Assembly (NCBI GenBank): GCA_964291215.2 | Contig: OZ219790.1 | Coordinates: forward strand, 2,464,001-2,528,000 | Direction of reading: 5' to 3' | Length of the DNA: 64,000 bases | DNA from: Alphaproteobacteria bacterium | GTDB lineage: Bacteria; Pseudomonadota; Alphaproteobacteria; MPNO01; UBA830 | In this document: positions 1-64,000 of the stretch, piece by piece | Numbering within the stretch: the first letter of the stretch is position 1 | Layout: each line of letters starts with the position of its first letter | Made by a program: the position numbers and the translations under genes | Notes under the pieces: model-generated | Databases searched by the model: none | What the model saw: the letters and a program-made list of their open reading frames with translations, nothing else | What the model was told of the DNA's origin: nothing

Positions 1-114
1 GGATTTGACGGCGATTCTGGGAATAATTTACGGGATTTATGTCGGCATTTGGCGGTTCTTGCGGCGTGATTTGACAATAGTAAGCGTTTGTTCGTGCGGT
101 GAGGTGTTGTTTTT

Positions 115-665
115 TTCGTCTGTTTGACAGGCTTTTGTCAGGGAGTTCCAGCGTCACCCGGAGCGGTTTCGTGCGCCGGGATGCGCGGTGAGGGGCACTG
201 GCGCCATGCCGTGTTTTCCGCATTGGTTGCGGTTTTGTCCCGGCGCTGCGGAGGAGGAGCTGAGCGCCATCCCGTGCCGGTTGCAGGGGTCTGAGGGTCC
301 ACTCCTTGCGGAGCGGGCCAGATGTCTTTCTTCGGCTTCTGTCATGTCGGTCGTAGCGGCCGCTGGTTGTTCCGACGCGGATCCGGCAGACGCCGCGGCG
401 CGGGACCAGGGCCTCGCAGGGCACGGGCGTGGTGTTGCAGCGCGCGCTCCATGCGGCGGTCGAGAAGCAGCGGCTCGCCGCATGGTAGCGCATCTGCGGC
501 GCCGAGGCGCGTGTATCCGAGGGAGTGTCAGCGGGCGGAGCTCGTCGAGGGTCTTCGGGGCGGCAGTGTGATCAGCTTCGGGGCTGGCGGCGGCAGAAGG
601 CGCGGGCGATGGAGTCCGCTCCGTGATCGTCGCAGCACTGCGCGACCATGAAGTCGCGCCCTCGA
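115..665 (-). pseudogene. Probable IS1182-like transposase C-terminal remnant inside the IS66-C TIRs
   Basis: Fragmented motifs across frames on minus strand (LRKES, QLLLR, DKTAT, PKTLDE); heavily frameshifted. Confidence 0.35.
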
Positions 666-705
666 CCTCACGGCGGCGCTGCGAATCTCCGCCGCCTCTC
701 CGGGC

Positions 706-2200
706 TCACGGCAACCAGGGCGACAGATCGCCGGGCCACCGTTCTCCGCGCAGGCGCCAGCGCAGAACGTCGAGGCCGCTCCTCGCGACCGTGCCGTGTA
801 CATGACAGCCGTCCATGCTGTCGGAGCCGAAGCCGGGCTTCCGCCCGTTGGCCGGACCCCTGACAGCCCTTTCCCCGAAATTGTTGTCCATGGTCGACGA
901 ACACGCGATGGTTGAGCGCAGCGGCCTGCCTTCCGGCGCCGCTTTCGGAAGCCTCGGCGCTTCCGCAAACAGCGACCGCAGTCTCCGGCGCCGCCTCGAA
1001 CGTCGCCGGAAGCAAGGCAGTCGAGCCGTGTTCAGGCGGCAGATCTCCGCGATCGATCCATTCCCACCCCTCCAGCTGCGGCCGGCGCAGTCCGGAAAGT
1101 CGCGCCGACAATGCGCCCGACAACAGCACAGGATGATGAAGGGCCACAGGCGCGCCAGCTTCTTGCAGGCGCCGTAGCGGTCGCAGACCGGATACATGGG
1201 GCCGACGACATCCGCGAATAGCTTTGCCGCGACCTCGGCGCTGCGCGAGGGAGAGAACCGCGTCACGGCCGACCGATGTCCGGAGCCAGGCGCGACTTCC
1301 GGACCTCCCTCAGGGCCCGGATGCATCGGCATGGCGCAGACCCCGGTGCGCGAGGATCGTGTCCCGAAGCGGCTCGAACAGGGGCAGCATCCAGCTCGCT
1401 GGCCAGCGTTCCCGGGAGACCGCCCCTGGACGCGGCGCAAGGGCCGCATGCACGCGCTCGTGCAGCACATGCGTCCACACCCGAATGCGGTGCCGGCCGC
1501 CACCTCGCTCGGTGAACCGGGGCAGTCACAGCCCCGGCGGACAATCCGCCGCTTTTGATCTCGATGATCCTGGTGCGAACCGTTGGCAACGCAGCACGAG
1601 CAGGCGTCCTCCGCCACCTCCAGCCGCTCCTCCACCTCCTCGAGCGCCGGCCGCGGCCAGGAGTGCCGCGCTGCTGGCCGCGCTTCGATGGCGCCCGCTG
1701 CCTCTTCTCGCTCTTGCGCCCGTACGACCTGTTCGAACGAAGCTTGTCGTTCTCCGCCCCGACCCTTCAGAACCTTCATCGCGGTCTTCAGGCCGGCATT
1801 CTCCATGCGCAGCGACACCACCGCCGACCGCTTCCGCGCGCCGGCCTCGGCAAGAAACTGGCCCGGACGCGCAACCTCCTGCTTCAGCGCAAGAGACTGC
1901 TTCGCCGTCCGTCGAACTTCCCTGATCTCCGCACGGGCAGCTGACAGCTTCTCGCGATTGCTCTCGAAAATCGCCTTCAGGGAATTCGCGCGGCCCTCCA
2001 CCTCCTGCAAGCGCAGCTCCTCGCAGCGACCCTCCGCAGCCGCCGTGCGGGCTTCCGCCGCCTCGGCTCGAATACGCTCGCGATCGTACAGGGACTTCCA
2101 GGTGGCCGAATCACGACACGACGACTGCGGCATGTCGCCAGCGGCGTCCGCACCCGATGATGACACGAAATCCTCGATGCACATGACCATGCACGACCTG
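706..2200 (-). pseudogene. tnpC: IS66 TnpC transposase, frameshifted
   Basis: Coiled-coil N-terminus; VCDRYGA, CCRAHCRRDF, MDNNFGERAVRGPANGRK..FGSDS motifs; multiple deletions. Confidence 0.8.
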
Positions 2201-2254
2201 ATGGCACCGCCAAAAAAATTTACAGCCCCCTTCTCCGAATCACCAAACCAAACC

Positions 2255-3220
2255 TCAGCGCAGATCGTCATCACCGCACGAACAAACGCTTACCCGCAAC
2301 ATTCGCGTCGAAAGGGTGACGCCGAGCACGATCAGAGCAGTGCCGAGGAGATGGAACAGTCCGACCGTCTCGCCGAGAAGCGGAATCGCGAACGCGGCTG
2401 CGAAGGCCGGCACGAGATACATGTAGAAACCCGCGCGGTTCGGCCCGAGGCGGGTGATGGCATTGTTCCAGCAGATGATGGCGACGACCGAGGGAAAGAT
2501 CGCGACGAACACCAGCGAGACGATGGCGGCCACGCTGGGTTGCGGAATCTGCCCGGTCGCGATCTCGCTCGCGAAGAACGGCAGGTGATAGAGGGCGCCG
2601 AAGGCGCAAATGATGGTGATGAGGGAAAGCGGATTGAGCTCCTTTGGGACCTTGTTGATGATCACCCCGTAGGTGGCCAGCCCGAGGTTGCAGCCAATGA
2701 GGATCGCGTCGCCGAGATTGAAGTTCAGGTTGAGCAGGACTTCCGGGTCGCCCTTCGAGATGATGTAGAACACCCCTGCAATCGCGATCACGGCGCCGAC
2801 GCACTGGATCACGGTCGCGCGGGTGCCGAGAATGGCCCATGACAGGAGAACGATGAGGACCGGAAGTGATGTCTGGATGAGGCTGCCATTGATGGCGGTC
2901 GTGTAGTTGAGGGCCACATAGGTCACGCCGGCGCCGACGAACGGCATCACGAAACCGGCGAACGCCAGCAGCTTCAGATTCTCGCGGAAGATCCTGCCTT
3001 CGTTGCGCAGATACCGCCACGCGAACGGCAGGATGATGAGCGTGCCGATAGTCCAGCGGGTGAAGCCGAGAGTATAGGCCGGTACTTCGCCCACCGCCCA
3101 TCTTCCGACCACGTAGTTCAGCCCGAAGATGAGGCCGGCGAACACCATCATGGCGTGCGCCGCCGCGTCGCCGCCCATTACCCCTTCGCGGGCGGGGGCG
3201 TCCGCACCGGTATCGGTCAT
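2255..3220 (-). CDS. EamA/DMT family permease; last ~12 codons supplied by the IS66 end
   Basis: About 10 hydrophobic helices in two EamA repeats, LGE motif near C-terminus; stop codon lies inside the IS66 element. Confidence 0.9.
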   Translation of the reverse strand: MTDTGADAPAREGVMGGDAAAHAMMVFAGLIFGLNYVVGRWAVGEVPAYTLGFTRWTIGTLIILPFAWRYLRNEGRIFRENLKLLAFAGFVMPFVGAGVTYVALNYTTAINGSLIQTSLPVLIVLLSWAILGTRATVIQCVGAVIAIAGVFYIISKGDPEVLLNLNFNLGDAILIGCNLGLATYGVIINKVPKELNPLSLITIICAFGALYHLPFFASEIATGQIPQPSVAAIVSLVFVAIFPSVVAIICWNNAITRLGPNRAGFYMYLVPAFAAAFAIPLLGETVGLFHLLGTALIVLGVTLSTRMLRVSVCSCGDDDLR

Positions 3221-3308
3221 GAACGAAAGCGGCCGGCCAGTGAAACGGCCGGTCCGCCCCGGAACGGCCGGAAGCCGAAGAGCGGGCCGGGGGCCGGAGC
3301 CTGCCGCA

Positions 3309-4142
3309 CTAGGCGTTCTGCCGGAACTTCGGATTCGTGTATTGGGCGTTGTGCTCGATCATCATCTCAATCAGCTTGGGCATCGAGTCCTTGGTCGGCT
3401 CTGGATCCCTGTCCCAGTGATCATACTTGTCGACGCCGCGCACGAGATGCGCGGGCCGGCGTTCGAGGGTCGACTTGACATGGGGTGGGATCAGGAAAAA
3501 CGAGTAGCCGATCCGCACCTCGTCCGTGAAGTTCGGCGAGGATGCGTGTGCGGTCCGTTCGTTGTGCATCGAGAACTGGCCCTGCTCCAGTTCCATGTGG
3601 ACTGCCTTGGATTCGTCGAGCCCCTTGATGGTCTGGCCGCGGCCGAGCAGGTTCTTCTTCTCGCCCGGAGCGTCCCCGGGCGCATTCTCGTGGCTTTCCT
3701 CGTGATGATAACCTTCGCGGTGCGAGCGCGGCATCACGCGCATGCAGCCGTTTTCCTTGGTTGCCGGCGTAAGCGCCACCCAGCAGGTCACCATGTCGTG
3801 CGGATCGCATCCGAAATACGTGGAATCCTGATGCCACGAGACGAAGGAACCGTCACCGGCGGGCTTGACCCAGAAGCGTGAGCCGAAGGCGAGGATATTC
3901 GGTCCGATGATGTCCTCGGCAGAATCCAGGATCGCCGGCTCGTGGATGAAATCCCACGTCTCCTCCATCGTGAGGTGACCCTTGAGCTTGAAGAGGCCCG
4001 GATTGACGCCGTATTCCTCCTCGAAGCGCTGCACCCCGTCGAGCAGCTTCTGGCAGCGTTCCTTCGATATTCCGTCGAACGGAAAGGCATATCCTTCGCT
4101 GTGATAATGCTCGACCTGTTCTTCGGTCAACACTTTCGGCAT
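3309..4142 (-). CDS. Phytanoyl-CoA dioxygenase (PhyH)-family Fe(II)/2-oxoglutarate dioxygenase
   Basis: WHQD (HxD), TCWVAL..ATKENGCM, distal HAS..N..R motifs. Confidence 0.9.
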   Translation of the reverse strand: MPKVLTEEQVEHYHSEGYAFPFDGISKERCQKLLDGVQRFEEEYGVNPGLFKLKGHLTMEETWDFIHEPAILDSAEDIIGPNILAFGSRFWVKPAGDGSFVSWHQDSTYFGCDPHDMVTCWVALTPATKENGCMRVMPRSHREGYHHEESHENAPGDAPGEKKNLLGRGQTIKGLDESKAVHMELEQGQFSMHNERTAHASSPNFTDEVRIGYSFFLIPPHVKSTLERRPAHLVRGVDKYDHWDRDPEPTKDSMPKLIEMMIEHNAQYTNPKFRQNA

Positions 4143-4467
4143 CGTGTGTTCTCCCCGCAGTTTGACGGTCTCCGATCGACTGTCAGATCACAGTCCCCGT
4201 CATCATGTGCCAGCACATCGTGGATTTCAAGCCCGTTTCGCGACGGAGACCGCGTGCGGCCGGCGGTCCCTGTTCCCGCCTGCGCATCCTGGCGCCCCGG
4301 GCGGCAGGCCCCGACCGGGATTTGCGATTACTCGCAGGGCTATGGCAATCTACAGGTATCTTCCTGCGGTGGCAGGAGAAATCGAGGCAACTTTCGGCGG
4401 GGGATTTCCGCAACGAGGACGGACAACTCCACCCCTACCGAGAAACCCGGAACAACGGAGAAGACCG

Positions 4468-5505
4468 ATGCTTGTACGCAGTTCACTGGCCGTAGCCGGC
4501 TCCCTGGCCGTGCTGGCCATGCTTGCCGTAACGCCTGCGGCGGCGCAGAAGACCTACACCCTGAAGCTTGCCAACTTCACTCCGAAGCCGGCCTCGACCT
4601 CGCGCTGGTTCGAGGCCAAGAACAAGGAACTTGCCGAGAAGTCCGGCGGCAAGCTCAAGCTGGAGATCTTCTACGGCGCGTCGATGGGGCCGATGCCCAG
4701 GCACTACGACCTCGCACGCAAGGGCGTTGCCGATCTCTCGTTCTTCCAGCACGGAACGACGCCGGGCCGTTTCCCGCTCACCGAGCTCACCCACGCCCCC
4801 TACCTGTTCCCGGCCGGGTTCAAGGGTGCGCTGGTCGGCGCCAAGGTCGCCCATGACCTGAATCCGGAGTATTTCGCGCCCGAGCACAAGGGAACCCGGC
4901 AGATCTGGGTTGTCTTCAACCGGCCGTCGGGAGTCTACGACTCGGCCAGGCCGATCAGGACCGTCGCGGATCTCAAGGGCCGGCGTTACCGCGCCCCGAC
5001 CCCGACCGATGTCGCCATGATGAAGTCGCTGGGTGCGTTGCCGATCGGCCTGCCGGCGCCGCTTATGGCGGAATCGCTGCAGAAGAAGACCATTGACGGC
5101 GTCGTCACCGATGCGCTGGGCGTTTTCGCGTTCAAGCTCGGCGGCCTTGTGAAGTACTATTCAAACATGTTCGTCTCGGTCATCAGCTTCGGCCTCGCCA
5201 TCAACGAGAAGGCCTACAACAATCTGCCGGCAGACTACAGGAAGCTCGTCGACGGGCTCGGCTCCAGGGCCAATGTCGAGCAGATGGCGACGATGGGCTG
5301 GGCGGACTTCCCGGTCTATCTCGATTACATGAAGAAACAGAACATCGAGACCGTCAGTCTGGACAAAGCCGCCGACATGGAGATGCGCGCGGCATCCGAC
5401 CGGATCATGGCCGTCAAGATCGCCGAACTCGAAAAGAAGGGCCTTCCGGCGAAGAAGGCCTTTGCCAGGATGAAGGAACTGTCGGCGAAGTATTCCGGCA
5501 TGTAG
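4468..5505 (+). CDS. dctP: TRAP transporter substrate-binding protein
   Basis: Signal peptide, GGKLK.EIF, PGRFPL, DLKGRRYR motifs; ATG at 4468 after GGAG; first gene of the TRAP operon. Confidence 0.9.
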   Translation: MLVRSSLAVAGSLAVLAMLAVTPAAAQKTYTLKLANFTPKPASTSRWFEAKNKELAEKSGGKLKLEIFYGASMGPMPRHYDLARKGVADLSFFQHGTTPGRFPLTELTHAPYLFPAGFKGALVGAKVAHDLNPEYFAPEHKGTRQIWVVFNRPSGVYDSARPIRTVADLKGRRYRAPTPTDVAMMKSLGALPIGLPAPLMAESLQKKTIDGVVTDALGVFAFKLGGLVKYYSNMFVSVISFGLAINEKAYNNLPADYRKLVDGLGSRANVEQMATMGWADFPVYLDYMKKQNIETVSLDKAADMEMRAASDRIMAVKIAELEKKGLPAKKAFARMKELSAKYSGM

Positions 5506-5518
5506 CGCGGACCGGACG

Positions 5519-6007
5519 ATGTCCGCCGCAGCGGCGGTGGCGCGGTTTCTCACCAGCGTCGCCGCCGTCTTCCTTCTCGCCATGGTCGGCATCAACGTCG
5601 TCGATGTCGTCCTGAGGTCGGGCTTCAACGCCCCCATCTTCGGCACCTACGAGATTGTCGAGCTGTTTCTCGCCGCGGTCGCCTTCCTCGCCATACCCGA
5701 GGCATTTTTCCGGGGCCAACACATCACCATCGAGCTCATCGACCAGATCGTGCCGCTCCGCGCCGCCACGTTCCTCCGGGCCACCGGCATCGCCGCGTGC
5801 GTGATCTTTCTCGGCCTGCTGGCGTACCACATGATTCAGCCCGCCATTGACTTCGTGGAGTTCGAGGAGGTCACGCCCGACCTCCAGTATCCGATGATCT
5901 GGAAGGCGGGTTTCGTGCTCGCCGGCGTCATCTTCTCCTTCCTTGCCGTGATAGTGATTTTCCTCCGCGAGATTCGCCGCTCCGCGAAGCCGTCCGGCGG
6001 CGCATGA
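5519..6007 (+). CDS. dctQ: TRAP transporter small permease
   Basis: Four TM helices; VDVVLR..FN.PI.G and HITIELI motifs. Confidence 0.9.
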   Translation: MSAAAAVARFLTSVAAVFLLAMVGINVVDVVLRSGFNAPIFGTYEIVELFLAAVAFLAIPEAFFRGQHITIELIDQIVPLRAATFLRATGIAACVIFLGLLAYHMIQPAIDFVEFEEVTPDLQYPMIWKAGFVLAGVIFSFLAVIVIFLREIRRSAKPSGGA

Positions 6008-7305
6008 CCACCCAGCTCATAGGCTTGTTCGGCATCGCCGGGCTGGTACTGCTGACATTCCTGCGCGTCCCGCTCGGGGCGGCCATGGGGCTCACCGGCC
6101 TGATCGGATATGCGGCCATCGACGGCTGGGAAAAGGCCTTCATCGTCTTCGGCGACACCCCCTACACGCTCTCGCAATACGCGTTCTCGGTGCTGCCGCT
6201 GTTCATCTTCATGGGGAGCATCGCCACCCGGGCGGGCATGTCGCAGGAGCTGTTCGTCGCGGCGAACGCCATATTCGCCGGGCGGCGCGGCGCGCTTCCG
6301 ATGGCCACCATCGGCGCATGCGCCGGATTCGCCGCCATCAGCGGCTCTTCTGTCGCGACCGCTGCCACGTTCTCCCAGATCGCCGTTCCCGAGATGCGCC
6401 GCTACGGCTACGACGAACGGCTTGCGACCGGATCGGTGGCCGCTGGCGGAACGCTCGGAATCCTCATCCCGCCCTCGGTCATCATGGTCATCTACGCGCT
6501 CGCCGCCGAGGAATCGGTTCCCGCGCTGTTCGCCGCCGGCATGGTCCCCGGGGTGCTGCTCACGCTCCTGTTCGTCGCCGTCGTCTGGGTGATAGCCCGC
6601 CTGCGCCCGGAATGGGCTCCGGCCGGCGCGCGCATGTCGTGGTGGGAACGGCTCGTCGCAGCCACCGCGATGTGGAAGCTGATCGTGCTCTTCGGGCTCG
6701 CCGTCGGAGGCATCTATACCGGCTGGTTCAGCCCCACCGAGGCGGCCGGCATCGCCTCGTTCGCCGCCCTCGTCATCGCGGTCGCCTCGCCCCGTTTCGG
6801 CTGGTCCGAGTTCTTCGACTGCCTGGCGGACACGCTCAGGACGACGGCGATGCTCATGTTCATCATCGCCGGTGCCTGGATATTCGCGTATTTCGTGGTC
6901 CAGACCCGACTGCCGACGGCTCTGATCCAGCTGATCGAGGCGATGGCCCTTGCACCGTGGGCGGTCATCGTGATGATCTTGGCCTTCTACATCCTTCTCG
7001 GCTGCGTCCTCGAATCCGTGGCCATAATCCTGGTGACGGTTCCGGTCTTCCTGCCGATCATCCTTGCCCTCGGCTACGACCCTGTCTGGTACGGCGTGCT
7101 GATGGTCGTGGTTGTCGAGGTCGGGCTCATCACGCCGCCCGTCGGACTGAACATCTTCGTCATCAGGGCGCAACTCGAGGATATAGAACTCGGCACGATC
7201 TTCCGTGGAATCGGACCGTTCCTGATCGCCGACGCCGTGCTTATCCTGCTGCTGATGCTGTTTCCCGGGCTGGCGCTCTGGCTGCCGGGACTACTCTTCC
7301 CATAA
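6004..7305 (+). CDS. dctM: TRAP transporter large permease
   Basis: SGSSVATAAT, GGTLGILIPPS, PTEAA, ITPPVGLN motifs; ATGA overlap with dctQ. Confidence 0.95.
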   Translation: MTTQLIGLFGIAGLVLLTFLRVPLGAAMGLTGLIGYAAIDGWEKAFIVFGDTPYTLSQYAFSVLPLFIFMGSIATRAGMSQELFVAANAIFAGRRGALPMATIGACAGFAAISGSSVATAATFSQIAVPEMRRYGYDERLATGSVAAGGTLGILIPPSVIMVIYALAAEESVPALFAAGMVPGVLLTLLFVAVVWVIARLRPEWAPAGARMSWWERLVAATAMWKLIVLFGLAVGGIYTGWFSPTEAAGIASFAALVIAVASPRFGWSEFFDCLADTLRTTAMLMFIIAGAWIFAYFVVQTRLPTALIQLIEAMALAPWAVIVMILAFYILLGCVLESVAIILVTVPVFLPIILALGYDPVWYGVLMVVVVEVGLITPPVGLNIFVIRAQLEDIELGTIFRGIGPFLIADAVLILLLMLFPGLALWLPGLLFP

Positions 7306-7339
7306 CCCCGGGAGCGGCCACGCCGCAGAACCGTCTCGG

Positions 7340-7379
7340 CGCGAACCCGGCGCCGAAGCTCACGGATGCCGGGTTCGCG
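7340..7379. repeat. 12-bp stem hairpin between dctM and SDR (REP-like or RNA stabiliser)
   Basis: CGCGAACCCGGC ... GCCGGGTTCGCG; no U-tract. Confidence 0.4.
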
Positions 7380-7458
7380 GAATTCGGCGAAGGGTGTACA
7401 AAGGCGCAACGGATCCCGTCGGGGAGCCCGGAAAACAGATACAGAAGGGACAACCGTC

Positions 7459-8163
7459 ATGGCCGAGACCAGAGTTGCGATCATCACCGCGGGCGGGCGC
7501 GGAATCGGAGCGGGATGCGCCCGTGCGCTCGCCGTGCGCGGATACGAAGTCGTGCTGATGTCGTCCGGCGGTTCAGCGGAAGCACTGGCGGAGGAGCTCG
7601 GCGGGACGGGGGTAAACGGCTCGGTCGCCGACGCCGGCGATCTGGAGCAACTCGTGGAGACCGCGATGGAGAAGCACGGACGCATTGATGCGGTCATCAA
7701 CAACAGCGGATTCCCGCCGAAGGGACAGCTTCTCGAAATTCCCGACCAGGACTGGCTCGCCGGCCTCGACATGGTGCTGCTCAACGTCATCCGCATGGCG
7801 CGGCTGACGACGCCGATCATGATCGACCAGAAGCAGGGCGCGTTCGTCAACATCTCGACCTTCGCCGCCCTCGAGCCGAGCCTTGTCTATCCGGTCTCGT
7901 CGACATTCCGCGCCGGAGTGGCCGCCTTCGCCAAGCTGTTCGCCGACGAGTACGGGCCCCACGGCATCCGCATGAACAACATCCTTCCCGGCTTCATCGA
8001 CACCCACGGCTCCGACGACGATGTCGCCGGCACGATCCCGGCACGCCGTTTCGGCCTGCCGTCGGAGATCGGCGAGACAGCGGCCTTCCTGCTGTCCGAC
8101 GAGGGCATGTACATCACCGGACAGAACATCCGCGTCGACGGCGGCCTGTCGCGATCCATCTGA
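7459..8163 (+). CDS. Short-chain dehydrogenase/reductase
   Basis: TAGGRGIG, NNSG, YITGQNIRVDGG; atypical catalytic S-x3-R (SSTFR). Confidence 0.9.
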   Translation: MAETRVAIITAGGRGIGAGCARALAVRGYEVVLMSSGGSAEALAEELGGTGVNGSVADAGDLEQLVETAMEKHGRIDAVINNSGFPPKGQLLEIPDQDWLAGLDMVLLNVIRMARLTTPIMIDQKQGAFVNISTFAALEPSLVYPVSSTFRAGVAAFAKLFADEYGPHGIRMNNILPGFIDTHGSDDDVAGTIPARRFGLPSEIGETAAFLLSDEGMYITGQNIRVDGGLSRSI

Positions 8164-8215
8164 GGGGCTCGGCCGGAACCGAACGCCCCGGCCGGCGCCA
8201 GGGATGCGGCCGCCG

Positions 8216-9930
8216 CTATCTGGCGGTCGGCTTCTCTCCCTCGACGCCTGCCGCCGACAGGCCCACCTGCACGATACGCCGTCCGTCGACGCCGGCGACG
8301 ACCACATACTTGAAGCGCTTGCCGTCGAGTTCGCGCGCCCGGACGCCTTGGACGACCGTGGCCGCCTCGTCGATGAGCAGGCGAGCGAACGGCGCCGACT
8401 GCGGGTTTGCCGCGGCGTCTGTGGCGATACGTGAAGTCCGTTCCCGGCGCATGGGTGAAGACGACCCTGCCGGTCTCGTCGCTGATTCAGAATTCGGCGA
8501 TGACCGTCCGCTTGACGATGTCGGCAAGGACGGCGTTGATCTCGCCGGTGCTCATGTCGGCCTTGAGTGCCGCCGCAACGTAGTAGTCTAACATTATTGT
8601 ATTGAGGGATATAGTGACTTCAGTTTCGTCCGGGCATCCTTCGTCGTGAAACGCCAGTCGACAGTGACATCGGCCGCATTGCGGCGCTCGACCCACGCCA
8701 CGGTCTCCCGCAGCATGGTGTCGCTGTCGGGAATGCGCCGCCGAAGGCATTGCCGCGACAGCGCACCGATCTCGGCCATGTTGAGCCAGCTTCCGTGCTT
8801 CGGCGTATAGCGAAACTCGAACCGCTTTCGTACCCGCCTCCTCGGGCTCGAAGGCTTCATACAGCGACTGTGCGTGTTCAGATTGTCCAGCACGATCTTC
8901 CTGTCGGGGAAATGGACGTCGGCAAGCTCCCGGATGAAGTGCGCCCAGTCCCGCGACGGTCGGTGACTTTCACCGTGCGCCAGTTCTCGTTGGGCGCAAA
9001 GGCCAGGAAGAGGTTGGCCGTGCCGTTGCGCTCATATTCATAGTCGACCACCTCCGGCTGACCGGAGGACGGGGGGTTTCCTTCGTCTGCTGCCGGCTGG
9101 TTTCGCACACCAGCACCTCGTCCCCGGCAAAGTCCCGCTGATAAATGTCAAGCACATCCGCCGCCACGAACTGTGCGCTCCGGTGCGGTGGAATGCACCA
9201 GTTCAGCCACGGCTTGATCTCTTTTTTTTAGCGTCTTCCTGACCGTCTCTTCTGAAATGCGCTCGACAATCTCCACCAGACGGCCGGCGAGCAGCTTCAG
9301 CGGGCACAGCCCTCGGGCGGGGACGAACAGGGCGATCAGCTTCGCCTCCATCGCCCCCGTTTTGGCCGGCGGTTCACCTGCTCCTTGCGGCTGAGGGCGG
9401 CGTCCAGCCCCTCCAGGACGCAGCGCAAGCGCTCAATCGTCGCCGTGCCCAGCCCTTGCGCAATGTCGGCATCGACAAGCGACCCCTCAGCATCAGGATT
9501 TGTGCCCGGCGCCAGGCAGCCCCGGTGCCGTCGACAATCGCCTTCAGATCCCGGCGCTCCTGCGCCGAAAGGGTCACGCGGTAGAGCTTCCTGCCCCGAG
9601 AGTTGGCCATATGCGCCGCTCCTGTCATTGCGCCGAAGACCTGCGGGCATGCCCGTTGTCCGGACCTGCGCATGGGGCTGCGGCTGCCTGCCTGTTCGGC
9701 ATCTGCCCGTGTGGATATCGGCACTGTCCGGATTCCAACGAACGCCGACACGGAAATACTACCCACAAAAAAACCATCAATACAATGCCGGTGGACTAGT
9801 AGTTCACCGCCAGTATCGCTTCAGCCACCATGTGCGCGTTGACGAGTTTCTCGGCTGGGGACGGATCGTCGGCCCGCGCCAGACCGAGGGGAAGGAGACA
9901 GAGGGCGGCGGCTGCCAGCACTGTTCTCAT
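8216..9930 (-). pseudogene. Secreted protein with Cache-like sensor domain, split by IS630
   Basis: N-part 9930-9800 (signal peptide MRTVLAAAALCLLPLGLARA) rejoins C-part 8582-8216 (YVAAALKA..EF*ISDETG..FKYV..AGVDG.RIVQVG) when the IS is removed; also an internal TGA and a frameshift. Confidence 0.6.
8583..9799 (-). mobile_element. IS630-family element copy 1, degenerate
   Basis: DYEYERNGTANLF, LDNLNTH, YTPKHGSWLNMAEI motifs; TA duplication at 8581-8582 and 9800-9801. Confidence 0.9.
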
Positions 9931-10215
9931 GGTAACGGTTCTCCGGATGGATGTCGGGCAGTCGGATGTCGTGGGAAACACACCGCAAAATCACGGCCCC
10001 GGGAATTTCGGAATCCGTCTGGCGCCGACACCCAACCCCTCCGCCGATCCATCCGGGCCGGTTGCAAAAATCCGTTGCCGCCCAGCGCCCGCGACGATGG
10101 CATGGGCCGGAACCGCTGGCGTCGGTGGCGATTCTGGACACCCGCGTGCGGGACTGTATCATCGACGCATGATGACAGCCTCGCATTCGGCAGCCCGACC
10201 GCACAGCCCTTGGAC

Positions 10216-10938
10216 ATGAGCCTCAAGCCTTCCGCAACCGAACTGTTTCGCCGGAAACTCGCCGAGCGTCCCCAACCGGCCGAACTCCGCCAGATCGCGC
10301 TTGACGGCCTTGCCTCTTCGCCGGCGCTAGAGGCAGCCCGTCACGCCGAGATCGGCATGCTCGTCATGCACACCGACAGGACCTGGTGGGACGGCCTCTT
10401 GGTGCGCGCCCTTGCCGAACAGGGGCTGGCACTGACGGGGAAATGGTCCGGGCGCCTGGTTTCGTCTGCCGGCAATGCTGCCATTCGCAGCGGCGAGGCG
10501 GTCATCCAGGTCAGCCACTTCATCGTCAGGGAAACGCATGAACGGAACCGGTGGCCGATCCGAATGCAGGGCCTCGACTGCAGGAACGCCACCTCGCTCA
10601 CCCAGCTGATCGTCGAACACGAGATAGCGCATGTCGCGGAATACGCGGCCACCGGGAAGATGCGGGGTCACGGACCGACATTCCGGGAGATCGCCGGCAG
10701 CCAGTTCGGTCACACCAAGTTTACCCACAACCTGATCACGGCAAGGCAGAAGGCGCACGACGAGGGAATCCGACCGGGCATGCGGGTGACATTCGTCCAT
10801 GAGGAGAGCCGCTACTGGGGCAAGGTCGCCAGGATAACGAAGCGGGCCACCGTCATTACCGAAGGGCGGCCGCAAATGAAATGCTACGTGCCGATCAAGC
10901 TGCTCGAAGCCGCGCCCCTCCGGCGGTCGGCAGCCTGA
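10216..10938 (+). CDS. SprT-like zinc metalloprotease with C-terminal SH3/KOW-like domain
   Basis: EHEIAH (HExxH) followed by GHGPTF; C-terminal GIRPGMRVTF..GKVARITKRATV; start codon uncertain. Confidence 0.7.
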   Translation: MSLKPSATELFRRKLAERPQPAELRQIALDGLASSPALEAARHAEIGMLVMHTDRTWWDGLLVRALAEQGLALTGKWSGRLVSSAGNAAIRSGEAVIQVSHFIVRETHERNRWPIRMQGLDCRNATSLTQLIVEHEIAHVAEYAATGKMRGHGPTFREIAGSQFGHTKFTHNLITARQKAHDEGIRPGMRVTFVHEESRYWGKVARITKRATVITEGRPQMKCYVPIKLLEAAPLRRSAA

Positions 10939-11126
10939 CCGATCCGGACCCGCTCCTTCGTCGGAAGCCGCCACCGGCCCGATTCGGCAAGCGCCGCCAG
11001 CGTGGCGGGATCGTCTCGCACCGTCCCGCCCGGGATTTCGACGCCTTTCGGCACTTCAGGGATATCGCTTGCGCCACGGCCCGCGAACAGCCCGAAACGC
11101 CGCCTCCCGCCCCTTTCAACATCCCA

Positions 11127-14100
11127 CACTTATACAGGTATCTCATTCCCGCCTTCTCTCGCCGAGTGCGTCGCGCACCTGGATCGCCCGGTGCAGCCGC
11201 TCGAGACCCTGCCAGACCTTCTTCGTTCCCGGGAGCGATTGCCGCGCGGCAAGATGCGATCCGACGAGGCGTCCGAGATCGATGACCACCGCCCTGATGT
11301 CGGGCGCCTTCCCGTTCGCCATCCTCACGACGTTGCGATGACCCTGCGCTTCCGGCAGCGTGTGAAGCAGGTCGATGTCCTCCTCCGCAAACACTTCGCT
11401 CGCCGGGGTCAAGGGACACTCCTGCGCGAGGACGGTCAGGATGTGGACGGCGAGGCACTTCTTCAGATCGTCGGCCCGCCGGCGGTCCTTGATCCGGGTC
11501 TTCAGCGTGCAGAACCAGGTCTCGATGCGCGTCCGGTACCAGCCGGTCGCCACGTGCACGGCCTCCGCTTGCGCCGGGCGCTCGGTGGTCAGCAGCGCCT
11601 CGTCGCCGTCTCGCTGGCCGCGAACATGGACACAGGCGTTGCCCTCGCGGTGCGGCGGCACTACCTCGACCCTTTCAATGGTACACTGTCAACTCGATGT
11701 TGGCGTAGTCGCCCCGGTAGTTTTCAGTGAACAAGATCAGGTATCCTTCCCAGAGTTTGTGGGTGCCCGGCATGGGCTGGCGGTTCGACGGGATGAATCC
11801 GGCGAGGCGCGCGGTGTTGACGGCGAACTCCGCGATCGCCTGGGCCGCGTTGCCTGCGGTGGTTTGGTTTCGACATGGCGAGGACATGGATCTCGTCCTC
11901 GTGGACGATCGTGCGCGCCGGCATGGCGCTCCGCGCGAGGATGACGGTGCATGCAGTAATGGCAGGCACTTCCTCAGGTCGTCGTCGGCGTTGAGCCCCT
12001 TGATCCGCGTTCCGGTCTTGACGGCCGCGAACCACTCTCAGCCAGCGTTCCCAGGCGCGGATCGCGTTCTCCTGCGTGGGCTCACCTTCGGTAGTCAAGA
12101 GCAACCAGCCGGTCCTGTCGGCGGCGTCTTCTCCAGGACGCGCACTGCGAGCATGGTGAGTGGGGCCGTGCCCAGGGCGGGACGAGATCGGCCCGCAGCT
12201 TGTTGCGCCCCTTGCGCGTCCGGGGGCCGCCACAGGTCGATCGTCTTCTCCGCGACGATGTCCAATTCGGCCGCGAACAGGTCCCTGGCCTTGCCGTCCG
12301 CCGTGATGGCCCGCCCGAACGGCTGGCGCGGACCAGGAGCCGCCGGGCGCGGAGGCCTCCGACAGAAGAGACCACATGTCGCCCTCACGGTCGCAGACGG
12401 GCGAGTTCGCGGACAGGCCGCCTCGGCGGACTTGGCGAAGGTGTCCGTCCGCTTTCCTCGCCCGCCGTCGCCTTGTCCTCCGCGCGGAATCAAGGCTGAA
12501 TACCCCCGGTGCGCAGCCGCTGAACGCAACGCCGACATGAGCCCCTTGCTTCCAGAGCCGCCGATGTCGACAAGGCCCTGCGTCGCCTCGCTGTAGTTCA
12601 GCATCCCTGAACCGCAACAGACTGGCTGCGGCAACGCATCGCCTCCTGATGCGGCTGTCTTGCATGCCGATCCTCGGGTTCGACAGGAACCTGTAAGCCG
12701 CTCCGCCTCGCCGGGAAAGATTATCGGTGCACCCGGACGACCGCACCAGGCCTCGCCCATCGTGACAAGGCGCTTGCGCACATCGCCGTGCGCGCTCCGT
12801 CCGTACTCCGCCATCCTCCCTCGACGCGGGCCTGAACCGATCACCCGGCCCGCCCGAGAGACCAGTCCGCCGACAGCGGCTTCACATACACCCGCAACCC
12901 CTTGCAGCACGCCGCCGCACGGTAGGCTCCGCACCCACGTAGCTGTACGCCAGGCGAACACCGTAGCGCTCCTCCCAGTCACGCGATCATGGAACAGCGC
13001 CACGGACGCAAGCCCGCGGACGCCGGGAAGAAACCTGTCATTGTTGACAGCCCGCCCGATGTTGGCGTCCCGCGCTGCCAGCCGATGTGGAAGTCCCGCG
13101 CCTTGTGATGCCAAGACGCAGCGCCAGGCCGCCGAGGACGCCGTGCAGGGACGAGAGAATCCAGTAGCGGATGCCCGGGACAGGCCGCGTCGGGATGGTG
13201 CGATGCCATCATCGACCGCGCCAGCGACTTGTCCTCGTCGGCAACCGGAACCACGCCAAGATCGCCGAGACGGCACGACAGGTGTCTGTCGGGATAATCC
13301 GGCGACGGGGCCAGGGACTCCGGGGTCATCCCTCCCATCGTACGAGCCTCCGGCAGAGGCAGACCGAGTGCGGCGGAGAACTTCGGAAGCGCGGGCGAGG
13401 CATAGTTTTCCCTTCGCGTTCCGCCAGTCCTCACGCTCGCAGAGCTCACGTGCCAGGAAGGTCCGCGTGCAATCCCCGGCGCCAAGCCGTGCCTTCAGCC
13501 AGTCAACCGTCTCGCCACCATGATGTCGCAGGCCGATTCTCATGGAACCGTATATACGGCGTCAGTTGCTTCGATTCTACAGTGATCAGTTGAAAGGCCA
13601 CGGGCCGCGACATACTCCCACAGGCACTCCTCGTTGCCGTCCGCACGCGCTGTCTCGCGCGCACCAGCAGCGCGGCCCCGGCGTCCACGGCATGCAGCTC
13701 CCGGAAGTCGCCCTCGCAGACCACCCGCGTGTCCGGGCAGGCCGGCGCAAGCTCCCGTGCCCACTCGAGACCGGCTGTCCTCCCCGGGCTCCTGCCGGAA
13801 GGCCGCGTCCATCAGGCCCGGGGGCCGGCCCTCCGGCGTCACCGCCAGACCGGCGAGAATGCCGACGCTCCCCTTGCCACCCCCGTCTGGACCCTTCGTC
13901 GACCCCGGCCGCTGCAGTCGAGTGCCGTCGTGTCTTGTATCGCAAGAGGCTCTATCCGACAACGCTCGACGGTCGCCTCGACATGCGCCTCCGGAACGTG
14001 CTCCATGGAGATCCTCGGGTTCGACAGCAGGCGGCCTTCTGCTCCGTCTTCTCGGGAAAGATGACCGGCAGATCCTCCCCCATGTTCTCCATCCGGGCCC

Positions 14101-14951
14101 ATGTCAACGATGGCCGCCGCCCGTCGGCGTGCGCCCGTACTCCCGCTCCGCGTCAGTGCCGTCATGGGCGCCCGCGAGGGCGCCGAGTGGATGTCGCCCT
14201 GTCCCGTGGAGCGCCAGCCGCTCTCCAGCGCCAGGACCCCTCGCCGCGGCGCCCGCTGCCGGCCACGGTCCAGCCGGCGCAGTGGCAGCAGTAACCGCTC
14301 CGCGCCGACATGGGTACAGGCCGCCACCGGACGCACCGCGGGCTTCCCGGTCGTCGGCGACGCGCTCCGCCGCCATGCGCAGGACCCCAGCCCGCAGACC
14401 CGGACGCCGGGAAGAAACCGATGATGGCAGATCACGCGCCTGATGTTGGCGGCGCGGGCGTCGGCAGACCATCCACTTGTCCCGCGCCCGCAACTGCCAG
14501 GTCGCGAAGCCGATCCCGCATGCCGTGGTGCTGCGAGCGGACCCGGTAGCGCACATGACCGCCGGGGCGCCCGTCCCGGCGGGTGGTGCATCGCCATCAT
14601 CGCCTCCCGGAGCCGGCGATCGTCGGTGCCGCCCACCGGCGAGACCGGGCCGAGATCCTGCAGCAGGCAGGCGAGCGTCATCGGGCAGGACGGCGGGCAC
14701 GACGGTCGGGGACGCTCCGCGGCAGCTCGAGACCCACGCGCTCGGCGAGCGCCGGCAGCACCTGCCGCCGACAGGCACGGACGACCAGGCGCGTTGCGCC
14801 AGCCGGTGCGCTCGCAAAGCTCGCGAGCCAGACCGTGACGGATGGCGTCGGCGGAGCGCGCCAGCGAACCGGTCCGGTGTCCGTGAATCGAAATGGCGGA
14901 GACCGACCTGCGTGCCCGCAGCATGCACGAAACAAATCACTATATAAGTCT
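11127..14951 (-). mobile_element. IS4/Tn5-like element with N-terminal DUF4338-like region (outer element B), interrupted by element A
   Basis: ARELCERTGWRNAPGRPCL, RLLSNPRISMEH, AIQDTT.LD, VCEGD, LLTTE, WYRTRIETWF..LK, PGTKKVWQGL; ends ACTTATA / TATAAGT; boundaries approximate. Confidence 0.7.
11671..13597 (-). mobile_element. IS4/Tn5-like element with N-terminal DUF4338-like region (inner element A), degenerate
   Basis: Imperfect TIRs CCTTTCAA-TGGTACACTGT / CCTTTCAACTGATCACTGT; ARELCEREDWRNAKG, ARDFHIGW, VNNDRFL, AAYRFLSNPR, VCDREGD, WLLLTTE, PGTHKLWEGY. Confidence 0.75.
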
Positions 14952-14956
14952 GATAC

Positions 14957-16421
14957 GTATCTACTCACCCCTTGTTGGGTTCTGATTGGCCGTAGTGCTC
15001 GTTGATGATGTCTGCGGCTTTTCCGTCGAGGGCGATCCGGGTGGCGACGAGTGGGTTGTAGCCGAGTGCGGCCATGGAGGTGAGGTAGCTTGAGCCCCGG
15101 CACCATGCTTTTGCGTGGAGCGGAAGCATCCGGACACCTTGACCTTTGCCATCCTGATCTTCTGTTCTCCGGCATTGTTGGTGAAGCTGACGTTGGGGTC
15201 GTCTGTGAAGCGCAGGTTTTCGTGTTTCACGAGACGTTCGTACAGGTTGTGCGCGTCGGACTTGCGTCCACGTTTTCCTTTCGTCGGGATGTCGGGCAGT
15301 TCCCTGGCGCCCTGATGGTGCGGTAGCGCCCGGCGTCGTTCAGGGTTTTGGATGCGCTCTTGTTGATCTTGTGGCAGACCTCGCGGAGCAGGCTCTTCAT
15401 AAGTCGCGCGGTAGCCTCGACGACAAAGGTCAGTTCGCGCAGCAGGTGGCTACCGCACAGCTGGTGGCTACACTGGCCCATGTACGAGGCCCAGGACGCC
15501 CTTGTAACACGGGCCGATCTCTTGCTTGCGGTGCGGGAACTTGCACGTCAGGGTCCCACGACATGGAGCCACTTGCTGTTGATCCGAAATCATCGACATC
15601 GGGCGTTGCAGGAGGTGCGCCACGGCGGCCTCCTCCCATGACGCATCGTGAAAGCATAGCCGAGGCCTCGGAGAGCTTGATGCCGGAGATCGACTGCACG
15701 AACGCGACGGCGCAGGGACAGCATTTGGGCGACCAGCAGGTTGATGACGAGGGCCTGAATGCCGATGCCGTACTGCACGGGATGTTGTCGGGGAACCGGG
15801 CCTTGCACTTCGGGCATTCCTCGGCGCGGCGCTCGACGACCTCGAACACGATGTCGTGCGGCGCTCCCGATCGACGGGGCCGTCGATGTCAGCGCCGCAG
15901 GCGTCGCAGGCCGCAACCGTTTCCTCGACGATGGTCTTGCGCAGGTTGTCGCCCATCTGCCGGTTCAGCTTCGGGCCCTTGCCGTTGCTCCCGGCACGCT
16001 CTTGTCCGTCTGTGACGGCGGCAGACCGGAGTTCCGGCTCGTGCGTAGTCTTCTCCAGAAGGACGACGATGAGGATGTCGAAGACGCGGATCACGGCATC
16101 TTCCGCCACCTTGCCGGCAGCGCCGCGATCTTGGCCGCTTCGAACTCCTCGCGCGCCGCCCGTCGCCATCACCCGGCCTTGCGCTTCATCAGCGCGCCGC
16201 CTCCGAGATGCGTTTCCACATACAGATCATGCGGAGGCTGGAGCCCCGGAAGCAGCTGGCACAGCCCGCTCGTCGCCTTCGATCCAAAGTAGCCCACTGG
16301 CGGTCCCCGTCGTTCTCGATTACCACCACTAAACGAATCGGCCTGCAGTGTCAAATCTCCACGAAAACCCGTTCGTTACTCTACCCCGACATCAAGCCGG
16401 AACCAGGGGGTGAGCAGTTAC
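14957..16421 (-). mobile_element. IS66 family A copy 1 (truncated MTase plus degenerate tnpC), intron-free
   Basis: TIRs GTAACTGCTCACCCC / GTATCTACTCACCCC; perfect 8-bp TSD TCTGATAC (14949-14956, 16422-16429); CGSHLLREL and FTNNAGEQKIRM.KVK.SGCFRS motifs. Confidence 0.95.
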
Positions 16422-16456
16422 TCTGATACTTTGAAAGTTCCCGCCACGACAAGCCA

Positions 16457-17221
16457 TCAGGCCGGGGGCAAAGACGCTCCCTTCCGGTAAAGCAGACGCA
16501 TCGCCGCCGCCGACACGGCGAGGCAAACTACAAGAAATGGGCCCGCGGGAAGATCTGCGACCGCGGAGATCAACAGGGCTGCCAAGACGGCGGCCCCGCC
16601 GCTCGCGAAGGCGCGCCGGTGGATGTAGCCCCTGCCGGCCCGGGCCGCGAGAGCGGGGAGGATGAGGCTGGCGAACACGACATAGACACCGACCAGCTGC
16701 ATCGATGCCGTGATGACAAGGGCGAACAGGATGAAGAAGCCGGTGCCGGCGCGAAGGCGCGGCACGAGGAGCCAGAGAGCGGCAAAGAAACCGTATATCG
16801 GCAGGAACGACGCGATATTGCCCCAGGTTACGAACAGAAGTTGACCCGAAAGCACATGGCGCAGCGCCTCGCCGCCGTGAGGGTCATTAGCAAGCGCGAG
16901 GAGGGCTACGGAAGCGGCGACGATAAAGCTGCTGCCGATCACCGCTTCCTGCTCGTCCGGCGATTTCCGTTCGATCCAGCGAAAGAACAACGCGATGGTT
17001 ATGCCAGCGGCGAAGGCCGCCCCTTGGGCCACGATCCAAGACGGCTCCTCCAACCAGACGTTGAGCAGGATGACGGCGAGGCCGACGACCTGCGCGGTGG
17101 CGAGGTCGATGAACACGATCCCGCGCTTGAGAACCTCGATTCCCAGCGGCGCATGGGCCGCCGCGACGAGCAGCCCGCCAACAAGGCCCGGCGCCAGGAT
17201 GTCAAGCAGATCAGGGTCTAT
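16457..17221 (-). CDS. Zn/Mn ABC transporter permease (ZnuB-like)
   Basis: Frame stays open upstream of the track start (HAPLGIEVLKRGIVFIDLA); multi-TM; the apparent start is ATA at 17221 after GGAGGAGG. Confidence 0.85.
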   Translation of the reverse strand: MDPDLLDILAPGLVGGLLVAAAHAPLGIEVLKRGIVFIDLATAQVVGLAVILLNVWLEEPSWIVAQGAAFAAGITIALFFRWIERKSPDEQEAVIGSSFIVAASVALLALANDPHGGEALRHVLSGQLLFVTWGNIASFLPIYGFFAALWLLVPRLRAGTGFFILFALVITASMQLVGVYVVFASLILPALAARAGRGYIHRRAFASGGAAVLAALLISAVADLPAGPFLVVCLAVSAAAMRLLYRKGASLPPA

Positions 17222-18122
17222 CCGGGACCTCCTCCAGCAAGCTCAGGGTGCTGTCGAACAGAGAGAAGAGATCGGTCGCCTCCGGGCGGCCGCCGACCGT
17301 GAAGGGAAGCTCGACGACCGGAATGCCCGTCTTGCCGGAGAGCCAGTCCGAGGCGTCTTCGGGCTCGAAGGGCGCACGGACGATTGCCCTTGCGCCAGCG
17401 TCCTGCACCAATTCGAGAACCCGGGCCAGATGCGATGCCGTCGGCGGAACCCCCGAGATCCGCTCCAGAGCTGCAACCCGCTCCAGGCCCGACCAGCGCA
17501 GCAGATAGACCCAAGCCTTGTGGTGAACGATGATCTTCATACCGCGCAGCTTCTCCGTTCGCTCGCGCCAGCCGGCCAAGGCCCTGGCCCAGCGCTCCTG
17601 GAACGAGGCCAAGCGCTGCCGGTAGGCTGCCGCGCGATCTGGATCGATTTGCTCCAGACGACCCGTCAGCACCTCTGCAAGGATGGCGATGTTGCGCGGA
17701 TCGAGATGGACGTGTGGATTCCCGGCCGGATGGATGTCCCCCATGCTGCGGTCCACGACCTTCGGCCGGTCGAGGACTTGCACATGGTCGGCCGCCAAGA
17801 TATGCCCCGGCTGGCCCGGCTGAACCATGCGTCCGGCACCCCTTTCCAATAGCACCGGCAGCCATCCTACTTCGAGGTCCGCCCCGGAACAGAACAGTAT
17901 TTTGGCGCTGCGCACCTTCGCGATCAGGCTGGGGCGGGCGCGTATGTGGTGCGCATCCTGGCTGCCGTGAGTCGCCGAGTGGACGACGACATCCTCGCCG
18001 CCGATTTCCTCTGCCAGCGCCGCCCATTCCGGCTCGCAGGCAAGGATCCGGACCTGCGCACTCGCCGCCGCCGGCGACAACAGGGCGGCCGCGACCGCAG
18101 TGGCCAGCGCCGTTCGCTTCAT
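17211..18122 (-). CDS. Zn/Mn ABC transporter substrate-binding protein (ZnuA-like)
   Basis: Signal peptide; QDAHH, GADLEVGWLP, GDIHPAGNPHVHLDP motifs. Confidence 0.9.
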   Translation of the reverse strand: MKRTALATAVAAALLSPAAASAQVRILACEPEWAALAEEIGGEDVVVHSATHGSQDAHHIRARPSLIAKVRSAKILFCSGADLEVGWLPVLLERGAGRMVQPGQPGHILAADHVQVLDRPKVVDRSMGDIHPAGNPHVHLDPRNIAILAEVLTGRLEQIDPDRAAAYRQRLASFQERWARALAGWRERTEKLRGMKIIVHHKAWVYLLRWSGLERVAALERISGVPPTASHLARVLELVQDAGARAIVRAPFEPEDASDWLSGKTGIPVVELPFTVGGRPEATDLFSLFDSTLSLLEEVPDRP

Positions 18123-18131
18123 CTCCGGGGC

Positions 18132-19592
18132 TCAAAAGCTGTGGGCAGCGTGGGCGCCGAGGGACATGATGTATTGCAGGATGAACTGGTGGTCACGCTT
18201 CGAGCCAAAGGCCTCTCGGTTGTACTGGAAACGGACACGCCCGAACTCGCTGTTGGTCCAGTCGAGCATGGTGCTGACCGAGGAGTGGCCCCGGCCCAGT
18301 TCCGCATCCTTCGGCGGCGAGAGATGCGAATAGCGGACACCGGCCCGCCAGCGCGGCAAGAACTTGTAGACCGCCTGAGCATACCAGCCGCTGGCGTCAC
18401 CATTGAGTTCCTCGGTCTCTTCACAGACTTCGTGACCGTGTTCCTCTTCCTCGCATTCCTCCTCCAGCGTATAGGAACCCGTCTCGCGACGGAGGAAATA
18501 CTCGCCCTGGAGGATCAGCTCCCTTTCCCGCGCATTGCCTGTCGGCGCGAGGGTATAACGGAGATCCGCGCCGAAGATCTGCGCATCGCCCGTGAACAGG
18601 CCGTTCGAGAAAAATTCGTCATGGGCATGTTCTTCGTGCTCCTCGTCATGCTCTTCATGGACATGCTCGTCCTCATGTTCATGCTCGTCCTCATGTTCAT
18701 GCGCATGGCCCCCCCCACCTCGGCGGTGAGCCTTCCCATTCAGCATATAAGCGCCAATCCGGAATGCCGAATTTCTGGTCACATCGCCGCCCAGCCGCAC
18801 ATAGGCGGACCATGCTTCCCGACCCGTTTCGGAACCGCCGAAAGGCATGTCATCGCCGCGGAAGATGCCGGCCCCGACCTCCTTGTAGAAGTCGCCCGGA
18901 AGCACGACGGAAACCTCGGCGCCGTCATCATTGTAACCGCCGTCAAGAAACGCCCGGTAGGGAAGCGGCCGATTACTGAAGTCGTCGCCGTGGGCGTGCT
19001 GCTCGTTCAGGTAGCCGAACGTCCAGAGCGCCCGGCCTGCCTTGAGACGAATCCCGTCCGGCATGCCTGAGCCGGGCAAGGTCTGGATATAGGCTTCCTC
19101 GAGATCGAGTTCGGTCATGTCGCCGTGGGCACCAAGACCCAGGGTGAGATTACCGCGAAACTTGTCATCGATATTGCCTGACGCCGTGATCTCGCTGTGA
19201 CCAAGGCCGAGCCCCTCTGCAGGACGCTCGGAATGATGGCCAAGCTGGAAACCCGGAAGGCTGGAGCTGTCCTCGGAGTATTCCGTCAGCATGCCGTTGA
19301 GAACGATACCGATCGCCGGATTGAAGCTGTTGTCACCGGACCGCATGGAAGGCCGCACCATCGCAGCGGATGGCGAGGTTTCCTTGCCGGCAGCCGAGAA
19401 CTTCGCCTTCATCGCCGCAAGCTGAGCTTCAAGCGCCGCAACGCGTTTTTCATATTCCTGCCTCAGAGCCTCGATCTGCCCGCCGAGTTGCTCTGGCGTA
19501 GGCGGTCCAGATTGCGACTGGGCCGCTGGAACGCCGAACAAAATCGGCAATCCGACGGATGCTGCCCACACATATGCAACGAGTTTGCGCAT
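18132..19592 (-). CDS. His/Glu-rich outer-membrane beta-barrel, putative zinc-regulated receptor/porin
   Basis: Signal peptide, coiled coil, FNPAIG, EEAYIQT, FGYLNEQHAH, poly-HE loop, C-terminal SLGAHAAHSF. Confidence 0.8.
   Translation of the reverse strand: MRKLVAYVWAASVGLPILFGVPAAQSQSGPPTPEQLGGQIEALRQEYEKRVAALEAQLAAMKAKFSAAGKETSPSAAMVRPSMRSGDNSFNPAIGIVLNGMLTEYSEDSSSLPGFQLGHHSERPAEGLGLGHSEITASGNIDDKFRGNLTLGLGAHGDMTELDLEEAYIQTLPGSGMPDGIRLKAGRALWTFGYLNEQHAHGDDFSNRPLPYRAFLDGGYNDDGAEVSVVLPGDFYKEVGAGIFRGDDMPFGGSETGREAWSAYVRLGGDVTRNSAFRIGAYMLNGKAHRRGGGGHAHEHEDEHEHEDEHVHEEHDEEHEEHAHDEFFSNGLFTGDAQIFGADLRYTLAPTGNARERELILQGEYFLRRETGSYTLEEECEEEEHGHEVCEETEELNGDASGWYAQAVYKFLPRWRAGVRYSHLSPPKDAELGRGHSSVSTMLDWTNSEFGRVRFQYNREAFGSKRDHQFILQYIMSLGAHAAHSF
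18662..18702. repeat. 18-bp tandem repeat encoding the His/Glu loop
   Basis: CATGCTCGTCCTCATGTT x2 plus a partial unit (HEHEDE). Confidence 0.8.
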
Positions 19593-19651
19593 CAACACTT
19601 CTCCTGTGGCCATGTCCCGCACGACCGGGCTTCGCCAATTAGGTTAGGTTT

Positions 19652-19670
19652 AAGTAATATTATAACATAT
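19652..19670. promoter_or_regulatory. Putative Zur box
   Basis: AT-rich palindrome AAGTAATATTATAACATAT (reverse complement ATATGTTATAATATTACTT), about 60 bp upstream of the Zn-uptake operon; resembles proteobacterial Zur consensus. Confidence 0.7.
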
Positions 19671-20035
19671 AATTTTACTGCGCACAACTATGCAGCCAAG
19701 GCGATCTTACGCTAAATTCTGTTTTATTTTTCAAGGCAGTAGATGGGTTTTGCGGGAGCGCGGGTTGGTGCAGGAGATTTTTTTGCAGTTTTCGCTGGCT
19801 TTCCTGCACTGGATTTGTCATGGTGCGGGGATGTCGGTTCACAAGCACATCGCGTCCTGTCCGATTCACGTCGCAGCTCCGGAAGGGTCTGTCCGAGCAT
19901 CCATGTTTCTTGGCAAGGTTTTTGCGGGTGTCTGCGGTGATGTTTTCCGTGGTTGTCCACAAGCGGTATGGGATTTGCTCTGCGAGCGAGGCGACATGAA
20001 GCTTGTGGTCCCGGCGGCGGGTTGCCGTCCATTGG

Positions 20036-20236
20036 TCACGTGAACGCGGCTACCTTGCCGTCCCCGGGCACGTGACCGTCCGGGTTCCAGGTGTCCCAAG
20101 GCGGTTCGATCTCCTTGATGTCGGCCTCGACGATGATCTGCAGATGTTCTCCCCAAGCCGTGTCGTAGAGAGAGACTGTCGAGACAGTCCCGATCGCGCT
20201 CTCGGCAGGGGTGAGGGCCGTGTCTCCTTCACTCAC
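20036..20236 (-). CDS. Small (66 aa) ORF just downstream of the IS110 transposase, also present in copy 2
   Basis: AESAIGTVSTVSLYDT.W.E.LQIIVEADIKE.EPPWDTWNPDGHVPGDGKVAAFT shared with 30756-30949. Confidence 0.35.
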   Translation of the reverse strand: MSEGDTALTPAESAIGTVSTVSLYDTAWGEHLQIIVEADIKEIEPPWDTWNPDGHVPGDGKVAAFT

Positions 20237-20912
20237 TCACCGGTGCTTCAGGCAACGCTGCTGTCGCAGCAAGGTGTTCGCCAGAGCTTGCGCATCACGG
20301 CGACAATCGCGACTTTGTGGGCCTTGCCGGCAGTCTTGAGGCGCACCAGGTCCGCGTTGAAGCGTGCCGGTTGCGGCCAGGAGATCGCGTGGCCTTCGGC
20401 GCCCGCCACGGATGTGCCGAGCACCGTGGTCGTTGGCGCCACCCCGATCAAGGCTGCCGACGCTGCCGAGTTCGGGCATCCAGAAGGGCGGCGGCGGTCA
20501 CCGGATCGAGGTCAGGATGGCGTAGCTCTGCTCGGGATTACCGGCGATCATCGAGATCGGCCGCCGAGGCCCTTGTGACGGTTTCGCCATCCACCTCATC
20601 TGCCACGCGTCGACAAGCGCGGCACCAGGAGATCCTCCAGGCTCTTGAGGAAGGCGGAGCCACAGGCTCAAGATCGCCCAGCCGATCTTGGCGTCGACGC
20701 GGTTGGCGCCTCGGCGAAGCGCCCGCAACGGGTTGACGAGAATAACCTCGAAGCCCCGGTCATGAAGACACTGGTGAACCTTGCGGTGATAGCGGCCTGT
20801 CGCCCACCACCCGGCTCACCCCGAGGCTGCGAAGCCACCTGCCTGTGGCGTCGTTCGCAAAACAATGCGCCAGATGTCCAGACTGGCTGACCCCTGCTAC
20901 TACCTTGACCAT
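20237..20912 (-). pseudogene. IS110-family transposase/recombinase, frameshifted
   Basis: MVKVVAGVS..FAND, RVDA, LTSI, MPELG, ARFNADL..LKTAGKAHKVAIVAVMRKL. Confidence 0.85.
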
Positions 20913-21188
20913 CGTCCCTTGCTCCTCGCCTTGTGATGATACGGGTTCAAACCCGGGCATCCAGCGAGGGACGTCAAGGGAGGTTGCCAAACTCGGACGC
21001 GGCTCTGTCAAGGTCGAAACGGCAACCTCCGCGGAGATCGTTTGCTCCCCTGTGCGTGTTCGCTCAGGGGAGCGGAATCTCTCTGCAACCATAGACCGGA
21101 CGCTCTCCCACAGTCGGGGTTGTCCACATTTTCCCGCCCCCAACCGCTGTGGATGATTTCATCATCAAGGGGACAAAACCTAGTCACA

Positions 21189-22366
21189 CCCCACTTCCGG
21201 TCTGAAGTGCAACACCCGGCCCTCATCGCAGTGAGGGCGTAGCCCGAACGGAGATGAGGGCCGGGTGTCGCGCAAATTTTTCCCCTCTGCCCCTCTCGAT
21301 TCCGCCTGGGAACAGCTTCAGTTCCTTCAACATCGAGCTTATGCAACGCCTTTGTCGGCTTCAAGCCACTATTCCGCCGTCGCGCGGCATGGACCCTGCT
21401 GCACGTTGCGGCTTTGGAACATGGCGCAGATGGTCAGGGCGGTTTCACTTCAAGATTACCTCCGTCGGCGATCCCAGGACTTTCCGAGTGTTGAGCCGAT
21501 CCTTCTGAACATCTTCGTTGCATATCGCGCGAAAGTCCGTGCCCTTCGGGAAGTACTCCCGCACCAGGCCGTTGGTGTGCTCATTCAAGCCGCGCTCCCA
21601 AGAATGGAAAGGCGAAGAAGAAATCTGCGTCAAGTGCGACACGCCTGTGGTCTGCGAACTCCTTGCCGTTGTGATTGTGTGGACCAATAGCGCACCAGAG
21701 CCGAGCAGGCGGATCATACCAACCGTGTCTTTCTGTCCACCCAGCAAGACGTATTTCGTGGCACGATCAACCAGCGACAGCTCCACTGTGAGCTTTGCCG
21801 ATGATGGCTCCCGGTCGCCGACCCGTTCCTTTGCCTCCGCAGGGCGCTCGGAAATGTCTACCCGGCCGGAATGGCATCCGCCCTTCCAGTTCGGCTTCTT
21901 GCCGCGCCGCCGAAGCTTCAAGACGCCCCCAGCTCTCCGATCTTCGGCGATCATGGATCCGTTCACGGCCCTCCAGTCGAAAACGGCCGCTGCTCGGGGC
22001 CCTCCCGCAGCTTTTTCTGAGCTTCAACCCGAGGCGTCAACCGCCAAGAAACAGACGAGGCGGCCCTGCGGCGCGTTTCTGCCATCCTTTGCGCCTGCTT
22101 GTGACGGTAACCCCGTCCCCCGGTGTTGCGCTTGATCTCCCGGAAAATTGTTGATCGGCCCAGCTGCCGAGCAATCGCACCTTGTGAAAGACCGCTTTTC
22201 TGCCTCAATCTGGCATCGCTCTTCGTAGGTGACGGTAGCCTTTGGACATGAACAAGCTCCCTCCATCTTGTACAGGAACTCTCGCCGCTACCGCTCCGCA
22301 ACATCATGCGTCTAAAAACACATGGCCACAGCCCATCATGTGTTGCACTTCACTATGGAACGGGGG
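21189..22366 (-). mobile_element. IS30-family element, degenerate
   Basis: IARQLGRSTI.REIKRN, ISERP, LVDRATKY, SWERGLNEHTNGLVREYFPKGTDF; TIR core TTCC.....TGAAGTGCAACAC at both ends; boundaries approximate. Confidence 0.9.
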
Positions 22367-22794
22367 CGAGCAAACGAAGAAGGGCAAGTTCAGGGTCGGC
22401 CGCAAACCATCCCGGTAACGGGTCCACCGCATCCTGCGGCGGATCAAGGAGGCCTTGCGCACGCGGTGGTACGACAACCGGCACGAGACGGCCAAGTGGC
22501 GAGTGATCAAGGGCTGGCTCAACTACTACGCCGTTCCGGGAAGCAGTGAGTACCTGCAGGAGTTCATATATCAATGCAGACTGCTGCTCATGCGTGCCCT
22601 TTGGCGGCGCTCCCGAACGGACCGCACCGAATGGAGGGACATGGACACCCTTGCCCACTGGCCCAAGGCCAGCATCCGCCACCCGTGGCCAAGCCAGCGT
22701 CTTGTCGTCAGGACCTGAGGGAGGAGCCGGATGCGAACAGCGCTCGTCCGGATCCGTGCGGGGGGACCGGGGAAACCCGGTTCCCTACCGCGAT
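22367..22794 (+). mobile_element. Group II intron 3' fragment (maturase X domain, DV, DVI), 5' part lost at the IS30 junction
   Basis: GWLNYYAVP, IRHPWP; DV GAGGAGCCGGATGCGAACAGCGCTCGTCCGGATCCGTGCGGGGG; ends CCCTACCGCGAT. Confidence 0.9.
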
Positions 22795-22830
22795 ACTACT
22801 TCGACGGGGGATCATGCCGTGCGCACCCGC

Positions 22831-23760
22831 CTACTCTTGTCCGGCGCCGAAACCGCCGACGATGCCGCGCTTCTCGAAGGCGCCCGCGGCTTCCGCATGG
22901 TTCGGGCCGTGGAAGCCACCCCGGATGATATCCCCCGAGGCTCCGAAACCGAACGTGCCGTCCGCGCTGACCGGAACGTCGTCGAAGCGGACGGCGCCGA
23001 CGGACCAAGCATTGCCGTCCGCATTATCCCGGATGTTGTCGATCGCCACGTCGATCGTACCGGCCGCAGCGCTCCAGGAGAGAGTCGCGTCCCCGGCCAA
23101 GCGGGTTCCGGCCGCGGCTCCCTCGACTGCCGTCCCCACCATGCGCCCGGTCCATGTCGCGCTGGCCGGCGGCCGCGACCCTGTCAGGTCTCCGCCTGCA
23201 AACCCGAAGCGCGCTATCGGCTGCCCGGGTTCTTCGGCCACGCCGAACACGCTGTGCGTCATCCAGTAGCCATAGGTTTTCCGGTCACCGGATCGGTATT
23301 GGAAGTCGGTCGCACCGTCGTGGGTGGCGCCCTTGGCGACGCCTGAAATATCCGCCGGGAACAAGTCGGAGATCGTCCGGGCCGGGGGCGCGCCCCCGCC
23401 GGTCCACAGGCAGCGGGCCCGAGTGCATGTGGCCGTCGCGACAGGACTACTTCCGGCATAGGCGCCGGTCGCGACGAGGGTATCCGCGCGCCGGGCGAAG
23501 TCCCGGGCACGTGCCTTTTGCTCCTCCGGTCCCTCCGACCCGGACAGATCGACGCCGAATAGCTCCTTGGCGACATGATCGCCGACATCGCTGCCCAATT
23601 TCTTGAAATCGGAACCGGAGCAGGCGCCTAAAGTCAGCAGGAGAACTGCCACAACGGCCCCGGGAGGACCGGATATTCGGGCCTTCCGGCAGCAAAACAG
23701 GTAGGGCGATTCGGTTCTGGACATGCGACGGAACACCTCTGCTGTCGCCTCTTTCATCAA
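22831..23760 (-). CDS. Surface lipoprotein with TbpB/HpuA-like C-terminal beta-barrel
   Basis: Lipobox LGAC; ATWTGRMVG; GGFHGPNHAEAAGAF..GIVGGFGA at C-terminus; true start uncertain. Confidence 0.65.
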   Translation of the reverse strand: MMKEATAEVFRRMSRTESPYLFCCRKARISGPPGAVVAVLLLTLGACSGSDFKKLGSDVGDHVAKELFGVDLSGSEGPEEQKARARDFARRADTLVATGAYAGSSPVATATCTRARCLWTGGGAPPARTISDLFPADISGVAKGATHDGATDFQYRSGDRKTYGYWMTHSVFGVAEEPGQPIARFGFAGGDLTGSRPPASATWTGRMVGTAVEGAAAGTRLAGDATLSWSAAAGTIDVAIDNIRDNADGNAWSVGAVRFDDVPVSADGTFGFGASGDIIRGGFHGPNHAEAAGAFEKRGIVGGFGAGQE

Positions 23761-23894
23761 TGCTACCGCTTATGGTGCCGGCAGCTGTGGCCGCATGTCA
23801 AGCAGAAAAGCGGGCTGACCAGCTTGATGAACATCCGCGCCTGCGTGCGTGGCGCCTTGGCCGGTTCGAGAGGGAAGACGGTCCTGATCCTCGC

Positions 23895-24941
23895 CTATTG
23901 CAGCGTGATCTCTGTCCTGTGCCCGATCCGGAAAGGCCCTGTCGGCGCCTCTCCGGAGACGATGAACTCCGCTCGGTAGACGCCTGGCTCCCAACTCGCG
24001 GACTTTCGACGCTTGCCGGCATAGGAGAAATAGCGCGCCCGGTCCTCATCGATCGAATGCCGGTTGTGGAACAGGATGCGGCCGTCCGGGCCGGAAATGA
24101 CTGTCTCGATCAATGTGCCCGAAAACGCGCCCAGCAGGACCGTGTATCCGACGAGCGCCGCCGCAGTTGCCGAAGCGACCCGCGGATAGCCGCCATGCAT
24201 CGCCCGGTCCGTCTCGGGAACCTCCGCCGCCAGGCCGGCGCGATGGACAATCGTCGTCGTGTAGCGCGCCGGATAGTCGGAGGCCCGCCACAGCCCCGTT
24301 CCCGTCCGGCCGGAGGCCGACGCCGTGCAGCGTGGCGGGTCGGCGGACTGCGCGCCGGTGAAGGGATCGACCGGCCGGCCGTTCCTCTCAACCTGGAAAT
24401 GCAGATGCGGAAGCTCCGAGTGGCCGGAGCTTCCCGTCCGCCCCAGCAGGTCTCCTGCCGAGACCCGCGCGCCCTTGCGCACCGTGACGCTCCCGCGCTG
24501 CAGATGGCAGTATTGGGTCGTCCAGCCGCCGCCGTGGTCCAGGCGCACGCCGTTGCCGCATTCCCTGCCTTCCCGGCTCGGGTCGAACCCCCTCACCGGG
24601 CTGTCCTCCATTCCGTCGCGCCATCCCAGCACCACGCCGTCGGCAGCTGCGACGACAGGCAGCCGCGCGCCCGGATCGACGGGAGCGATATCCGTTCCCT
24701 CGTGCCCCTCATAGGTCCGAAGCCCGCACCGGTAGTCCCGGTAGGCGGGCCCGGACTGGAGATCCATGTAAGCGAAGAACCAGCAGTCCGTCCCGATCTT
24801 GCAGCGCACGGGAAAAAGGAGGTCCGGCGGGTCCGCCGCCTGCGCGCCCGCTCCCGCCAGGGCGGCGCAAACTGCCGGCAGCGCGACGGCGCGGCGCGTG
24901 CGCCGAAGAAGCCGCGCAAGGTATTCCCGCATCTCCATCAT
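23895..24941 (-). CDS. M23-family metallopeptidase
   Basis: HEGTD, GNGV, TQYCHL, G.SG.S.LPHLHF motifs; signal peptide. Confidence 0.9.
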   Translation of the reverse strand: MMEMREYLARLLRRTRRAVALPAVCAALAGAGAQAADPPDLLFPVRCKIGTDCWFFAYMDLQSGPAYRDYRCGLRTYEGHEGTDIAPVDPGARLPVVAAADGVVLGWRDGMEDSPVRGFDPSREGRECGNGVRLDHGGGWTTQYCHLQRGSVTVRKGARVSAGDLLGRTGSSGHSELPHLHFQVERNGRPVDPFTGAQSADPPRCTASASGRTGTGLWRASDYPARYTTTIVHRAGLAAEVPETDRAMHGGYPRVASATAAALVGYTVLLGAFSGTLIETVISGPDGRILFHNRHSIDEDRARYFSYAGKRRKSASWEPGVYRAEFIVSGEAPTGPFRIGHRTEITLQ

Positions 24942-25033
24942 CGACCTGCCGAATTCCATGTTTCGAGTATACCCATCGTGGATGCATCCAGGAAGGCGGA
25001 CCCTGATCGGCGAGCTTCGGTGAGGGTGGAAAG

Positions 25034-25532
25034 GGGTGCAGTTCTCGTATGGCGAATCCAAACCATTGATTTAATACGGTTGTGCGGTCAGCGAGGCAGC
25101 GGCGAAAACGGGTTTTCGTGACAATCGCCCGTTTCGGGACAGGATTTTGTCACGACCCCCGCGGCATCGACAGGGTGATCCGGGCGCTGCGCCACCTTCG
25201 CGACACCGCGGCGCCAACATCGACAGGGAACTGTCCTTCTTTCGCAAGCATCGCCACCGCATGCGCTACCACGCGCTGAAGCAACCGGCTCGGGAATTGT
25301 CGAGGCGGCAAACAAGACCCTCGTCACACAGCGCATGAAACGCTCCGGCATGCGCTGGCGCATCGTCGGCGGACAATCACCTTCCACGCCCTGCTCAAAT
25401 CCGGCCGCTTCGAGAGCGCGTGGACGGCCATGATCGGTGCAGACGACGCACCAGCCAACGACAACATCAGCCCAAATCACACCCCGGCACTGGCCGCATG
25501 GTCTTACGAAGCGATCGATACCAAGCTCGCCC
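25034..25532 (+). mobile_element. ISKra4-derived non-autonomous element copy 1
   Basis: Left end GGGTGCAGTTCTCGTATGGC; MRY..GSGIVEAANKTLVTQRMKRSGMRW; near-identical to 44943-45448. Confidence 0.75.
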
Positions 25533-25549
25533 GCGAGACCAAGGCGGGC

Positions 25550-25610
25550 GATTACGCAACCTGATGTCTGAAAATTGTCGTGAAGCTGATCGAGCTGTTC
25601 CCATTTGATG
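25550..25610 (-). mobile_element. IS256 right-end fragment truncated by IS66
   Basis: GATTACGCAACCTGATGTCTG... is the reverse complement of the IS256 end at 28625-28690. Confidence 0.8.
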
Positions 25611-26787
25611 GTAACTGCTCACCCCCTGGTTCCGGCTTGATGTCGGGGTAGAGTAACGAACGGGTTTTCGTGGAGATTTGACACCCGATTCGTTTAGTGG
25701 TGGTCATCGAGAACGACGGGGACCGCCAGTGGGCTACTTTGGATCGAAGGCGACGAGCGGGCTGTGCCAGCTGCTTCCGGGGCTCCGCATGATCTGTATG
25801 TGGAAACGCATCTCGGAAGCGGCGCGTTGATGAAGCGCAAGGCCGGGTGATGGCGACGGGCGGCGCGCGAGGAGTTCGAAGCGGCCAAGACCGCGGCGCT
25901 GCCGGCAAGGTGGCGGAAGAGGCCGTCATCCGCGTCTTCGTCATCCTGCTCGACATCCTCATCGTCGTCCTTCCGGAGAAGACTACGCACGAGCCGGAAC
26001 TCCGGTCTGCCGCCGTCACAGACGGACAAGAGCGTGCCGGGAGCAAGGGCCCGAAGCCGAACCGGCAGATGGGCGACAACCTGCGCAAGACCATCGTCAA
26101 GGAAACGGTCGCAACCTGCGACGCCTGCGGCGCCGACGGCCCCGTCGATCGGGAACGCCGCATGACATCGTGTTCGAGGTCGTCGAGCGCCGCGCCGAGG
26201 AATGCCCGAAATGCAAGGCCCGGTTCCCCGACAACATCCCGTGCAGTACGGCATCCAGGCCCTCGTCCCTGCTGGTCGCCCAGATGCTGTCCCTGCGCCG
26301 TCGCGCTCGTGCAGGCGATCTCCGGCATCAAGCTCTCCGAGGCCTCGGCTATGCTTTCACGATGCGTCATGGGAGGAGGCTGCCGTGGCGCACCTCCTGC
26401 AACGCCCGATGTCGACGATTTCGGATCAACAGCAAGTGGCTTCATGTCGTCGGGACGTGCAAGTTCCCGCACCGCAAGCAAGAGATCGGCCCGTGCTACA
26501 AGGGCGTCCTGGGCCTCGTACATGGCAGTGTAGCCACCAGCGGCAGCCACCTGCTGCGCGAACTGACCTTCGTCGTCGAGGCTACCGCGCGACTGATGAA
26601 GAGCCTGCTCCCTGCCACAAGGTCAACAAGAGCGCATCCAAAAACCCTGAACGAGGCCGGGCGCTACCGCACCATCAGGGCGCCAGGGAACTGCCCGACA
26701 TCCCGACGAAAGGAAAACACATCGCAAACGCGCACAACCTGCACGAACGTCTCGTGAAACACGAAAACCTGCGCTTCACAGACGACC

Positions 26788-29471
26788 ATCGCGGTAGGGA
26801 ACCGGGTTACCCCCCGCACATAACCGGACGTGCGCTGTTCGCTCCTCCCCTGACGACAAGGCGCTGGTTTGGCCACGGATGCTGGCTCAGTGGGCAGCGG
26901 TGAGGGTGTCTGTGTCCCCGGTGAAGTCCTTTTGGGAGCGTCGCCGAAGGGCACGCAGCTGTTTGCATTGGTGTATGAACTTCTGCAGGCTGCTTCCCGG
27001 AACGGCGTAGTAGCAGCCGTTGATGACTCACCACTTGGCCGTTTCGTGCCGGTTATCGTGCCACCGCATGCGCAAGGCCTCCTTGATCCGCCGCAGGGTG
27101 CCCGTTTGCGACCGACCCTGAACCTGCCTTTCCTCGTCTGTTCGCAGAAGTGCGTCATGCCGAGGAAGTCGAACGTCTTGTCCACGCTTCCGGCGGTTCG
27201 CTCTGGCAAACCGACCGAACTCGATGATTTTCCGGGTGCAGTTCAAGTGGGCCAGTCTCTCCCCAAGGTCTCAGCGCCGCCCAGATGCTGAAAGCCGCAC
27301 ACGAAGTCGTCCGCATAATGATCGTGTCCCGCTTGCGCCAGTGGTTCTGGAACCAGTCGCACGTAGTGCAGGTTCGCAAGGCGCCGCCCCTTGCGGTGTT
27401 CCCTTGCCAGTCGGTCCCTTCCATGACGCCGGCGTCACTTGATGATCAGACCCCCCGATCCGTTTTTTTCCCGGGTACTGTAACTTGATGTCTGGAAATT
27501 TATCTGAGATTTGCGCTTTGAGGCGTTTCACTGGGGGGCTAGCCCCCCAGTGAAACGCGGCGCCATCGTGCTATCCCATGGAGTTGTAAAACATTCATGG
27601 AGGAAGCGAATGGACCTGCGACACACTACGACGATTGAGGCCGTTTTGGAACATCTGATCGCAAACGGAGCAACGGATCTGGGGCGGATCTTTGGTCAGC
27701 TCTTCGAGCTTGCGATGCAAATCGAGCGCGAGCAGCACTTGAGAGCGGGCCACCGGACACCGGAACGACAGGGCTATGCCAACGGCTACAAACGGATCGA
27801 CACCCCCACTGTTGCCAAACGGTCACGGGGACGACCCCCCAGTCGCTTGAACGCGGCCAGCGATCTTCTCGCGCCGTAGCCGAGATGTACATCAAAGGTG
27901 TTTCCACGCGGCAGGATGTAATGCGCGAGTTCGGGAGCCTGTCCTCTTCTCAGGTCAGCCGGGCCACCAAGTTGCTCGATGAAGAACTCGCCGCGCAACC
28001 GGCCCCTGATGAAATACCTGGATGCGCGCTATGAAAAAGCCCGCCATGACGGCGTTGTGCGCGATGTTGCAGTGCTCTCGGCCATCGGAATAGGGGCTGC
28101 AGGCACGTTCTGGGGCTCTCTGTGGCGCTCTCCGAGGCCGAGGTCCATTGGAGAGCCTTCCTGGAAAGCTTGCTAGCCCTGCATGGTACGACCTTCATCG
28201 TCTCGGATGCCGGGCTGAAAGCGGCACGACGCGCGGTGCTGGGCGCGGCGATGTGGCAGCGCTGCCAGTTCCACCTGGCGCAAAACGCCGTGCACCGAAC
28301 AATGACATCAGGAAACGTATTGGAAAACAGCTCGGAACCATGCGTCCTCACTCCAAAACGCCGAGGCTGAACTGGGCGCCCTCGTGGCCAGCTATCGCGA
28401 CAAGCATCCAAGCTTCCTGGCTGGAAAAGAATGCGGGGCTCGCTGTCTTCACCTTGCCCGATGCTCACCGCAAGCGCATGCGAACCTCGAACGGCATCGA
28501 GCGGCCGATCCAGCAAGAACTCAAGCGGCGCACCTCCAAAGTCAGGGTCTTTCCGAACCTCGCCTCGTTGGAGCGCCTCTCAACCGCGGTCCTCATCGAC
28601 AAAAAATGGGAAACCGAAACCAAGATCAAATGGGAACAGCTCGATGACTGAGAGCTTCACGACAATTTCCAGACATCAGGTTGCGTAATCGTTTCCCGAG
28701 CATCGCAACCAGATGGTCGCGGTTGTCGAAGAACCCACGGGCGTCAACGATCCAGTTGACCTTCCGCCGTTCCACCGTGACGGCGCATGATGCGCCCCGG
28801 CCGGAACCGAGGAACTCCGTTTCGCGGCACCAGAATCACACCGCCCGCTGAAGAATCTTGTCCGAGGCAAGTTGCCCCTCCTTGGGAATGTAGACCCTGG
28901 AGGCGCCCGCCCCTGTGCACACGGGCGTGCAGCAGTTCCACCCCGTACGTTTGCCACACAACGCCCCGCCGCCGCATCCTTCCTCAAGGAATGGAACGCA
29001 GAACATCACGTGGTGGAGTAAAGACGCTCTTCCGGGTTCCTCTTCGCTACCTGCCGCCTGTGACCCCCGCTTCTGCGCGCGGCGCGGGCCAACCGCATTG
29101 CCCTTCCCTCCAGCAACTCCGCAGGCTCCGGAGAGCCCTTGTTCGCCGCCTTCAGCGGTACTATGGCCGAATCTGACTTCTCGTTCATCATCGGCTTACG
29201 GAATTTCCTCTGCGGCCCCTCCACGACAGAGGGGCAAGACCTCCCAGGTCCCTGCTTCGGCCATGGTTCTCGGACCCCGCGGAGCCCCCCTCACCAACGC
29301 GGCTCGTTGCCTTCGGCCACGACCTCGGCACTCCGGTTTCAAAGCATCTCGTGGCTCAATAGCCTGGCCTGCCGCTCCCCAACGCTTCGCCTCACAACGC
29401 ATGGTTCACGGAGAAATTAGCCTCTCTCGGGACTTGCACCCGGCCACATTCCACCAGTTTGCCTGGCGCAC
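26788..29471 (-). mobile_element. Group II intron (no En domain, class D/E-like), degenerate, interrupted by IS256
   Basis: 5' GTGCG, 3' AT, DV/DVI present; RT fragments GTPQG, FDFLGMTH. Confidence 0.9.
27474..28690 (+). mobile_element. IS256-family element, degenerate
   Basis: TIRs GGTACTGTAACTTGATGTCTGGAAATT / GATTACGCAACCTGATGTCTGGAAATT; TSD GTTTCCCG (left copy has an expanded T run); YLDARYEK, WQRCQFH, RTSNGIER motifs. Confidence 0.9.
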
Positions 29472-30949
29472 CCGACGTCAGCTTCACCAACAATGCCGGA
29501 GAACAGAAGATCAGGATGGCAAAGCTCAAGGTGTCCGGATGCTTCCGCTCCACGCAAAAGCTTGGTGCCAAGCTACCTCACCTCCATAGCCGCACTCGGC
29601 TACAACCCACTCGTCGCCACCCAGATCGCCCTCGACGGAAAAGCCGCAGACATCATCAACGAGCACTACGACCAATCAGAACCCAACTAGGGGTGAGTAG
29701 ATACGATCAATTTATTTTAGCGAACGCCCTTAGGGCGCCGCCATGTCGAACATCCTTCCTCTTCCGGCCCGCAAGCGGGCTGTCCGTCGGGGGCCTCCCG
29801 GAGACGATGCCAGAGGTCTTTCCCGGTGAGCCTTCCGGCGACGCCGCACGATGCGCTGTTCCGGGCGCTGATCTCCGAGCCGGCCCGCGCCGCTTCGCTG
29901 CTCGCGGAGTACCTGCCGCCGGAGGTGGCCGCCCTCCTCGACCCCGAGGCCCCGCCCGAGGCGGTCGAGGGCAGCTTCGTCGACGAGGACGCCGCGCGGA
30001 CCCAGTGCGACGTACTCTTCCGGGTCAGGCTGAGAAGCGGCCACGAGGCGCGCCTCTATGTGTTGCTCGAACACAAGAGCCGCGTCGATGCTGACACGCC
30101 ACTCCAGCTCCTGAAATACATGGTCAACATCTGGCGCCGCGAGATCGAGAATGGCGGTGCCGGGGACAGGTTGCCGACGATCATCCCGCTGGTCTTCTAC
30201 CATGGCCGGGGCCGTTGGACGGCGCCGCTCTCGGTGCCGGGGATGATAGACGCGCCCGGGGAGTTGGAGCCGTTCGTCAGGGAGTTTGCCTATGTGGTGC
30301 ACGACCTTGGCGAGATTGCGCCAGACCGGCTGTCGGCCTCACCCGAGGTGCGTTCTGGCGCTCAGGGTCGTTCATGCCGAGGAGATACCGCCCGATCTTC
30401 TCGACGAGATGACGGGCAGGGTGATCTTACGCTAAATTCTGTCTGATTTTTCAAGGCAGTACCTGGGCTTTGCGGGGTCGCGGGTTGGTGCGGGAGATTT
30501 TTTTACAGTTTTCGCTGGCTTTCCTGCACTGAAGTTGTCATGGTGCGGGGATGTCGGTTCACAAGCACTTCGCATCCTGTCCGATTCACGTCGCAGCTCC
30601 GGAAGGGTCTGTCCGAGCATCCATGTTTCTTGGCAAGGTTTTTGCGGGTGTCTGTGGTGATGTTTTCTGTGGTTGTCCACAAGCGGTGTGGGATTTGCTC
30701 TGCGAGCGAGGCGACATGAAGCTTGTGGTCCCAGCGGCGGGTTGCCGTCCATTGGTCACGTGAACGCGGCTACCTTGCCGTCCCCGGGCACGTGACCGTC
30801 CGGGTTCCAGGTGTCCCAAGGCGGTTCGGTCTCCTTGATGTCGGCCTCGACGATGATCTGCAGACATTCTTCCCAAGTCGTGTCGTAGAGGGAGACTGTC
30901 GAGACAGTCCCGATCGCGCTCTCGGCAGGGCCGTGTCTCCTTCGCTCAC

Positions 30950-31693
30950 TCACCGGTGCTTCAGGCAACGCTGCTGTCGCAGCAAGGTGTTCGCCAGAGC
31001 TTGCGCATCACGGCGACAATCGCGACTTTGTGGGCCTTGCCGGCAGTCTTGAGGCGCACCAGGTCCGCGTTGAAGCGTGCCGGTTGCGGCCAGGAGATCG
31101 CGTGGCCTTCGGTGCCCGCCACGGATGTGCCGAGCACCGTGGTCGTTGGCGCCACCCCGATCAAGGCTGCCGACGCTGCCGAGTTCGGGCATCCAGCAAA
31201 GAAGGGCTGCGGCGGTCACCGGACCGGGGATCGAGGTCAGGATGGCATACCTCTGCTTGGGATCACCGGCGATCACCGCTTTGATCGCCGCGCCGGCAAT
31301 GCGATCATCGAGATCGGCCGCCGAGGCCCTTGTGACGGTCTCGCCATCTACCTCATCTGCCACCTGCTTGGCGTCGACAAGCGCGGCACCAAGAGATCCT
31401 CCAGGCTCTTGAGGAAGGCGAAGCCACAGGCTCGAGATCGCCCAGCCGATCTTGGCGTCGACGCGGTCGGTCTTCGCCAGATGGCCCATCGCCTCGGCGA
31501 AGCCCGCAACGGGTTGACGAGAATAACCTCGAAGCCCCGGTCATGAAGACACTGGTGAACCTTGCGGTGATAGCGGCCTGTCGCCCACCACCCGGCTCAC
31601 CCCGAGGCCGCGAAGCCACCTGCCCGTGGCGTCGTTCGCAAAACAATGCGCCAGATGTCCAGACTGGCTGACCCCTGCTACTATCTTGACCAT
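30950..31693 (-). pseudogene. IS110-family transposase copy 2, frameshifted
   Basis: MGHLAKTDRVDA, LTSIPG.PVTAAALL..MPELG, KVAIVAVMRKL. Confidence 0.85.
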
Positions 31694-32313
31694 CGTCCCT
31701 TGCTCCTCCCCTTACGATGATACGGGTTCAAACCCAAGTATCCAGCGAGGGACGTCAAGGGAGGTTGCCACACTCGGACACGGCCCTGTCAAGGTCGAAA
31801 CGGCAACCTCCGCGGAGATCGTTTGACCCCCTGTGCGTGTTCGCTCAGGGGAGCGGAATCTCTCTGCAACCATAGCTCTCCCACAGATCCACATTTTCCC
31901 GCCCCCAACTGCTGTGGATGATTTCATCATCAAGGGGACAAAACCTGGTCATATAAGGTTGAGGTTCGCGAAGCCTGAGGAGCGTCCGCTGCGTTGATGG
32001 ACGACTATCTCGGGTTTCGCTGTCTGGCGGGGCTGCGCCATGTTGCGTCCTTCAGGGGGCAGTGGTCTGGCCGGGGCCTTCAAGTGCCGCGGCCGGTGGC
32101 TGGAAGCCGGAGCAGCAGGGCTTGATCTGACAACACGCGACTGCTTGCGGCGCCGCGAACGTTTCCGAACCTTGCCTCCTTCTTTCGTAACTACCCAGGT
32201 ACCCTGCCAAGTGTGAGAGCTTGCTGATTTTGTTCGCCGTGTCGCTGCTCTCGGCCTTGACTGCATAGGCGCGCGCGCCTATGGGTTGCCCTCTCGCATG
32301 GGAGGAGCGGCTG

Positions 32314-32973
32314 GTGGGGTATTTCGGATCGAAGGCGACGACGGGTCTGAGCCAGGCGCTGATTGCGCTGATGCCGCCGCACTCTGTCTATATCGAGAGT
32401 CACCTGGGGGGCGGTGCGCTGATGAAGCGCAAGCCTGCTGCCGTGCGCTCGATCGGGATCGACCTCGATGAGCGGGCGCTTGAGGCCTTTGGCTGCGACT
32501 ACCCGGTGGAGTTGGTGCATGGCTGCGCCCACTCCTTTCTGGCGTCGTTTGCGTTTCTGGGCCCGGAGCTGGTCTACAGCGATCCGCCCTATCTGCACGC
32601 GACCCGGCGTTCGTCGCAGCGCTACCGCTTCGAGTATGCGGAGGCCGACCACGTCGCGCTGCTTGAGCTGCTCAAGGGTCTGCCCTGCCAGGTGATGGTC
32701 TCGGGCCACCCGTCTGCGCTCTATGACGACCTGCTGTCGGGCTGGCGCCGGCTGGCGCTGCAGGTGACGACCCAGGCCCGGGTGCGGACCGAGGTGGTGT
32801 GGTTCAACTTCGCGCCCGACCGGGTGCACTGGGCGCGCTTCGCCGGCCGGAACTTCACCGACCGCCAGCGCATCAAGCGCAAGGCGGCCAACTGGGGCCG
32901 GCTCTACGAGGCCATGCCGGCGGGCGAACGCCTGGCGGTGCTGGCCGCGATCATGGCCGGCGAGGTCCCGTGA
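32314..32973 (+). CDS. Dam-like (D12 class, alpha-group) N6-adenine DNA methyltransferase, intact
   Basis: GTG start after GGAGGAG; YFGSK, SAM-binding ESHLGGG, IGIDLD, catalytic DPPY, VMVSG, RTEVVWFNF. Confidence 0.9.
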   Translation: MGYFGSKATTGLSQALIALMPPHSVYIESHLGGGALMKRKPAAVRSIGIDLDERALEAFGCDYPVELVHGCAHSFLASFAFLGPELVYSDPPYLHATRRSSQRYRFEYAEADHVALLELLKGLPCQVMVSGHPSALYDDLLSGWRRLALQVTTQARVRTEVVWFNFAPDRVHWARFAGRNFTDRQRIKRKAANWGRLYEAMPAGERLAVLAAIMAGEVP

Positions 32974-33041
32974 CGGTGGCGCGAGGACCTCGCCGGCCAC
33001 GACGAGGCTTTTGCGTGCCTGCAGGACCTTTTCACCCCACA

Positions 33042-34447
33042 ATGCCTGGCGATGACGGTCATCAAAGCCATCCGGGCCAGGGGCTGCTGCGCCTGAGCGC
33101 GGCGCTGGTCAGGGAGAACGACGCGCTGGAGCGGGAGAACGCCCACTTGCGCGAGCGGATTGCCGAACTCGAGCGCAGTGCCGCGCTCGACAGCACCACC
33201 AGCTCCCGGTCGCCGGCCAGCGACGGTCTGAAGAAGAAGAGCGGACCCCAGCGCACCCGGAGCGGCACGTCCGACAGGCGGCGGCCAGCCACAAGGGAAC
33301 CACTCTGGAGCGGACCGCGACGCCCGACCACGTCGTCGATCATGATCCCTGCGCCTGTGCGGGCTGCGGCGCGCCGCTGTCGGCCGCTGAGCGTCACCGA
33401 GCCCCCGTCTGCCGGCAGGTCTTCGATGTGCCGCAGCCCCTTGAGGTCACCGAGCACCGCTGCCTCTGTGCCGCCTGCGGCACCGTGACGACAGCCGTCT
33501 TCCCGAACGGCGCCCCGGTCCAGTACGGGCCGCGTATCACCGCGTGGGGGACCTACCTGCTGCACGCGCAGTTCATTCCGGAGAAGCGCGTCGCCGAAGT
33601 CATGAGCGACCTCTTCGCGGTCAGGCTCTCAACCGCCACCATCGCCGCCATGGGCAGACGCACCGCCCGGCGCTTCGAGGGCTTCCTCGACCGTGTCGGC
33701 GAGATCATCCGCACCGCGGCCCCGGTCAAACACCTCGACGAGACCGGCATCCGCATCGCCGCCCGGACCCAATGGCTCCACGTACTGTGCACCCCGTTGC
33801 TGACCATCCTGCGCATCGCCGCCGGGCGCAGCCACATCGACGAGAAGCTCAACGGCATCGTCATCCATGACGACTACGCCACCTACTTCGCTCTCCAAGG
33901 CGTGCGCCACGGGGCCTGCAATGCCCATCACCTGCGCGAACTCCAAGCCCTGATCGAGATCGAGAACTGGGCAGCCACCACGCACCCGCTCCTCAGCCGT
34001 GCCAACAGAGCCGCCCGCTTCGCCCGCAAGAATGACCGCGACCTGCCCGCTTCACTGGTGGCCCGCATCTCCCGAGCCTGGGACCGCATCCTTGAGCAGG
34101 CCATCGCCTCTCACGAAGAGATGGCGCCCCTCCAGAGCGGAAAGCACGGACGACAAAAGCGCCGCATCGGTCACAACCTCGCCCTCCGGCTCCAGAAATA
34201 CAAGGAGGGCTGCCTGCGCTTCCTCACCGACCCGAGAACCCCCTTCTCGAACAACCAGGCCGAGCGCGACCTCCGCATGGGCAAGCTGCGCCAGAAAATC
34301 TCGGGCGGCTTCCGATCAATGCAAGGCGCCCGCGACTTCGCCAGCCTGCGTTCCGTCATCGCAACAGCCCGAAAGCAACGCTGGAATGTCCTCGAAACCC
34401 TGGCGCATCCCGATCCCATGCAGCTGATCCCGAGACTGCGCCTCTGA
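33042..34447 (+). pseudogene. tnpC: IS66 TnpC (ISBst12-type, no tnpA/tnpB), frameshifted near 5' end
   Basis: SSRSPASDG, QYGPR, HLDETG, IHDDY, CNAHHLREL, FSNNQAERDLR..K.KISGGFRS; two frames. Confidence 0.9.
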
Positions 34448-34798
34448 AATCCCCCGCCGCTCGCCTCCGCGTCCGCGGCAGCAGACCGGAAGCTTCAGTC
34501 CATAACCCGTGGCTGATCGCCGGAAGCAGACCTGGGCAGTTACCTTCTTTCTTGCGACGCGGCGGCTGGCCGACGATTGGGCCTACGGCCACCAGGTGGC
34601 GGAGACGTTCTGCGATCCGGCGCGTTTTGCGGGCACAAGGCGGCGGGCTGGCGTGCACTGAGCCGGACCAAGGGGTTTGCCCGCGGGCGCTACACCGACC
34701 CCCATGGCAAGGAGATTTTCGTTGTGCGGCGCGACGGCTGCTGTCGCAGGCGCTGCGGTAGCGCCGCCTGCCTCCTCGCTCCCCGGGGTTCCGAGGTA

Positions 34799-35733
34799 AT
34801 GCGTTCGCTGCACGAAGAGTTGACGGCGATCGAGGACTTCCGCCGCGCAGGAAGCACACGGTGTGCTCACGTTCTCGCCGAGCTTGCGAACATGAAAGGC
34901 AGCTGCGCAGTTTGCGCGGTCGCTGTCTCAGGACGAACTCGAGGCCATCGGCGGAACCCGAGGACGGAGCTGCGCGAGCCGCCCTCCAAGGCGACCCTCC
35001 ACAGGGCAGTCGATCGACCCCGAGGCGCTCGAGGATGTGCTCGGCCGCGGGCTCGCCCGGGCGCTTGCCGCCGACGGCAAGCGCATCCGCGGCGCCAACC
35101 GCAACGGCCACCACGAGACCGTGGCTCTCACGCCTCCGGCGCACCCTTCGCGCTGTTGAATTTCGACGACGGTGAGCTGGCGGCCACCTCCTCGAGCGCA
35201 CCGATGTCCGCGGCAAGGTGATCACCCGCACGACGCCGGCAGCGCTGATCACCCGGCGCTGCGGCGCAGACTATGTCTTCTCGGTCAAAGGCAATGCGTC
35301 CGAAACCTTCGACATCCTCGACGGCATCGACTGGGAGCCAGCGGCCGCTTCAAGGAAGAGTAAGGCCCGCCTCGAGCAGCGCGTGCCGCTCAAGGGCTTG
35401 ATCAACCACCCCGGCCAGATCGCCCGCATCAAGCGCTGCCGCGAACCGCTGGGAAAGAGCGCCAGCGGCGCAGCGAGCGGCAACGACTGTACATCATCAC
35501 CTCGCTCGATGCGCAACACGCGTCGCCAGAGGAACTGCTGCGGCCGCGGGCCGTGGAAAACATGAACCACCGAGACTGCGTCTTCGGCGAAGACGCCTGC
35601 CTGACCCGCAAACCGCGCCAGCCTCAACAACATCGCGCTCGCGGTGATCTTCGCCAACCGACGCGAGAGCCTCGCCGAAACACGGCTGCAGCTCGACCGC
35701 CGAGAAGCCGTCGCAGCTCTGATTCGGCCCTGA
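34799..35733 (+). pseudogene. ISAs1 transposase, frameshifted
   Basis: PPSKATLHR, DGKRIRGANRNG, GADYVFSVKGN, ENMNHRDCVFGEDAC. Confidence 0.8.
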
Positions 35734-36594
35734 GCGCCAATGGCGTCCGGCCGATTTTCGGATGCCGCCCACAACCCGCCTACATCTCGAAAACAACCCG
35801 CCCACGCGCCGGCAACGCCGCCGGCGACGACCGCGGACGGCCCCGAAGCCAGAAAACCCGGCAGGTTGTACAACCTGCCTCCATCAGCAGTCGACAAGAT
35901 CGAATGCAGCGTGAGAAAGTCCTGAGATGACGGGCGGGCCGGTTGCGGGGAGCGCGTTCGAGCGTCATATTGTGCGCTACATTGCCGAGCGCATGAACCT
36001 GACGCCGCCGTTGCTGGAGGCGTCGCTGCGCCGGACGAAGCCGGATCGCTGGGAGGCGCTGATGGGCACAGTCGCACAAGCCTGGATCGAACAGGGAAAA
36101 GCCGAAGGAATCGAGACGGGAAGAGCCGAAGGAATCGAGAAGGGAATCGAACGGGGCCGAATACAGACCTTGGCGGAACTTCTTCTTCGTTAACTGGCGT
36201 TGCGCTTCGGTGATGTGCCGGATGCGGTTCGCGAGCGGGTTCGCAACGCGTCGGCCGCCGAACTGGAGGCCTGGGTGGAGGCGGTGCTGGTGGCGGCGAG
36301 CCTTGATGAGGTGCTGACCGCCGGACCCGGGCGCTGAACCGGCGCGGCCGACACACACACTTGCGTGGCGCGCGCGACATGACCATTGACTTTGGCGTCC
36401 TGAACAGCGCGGTCAGCGCAGGCTGCTGGCATGTTGCTCCGGTTGCGGGTCGGCTTCGAATACCGGCCTCGATTCCCTGACAAGCGCTGAGCCCGGTTTC
36501 GTTTGGAGCTGGGGATTTTCGGGTCAAGAGATACCGGGACGGTTTCGCGCGTGGAAGGAACCTGTGGGCTACGGCGGCAGACAGGTTATTCGGG

Positions 36595-36851
36595 CTTCAG
36601 ATCCCGGCGCTCCTGCGCCGAAAGGGTCACCCGGTAGAGCTTCCTGCCCTGAGAGTTGGCCATATGCGCCGCTCCTGTCATTGCGCCGAAGACCTGCGAG
36701 CATGCCCGTTGTCCGGACCTGCGCATGGGGCCGCTGCTGCCTGCCCGTTCGGCATCTTGCCCGTGTGGATATCGGCACTGCCCGGATTCCAACGAACGCC
36801 GACACGGAAATACTACCCACAAAAACCATCAATACAATGTCGGTGAACTAC
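36595..36851 (-). mobile_element. IS630 5'-end fragment (copy 3)
   Basis: Homologous to 9542-9799 (RKLYRVTLSAQERRDLK). Confidence 0.85.
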
Positions 36852-37232
36852 TGGGATGGGGAGATGCCGGACTGGAATCGCGGTATAGACCCGCGACGTC
36901 AGACCCAGCGAGTTGAGAGTTGTTCCGCGCCTCCGGCCAGACCATAGCGGTTGAACAAATCGGCGATCGTCCGGCGTCAAGCGTCGTGTTGGCTTCGTCG
37001 ATCGCGATTTGAATCTGAGAAACTCCAATTCTGACCAGTATTTCTTGAAGGGGATACGAGGGTCTAGCGTGGACCGTGCCGGGGTCTTGGCGTGCGGGTG
37101 CTGTTCTGGTTGTCTTGCTGGCTGAGTCCGCAAAACCGCAAGTTTCGGGTTGGCTACGTTCCCATGGTGGCCCATGATCCGGTCCTGTCGGCGGTCATCG
37201 TGGCCGGACGGCGAAAGCGAAGGAAAGTCGAC

Positions 37233-38210
37233 ATGTGTCAGGACATCGAACAGGTGGAATCCAGATACGGCCGCCATTGGCCGGATGGCGATGAAGCGCC
37301 GCCGGAGCGGTCTTCGGACCGCGCGGCTTTCGATTATGCGCGAATTGAACGTGCGTTGCGGTTCGTAATCGAGAATGTCGAGGCGCAGCCGCGCCTTGAG
37401 GATATAGCGGACGCGGCGGCGCTGAGTCCATTCCATTTTCAGCGCCTGTTCACCCGCTGGGCGGGCGTCAGCCCGAAACGGTTTCTCGGCTACCTGACTC
37501 TCGAACATGCCAAGCTCGCACTCGAGCGGGGCGCCGGCGTGCTTGAGGCTTCCGTGGAGGCCGGACTCTCGGCCCCGTCGCGCCTGCATGATCTGTTCGT
37601 GACCTTCGAGGCGATCACGCCCGGCGAGCACCGGACAGGGTGCGACGGTCTCGAGATATTCTATGGCGTGCATACCGGACCGTTCGGGGATTTCGTCGTC
37701 GGGGCGACCGATCGCGGCATATGTGCGCTGGAATTCCTCGATAGCGGCGGGCCCGAAGCCGCGATCGCGGCCATCTCGCGACGGTACCCCGGTGCGGAAC
37801 TGAAATATGGATCGCAACGCACCGGGGTGCTGTGCCGCGCGCTGTTCGATAGCCGGGGCGGCGGATCGCGCCGTTCTCCACAATTGTGGTGCCGCGGCAC
37901 CAATTTCCAGGTCAGGGTGTGGGCTGCGCTCCTCTCGATCCCGTCGGGCGCGCTTGCTACCTACAGCGATGTCGCACACGCTATCGGTGCACCGTCCGCC
38001 GCGCGCGCCGTCGGCAACGCGGTGGCCGCGAACCCGATTGCCGTCCTCATCCCCTGCCATCGCGTGATCCGGGCGACGGGGCTGTTCGGCACCGGCTACA
38101 GGTGGGGAACGGAACGCAAGCTGGCGCTGATCGGACACGAGCAGGCCCGGTCGGCGGCGCCTCCGGGCGCCGGCGGTCAGTCGATGCCGAGCACATCGAG
38201 CATGGTGTAG
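37233..38210 (+). CDS. ada: Ada-like AraC HTH / O6-methylguanine-DNA methyltransferase
   Basis: LSPFHFQRLFTRWAGVSPK HTH; GTNFQVRVW, ARAVG, active-site PCHRV; no Zn-binding Ada N-domain. Confidence 0.9.
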   Translation: MCQDIEQVESRYGRHWPDGDEAPPERSSDRAAFDYARIERALRFVIENVEAQPRLEDIADAAALSPFHFQRLFTRWAGVSPKRFLGYLTLEHAKLALERGAGVLEASVEAGLSAPSRLHDLFVTFEAITPGEHRTGCDGLEIFYGVHTGPFGDFVVGATDRGICALEFLDSGGPEAAIAAISRRYPGAELKYGSQRTGVLCRALFDSRGGGSRRSPQLWCRGTNFQVRVWAALLSIPSGALATYSDVAHAIGAPSAARAVGNAVAANPIAVLIPCHRVIRATGLFGTGYRWGTERKLALIGHEQARSAAPPGAGGQSMPSTSSMV

Positions 38211-38986
38211 TAGCCCGGCGGCCGGTCCTTCGACCAGAGCGCAGCGTGCACGGCGCCGCGCGCGAATATCTGCCGCGACTGTGCCTTGTGGGTCAGTTCC
38301 AGGCGTTCGTCCTCCGCGGCAAACACCACCGTGTGTTCGCCGACCACGTTGCCGCCGCGGAGCACGGCAAAGCCGATATCTCCGCGCCCGCGTTCACCGG
38401 TCTGCCCGTGGCGGGTCCAGGCCGCGGCGTCCTCAAGGCCGATGCCGCGGCCCGTTGCGGCGGCCTCTCCCAGCCCGACCGCGGTGCCGGAGGGCGCGTC
38501 CACCTTGTGGCGATGGTGCATCTCGACGATCTCGATGTCGAAGGTATCGTCGAGCGCGCCGGCAACCTGACGGGTCAGGGCGAAGAGGAGATTGACAGCG
38601 AGGCTCATGTTCGGAGCGTGCATGACGACCGTCTTCTCGCCTGCCTGTCTCAGGATGCGGCTCTGGGCCGCATCGAGCCCGGTCGTGCCGATGATGTGGG
38701 GCACGCCGCTCTCGGCGGCGAGCGCCGCATGTCGGGCCGTCGGCTCGGGAAGGGTGAACTCGATGACCGCGTCTGCGTCCGCGAACACCGCTTCGGCGCT
38801 GTCGGAGATCTCGATTCCTGCCGGATCGATCCCGGCCACGGCGCCCGCGTCGTGGCCGATGGCGTCCGATTCGGGCGCGTCGCAGGCCGCGCCGATCCCG
38901 CATCCTTCGGTAAGCGCGATCTGGCGGATGATCGCGTGACCCATCCGGCCGCCCGCGCCGATGAGTCCGATTCTCATGTCGGTCAT
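38177..38986 (-). CDS. dapB: 4-hydroxy-tetrahydrodipicolinate reductase
   Basis: GAGGRMG, IGTTG, EMHHRHKVDAPSGTA, VGEHTV. Confidence 0.97.
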   Translation of the reverse strand: MTDMRIGLIGAGGRMGHAIIRQIALTEGCGIGAACDAPESDAIGHDAGAVAGIDPAGIEISDSAEAVFADADAVIEFTLPEPTARHAALAAESGVPHIIGTTGLDAAQSRILRQAGEKTVVMHAPNMSLAVNLLFALTRQVAGALDDTFDIEIVEMHHRHKVDAPSGTAVGLGEAAATGRGIGLEDAAAWTRHGQTGERGRGDIGFAVLRGGNVVGEHTVVFAAEDERLELTHKAQSRQIFARGAVHAALWSKDRPPGYYTMLDVLGID

Positions 38987-39068
38987 ATATACGCTCCTCC
39001 CCGCCGGTTGCAGCCACGCCGGCAGGTTCTAGCACATCCGGGCGATTCCGGTCGCGCAACGCCCGCCT

Positions 39069-40190
39069 TCACGGGTCACTGTCCGCATTGTCCGCGCCGA
39101 GCGCCGGCGCCCGGCGCGGGTCCGCGCCGCCAGCTCGCAGTTCCGCCACGATCGGGACCGGCAGCGCCGGAATTATCTCCCCGTCCGCGTTGATCAGCTC
39201 GGCCCTGAACAGGCCGCGTACCTGGAAATGCGGATCGTCGAGGGCCTCGCGGACCGTCCGGACAACGGTTGCGCAGCAATCCGCATCCGCAAGCACCCCC
39301 TCCCAGTGCGACGCCGGGCGTGCCGCAATGATCTCCGCGACCCGCGCCGCCGTTATCTCCGGTGCGCTGCAGTCGTCGCGCAGCTCCTCGTCGAGCTCGA
39401 TCGCCTCGGCGAACGATGCCCAGAATCTGTCTTCGAGCGGCGCCGCGGCGACCAGGCGTCCGTCTGCGGTCGGGTAGAGGCGGTAGCGCGGCGAGCCGCC
39501 GGTGACGAGTTCGCCACCCGGAGTCGGCCAGGTGCCGCTGCCGAAGGCATTACCGAGCGCCCAGTATATCAGCGGGAACAGGTTGTCGGTCATCGCGATG
39601 TCGAGCCGCGTGCCGGTCCCGCTCTGCTCGCGCTCGCGGAGCGCGAGCAGGATGTTCATTACTGCGGGATAGGCGCCTCCGGCGATGTCGGCGATCAGCA
39701 CCGGCGGAACCACGGGCGCCTCCGCGTCCCCCGGGCTCAGGGACAGGAGCCCGGTGTCGCCGATATAGTTGAGGTCGTGCCCGGCCACATCCCGCTTCGG
39801 CCCGTGCTGGCCGTAGCCGGTGATCGAACAGTAGATCAGCCCCGGATTGACCGCCCGAACCGTATCGTAGTCGAGACTGAGCCGCGCCATGACGCCGGGG
39901 CGGAACTGCTCGATCAGGACATCGGCGCGCGCGATCAGCGGCTCGAGGCGCTTGCGGCCAGCCTCGTCCTTCAGGTCGAGTACGAGGCTCTTCTTGCCGC
40001 GGTTGAGGAGTGCGAAATTGACGCTCTCCGCCCCCCAGTGCGGCGCGTAGCCGCGCATCTCGTCGCCGCTCCCGGGACGTTCGATCTTGACCACCTCGGC
40101 GCCGGCCTCGGCAAGCAGGAGACTCGCCATCGGCCCCGGAAGGAGGGTCGAAAAATCCACCACGAGGACGCCTTCGAGCGGTCCTGTCAT
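39069..40190 (-). CDS. CaiB/BaiF class III CoA-transferase
   Basis: LLPGP, GAEVVKIERP, NRGKKS, QFRPGV, SITGYGQ.GP, GHDLNY, ADIAGG. Confidence 0.93.
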   Translation of the reverse strand: MTGPLEGVLVVDFSTLLPGPMASLLLAEAGAEVVKIERPGSGDEMRGYAPHWGAESVNFALLNRGKKSLVLDLKDEAGRKRLEPLIARADVLIEQFRPGVMARLSLDYDTVRAVNPGLIYCSITGYGQHGPKRDVAGHDLNYIGDTGLLSLSPGDAEAPVVPPVLIADIAGGAYPAVMNILLALREREQSGTGTRLDIAMTDNLFPLIYWALGNAFGSGTWPTPGGELVTGGSPRYRLYPTADGRLVAAAPLEDRFWASFAEAIELDEELRDDCSAPEITAARVAEIIAARPASHWEGVLADADCCATVVRTVREALDDPHFQVRGLFRAELINADGEIIPALPVPIVAELRAGGADPRRAPALGADNADSDP

Positions 40191-40271
40191 TGTCGCATCT
40201 CCTCTCTCTGCCGATGGCTGCAATTCCCGCCTGCGCGCTTCGCGAGAAGGCGAGCCGGCCACCGCGTGCTA

Positions 40272-41438
40272 CTATCTCGCGACGAAGCTGCGGCCGATGA
40301 ACTGGCGATGGATCTGGTTGGTACCCTCCCAGATCTGAGTGATCTTCGCATCGCGCATCAGCCGTTCGACCCGATAGTCCGCGCAGTAGCCGTAGCCGCC
40401 ATGCATCTGCACCGCTTCCGTTGTCATGCGCATGGCGAGGTCCGAGGCCCGCATCTTGGCGATCGAGGCGGCGACGCCGATATCCTCGGTACCGGAATCG
40501 ACCAGCGCACCCACATGGTCGAGCCATGTCTCGAGCCCGGCAAGCTCGGCGGCGAGGTCGGCGATCATGAACTGATTTCCCTGGAACTCGATGATCCGGC
40601 GGCCCGACTGGCTGCGCTCGTTCATGTAGGCGACCATGTCGGCGAAGGCGGCCCGGGCGATGCCCCGCGCATGGGCGGCTACGCTCGGCCGCGACTTGTT
40701 AAGCGACGCCAGCAGCAGACGGAGCCCGTCTCCAGGGCCGCCAAGCAGGTTGGCTCGCGGAATGCGGCAGCCCGAGAACGACAGCTCGGTCGCCGACGAG
40801 GCGCGGTGGCCCATCTTGCGCTCGTTGCGGATGGCTGCGAACCCGGGAGTATCGGTCTCGAGGACGACCGCGGAAATCGCGGCTCGGTCGTCGTTGATCT
40901 CCGACCACTTGCCGAACAGCAGGATCAGGTTGGCAACATCGCCGCTGGTGATGAACGTCTTGCCGCCGTCGATCACGATTTCGTCGGCATCGGGCGTGAA
41001 GCGCGTTCGCATCGCCGTTGCGTCCGATCCCGCTGACGGTTCGGTGATGGCGAGCGATGCAATCCCGCCTTCGGCGATGCGCGGCAGCAGGCGCGTCTTC
41101 TGTTCTTCGCTGCCGTGGTCCACGACCGGTCCCATGGCGTGGTAGTTGGTGGCGTAGATGATTCCGGTCGAGGCGCAGGCCTCCGAAATCACACTGACGC
41201 ATTCGAGATAGAGGCGGTAGCTCATGGGCGAGCCGCCATAGGCCTCGGGGATGAATATCGCGTTGAGTGCCAGTTCGTTGAGCGCGTCGACGCTGGTCCG
41301 CGGGAACGTCGCGGTCTCGTCGAAGCCTCCGGCGTTCGGAGCGACGACCTCGTCGGCGACGCGTCGCACCTGGTCGAGAACCAACGTTTCGGCCTCTGTC
41401 CAGTGGCGCTGGCGCGCGATCTGTTCGAATACCTTCAT
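40272..41438 (-). CDS. Acyl-CoA dehydrogenase
   Basis: AITEPSAGSD, G.KTFITSG, QMHGGYGY, RDAKITQIWEGTNQI. Confidence 0.95.
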   Translation of the reverse strand: MKVFEQIARQRHWTEAETLVLDQVRRVADEVVAPNAGGFDETATFPRTSVDALNELALNAIFIPEAYGGSPMSYRLYLECVSVISEACASTGIIYATNYHAMGPVVDHGSEEQKTRLLPRIAEGGIASLAITEPSAGSDATAMRTRFTPDADEIVIDGGKTFITSGDVANLILLFGKWSEINDDRAAISAVVLETDTPGFAAIRNERKMGHRASSATELSFSGCRIPRANLLGGPGDGLRLLLASLNKSRPSVAAHARGIARAAFADMVAYMNERSQSGRRIIEFQGNQFMIADLAAELAGLETWLDHVGALVDSGTEDIGVAASIAKMRASDLAMRMTTEAVQMHGGYGYCADYRVERLMRDAKITQIWEGTNQIHRQFIGRSFVAR

Positions 41439-41480
41439 GGTCGGTTCCTGTGCTGCGTCCGGGTCTGCCGCCAGGCGCGG

Positions 41481-42197
41481 TCAGTGGTGCATGCCGTGAC
41501 CGCCGTCGACATAGATCGTCTCGCCGGTGAGGTAGGGAATGGCGTTGGTCATCAGGCCGGCGACGAGCGTGGCGACATCCTCGGGCGTGCCGGGCCCGCC
41601 GGTCGGTATGCGCCCCTCGAGCCAGCTGCGCACCTTGGGGCGCGACAGGTAGTCGCGGTTCAGGTCGGTCGTCACGTAGCCAGGGGCTACGTTGAGGACG
41701 CGGATGCCGTCTCCGGCCCATTCGACGGCGAGGCACCGGGTGATCGCGCCCACGGCGGCCTTCGAGGCGCAGTAGGACAGCGCGTGTGGCACCCCCATCT
41801 TGTCGAAGAACGATCCGATATTGACGATGGTGCCGCGGGTCGCCCGGAGATGGGGATAGGCCTCGCGCGAGGCCAGCATCACCGCTGTGGCATTCAGCCG
41901 CATCACCTTCTCGAAATCTTCAAGCGCCAGGTCGGCGCTCGCCCCGCCGATATGGTGCCCGGCGTTGTTGACAAGGCCGGCCACTGGCCCGTCTTCGGCG
42001 ACCGAGGCGATGGCCGTAGCGAGCGCGGCCTCGTCGGTGAGATCGCAGGCGATGGCGCGCCCCGCCTCCGCGGTTCCTGATCGTGAGATCGAGACCACGC
42101 CGAAGCCGGCGCCGTCGAGCGCGCGCACGATTGTGGCCCCGATGCCGCGGCTGCCTCCCGTCACAATGACCTGCCCCGATCCGCGATCGTTGCGCAT
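41481..42197 (-). CDS. Short-chain dehydrogenase/reductase
   Basis: TGGSRGIG, NNAG, YCASK, VDGG. Confidence 0.93.
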   Translation of the reverse strand: MRNDRGSGQVIVTGGSRGIGATIVRALDGAGFGVVSISRSGTAEAGRAIACDLTDEAALATAIASVAEDGPVAGLVNNAGHHIGGASADLALEDFEKVMRLNATAVMLASREAYPHLRATRGTIVNIGSFFDKMGVPHALSYCASKAAVGAITRCLAVEWAGDGIRVLNVAPGYVTTDLNRDYLSRPKVRSWLEGRIPTGGPGTPEDVATLVAGLMTNAIPYLTGETIYVDGGHGMHH

Positions 42198-42234
42198 GTC
42201 CAGCCTCCCTCTGTCACGATGCCGCCGTCGCTCG

Positions 42235-43836
42235 CTACCGGGCGACCGGCACGGGTTCGATTTCGCCACGGCGGTGCATCTCGATGATCTTGCGCTTGAG
42301 GATCTTGCCGCTCGCGGTCAGCGGGAAGTTCTCCATCCTCAGGAAGAATTCGGGCATGTCGTAGCGCGACAGGCCTTCGGCCTGGAGATGGCGGAGCATT
42401 TCGTACATGCTGATTGTACCGATGACCGCGAGGCAGGCCCGCTCGCCTAGGCGCTCGTCGGGTATCGGAAACGCCGCCGCCTTCTCGACCGCGGGGCTGC
42501 GCAGCGCCAGCGCCTCAATGTGGGCGGGGTAGATGTTGTGGCCGCCGCGGATGATGAGATCCTTGAGCCGCCCGGTGACGTAGAGATTACCGTCCGCGTC
42601 GACACGGCCGAGATCGCCGGAGAGGAAAAGGCCGTCGCGGTTGAAGCAGTTCTGGGTCTCTTCCTGGTTGCCGAAATACCCCAGAGTGAGCGCCGCCCCG
42701 CGGCCGGCGATCTGGCCCACGGCGCCGGGCTCCGCCGGCTGGTCCGGATCCTCGCGGTCGACGATCGTGACCTCGTAGGCGGGGCCGCCGCGACCGCAGC
42801 TGTGGATCCAGAGTTCGGGGTCGTCGTCGGGGTGGGTGTACTGGTGCGAGGAGTTCTCGGTCATGCCGTAGACGTTCTGGGGTTTGATCCCCTGTGCAAT
42901 GAGGGCCTCGCAGACTACCGGCGGGATCGCCGCGCCGGCCATGTAGAAGATCCGTACGTCGCCGAGTCGCGCGAGCCCGGCAGCGGCCTGTTCGGCGAGC
43001 ATGTCCATCGCGTGGGTGGGGACGCCGAGCACGTAGGTCGCGCCGGTCTCGACGATCCATTCGAGCCGGCTCATTCCCGGCGGCGGCGCGTCGATGATCA
43101 GCTCGCCGCCGCAGACCAGCCACTCCGCCGCTGCCACCCAGGCAATATGGTGCGACAGCGGGCTCAAGGTGAGGATGCGGGTACCGCTGTCGAGGCCCCA
43201 GTCGCGCACCATGTCGCGGGCGTTGGCGAGCAGCGTGTTGGCGGAATGCATTACGCATTTGGGCGGTCCGGTAGTTCCCGAGGTGAAGGCGAGATAGGTA
43301 ACCCGGTCGGGATCGGTCTCTGCCGGCTGCTTGGGCGGCGCCCCGGCCGTCGGGAAGGAGTCGGGGGTGAGGACCTTACGGAGCGTCGGCAGCGATGCGA
43401 GCTCGGCCTCGATATCGCCGTTGCGGCGGTCCGACCCCCAGCCGGGCTCGGTCAGCAGTACCGCCGCGTCGATGCGGCGCAACAGCTCGCCGATCTCGGC
43501 GCAGGCGTGGGTGCGGTGGAGCGACGGGTTGACGGCATAGCCGCCGCGCGAGCAGGTGAGGAAGGCGAGCACCGGTTCAACGCGGTTTGACATCCAGATC
43601 GACACCCGGTCTCCCGGCACGAGGCCGAGCTCGAGCAGCGCCCCCGCGAAGATGTCGACTTGCTCCTTGATCTCGCGCCAGGTCAGCGCGAGCGCGCCGT
43701 CGCGGTAGGCAGGGTCTTCGGGGCGCGCGGCGGCGTGCGTCGCCAGCAGGCTGTAGACGGTGTCGTCCGTCCACAGGCCGCGACGGTAATAGTCCCGGGC
43801 GTGGCCGGGCTGATGCAGCGTGAGGAACGGGCGCAT
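42235..43836 (-). CDS. Acyl-CoA synthetase (AMP-binding, cyclohexanecarboxylate-CoA ligase-like)
   Basis: FTSGTTGPPK, YGMTE, SGDLG, GRLKDLIIRGG, TASGKILK. Confidence 0.93.
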   Translation of the reverse strand: MRPFLTLHQPGHARDYYRRGLWTDDTVYSLLATHAAARPEDPAYRDGALALTWREIKEQVDIFAGALLELGLVPGDRVSIWMSNRVEPVLAFLTCSRGGYAVNPSLHRTHACAEIGELLRRIDAAVLLTEPGWGSDRRNGDIEAELASLPTLRKVLTPDSFPTAGAPPKQPAETDPDRVTYLAFTSGTTGPPKCVMHSANTLLANARDMVRDWGLDSGTRILTLSPLSHHIAWVAAAEWLVCGGELIIDAPPPGMSRLEWIVETGATYVLGVPTHAMDMLAEQAAAGLARLGDVRIFYMAGAAIPPVVCEALIAQGIKPQNVYGMTENSSHQYTHPDDDPELWIHSCGRGGPAYEVTIVDREDPDQPAEPGAVGQIAGRGAALTLGYFGNQEETQNCFNRDGLFLSGDLGRVDADGNLYVTGRLKDLIIRGGHNIYPAHIEALALRSPAVEKAAAFPIPDERLGERACLAVIGTISMYEMLRHLQAEGLSRYDMPEFFLRMENFPLTASGKILKRKIIEMHRRGEIEPVPVAR

Positions 43837-43966
43837 GGTGAAATCCGGAAGGCTCGGTGGGCGGCTCTGCGGCGTGGTGTCGGGTCAGACGCGGTTATAT
43901 ACCAGCCGCGGCGGCGCGGCACCTGCCGGGTGGTCTCCGTTGTCCCGCGGAGCGGGGTCGCGGATC

Positions 43967-44510
43967 TTACAGCGATGCGAGGAAACCGCTGAGCGTGTCC
44001 TCGAAGGCGTGGGGGGGGGGGGGGGGGGGGCGATGTTGCAGATATGCCCGGCGCCGGGGCAGCGAGACTTGGCGGCCGTCCTGTACCGATCGCGCCAGCT
44101 CGTCCATGACGGTCGGCGGCCCGCAGACGGCATCGAGCCCACCCGAGACGAACAGCGCCGGCATCGCAAGCTCGCAGAGGTGGTCGCCGAAACCGACGGT
44201 GAGAAGCGCCCGGATACAGCCGTGATAGCCGTCGAGCGAGGTGCGCAGGATCATTTCGCGGATGCCCTTTATGCGCTCCGGGTTTGCGTCGCGCCAAGCC
44301 TCCGGAAATCAGCGCCCGGCAGTGATGTCGGCGATCGCGGCGATGCCCCCCGGCGGTCGATTTTTCGATCATCGCGGCCCAGATGCCGGAATATTTCGGA
44401 ACTAGCTCGACCCGGCAGGCGGCGGGCACGAGGGCGCTGACGCGTTCGGGATGGGCAGGCGCGGTGGCGACCGCGGTCATGCCCCCGAGGCCGACGGAGT
44501 GTGAACGTCT
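43967..44510 (-). pseudogene. Alpha/beta hydrolase (enol-lactonase-like) remnant
   Basis: VGLGGM..HPERVSALV, PALFVSG..D, AGHICNI motifs in different frames; 5' end lost at the IS1182 remnant. Confidence 0.6.
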
Positions 44511-44942
44511 GATGCTGAACGCGTCTTAGGAGTTTGCGCCGTAAGGCGCCATGAGGATAAGCGAATCCTCCAGAGTCTCAACAACCGCATTTTTTGCGCG
44601 GGCGCTGTTGGCCTTTGGGTCGCGGGACGGCTCGGCTCAAGAAGGCTCGAATCGACCCTTGATCCACCCGTGGCCGCGCGGAATCCTAGTCATGCGGCTG
44701 CCAAACAGCCGCACATCCTCTTGATGTTCAATGCCAGACGCACCAGCACGCCTTGTCAAGGCCGCGTACGCCGAATCGTTGAAATCCCAGCGCCTGCTTG
44801 CCGATCGGCGCAAGCCACTTGCGCTCGGCGTATCGCGCGTGGCCCGACTCCGTCGCCAGCTTCGCCGCCATGCGCGCCCTCGCCGGATACTTGCGCGCAT
44901 CCGCTGGAGTCTTGCGACGGCCCTCCCGACCCAACACCACAT

Positions 44943-45448
44943 GGGTGCAGTTCTCGTATGGCGCATACAAGTCATTGATTTAACACGGTTGTGCGGTCGC
45001 GAGACAGCGGCGAAAACGGGTTTTCGTGGCAATCGCCCGTTTCAGGACAGGATTTTGTCACGACCCCCGCGGCATCGACAGGGGGATCCAGGCGCTGCGC
45101 CACCTTCGCGGCGCCAACGGGCCGACAGGGAACTGTCCTTCTTCCGCAAGCATCGCCACCGCATGCGCTACCACGCGCTGAAGCAACCGGCTCGGGAATT
45201 GTCGAGGCGGCAAACAAGACCCTTGTCACACAGCGCATGAAACGCTCCGGCATGCGCTGGCGCATCGTCGGCGGACAATCACCTTCCGCGCCCTGCTCGA
45301 CCGCTTCGAGAGCGCATGGACGGCCATGATCGGTGCAGACGACGCACCAGCCAACGACAACATCAGCCCAAATCACACCCCGGCACTGGCCGCATGAGAT
45401 GAACAAATGGTACTGAGCCTGCAACCGTGCCATACGAGACTCTCACCC
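44943..45448 (+). mobile_element. ISKra4-derived non-autonomous element copy 2 (506 bp)
   Basis: TIRs GGGTGCAGTTCTCGTATGGC / GGGTGAGAGTCTCGTATGGC; perfect 8-bp TSD CACCACAT. Confidence 0.85.
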
Positions 45449-45671
45449 CACCACATGGCCGCCTACCCCGAACGCCCCCCGAGCTCATTGCAGCACCCCG
45501 CGTCCGCCAACACCGGACGCTTCCCATGGATCGCTTGCAACTTATGCAACGGCTTCACCAACTGTCCCTGGTCGCTGGCGTTCGAAGATACCCGCGTCGA
45601 GACGGTCACCACCGCCAACTGCGCATTGTAGCACTGCTGATACCCTTCCGCAGAGGCCTTCCGGCGGATCC

Positions 45672-45855
45672 CAGGACCATTCTGTTGTCGCGATCGGCGG
45701 CGGACAACCGTGTCAGAGTGGCCGTTCTTGAAGTTGGTGGCATCGTCTCAAGGCCGGAACCGGCATATCGACAACGAAATCCGCTCCCGAATGGACCTCC
45801 AGATCTGCCTACAACGTCCCCTCGTCGGACGAAACCGGACAAAAGAAGAGCCCTG
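45672..45855. mobile_element. 184-bp MITE with ISAs1-type ends
   Basis: Ends CAGGACCATTCT / CAGGGCTCTTCT; perfect 10-bp TSD CGGCGGATCC; homolog at 51062. Confidence 0.85.
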
Positions 45856-46120
45856 CGGCGGATCCGTGAAATTGTCCTGCGCCTTCTCCTCGGGTTCCCC
45901 ATACGCCCGCTTGTAGCGCTGCCCGCCTTTCGGATTGCGCTCTTCGCCGGGGCCCCGGGCGTCGCCCGCCTCGCGCGCACGCGCCTTGATGCGGCCGCAT
46001 GAATCGCCGTCAACCGATCCTCCCGGCGACGCAACTCCCTCGGCAACTCGTCGCCCCGATACGCCTTCCCAAAGCGCTCGTCCTCCGATTCGTCTTCCGC
46101 CCGCGCGCGATTCAGCAACG

Positions 46121-46220
46121 AAATCCTTTCCAAGCTGTATTCGATCTTGCCGACTGCTGATGGAGGGAGGTACACAGGCCCAACTCTGCCGGTTTTTTGG
46201 CTGCGGGGCCGTCCACGGGT
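46121..46220 (-). repeat. Diverged copy of the ISAs1 right-end region
   Basis: Reverse-complement similarity to 35835-35920 (TTCGATCTTG.CGACTGCTGATGGAG). Confidence 0.6.
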
Positions 46221-46292
46221 CGCCACAGTCGGAAAACCCGGCAAGAATGCGGAAATTTGTGACCCGTTCAGCGGTTATTTAAAACATCAACC

Positions 46293-49200
46293 GTAACTGC
46301 TCACCCCCTGGTTCCGGCTTGATGTCGGGGTAGAGCAACGAACGGGTTTTCGTGGAGATTTGACACTGCATGCCGATTCGCTTAGTGGTGGTCATCGAGA
46401 ACGACGGGGACCCCCAGTGGGCTACTTTGGATCGAAGGCGACGAGCGGGCTGTGCCAGCTGATTCCGGGGCTCCGCATGATCTGTATGTGGAAACGCATT
46501 TCGGAGGCGGCGCGCTGATGAAGCGCAAGGCCGGGTGATGGCGACGGGCGGCGCGCGAGGAGTTCGAAGCGGCCAAGGCGCTGCGTGCGGCCGGCAAGGT
46601 GGCGGAAGAGGCCGTGATCCGCGTCTTCGTCATCCTGCTCGACATCCTCATCGTCGTCCTTCTGGAGAAGACCACGCACGAGCCGGAACTCCGGTCTGCC
46701 GCCGTCACAGACGGACAAGAGCGTGCCGGGAGCAAGGGCCCGAAGCCGAACCGGCAGATGGGCGACAACCTGCGCAAGATCATCGTCGAGGAGACGGTCG
46801 CGGCCTGCGACGCCTGCGGCGCTGACATCGACGGCCCCGTCGATCGGAAGCGCCGCACGACATCGTGTTCGAGGTCGTCGAGCGCCGCGCCGAGATCAAG
46901 GAATGCCCGAAGTGCAAGGCCCGGGGCCGGTTCCCCGAAAACATCCCGTGCAGTACGGCATCGGCATCCAAGCCCTCGTCATCAACCTGCTGGTCGCCCA
47001 GATGCTGTCCCTGCGCCGTCGCGCTCGTGCAGGCGATCTCCGGCATCAAGCTCTCCGAGGCCTCGGCTATGCTTTCACGATGCGTCATGGGAGGAGGCCG
47101 CCGTGGCGCACCTCCTGCAACGCCCGATGTCGATGATTTCGGATCAACAGCGAGTGGCTCCATGTCATCACTGACGGGACCCTGACGTGCAAGTTCCCGC
47201 ACCGCAAGCGCGGGCAAGAGATCGGCATCATCCCGTGCTACAAGGGCGTCCTGGGCCTCGTACATGGGCCAGTGTAGCCACCAGCTGTGCGGTAGCCACC
47301 TGCTGCGCGAACTGACCTTTGTCGTCGAGGCTACCGCGCGACTGATGAAGAGCCTGCTCCGCGAGGTCTGCCACAAGATCAACAAGAGCGCATCCAAGAC
47401 CCTGAACGACGCCGGGCGCAAGCGCTACCGCACCATCAGGGCGCCAGGGAACTGCCCGACATCCCGCCGAAAGGAAAACGTGGACGCAAGTCCGACGCGC
47501 ACAACCTGCACGAACGTCTCGTGAAACACGAAAACCTGCACTTCATAGACGACCATCGCGGTAGGGAACCGGGTTACCCCGGTCCCCCCGCACAGAACCG
47601 GACGTGCGCTGTTCGCATCCGGCTCCTCCCCTGACGACAAGGCGCTGGTTTGGCCACGGATGCTGGCTCAGTGGGCAGCGGTGAGGGTGTCTACGTCCCC
47701 GGTGAAGTCCTTTTGGGAGCGTCGCCGAAGGGCACGCATGAGCAGCTGTTTGCATTGGTGTATGAACTTCTGCAGGCTGCTTCCTGGAACGGCGTAGTAG
47801 CAGCCGTTGATAACTCACCACTTGGCCGTTTCGTGCCGGTTATCGTGCCACCGCCTGCGCAAGGCCTCCTTGATCCGCCGCAGGGTGCCCGTTTGCGAGA
47901 TGGACCGACCCTGAACCTGCCTTTCCTCGTCTGTTCGCAGAAGTGCGTCATGCCGAGGAAGTCGAACGTCTTGCCCTGCTTCCGGCGGTTTGCTCTGGCA
48001 AACCGACCGAACTCGATGATTTTCCGGGTGCAGTTCAAGTGGGCCAGTCTCTCCCCAAGGTCTCAGCGCCGCGCGTCGCCCAGATGCTGAAAGCCGCACA
48101 CGAAGTCATCCGCATAGCGGACAATGATCGTGTCGCCTCCAGCCATCCGCTTGCGCCAGTGGTTCTGGAACCAGTCATCGAGCACGTAGTGCAGGTAGAC
48201 GTTCGCAAGGCATGGCGATACAATCGCCCCTTGCGGTGTTCCCTTGCCCGTATCCGACCAGTCGGTCCCTTCCATGACGCCGGCGTTCAGCCACTTGATG
48301 ATCAGACCCCCCGATCCGTTTCCCGAGCATCGCGACCAGATGGTCGCGGTCGAGATTGTCGAAGAACCCACGGGCGTCAACGATCCAGTTGACCTTCCGC
48401 CGTTCCACCGTGACGGCATCGAGCGCATGATGCGTCCCGCGCCCTGGCCGGAAGCCGTAACTAAACCCGAGGAACTCCGTCTCGCGGCACCAGAATCACA
48501 CCGCCCGCTGAAGAATCTTGTCCGAGGCAATGCCAAGCGGTCGTTGCCCTCCATCCTCCTTGGGTATGTAAACCCCGGAGGCGCCCGGTACGCACCCCTG
48601 TGCACACGGGCGTGCAGGTCAACCAGTTCCACACCCTCCGCATACGCTTGCCACACAACGCCCCGCCGCCGCGTCCTTCCTCAAGGAATGGAACGCATCG
48701 TGCAGAGCGTCGACCGTCACGTAGTGGAGTAGCGCCACAAGACGCTCTTCCGGGTTCCTCTTCGCTACCTGCGTTCAGCCGCCTGTGACCCCCGCTTCTG
48801 CGCGCGGCGCGGGCCAACCGCATTGCCCTTGGCCTTCCCTCCAGCAACTCCGCAGGCTCCGAAGAACCCTTGTTCGCCGCCTTCAACGGTACTATGGCCG
48901 AATCTGACTTCTCGTTCATCATCGGTTTACGGATTAGTTCCTTTCCTCTGCGGCCCCTCCACGACAGAGGGGCAAGACCTCCCAGGTCCCTGCTTCGGCC
49001 ATGGTTCTCGGACCCCGCGGAGTTCCCCTCACCAACGCGGCTCGTTGCCTTCGGCCACGACCTCGGCACTCCGGTTTCAAAGCATCTCGTGGCTCAATAG
49101 CCTGCCGCTCCCCAACGCTTCGCCTGGCGACGCATGGTTCACGGAGAAAGTGGTGGTTAGCCTCTCTCGGGACTTGCACCCGGCCACATTCCACCAGTTT

Positions 49201-49451
49201 GCCTGGCGCACCCGACGTCAGCTTCACCAACAATGCCGGAGAACAGAAAATCAGGATGGCAAAGGTCAAGGTGTCTGGATGCTTCCGCTCCACGCAAAAG
49301 CATGGTGCCGGGGCTCAAGCTACCTCACCTCCATGGCCGCACTTGGCTACAATCATCACGTCGCCACCCAGATCGCCCTCGACGGAAAAGCCGCAGACAT
49401 CATCAACGAGCACTATGGCCAATCAGAACCCAACAAGGGGTGAGTAGATAC
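46293..49451 (+). mobile_element. IS66 family A copy 3, containing a group II intron
   Basis: Both TIRs; perfect 8-bp TSD CATCAACC. Confidence 0.95.
47555..49211 (-). mobile_element. Group II intron (least eroded copy); RT frameshifted
   Basis: GTGCG...AT ends; GTPQGAIVSPCLANVYLHYVLD, RYADDF, FDFLG; intact DV with AGC triad. Confidence 0.95.
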
Positions 49452-49578
49452 CATCAACCACAGCGTGGGAAAGTCCTGCCTTCCCGCGCGTCGTCGATTG
49501 TACCGTCGCCGAAAACCCTTTAATTTTGGGGGCGTGGCGCGATCGCACCTTCTGAGCGTACAGGGGTTCAATCAGGCA

Positions 49579-50121
49579 ATGACGGCATCAGGCGACGGCG
49601 GGCATAGCTCTGTCCGATGGTCAGAGGACATCTTCTCGGCACTCAAGGACTGCGAAATCAGTCAAGTGAGCTTCGTGCCCGACGCCGGGCACGCACGGCT
49701 GATCGATTGCTGCCTCGACGACAACATGATCAAGACGACGCGGCTCACAACGGAGCAAGAGGGTGTCGCGCTGGCGCTTGGCGCCTGGCTCGGCGGCGAG
49801 CGCAGCACACTCCTGATGCAGTCCTCGGGCGTCGGCAACTGCATCAACATGCTGTCGATCCTCCACGAGACGCGATCGCCGTTCCTCATGGTGGTTACCA
49901 TGCGGGGCGAATGGGGCGAATTCAACCCGTGGCAGGTTCCCATGGGCCAGAGCACGGCCGCGGTTCTCCGGGAGACCGGCGCGATCGTCTATGAGGTGGA
50001 CGAAGAAGGCAAGATCGGCGAGACCGTCGAGGCGGCGGCACGGATCGCGTTCGGATCGAGCCGCGTCGTCGCCGTCCTGATCGGTCAGCGTGTGGTTGGC
50101 TACAAGAACTGGCGCAAGTGA
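49579..50121 (+). CDS. Sulfopyruvate/phosphonopyruvate decarboxylase alpha subunit (ComD-like)
   Basis: VPDAGH, TTEQEGVA, LMQSSGVGNCIN, EFNPWQVPMG. Confidence 0.85.
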   Translation: MTASGDGGHSSVRWSEDIFSALKDCEISQVSFVPDAGHARLIDCCLDDNMIKTTRLTTEQEGVALALGAWLGGERSTLLMQSSGVGNCINMLSILHETRSPFLMVVTMRGEWGEFNPWQVPMGQSTAAVLRETGAIVYEVDEEGKIGETVEAAARIAFGSSRVVAVLIGQRVVGYKNWRK

Positions 50122-50193
50122 TGGCGGTCGGGGACAGCCGGCGCCGGCTGGGCCGCGGACCGGGGACGGGCGCCGTCGTGTGGAGGGTGTCCC

Positions 50194-50799
50194 GTGGTGG
50201 GTGAGCCGGGCGCCGCCATGCTCGGGCGTCGCGACGTGGTGGCGCGCATCCTCAGGGACCGCGGGGACACGCTTCTCGTGACCGGCCTCGGTTCGACGAC
50301 ATGGGACGCTGCTGCGGCCGGCGATCATCCCGGCAACTTCTATCTCTGGGGCGGCATGGGCGGCGCTGCCATGACCGGTCTCGGCCTTGCCCGGGCGCAG
50401 CCGGGACGGCGCGTCCTGGTGATCACCGGCGACGGCGAGATGCTAATGGGGCTCGGCAGCCTGGCGACGATCGCGGTGGCGGCGCCCTCTAATCTCGCGA
50501 TCTGCGTGATCGACAACCAGCATTACGGTGAGACCGGCATGCAGGAAACTCATACTGGCCACGGCGCCGATCTCGCCGGCATGGCCGCGGCCGCCGGTAT
50601 CGCTGCCTGTGCGACGGTGTGGATCGCGGACGAGCTGGAGGCGGCGGTGCCGCTGCTGCATGCCGAGCCTGGGCCGGTGTTCGTCGCGGTCAAGGTCACC
50701 ACCGACCCGGTGCCGATGGTGCTGCCCGAGCGTGACGGCACTGCGATCCGGGTGCGCTTCCGCGAAGCTCTGCTCAGCGTCGCGGCGGCGGACGGGTAG
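50194..50799 (+). CDS. Decarboxylase beta subunit, TPP-binding (ComE-like)
   Basis: YLWGGMG, GDGEMLMG...DNQHYGETG TPP motif; start may be 50218. Confidence 0.85.
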   Translation: MVGEPGAAMLGRRDVVARILRDRGDTLLVTGLGSTTWDAAAAGDHPGNFYLWGGMGGAAMTGLGLARAQPGRRVLVITGDGEMLMGLGSLATIAVAAPSNLAICVIDNQHYGETGMQETHTGHGADLAGMAAAAGIAACATVWIADELEAAVPLLHAEPGPVFVAVKVTTDPVPMVLPERDGTAIRVRFREALLSVAAADG

Positions 50800-50860
50800 G
50801 GCCGCGCCCGGCGCCGGTTTGCCGGCGCGGTGCGGCAGGACAGGATACGGGAGGCAGGAG

Positions 50861-51061
50861 ATGGAAGGCAGTGCCGGAGCACTCGCCCGCTACCGCATGT
50901 TCATCGGCGGCGAATGGGCCGATGCCGCTCCGGCCTGGATGTTCGAATCCTTCAACCTCTACACGGCGCGGCCGTGGGCGGAAGTGCCGGAAGGTGGCGT
51001 CGACCATCTCGCGGAGATCGAGGTCCGCGACAACGGCAAGCTGATCGCCGAGATGAGTGCC
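50861..51061 (+). pseudogene. Aldehyde dehydrogenase N-terminal remnant
   Basis: MFIGGEW..FESFN, LAEIEVRDNGKLIAEM; internal deletion; truncated by the MITE-like element. Confidence 0.75.
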
Positions 51062-51285
51062 CAGGACCATTCTGTTGTCGCGATCGGTGGCGGCCAACCG
51101 CGGCAGAGTGGCCGTTCTTGAAGTTGGTGGCATCTTCTCAAGGTCGGAACCGACATATCGATAACGAAATCCGCTCTCGAATGGACCTCTAGATCTGCCT
51201 ACAACGCCCCTCGTCGGACGAAACACGACAAAACACCGCTCATGCATGGGCAAAATCGTCTTCACGGCCTGTGAAGTTCCGGCCA
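51062..51285. mobile_element. ISAs1-type left end related to the 184-bp MITE, truncated by IS630
   Basis: About 160 bp homologous to 45672-45835, then diverges. Confidence 0.7.
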
Positions 51286-52524
51286 GTAGTCTTACATTAT
51301 TGGATTGACGGATATAGAGACTTCAGTTTCGTCCGGGCATCCTTCGTCGTGAAACGCCAGTCGACAGTGACATCGGCCGCATTGCGCCGTTCCACCCACG
51401 CCGCCGTCTCCCGCAGCATGGTGTCGCGGTCGGGAATGCGTCGCCGAAGGCATTGCCGCGACAGCGCACCGATCTCGATTTCAGCCATGTTGAGCCAGCT
51501 TCCGTGCTTCGGCGTGTAGCGAAACTCGAACCGCTTTCGTACCCGCCTCCTCGGGCTCGAAGGCTTCATACAGCGACTGTGCGTGTTAAGATTATCCAGC
51601 ACGATCTTTCTGTCGGGGAAATGGTCGTCGGCAAGCTCCCGGATGAAGTGTGCCCAGTCCCGCGGCGGTCGGTGACTTTCACCGTGCGCCAGTTCTCGTT
51701 GGGCGCAAAGGCCATGAAGAGGTTGGCCGTACCGTTGCGCTCATATTCATAGTCGACCACCTCCGGCTGACCGGGGGATGCGGGTTTCCTTCGTCTGCTG
51801 CCGGCTGGTCTCAGCACCTCGTCTCTGGCAAAGTCCCGCTGATAAATGTCAAGCATGTCCTCCATCGCCGCTACGAACTGTGCGCTCCGGTGCGGTGGAA
51901 TGCACCAGTACTGCTTCAGCCACGGCTTGATCTCTTTTTTTTAGCGTCTTCCTGACCGTCTCTTCCGAAATGCGCTCGACAATCTCCATCTCCACCAGAC
52001 GGCCGGCGAGCAGCTTCAGCGGGCACAGCCCTCGGGCGGGGACGAACAGGGCGATCAGCTTCGCCTCCATCGCCCCCGTTTCGGCCGGCGGTTCACCTGC
52101 TCCTTGCGGCTGAGGGCGGCGTCCAGCCCCTCCAGGACGCAGCGCTTGCGCAAGCGCTCAATCGTCGCCGTGCCGATGCCCAGCGCAATGTCGGCATCGA
52201 CAAGCGCCCCCTCAGCATCAGGACCTGTGCCCGGCGCCAGGCGGCCCCGGTGCCGTCGACGATCGCCTTCAAATCCTGGCGCTCCTGCGTTGAAAGGGTC
52301 ACGCGGTAGAGCTTCCTGCCCCGAGAGTTGGCCATATGCGCCGCTCCTGTCATTGCGCCGAAGACCTGCGGGCATGCCCGTTGTCCGGACCTGCACATGG
52401 GGCTGCGACTGCCTGCCTGTTCGGCATCTTGCCCGTGTGGATATCGACACTGTCCGGATTCCAACGGATGCCGACACAGGAATACTACCCACCAAAAACC
52501 ATCAATACAATGCCGGTGTAATAC
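51286..52524 (-). mobile_element. IS630-family element copy 2, degenerate
   Basis: Homologous to 8583-9799 with the same DDE motifs. Confidence 0.9.
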
Positions 52525-53160
52525 TAGGCGACGAAGACGAAGTCGTCAATGGTCAGGGTGCCCACGCTCGTGCCGAGCAGCGTGATGGTGTCTCCCGCAT
52601 CGCCGTAGCCGATGACGGTATCGCGGCCGTCCTGGCGGATTTTTAGCGACTCGAAAGCGGCTTCGTCCGAGGTGTCGTCCGCAACGTTGAGGCGAAGCTG
52701 GATGACTTTTCTTCCCGAAGGCTCGAAACTGTTTGTGACGCTGTTGTAGGAAAGGAAGGTGAGGCCGAAATCCTCGATCGTGTCCTGCCCGTCGCCCTCG
52801 TGGAACACGAAGGTATCGGCCCCGAGTTGCCAGCCATGGTGTCGTTGCCCTTGTCGCCAACCATAGTGTTGTCGCCCCAGCTACCTTCCAGAGTATCGTT
52901 GCCGTCATCGCTGTAGAGTTTGCTGTTTCCCCCCGAGTTGGCATCCAGGGTGTCGTCGCCGGCCCCGCCATGGAGTTCGTCGTTTCCGCGGCCACCTTGC
53001 AGGTAGTCGTTGCCGGCTCCGCCGTGCGCAGCGGGTGCAGCGTGTCGCCTTCGACGCCGTAATCGAGCATGTCGCCGTACAGCCTGTCGTCGTCAGCCTC
53101 GCTGTGCAACGTGTTGTCGCCATCACCGCCGGTCAGCGTGTTCGCGTCCTTGCCGCTCTT
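52524..53160 (-). pseudogene. RTX (hemolysin-type Ca-binding repeat) protein C-terminal remnant
   Basis: GGxGxD repeats (GGRGNDELHGGAGDD, GDKGNDT); DTFVF..GDGQDTIEDF; T1SS-type end DDFVFVA; frameshifts. Confidence 0.8.
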
Positions 53161-53169
53161 CAGTACCTC

Positions 53170-53699
53170 CCCGCCAGCAGGCCCGCCGCTCGAGGCGTCG
53201 CCGGACGTGCCCTCCGGCGGCGCGGGTCAAGCGCGCGCGAGTTCCTGCGTCCGGTCGAGACCGGCGATCCAGCGGATGCTGTTCTTGCCCTCAGCTCGGC
53301 GGAAGTCCGCCTCAAACATCCCGAGCGGTCGGCGTTCACCGTCATGCCGACCGGATACCCGAGGCGCCCTTGCCGCCGATGTCGTCAAGGTCCGACGTTG
53401 CCGACAGGTCGTCGTAGTTCAGCGTGTCCTGCCAGCCGCGCGGCACAGCTCCACCGTCTGCTCGATGTGCGAATCCAGTATGTGCTCCATCCTCACCGCC
53501 TCGTTGGATAGCAACCGATAGGCCGCCGTTTGTTCCGCCACCCCGGGAAGATCGCCGGCAGGCGCTCGCTGAGGCGCCTCGCCCATCTGCATGACCCGGT
53601 GCCTGATCCTGCCGTGCGTGCTGCGGCCACACTCTCTCATCGCTCAATCCCCCTCACTGTACAGCGACCCGGACCAGCCGAGAACTCGTTCCGGCTCGC
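53170..53699 (-). pseudogene. IS4/Tn5-like transposase fragment
   Basis: GRSTHGRIRHRVMQMGEA, AAYRLLSNEAVRMEHIL, QDTLNY..L..IGGKG. Confidence 0.7.
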
Positions 53700-55219
53700 G
53701 TAACTGCTCACCCCCTAGTTCCGGCTTGATGTCGGAGTAGAGCAACGAACGGGTTTTCGTGGAGATTTGACACTGCAGGCCGATTCGTTTAGTGGTGGTC
53801 ATCGAGAACGATGGGGACCGCCAGTGGGCTACTTTGGATCGAAGGCGACGAGCGGGCTGTGCCAGCTGCTTCCGGGGCTTCAGCCCCCGCATGATCTGTA
53901 TGTGGAAACGCATCTCGGAGGCGGTGCGCTGATGAAGCGCAAGGCGGAGTACCGGAAGATGCCGCCGGGCGAGCGCCAGGCGATGCTCGCGGCGAGGCCG
54001 GGTGATGGCGACGGGCGGCGCGCGAGGAGTTCGAAGCGGCCAGGACCGCGGCGCTGCCGGCAAGGTGTCGGAAGAGGCCGTGATCCGCGTCCTCGACATC
54101 CTCATCGTCGTCCTTCTGGAGAAGACCACGCACGAGCCGGAACTCCGGTCTGCCGCCGTCACAGACGGACAAGAGCGTGCCGGGAGCAACGGCCCGAAGC
54201 CGAACCAGCAGATGGGCGACAACCTGCCATCGTCGAGGAAACGGTCGCGGCCTGCGACGCCTGCGGCGCCGACATCGACGGCGTCGATCGGGAGCGCCGC
54301 ACGACATCGTGTTCGAGGTCGTGCCGCGTCGACGCCGAGGAATGCCCGAAGTGCAAAGGCCCGAACCAAGGGCCGGTTCCCCGACAACATCCCGTGCAGT
54401 ACGGCATCCAGGCCCTCGTCATCAACCTGCTGGTCGCCCAGATGCTGTCCCTGCGCCGTGCCGCTCGTGCAGGCGATCTCCGGCATCAAGCTCTCCGAGG
54501 CCTCGGCTATGCTTTCACGATGCGTCATGGGAGGAGGCCACCGTGGCGCACCTCCTGCAACGCCCGATGTCGACGATTTCGGATCAACAGCAAGTGGCTC
54601 CATGTCGTGGGACCCTGACGTGCAAGTTCCCGCACCGCAAGCGCGGGCAAGAGATCGACCCGTGCTACAAGGGCGTCCTGGGCCTCGTACATGGGCCAGT
54701 GTAGCCACCAGCGGCAGCCACCTGCTGCGCGAACTGACCTTTGTCGTCGAGGCTACCGCGCGACTGATGAAGAGCCTGCTCCGCGAGGTCTGCCACAAGG
54801 TCAACAAGAGCGCATCCAAAACCCTGAACGACGCCGGGCGCAAGCGCTACCGCACCATCAGGGCGCCAGGGAACTGCCCGACATCCCGCCGCCGCCGAAA
54901 GGAAAACGTGGACGCAAGTCCGACGCGCACAACCTGTACGAACGTCTCGTGAAACACGAAAACCTGCGCTTCACAGACGACCCCAACGTCAGCTTCACCA
55001 ACAATGCCGGAGAACAGAAGATCAGGATGGCAAAGGTCAAGGTGTCTGGATGCTTCCGCTCCACGCAAAAGCATGGTGCCGGAGCTCAAGCTACCTCACC
55101 TCCATGGCCGCACTCGGCTACAACCCACTCGTCGCCACCCAGACCACCCTCGACGGAAAAGCCGCAGACATCATCAACGAGCACTATGAATCAGAACCCA
55201 ACAAGGGGTGAGTAGATAC
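53700..55219 (+). mobile_element. IS66 family A copy 4, intron-free, retains both ends of the MTase gene
   Basis: Both TIRs; no TSD; GYFGSKATSG...MKRKAEYRKMPPGERQAMLAA. Confidence 0.9.
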
Positions 55220-55267
55220 CTTAATCTTTGCCATGCCGCAATTTGTCTCTCATCTTTGCTACAATCC

Positions 55268-56245
55268 TTAGCCTTCTAACTGATAGTGCGCGCACACATT
55301 CTGACATTTCCAAGCGAGCATCGGCATTGTGGCGATCCGCGTTCGGATTTCCGGCGAAACATCAAGCAGATCAGCGTTGGCCTCGCCGCGATCCAAAACG
55401 CTGTCCAAGAATTCCTGCTCTGCCGTCGTCAGGTCAAACAGAAGCGCGAATCGCTCGCGACACAGCGCGATCGTCTCCTCGATCCATGCGTCGATCGCCC
55501 CCTTGCCGCCGAAATAGTCCCGCGGCAAACAGATTGTGAGCTTCTGACGAAGCTCCCGCGGGTCGCCCTTGATCGCGTCGATGGAAACGGTTCGCCAATC
55601 ACGGCGCGCGCAGGCGCCGAACGCCAGAAACGCGCCTTTGATGTTCTTCCAGTCGAGCCCCTCGATCGACAGGATACGCCGCGCGTCGAAGAGGTCGCGC
55701 GCGGCGTGGCGATCAAAAAGCGCAACGAGCTTGCCGGCGATAACCTCCTGAAGATTGATTACCAGCACGTCCCTCGCATGCATGTCCCCGAGCGGGACCG
55801 ACGACATACGAGCGGCGCCAAACAAAGGTTGACGCGCCATGTAGTTCACGTCGAGCTCCAATGTCGCATTTCCACCGAGCGCCGAGGCAAAGCGCATGAT
55901 CCACTTGCCGCCGGCATGCTCATCCGGCTTTCGGCGAATATCGTATCCTTGGGAGGCAAGGAGCCGGTTGAGAGCGGCCTCGACATCTGGCCGCTCAGTC
56001 TCCATGGCCGCACGGTCGAGCGCACCGACATAGTTGAGGTCGATGTCGACCGATAAACGATCGAGGCCGAGATGAAAGACATTGAGCGCCGTGCCGCCCT
56101 TGAGCACGAGTCGCTCACTCAGAACTCGGTCACTCGCGATTTCCTGAAGAATGTCGAGGAGGCGCATCACCTTTTCGAGGGAGCCTGCCTGATAGCCGGT
56201 CTCGCCGACGATGCGCTGTAGGGTCTGGATCGAGGGCGCCGCCAT
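55268..56245 (-). CDS. abiEii: AbiEii-family nucleotidyltransferase toxin (type IV TA)
   Basis: LVLKGGTALN, RLSVDIDL, KL.AL..R...RDLFD. Confidence 0.88.
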   Translation of the reverse strand: MAAPSIQTLQRIVGETGYQAGSLEKVMRLLDILQEIASDRVLSERLVLKGGTALNVFHLGLDRLSVDIDLNYVGALDRAAMETERPDVEAALNRLLASQGYDIRRKPDEHAGGKWIMRFASALGGNATLELDVNYMARQPLFGAARMSSVPLGDMHARDVLVINLQEVIAGKLVALFDRHAARDLFDARRILSIEGLDWKNIKGAFLAFGACARRDWRTVSIDAIKGDPRELRQKLTICLPRDYFGGKGAIDAWIEETIALCRERFALLFDLTTAEQEFLDSVLDRGEANADLLDVSPEIRTRIATMPMLAWKCQNVCAHYQLEG

Positions 56246-57055
56246 TTATACGCCCTCGAACTGAGGTTCTATGACCTCGACAGGCAGGATGACATTCCAG
56301 CCCGCAGCCGTCCGCCCTTCCCCCGGTTTGGCGGCTAGGGCGTATCGCGCCTGTCGCGGGGCGAGCGCGTGCAGCTTTTTGAGCGCGGTGCTTTCTACAC
56401 CGAGCCGACCCTGTTCGCGCTCCAGCCAGTATCCCAAGGCGCCGGCCGCCGTCGCATTGCCGAGCGCGCGCGCGTGCCGGACCAAGGCAGTGGCATCGAC
56501 TCGCGCGACGAGATCGAGCGAATTGAAAAGCTCCTCCGCGCCGCCCGCGAGATCATAGCGATCGAAGAGATCGGCGATCGTCCGCTCGATCGTCGTCACG
56601 CGAACGCCGAGGCCCATACGGTCAACGACCATGACGCCGTCCGCCAGGCTGCCGTTTTTCTGAGCAAAGCCCCGCGGCGGTTTCACGAACCGGCACGAGA
56701 ACTCGGATGTCTCGACGACGCCCGGCTCGCCGGGCGCAATGACCTGCGCCTCATGGCCTTCCGTATAGGCGCAGCCGTGAAGCTCAAGGGCCGAGTGATA
56801 GGCGATGACGCCGCCGCGCCGCAGGCGCGACGCCGCCAGGAAACGGTCGCCCAACCATTTGGCGGAATCGGCATGCTTGGGGACTGACGCGAAGACACCC
56901 CGTGCGATGCGCTTGATATTGCCGGCCCGAAGGTGCTGGGCGAGCATCGCCGTGACCACCTTGTCATCGGGGCGACGGCCAACCGCGGCGGCATACTCGG
57001 CCCGGTCGAAGACCGGCCTGGCGCTGAAAAACGGGGCTGAAACGAGCCGAGACAT
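56246..57055 (-). CDS. abiEi: AbiEi-family antitoxin / transcriptional regulator
   Basis: wHTH IKRIARGVF, YHSALELHG, RVTTIERTIAD; directly upstream of the toxin. Confidence 0.85.
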   Translation of the reverse strand: MSRLVSAPFFSARPVFDRAEYAAAVGRRPDDKVVTAMLAQHLRAGNIKRIARGVFASVPKHADSAKWLGDRFLAASRLRRGGVIAYHSALELHGCAYTEGHEAQVIAPGEPGVVETSEFSCRFVKPPRGFAQKNGSLADGVMVVDRMGLGVRVTTIERTIADLFDRYDLAGGAEELFNSLDLVARVDATALVRHARALGNATAAGALGYWLEREQGRLGVESTALKKLHALAPRQARYALAAKPGEGRTAAGWNVILPVEVIEPQFEGV

Positions 57056-57133
57056 GATAATACTTCCTTAGAATCGGAGAGGGTAATATATCATATATGG
57101 TTTTGCCATCAATGAAAGAAGTATGCCTGCGAC

Positions 57134-58680
57134 GTATCTACTCACCCCTTGTTGGGTTCTGATTCATAGTGCTCGTTGATGATGTCTGCGGCTTTTCCGT
57201 CGAGGGCGATCTGGGTTGCGACGAGTGGGTTGTAGCCGAGTGCGGCCATGGAGGTGAGGTAGCTTGGCACCATGCTTTTGCGTGGAGCGGAAGCATCCGG
57301 ACACCTTGACCTTTGCCATCCTGATTTTCTGTTCTCCGGCATTGTTGGTGAAGCTGACGTTGGGGTCGTCTGTGAAGCGCAGGTTTTCGTGTTTCACGAG
57401 ACGTTCGTGCAGGTTGTGCGCGTCGGACTTGCGTCCACGTTTTCCTTTCGTCGGCGGCGGGATGTCGGGTAGTTCCTTGGCGCCCTGAGTGAGGATAGTG
57501 CGGTAGCGCTTGCGCCCGGCGTCGTTCAGGGTCTTGGATGCGCTCTTGTTGACCTTGTGGCAGACCTCGCGGAGCAGGCTCTTCATCAGTCGCGCGGTAG
57601 CCTCGACAACAAAGGTCAGTTCGCGCAGCAGGTGGCTGCCGCACAACTGGTGGCTACACTGCCATGTACGAGGCCCAGGACGCCCTTGTAGCACGGGATG
57701 ATGCCGATCTCTTGCCTCCCGGCCGCGCTTGCGGTGTGGGAACTTGCACGTCAGGGTCCCACGACATGGAGCCACTTGCCGTTGATCCGAAATCGTCGAC
57801 ATCGGGCGTTGCAGGAGGTGCGCCACGGCGGCCTCCTCCCATGACACGAGCGCATCGTGAAAGCATAGCTGAGGCAGGTTGCCTCGGAGAGCTTGATGCC
57901 GGAGATCGCCTGCACGAACGCGACGGCACGGCGCAGGGACAGCATTTGGGCAACCAGCAGGTTGATGACGAGGGCCTGAATGCCGATGCCGTACTGCACG
58001 GGATGTTGTCGGAGAACCGGCCCCGGGCCTTGCACTTCGGGCATTCCTTGATCTCGGCGCGGCGCTCGACGACCTCGAACACGATGTCATAGAGGACGCG
58101 GCGCTCCCGATCGACGGGGCCGTCGATGTCGGCACCGCAGGCGTCGCAGGCCGCGACCGTTTCCTCGACGATAGTCTTGCGCAGGTTGTCGCCCATCTGC
58201 CGGTTCGGCTTCGGGCCCTTGCCGTTGCTTCCGGCACGCTCTCGTCCTTGTCCGTCTGTGACGGCGGCAGACCGGAGTTCCGGCTCGTGCGTGGTCTTCT
58301 CCAGAAGGACGACGATGAGGATGTCGAGCAGGATGACGAAGACGCGGATCACGGCCTCTTCCGCCACCTTGCCGGCCGCACGCAGCGCCTTGGCCGCTTC
58401 GAACTCCTCGCGCGCCGCCCGTCGCCATCACCCGGCCTTGCGCTTCATCAGCGCGCCGCCTCCGAGATGCGTTTCCACATACAGATCATGCGGAGGCTGG
58501 AGCCCCGGAAGCAGCTGGCACAGCCCGCTCGTCGCCTTCGATCCAAAGTAGCCCACTGGCGGTCCCCATCGTTCTCGATGACCACCACTAAGCGAATCGG
58601 CATGCAGTGTCAAATCTCCACGAAACCCCGTTTGTTGCTCTACCCCGACATCAAGCCGGAACCAGGGGGTGAGCAGTTAC
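57134..58680 (-). mobile_element. IS66 family A copy 5, intron-free
   Basis: Both TIRs; perfect 8-bp TSD CCTGCGAC. Confidence 0.95.
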
Positions 58681-58904
58681 CCTGCGACGACCTATACTTT
58701 GTTAAATTCGTCCCAAACCATATATGCGATATAGCTTTCCCCAGCGTAAGGGAAGACAGAAGATACTCGAATTCTAGGCCGACAGGCCAAATTCAGGCCG
58801 TCTGGAACCGGAGCCGCTGGAAAGGCGTGTAACAAAAACCTCCAACCTTACGGCTATCTTTCGAGGTCTTGTTACATCACCGAACACCCTGGATCGGCCC
58901 CCTT

Positions 58905-59213
58905 CTAACCCTCCCGCCGGTTCCAGACGAGCCAGGCCGCACCGTCCTCTTCGAACAAGGCCGCCCGGATGGGCTCGGGGAAGCTCGGGTCGTCGAGCTG
59001 GACGCTCAGCTAGTCGCGGGGCGCCTCACCATTGGTCTTGGCTTTCTAGGCCGCGCCGAGTTCGGCGCGGCCAGCATAGACGCGGAAGTCCGGTGCGCCC
59101 TCGCTCTTTTTCGCATCATTGGTGACGATCCTGGCCTTGATGTTGACCGTCAGGGTCCGGATCGTTCTGACATAGCCGTCCTTGCCGGCGGTGAAACTGC
59201 CAATAGTCGCCAT
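58905..59213 (-). pseudogene. DUF736-family protein with internal TAG
   Basis: MATIGSFT..IRTLTV..APDFRVYAG.AELGAA*K..DYLSVQLDDPSFPEPI.AAL..LVWNR; stop at 59046-59048 replaces a conserved Trp. Confidence 0.8.
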
Positions 59214-59216
59214 CTC

Positions 59217-59468
59217 TCAGGTCTCCTTCGCTTGGGTTGACGATGGACGCGCGTCGGCTAAGGCTTTGTGCGCCCTCTTGAAGCCGGGATCAGCGCTCAT
59301 GAACGCCTCCAGCATGAAGGAAATAAGATCGGCGACGCCTTCCTCGTGGCCGTAGGTGCGCCAGTAGATTTCGGCGTAATCGGTCAAGGCGGTCTTGAGC
59401 TCCGGGCTCGCGGTGAAGGTGATCTTCACCGCCTCGCGGTCTGGGAGCTTATCGAGCCTGAGGGTCAT
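59217..59468 (-). CDS. DUF2274-family protein (ICE/Trb-associated)
   Basis: MTLRLDKLPDR..VKITF...PEL...L.DYA..Y...YG.....LI..ML..FM..D.GF. Confidence 0.8.
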   Translation of the reverse strand: MTLRLDKLPDREAVKITFTASPELKTALTDYAEIYWRTYGHEEGVADLISFMLEAFMSADPGFKRAHKALADARPSSTQAKET

Positions 59469-59648
59469 ACGCGTCTCCTCATCCGCGGTAAGGCGTCGCG
59501 GTAGGAATGCGCATTGCTGCGCCCCCCCCCCCCCCCCCCCCCCCCGCACAGATCCGGACCTGGACGCAGTCCATCCGGCCTCGGGTGCTTGACGGTAAAC
59601 CGCTGGTCCGGCCATGAGTAACGGATGGGCGGCCAAGAAAGTTCGGTC

Positions 59649-62600
59649 GTATCTACTCACCCCTAGTTGGGTTCTGATTGGTCGTAGTGCTCGTTGATGA
59701 TGTCTGCGGCTTTTCCGTCGAGGGCGATCTGGGTTGCGACGTGATGATTGTAGCCGAGTGCGGCCATGGAGGTGAGGTAGCTTGGCACCATGCTTTTGCG
59801 TGGAGCGGAAGCATCCGGACACCTTGACCTTTGCCATCCTGATCTTCTGTTCTCCGGCATTGTTGGTGAAGCTGACATCGGGTGCGCCAGGCAAACTGGT
59901 GGAATGTGGCCGGGTGCAAGTCCCGAGAGAGGCTAATTTCTCCGTGAACCATGCGTCGCCAGGCGAAGCGTTGGGGAGCGGCAGGCTATTGAGCCACGAG
60001 ATGCTTTGAAACCGGAGTGCCGAGGTCGTGGCTGAAGGCAACGAGCCGCGTTGGTGAGGGGGGCTCCGCGGGGTCCGAGAACCATGGCCGAAGCAGGGAC
60101 CTGGGAGGTCTTGCCCCTCTGTCGTGGAGGGGCCGCAGAGGAAATTCCGTAAGCCGATGATGAACGAGAAGTCAGATTCGGCCATAGTACCGCTGAAGGC
60201 GGCGAACAAGGGCTCTCCGGAGCCTGCGGAGTTGCTGGAGGGAAGGGCAATGCGGTTGGCCCGCGCCGCGCGCAGAAGCGGGGGTCACAGGCGGCTGAAC
60301 GCAGGTAGCGAAGAGGAACCCGGAAGAGCGTCTTTACTCCACCACGTGACGGTCGATGTTCTGCACGATGCGTTCCATTCCTTGAGGAAGGATGCGGCGG
60401 CGGGCGTAGACGGCGTTGTGTGGCAAACGTACGCGGAAGGGGTGGAACTGGTTGACCTGCACGCCCGTGTGCACAGGGGTGCGTACCGGGCGCCTCCGGG
60501 GTCTACATTCCCAAGGAGGATGGAGGGCAACGACCGCTTGCCTCGGACAAGATTCTTCAGCGGGCGGTGTGATTCTGGTGCCGCGAAACGGAGTTCCTCG
60601 GATTCAGCTACGGCTTCCGGCCGGGGCGCATCATGCGCCGTCACGGTGGAACGGCGGAAGGTCAACTGGATCGTTGACGCCCCTTCGACAACCGCGACCA
60701 TCTGGTTGCGATGCTCGGGAAACGGATCGGGGGGTCTGATCATCAAGTGACGCCGGCGTCATGGAAGGGACCGACTGGCAAGGGAACACCGCAAGGGGCG
60801 GCGCCTTGCGAACCTGCACTACGTGCGACTGGTTCCAGAACCACTGGCGCAAGCGGGACACGATCATTATGCGGACGACTTCGTGTGCGGCTTTCAGCAT
60901 CTGGGCGGCGCTGGGACCTTGGGGAGAGACTGGCCCACTTGAACTGCACCCGGAAAATCATCGAGTTCGGTCGGTTTGCCAGAGCGAACCGCCGGAAACG
61001 TGGGCAAGACGTTCGACTTCCTCGGCATGACGCACTTCTGCGAACAGACGAGGAAAGGCAGGTTCAGGGTCGGTCGCAAACGGGCACCCTGCGGCGGATC
61101 AAGGAGGCCTTGCGCAAGCGGTGGCACGATAACCGGCACGAAACGGCCAAGTGGTGAGTTATCAACGGCTGCTACTACGCCGTTCCAGGAAGCAGCCTGC
61201 AGAAGTTCATACACCAATGCAAACAGCTGCGTGCCCTTCGGCGACGCTCCCAAAAGGACTTCACCGGGGACACAGACACCCTCAACGCTGCCCACTGAGC
61301 CAGCATCCGTGGCCAAACCAGCGCCTTGTCGTCAGGGGAGGAGCGAACAGCGCACGTCCGGTTCTGTGCGGGGGGTAACCCGGTTCCCTACCGCGATGGT
61401 TGTCTATGAAGCGCAGGTTTTCGTGTGTCACGAGACGCAGGTTGTGCGCGTTTGCTATGCGTTTTCCTTTCGTCGGGATGTCGGGCAGTTCCCTGGCGCC
61501 CTGATGGTGCGGTAGCGCCCGGCCTCGTTCAGGGTTTTTGGATGCGCTCTTGTTGACCTTGTGGCAGGGAGCAGGCTCTTCATCAGTCGCGCGGTAGCCT
61601 CGACGACGAAGGTCAGTTCGCGCAGCAGGTGGCTGCCGCTGGTGGCTACACTGGCTCATGTACGAGGCCCAGCAGTCAGGACGCCCTTGTAGCACGGGAT
61701 GATGCCGATCTCTTGCCCGCGCTTGCGGTGCGGGAACTTGCACGTCAGGGTCCCACGACATGGAGCCACTTGCCGTTGATCCGAAATCGTCGACATCGGA
61801 CGTTGCAGGAGGTGCGCCACGGTGGCCTCCTCCCATGACGCATCGTGAAAGCATAGCCGAGGCAGGTTGCCTCGGAGAGCTTGATGCCGGAGATCGCCTG
61901 CACGAACGCGACGGCACGGCGCAGGGACAGCATCTGGGCGACCAGCAGGTTGATGACGAGGGCTTGGATGCCGATGCCGTACTGCACGGGATGTTGTCGG
62001 GGAACCGGCCCTTAGTTCGGGCCTTGCACTTCGGGCATTCCTTGATCTCGGCGCGGCGCTCGACGACCTCGAACACGATGTCGTGCGGCGCTCCCGATCG
62101 ACGGGGCCGTCGGCGCCGCAGGCGTCGCAGGCCGCGACCGTCTCCTCGACGATAGTCTTGCGCAGGTTGTCGCCCATCTGCCGGTTTGGCTTCGGGCCCT
62201 TGCCGTTGCTCCCGGCACGCTCTTGTCCGTCTGTGACGGCGGCAGACCGGAGTTCCGGCTCGTGCGTGGTCTTCTCCAGAAGGACGACGATGAGGATGTC
62301 GAGCAGGATGACGAAGACGCGGATCACGGCCTCTTTCGGCACCTTGCCGGCCGCACGCAGCGCCTTGGCCGCTTCGAACTCCTCGCGCGCCGCCCGTCGC
62401 CATCACCCGGCCTTGCGCTTCATCAGCGCGCCGCTTCCGAGATGCGTTTTCACATACAGATCATGCGGGGGCCGGAGCTTCGGAAGCAGCTGGCACAGCC
62501 CACTCGTCGCCTTCGATCCAAAGTAGCCCACTGGCGGTCCCCGTCGTTCTCGATTACCACCACTAAACGAATCGGCCTGCAGTGTCAAATCTCCACGAAA

Positions 62601-62655
62601 ACCCGTTCGTTGCTCTACCCCGACATCAAGCCGGAACCAGGGGGTGAGCAGTTAC
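59649..62655 (-). mobile_element. IS66 family A copy 6, containing a group II intron
   Basis: Both TIRs; no TSD (GTTCGGTC / GGCCAAAC). Confidence 0.9.
59882..61397 (+). mobile_element. Group II intron, degenerate
   Basis: Starts GTGCGCC, ends CCCTACCGCGAT; RT N-terminus KDAAAGVDGV; many deletions. Confidence 0.93.
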
Positions 62656-62743
62656 GGCCAAACTAAGTACGGGGAGACAGGCAGATTTCGATTCTCAGAA
62701 TTTTCCGTTTCCCATCAAAGTGGTATATTTTACGAACGAGAAC

Positions 62744-63170
62744 GGGCGTGAATCTCGTATGGCGATGATGGCGCTGGGCTGAGGGTCAGGGTTCATGCGG
62801 CGCGGCTGTGTTGGTTTCCGGTGCGTTTGTTTTCGTTTGCGGGGGTATCGGCATCGCTCATGAGGGCATTCCATGCGCGGTCGAAGCGTCCGGATTTGAT
62901 GAGGGCGCGTACGGTGAGTACGGCCTGGCCGCCGGCGATGCGCCATCGCATGCCGGAGCGCTTCATTCTCTGTGTGACGAGGGTTTTGTTTGCGGCCTCG
63001 ACGACGCCCGAGCCGATGGCGACGCCGCGGTCGCTGAGGTTGCGGTATCGCATGCGCTTGCGGTGTTTGCGGAAGAAGGCGAGTTTGCGTTCGACGGCGT
63101 TGCGCGCGGCGCGGTTGCTGCCTGCCTTGTCGCGCAGGTAGCGCAGCGCCCGGATCACCCTGGCGACTTC
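62744..63170 (-). mobile_element. ISKra4-family 3' fragment
   Basis: RMRY....G.AIGSGVVEAANKTLVTQRMKRSGMRW; end GGGCGTGAATCTCGTATGGC. Confidence 0.8.
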
Positions 63171-63186
63171 TGACCTTTCCAGCCTG

Positions 63187-64000
63187 TCAACACGGTTGCA
63201 AAGAAGTCACGGCATGTTCAAGGGCTCCCGGCAGCCGCGGATCCAGGGTGATCGTCTCCTGCTCAAGCCACAGTCCCCGGCGCTGCAGGTCCTGCACGAG
63301 GCTGGGCACCCCAGAGAGATCAAGGTCATCGGGCCACGGCTTGCGTTGTGCCCGGTCCGGCAGCCATTCCCGCCAGAAATCCGGCACCGTCCATTGAAGC
63401 CGGGGGTAGCGCTGCCGGAGGGACCCCACGATCCGGGTTCCCTCGGGATCCAGATCGCCGAAATGAACTATGGGAACGCCCTCAAGCTGGTCCAGAATCC
63501 GCACGGCCGCGGCGGTGTTCCATCCCGGGACGTGAACGACCATCCAGTCCGGCGGCGCCGGGACGTCCATATAGGGGCCAAGGTTCTCAACGGTCAGAAC
63601 CGCACGCGGGCGGTCCCCGGCGAGTCGGGTGCCGTCCCGGAGCGCCCTTTCGTTCAGCGCCACCTCGCCCGCGACTCCAACGAGCAGGGACGCTGCCACC
63701 CGACAGGAGGTGGTCTCGAGAACCAAGCCCCGGTTCGGACGAAGCCGCGCGATGCCGTCATTCGTGATATCGATGCCCTCGAGGGCCGAGCGGCGCTCGC
63801 CGGTGAACCCGGCCTTCGAGTGCGGCCCGACCAGGGCGGCGGCCGTCTTGGTGTTCAAGCGTCCCGGCAGTGCCCCGGCCTGGGAGGCCCGATCCCGGTC
63901 CCGGAGGCGCTTCCATCCCTCGTGTGTCACCGGCAGGCCGGCCTGGACCAGCCGCTCCCGGGCGACGCGCCATTCGGGCCAGCGCCCGTCGAGCATGTCC
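63187..64000 (-). CDS. Wadjet JetD-like (DUF2220) Toprim protein, probably continues beyond the window
   Basis: VLTVENL, HFGDLDPEG..I, LEQE motifs. Confidence 0.75.
   Translation of the reverse strand, partial: DMLDGRWPEWRVARERLVQAGLPVTHEGWKRLRDRDRASQAGALPGRLNTKTAAALVGPHSKAGFTGERRSALEGIDITNDGIARLRPNRGLVLETTSCRVAASLLVGVAGEVALNERALRDGTRLAGDRPRAVLTVENLGPYMDVPAPPDWMVVHVPGWNTAAAVRILDQLEGVPIVHFGDLDPEGTRIVGSLRQRYPRLQWTVPDFWREWLPDRAQRKPWPDDLDLSGVPSLVQDLQRRGLWLEQETITLDPRLPGALEHAVTSLQPC

Follow-up and report, generated by a model that had tools for sequence, protein, structure and literature searches.

Insertion sequences of the IS66 family have terminal repeats that begin with GTAA and are flanked by an 8-bp duplication of the target; one group of them, to which ISGst1 and ISGka4 belong and which we take to be the ISBst12-type, has tnpC as its single gene, with neither tnpA nor tnpB. 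Among other insertion sequences, host Dam regulates IS10 and IS50 by methylation, and in the same two elements sequestration of the ribosome-binding site (RBS) works against read-through. The accessible text of PMC4513863 describes RBS sequestration for IS200 as well. The closest described relative of the gene considered here is upf31 of the IncP-1β plasmids pBP136 and R751 (PMC11997246). According to the accessible part of that report, the activity of the upf31 promoter fell from 4.76 to 0.09 XylE units in the presence of Upf31; this autorepression required F185 and W198, mutations in the C-terminal domain, distant from the active site, abolished it, and methylation was found neither in GATC digests nor by SMRT. 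In the SMRT test the expression vector contained a upf31 fragment that began 15 nt ahead of the ATG and excluded the promoter. The authors propose, without showing it, that Upf31 binds to the CAGCATCG inverted repeats of IncP-1β. Two further systems resemble the present one in plan, as far as the available portions of their reports go. In IS91 (bioRxiv 2025.01.24.634351) a small upstream ORF, orf121, overlaps the transposase gene tnpA under one promoter, and Orf121 exerts negative control on transposition, as is proposed below for the present ORF; the protein and the transposase class are unrelated, and the available text does not present Orf121 as a methylase. The CfrBI methylase (bioRxiv 2025.12.04.692298) damps its own promoter via one site, but it is part of a restriction-modification pair with methylation shown, whereas the present ORF has no nuclease partner and its activity is only predicted.

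The window, by which we mean the whole stretch of 64,000 nucleotides analysed here, contains an IS66 element of 2,357 bp (32187-34543), whose features are collected in Table 1. The original prediction described it as a unit with GTAA ends and a perfect 8-bp target duplication around only two genes, and re-reading of the ends, the duplication and the ORFs bore this out: inside the ends lie a methyltransferase-fold ORF and tnpC, with no tnpA and no tnpB. The two terminal repeats, GTAACTACCCAGGT and GTAACTGCCCAGGT, agree at 13 of 14 positions. The boundaries are fixed by the insertion target, a repeated relic that exists uninterrupted, as an empty site, in 27 other copies in the genome; the CTTCTTTC 8-mer is present once in the 6 of these 27 copies that were displayed. 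In profile searches the transposase is recognized as the DDE transposase TnpC of the family (NF033517, 231.8 bits against a cut-off of 180, E 1e-68; PF03050, E 3e-37). The element departs from the classical three-gene arrangement, since the MTase-fold ORF alone occupies the place of tnpA and tnpB before tnpC. TnpC is akin to that of the single-gene elements, the nearest plasmid matches being for example ISGst1 and ISGka4, and the likeness extends to the GTAA ends, the 8-bp duplication, the lack of tnpA and tnpB, and a TnpC of NF033517 and PF03050; in contrast to those elements, there is a promoter and a second conserved gene, the MTase-fold ORF, upstream of tnpC, and tnpC itself is broken.

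Table 1. Features of the IS66 element and its flanks, in positions of the window.
Feature	Position	Strand	Remark
Left 8-bp target-site duplication, CTTCTTTC	32179..32186	.	matches right-hand copy
Left terminal inverted repeat, 14 bp, GTAACTACCCAGGT	32187..32200	+	relatives have the same end
Predicted -35 hexamer, TTGACT	32257..32262	+	97% of the 70 distinct promoters of homologues read TTGACA
Operator-like palindrome, CATAG-N10-CTATG	32264..32283	.	between -35 and -10; putative binding site
Predicted -10 hexamer, TATGGG	32280..32285	+	17 nt past -35
Predicted RNA hairpin over Shine-Dalgarno	32284..32312	+	folding and covariation in homologues
Shine-Dalgarno, GGAGGAG	32301..32307	+	6 nt ahead of GTG start
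Upf31-family methyltransferase-fold ORF, 219 aa, GTG start	32314..32973	+	motifs X, I, IV
IS66 tnpC, deletions vs intact 513-aa relatives	32970..34447	+	GTGA overlap with ORF stop
tnpC C-terminal 339 codons still open, DDE region included	33428..34447	+	passes NF033517 cut-off
Right terminal inverted repeat, 14 bp, GTAACTGCCCAGGT (minus-strand reading)	34530..34543	-	
Right 8-bp target-site duplication, CTTCTTTC	34544..34551	.	perfect match to left copy

The ORF is, as had been read from the DNA, a 219-aa frame with its own GGAGGAG, an ESHLGGG motif (motif I, aa 28-34) and DPPY (motif IV, aa 90-93, 32581-32592), to which a motif X (GSK) can be added. An AlphaFold model of the product (pLDDT 77) best matches Dam, DpnM and T4 Dam, with Z values of 16 to 17.5 (for Dam, a Z of 17.5 with an rmsd of 2.3 across 147 residues), so that motif I and DPPY stand on a Rossmann methyltransferase fold in the manner of an N6-adenine methyltransferase; a PDB sequence search also returned DpnM (E 0.003), while the top matches in that search, TPR-like designs, were judged spurious. 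The likeness to these enzymes of the D12 class (alpha-type) comprises the fold and the succession of motifs X, I and IV, DPPY included. It does not extend to the target-recognition domain: residues 1-167 of the model span Dam 8-270, from which we conclude that this domain is absent, the product being about 95 residues shorter than Dam between motifs I and IV, and in all of 120 homologues these two motifs are 62-65 aa apart. The product scores below the Pfam and NCBIfam cut-offs, including that of the Dam family (TIGR00571, 24.4 bits against 114.85), and in comparison with Dam it has an extra pair of helices at its C-terminus, predicted at 181-199 and 203-216. DPPY is kept in 120 of 120 close homologues and in 142 of 150 distant representatives, and the core of motif I is invariant in the homologue alignment (A1). 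A homodimer complex prediction gave a score of 0.15.

Full-length homology, the MTase fold and the C-terminal helices all place the protein in the Upf31 family. It is 44% identical to pBP136 Upf31 over 215 aa (E 2e-62), with the same order of motifs, and F181 and W194 align with the Upf31 aromatics F185 and W198. The original description of the product as a Dam-like methylase thus needs to be narrowed to the fold: in the functional sense it is not supported, given the missing recognition domain and the one tested homologue, which in the accessible text of PMC11997246 is an autorepressor without detected methylation. Upf31 and the IS-borne form also share a TTGACA-type promoter with a 5-10-5 palindrome at an equal position. 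They differ in that the IS form lies within IS ends and overlaps a transposase gene, in one base of the half-site (CATAG in the IS form, CATCG in IncP-1β), and in that no KorB partner travels with the IS form, unlike Upf31. More distant homologues (<60% identity) were found in 196 plasmid records, 134 of them conjugative, and in 95 phage records; IS66 was not found beside the homologue in any of six annotated plasmid or phage loci. In the openly searchable literature, no description of an IS-borne Upf31 form was found.

Upstream of the ORF the sequence reads TTGACT-G-CATAG-N10-CTATG (32257-32283), an inverted repeat inside the gene's own putative promoter, as in the Upf31 family. Promoters from 78 of 80 metagenome loci gave 70 distinct sequences, with a consensus of TTGACA, a 17-nt spacing and TATGCT as the -10 hexamer; the -10 of the window lacks the final T. 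CATAG occurs in 67 and CTATG in 50 of the 70, with a variable spacer sequence. A strict sigma-70 scan called no promoter at the locus, and the call rests on this conservation. The palindrome is found 13 times in the genome, 12 of them inside these elements; a search of 400 other genomes from the phylum for the promoter pattern gave no match. On pBP136 there are 13 perfect CATCG-N10-CGATG sites with the same geometry, and the upf31 promoter has CATCG-N10-CGAGA at the corresponding position. When viral contigs were searched with the promoter DNA only, 4 of 7 hits preceded a homologous gene and 3 preceded unrelated genes; the 4 homologues have a second operator upstream and no transposase evident downstream. 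Of 6 loci on plasmids or phages, 3 have CATAG-type sites adjoining the gene and 2 are without any. In a further clade (family B) the palindrome is degenerate, with TCCAG or TGCAG in place of CATAG, and the ORF is intact in some copies. Control through Dam and GATC sites as in IS10 was considered and rejected, there being no GATC in the promoter or in either end of the element here.

The transcript may fold into a hairpin over the Shine-Dalgarno sequence (-19 kcal/mol, z -2.5; 3 of 200 shuffles were as good), whose 5' arm begins just past the -10, upstream of the predicted transcription start; folded from the predicted start only, the energy is -5.8 as against -19 kcal/mol. When 77 promoters were compared with mononucleotide shuffles, the median z was -2.6. 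Of five measures of pairing and covariation, three beat each of the 500 shuffles as well as every slid control, two did not exceed the shuffles, and RNAalifold on the mixed alignment did not find a consensus hairpin.

The reading that we regard as probable, if only slightly so, and that is drawn from sequence comparison, is that the element carries a portable cassette of promoter and Upf31-family gene whose product binds its own palindrome and throttles the overlapping tnpC. A single mRNA from the TTGAC promoter would span both genes, with translational coupling at the overlap; the protein would dimerise via its C-terminal helices, and the dimer at CATAG-N10-CTATG would block RNA polymerase. 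An element arriving in a new cell would thus give a burst of transposase followed by shutdown, and every copy with the common operator would be held down in trans; read-through transcripts that start at outside promoters would be the main ones to form the RBS hairpin. Against such a brake speak the degenerate palindrome of family B, where some copies have an intact ORF, the two plasmid or phage loci without a CATAG-type site, the mixed results for the hairpin and the -10 without its final T; in addition, the CTATG half overlaps the -10 and its conservation could stem from that, and the palindrome could be a back-to-back promoter. Should the brake be real, widespread environmental insertion sequences would control their transposase through a methylase-fold regulator borrowed from plasmids, and many annotations of a 'DNA adenine methylase' beside IS66 would be misleading. 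It would also offer a sharp test of the binding of the IncP-1β repeats by Upf31 proposed by its authors: the one-base change from CATCG to CATAG between the two protein clades makes a swap feasible, and it names candidate adenines.

The strictly kept catalytic motifs also count against a pure repressor, as repression need not require them. Together with the match of the model to Dam, they would fit a very narrow N6-adenine methylase acting on its own long operator, with promoter activity set by methylation and by its transient loss after replication or transfer; the outcome would overlap with that of an autorepressor, through different chemistry. The operator has conserved adenines, and the CfrBI methylase provides a precedent for action at its own promoter, in the portion of bioRxiv 2025.12.04.692298 at hand. 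The negative results with Upf31 in GATC digests and by SMRT weigh against such an enzyme, as do the absence of the Dam recognition domain and the loss of Upf31 repression through C-terminal mutations remote from the active site (PMC11997246, accessible part). SMRT may nevertheless have missed a rare long target, because the promoter was absent from the construct and the ORF contains no perfect site; by calculation, chance would give E. coli only about four such 10-base sites, a number insufficient for motif calling. On balance we consider self-methylation possible but unlikely. The same holds for its fullest form, entertained here tentatively and as a whole: a portable, self-contained epigenetic switch, in which a recognition-less, helix-dimerised methylase would mark only its own 20-bp operator, transposase output would be tied to replication and copy number without host Dam, IS66 lineages would have taken the cassette repeatedly from plasmids, and both the IncP-1β repeat clusters and the SMRT miss would be accounted for.

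A missing recognition domain could also mean relaxed specificity, and the homologues are solitary genes on the plasmids and phages counted above, which would suit a broad-specificity methylase that shields the element or its carrier from restriction, like Hia5/Hin1523 of Mu-like prophages; enzymes of the Hia5 type are Dam-related and nearly non-specific (PMC3299994, accessible text). However, Hia5 retains a recognition region of about 90 residues according to the same text, broad methylation would have shown in the Upf31 SMRT data as given in the accessible part of PMC11997246, and the conserved operator and the coupling to tnpC would be left unexplained. Protection against restriction, one of the two roles originally put forward, is therefore poorly supported, and we hold it to be distinctly improbable. 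The other, a role in transposition control, emerges as the likeliest function. The MTase-fold gene and tnpC form a conserved unit across genomes.

Evidence for this unit comes from 76 related genome loci among the 80 best matches, out of at least 531. In 46 of the 76 the ends are paired and flanked by a perfect 8-bp duplication, the end pair is absent in 13, and the remaining loci lack a perfect duplication at their ends or show spurious pairs. Intact elements of the MTase-fold gene and tnpC are present in other genomes, and the search for such pairs inside shared ends, suggested with the original prediction, confirmed one conserved unit in many genomes. The loci come from 13 assemblies, mostly of Alphaproteobacteria, with a single bin each from Dehalococcoidia and Tectimicrobiota. 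Ten elements were translated, and in 9 of them tnpC starts on the 4-nt overlap; the overlap is not universal, because tnpC of the metagenome clade usually begins a few to 30 nt past the stop. A downstream ORF of at least 60 aa is present in 67 of the 80 metagenome loci, and 50 of the 58 longest of these, which were scanned, are IS66 TnpC. Both genes are under purifying selection: dN/dS ranges over 0.08-0.32 in the ORF, where 19 of 20 pairs yielded a value, and over 0.10-0.38 in TnpC.

The history of the cassette bears on whether the protein serves the element at all. The ORF is 60-80% identical across TnpCs that are only 23-35% identical, and in a tree of 18 rows the cassette-bearing TnpCs fall into three groups; a topology that unites the two main groups to the exclusion of four TnpCs lacking the cassette, together with L168 and L118, is rejected (p-AU 0.0002). 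From these sequences, the split is read alike as either repeated gain or repeated loss. Unaccompanied by a transposase, the cassette also occurs on plasmids and on viral contigs. It is conceivable, then, that IS66 lineages took it for its promoter and that the protein regulates itself alone, with no benefit to transposition control: none of the four nearest plasmid TnpC loci that were checked carries the cassette, so the closest relatives work without it, the module has a patchy distribution, being present in 5 of 401 genomes from the class, and a sister family that lost the catalytic core is represented in the genome by 219 left ends. Nevertheless, the entire ORF on the IS is under purifying selection about as strong as that on TnpC, and no separate promoter is evident for tnpC, which repression at the shared promoter would therefore reach. 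We consider such hitch-hiking improbable.

The element is not a lone relic but one of 12 full-length, near-identical copies in the genome, 11 of which have their own perfect 8-bp duplication. The contrast noted at first sight for this copy, an intact ORF beside a frameshifted tnpC, withstood scrutiny and recurs in 10 of the 12; one of the two remaining copies lost the ORF to a 55-nt deletion and the other to a 1,330-nt insertion. Compared with intact relatives, tnpC carries ten deletions (8, 7, 6, 6, 5, 5, 6, 9, 6 and 6 nt), of which the 8 and 7 nt cancel and the 5 and 5 do not; the net frameshift, at about 33279-33287, is common to all 12 copies, so that none encodes an intact transposase. 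At the gene junction a MAFFT gap of 17 nt was split by eye into 9 nt of ORF tail and 8 nt of tnpC, and the 8-nt piece is seen separately in one public run (X3). An assembly artefact was rejected as the cause of the deletions, as independent public contigs (X1 and X2) contain the deleted form without gaps. A sister version in X3 differs by 2 substitutions but by 37 nt of gaps over 488 nt, which indicates that the deletions are real and recent. A programmed frameshift that would rescue tnpC was likewise rejected, as inspection by eye revealed no slippery heptamer at 33279-33300, and no full-length TnpC was found among the top 45 of 401 matching genome frames of at least 150 aa. None of the 12 copies is autonomous. 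Either a helper that the assembly lacks mobilised them, or gene conversion made them uniform once they had inserted; all four combinations of the element positions 774 and 1363 occur among them, which points to gene conversion. Empty-site joints in the public runs X1-X3 were not accepted as polymorphism, since the target itself is repeated.

It had also been suggested that the gene is now kept as an orphan methylase. In a version of this idea the host would retain the ORF, as methylase or repressor, in dead copies, for example in order to silence related elements. The ORF body has 0 fixed deletions against 10 in tnpC (the Poisson probability of none is 0.015, or 0.07 with the 9-nt tail deletion counted), besides being intact in most copies. 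However, 9 of the 10 tnpC deletions are in its first third, with the DDE core spared about equally well; new lesions among the 12 copies strike both genes in proportion to length, two copies having lost the ORF as described; and on the window lineage dN/dS is 0.37 for the ORF versus 0.21 for the tnpC core. Retention of the gene by the host thus appears most improbable.

Overall, 222 loci of the genome match the ORF and 12 of them are intact. Most of the 222 belong to a second MTase-IS66 family, the sister family mentioned above, which has 169 left ends with a right end and 109 with a perfect duplication, and DPPY is absent within 900 nt in 217 of its 219 elements. Six relics of this family lie inside the window, and in all six the methylase match covers the first ~50 aa only, so that intactness is not general to these methylase genes. 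The copy number of the sister family, which lacks the catalytic core and has a degenerate palindrome, fits an autorepressor brake, at about 200 copies versus 12, in what is a single comparison of two broken families. The accompanying claim that essentially all other mobile ORFs of the window are frameshifted held in part on a rough check of 115 of 161 long frames: Mutator, reverse transcriptase and IS66 matches were partial, but one YhgA/Rpn frame covers 166 of 203 profile positions. Other insertion sequences are also seen around the related loci, but they lend weak support at most to a cassette on unrelated transposase families. An IS1634-like ORF follows the gene in L123 and L130, and a similar ORF interrupts tnpC in L107-L109, so that a secondary insertion is likely; in L079 an IS1380 is located 200 bp downstream of the gene.

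The load of small deletions in the IS relics of this genome is unusually high. Among 83 copies of family B, the sister clade of MTase-IS66 elements with a degenerate palindrome, gap openings amount to 14.5/kb versus 25/kb for substitutions, and between the window and a sister sequence found in the public sequencing run X3 there are 2 substitutions but gaps totalling 37 nt. Host genes nearby, for example ada and dapB, appear intact.

In the tnpC of the studied element the deletions are not evenly spread: the region encoding the DDE core (window 33428-34447) carries only one, which is in-frame, while there are nine in the first third of the gene (binomial P = 0.0008), and the dN/dS of the core is still 0.21. 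A truncated product or gene conversion may account for this sparing.

The target into which the element inserted (window 32100-32186 and 34552-35300) is itself a repeated relic, of which 27 empty copies were found; repeated DNA also hosts 3 of the 11 other copies of the element. The genome has a second MTase-IS66 family of approximately 1.5 kb, with asymmetric ends (left, GTAACTGCTCAC; right, GTATCTACTCAC) and 219 left ends, in which 109 perfect 8-bp duplications are retained despite a gutted methylase and a riddled tnpC. Its left ends in the window are tabulated together with three frames lying among the IS relics.

Left ends of the second MTase-IS66 family and frames among the IS relics of the window
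Feature	Position	Strand
Left end	16421	-
Left end	25611	+
Left end	46293	+
Left end	53700	+
Left end	58680	-
Left end	62655	-
YhgA/Rpn-like frame	29721-30443	
AbiEii-like frame	55271-56245	
JetD_C-domain frame	63190-63999	

At five homologue loci (L107-L109, L123, L130) an IS1634-like transposase, which at L130 contains DUF4277, recurs inside or directly after MTase-IS66 elements, suggesting that it targets them. In four frames (P0161, P0170, P0193, P0223) the same protein contains the Upf31-like domain and an integrase SAM-like, a C5 methylase or a MerR domain; these could represent either genuine fusions or read-through in the gene calls. Plasmid and viral homologues (L082, L077, L080, L187-L191) have several CATAG-N10-CTATG sites, some within the gene, echoing the repeat clusters of IncP-1β plasmids. 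The shorter ATAG-N10-CTAT also occurs near the end of another repeated element (genome G000, contig C2, 1551638, 1654564 and 2469387).
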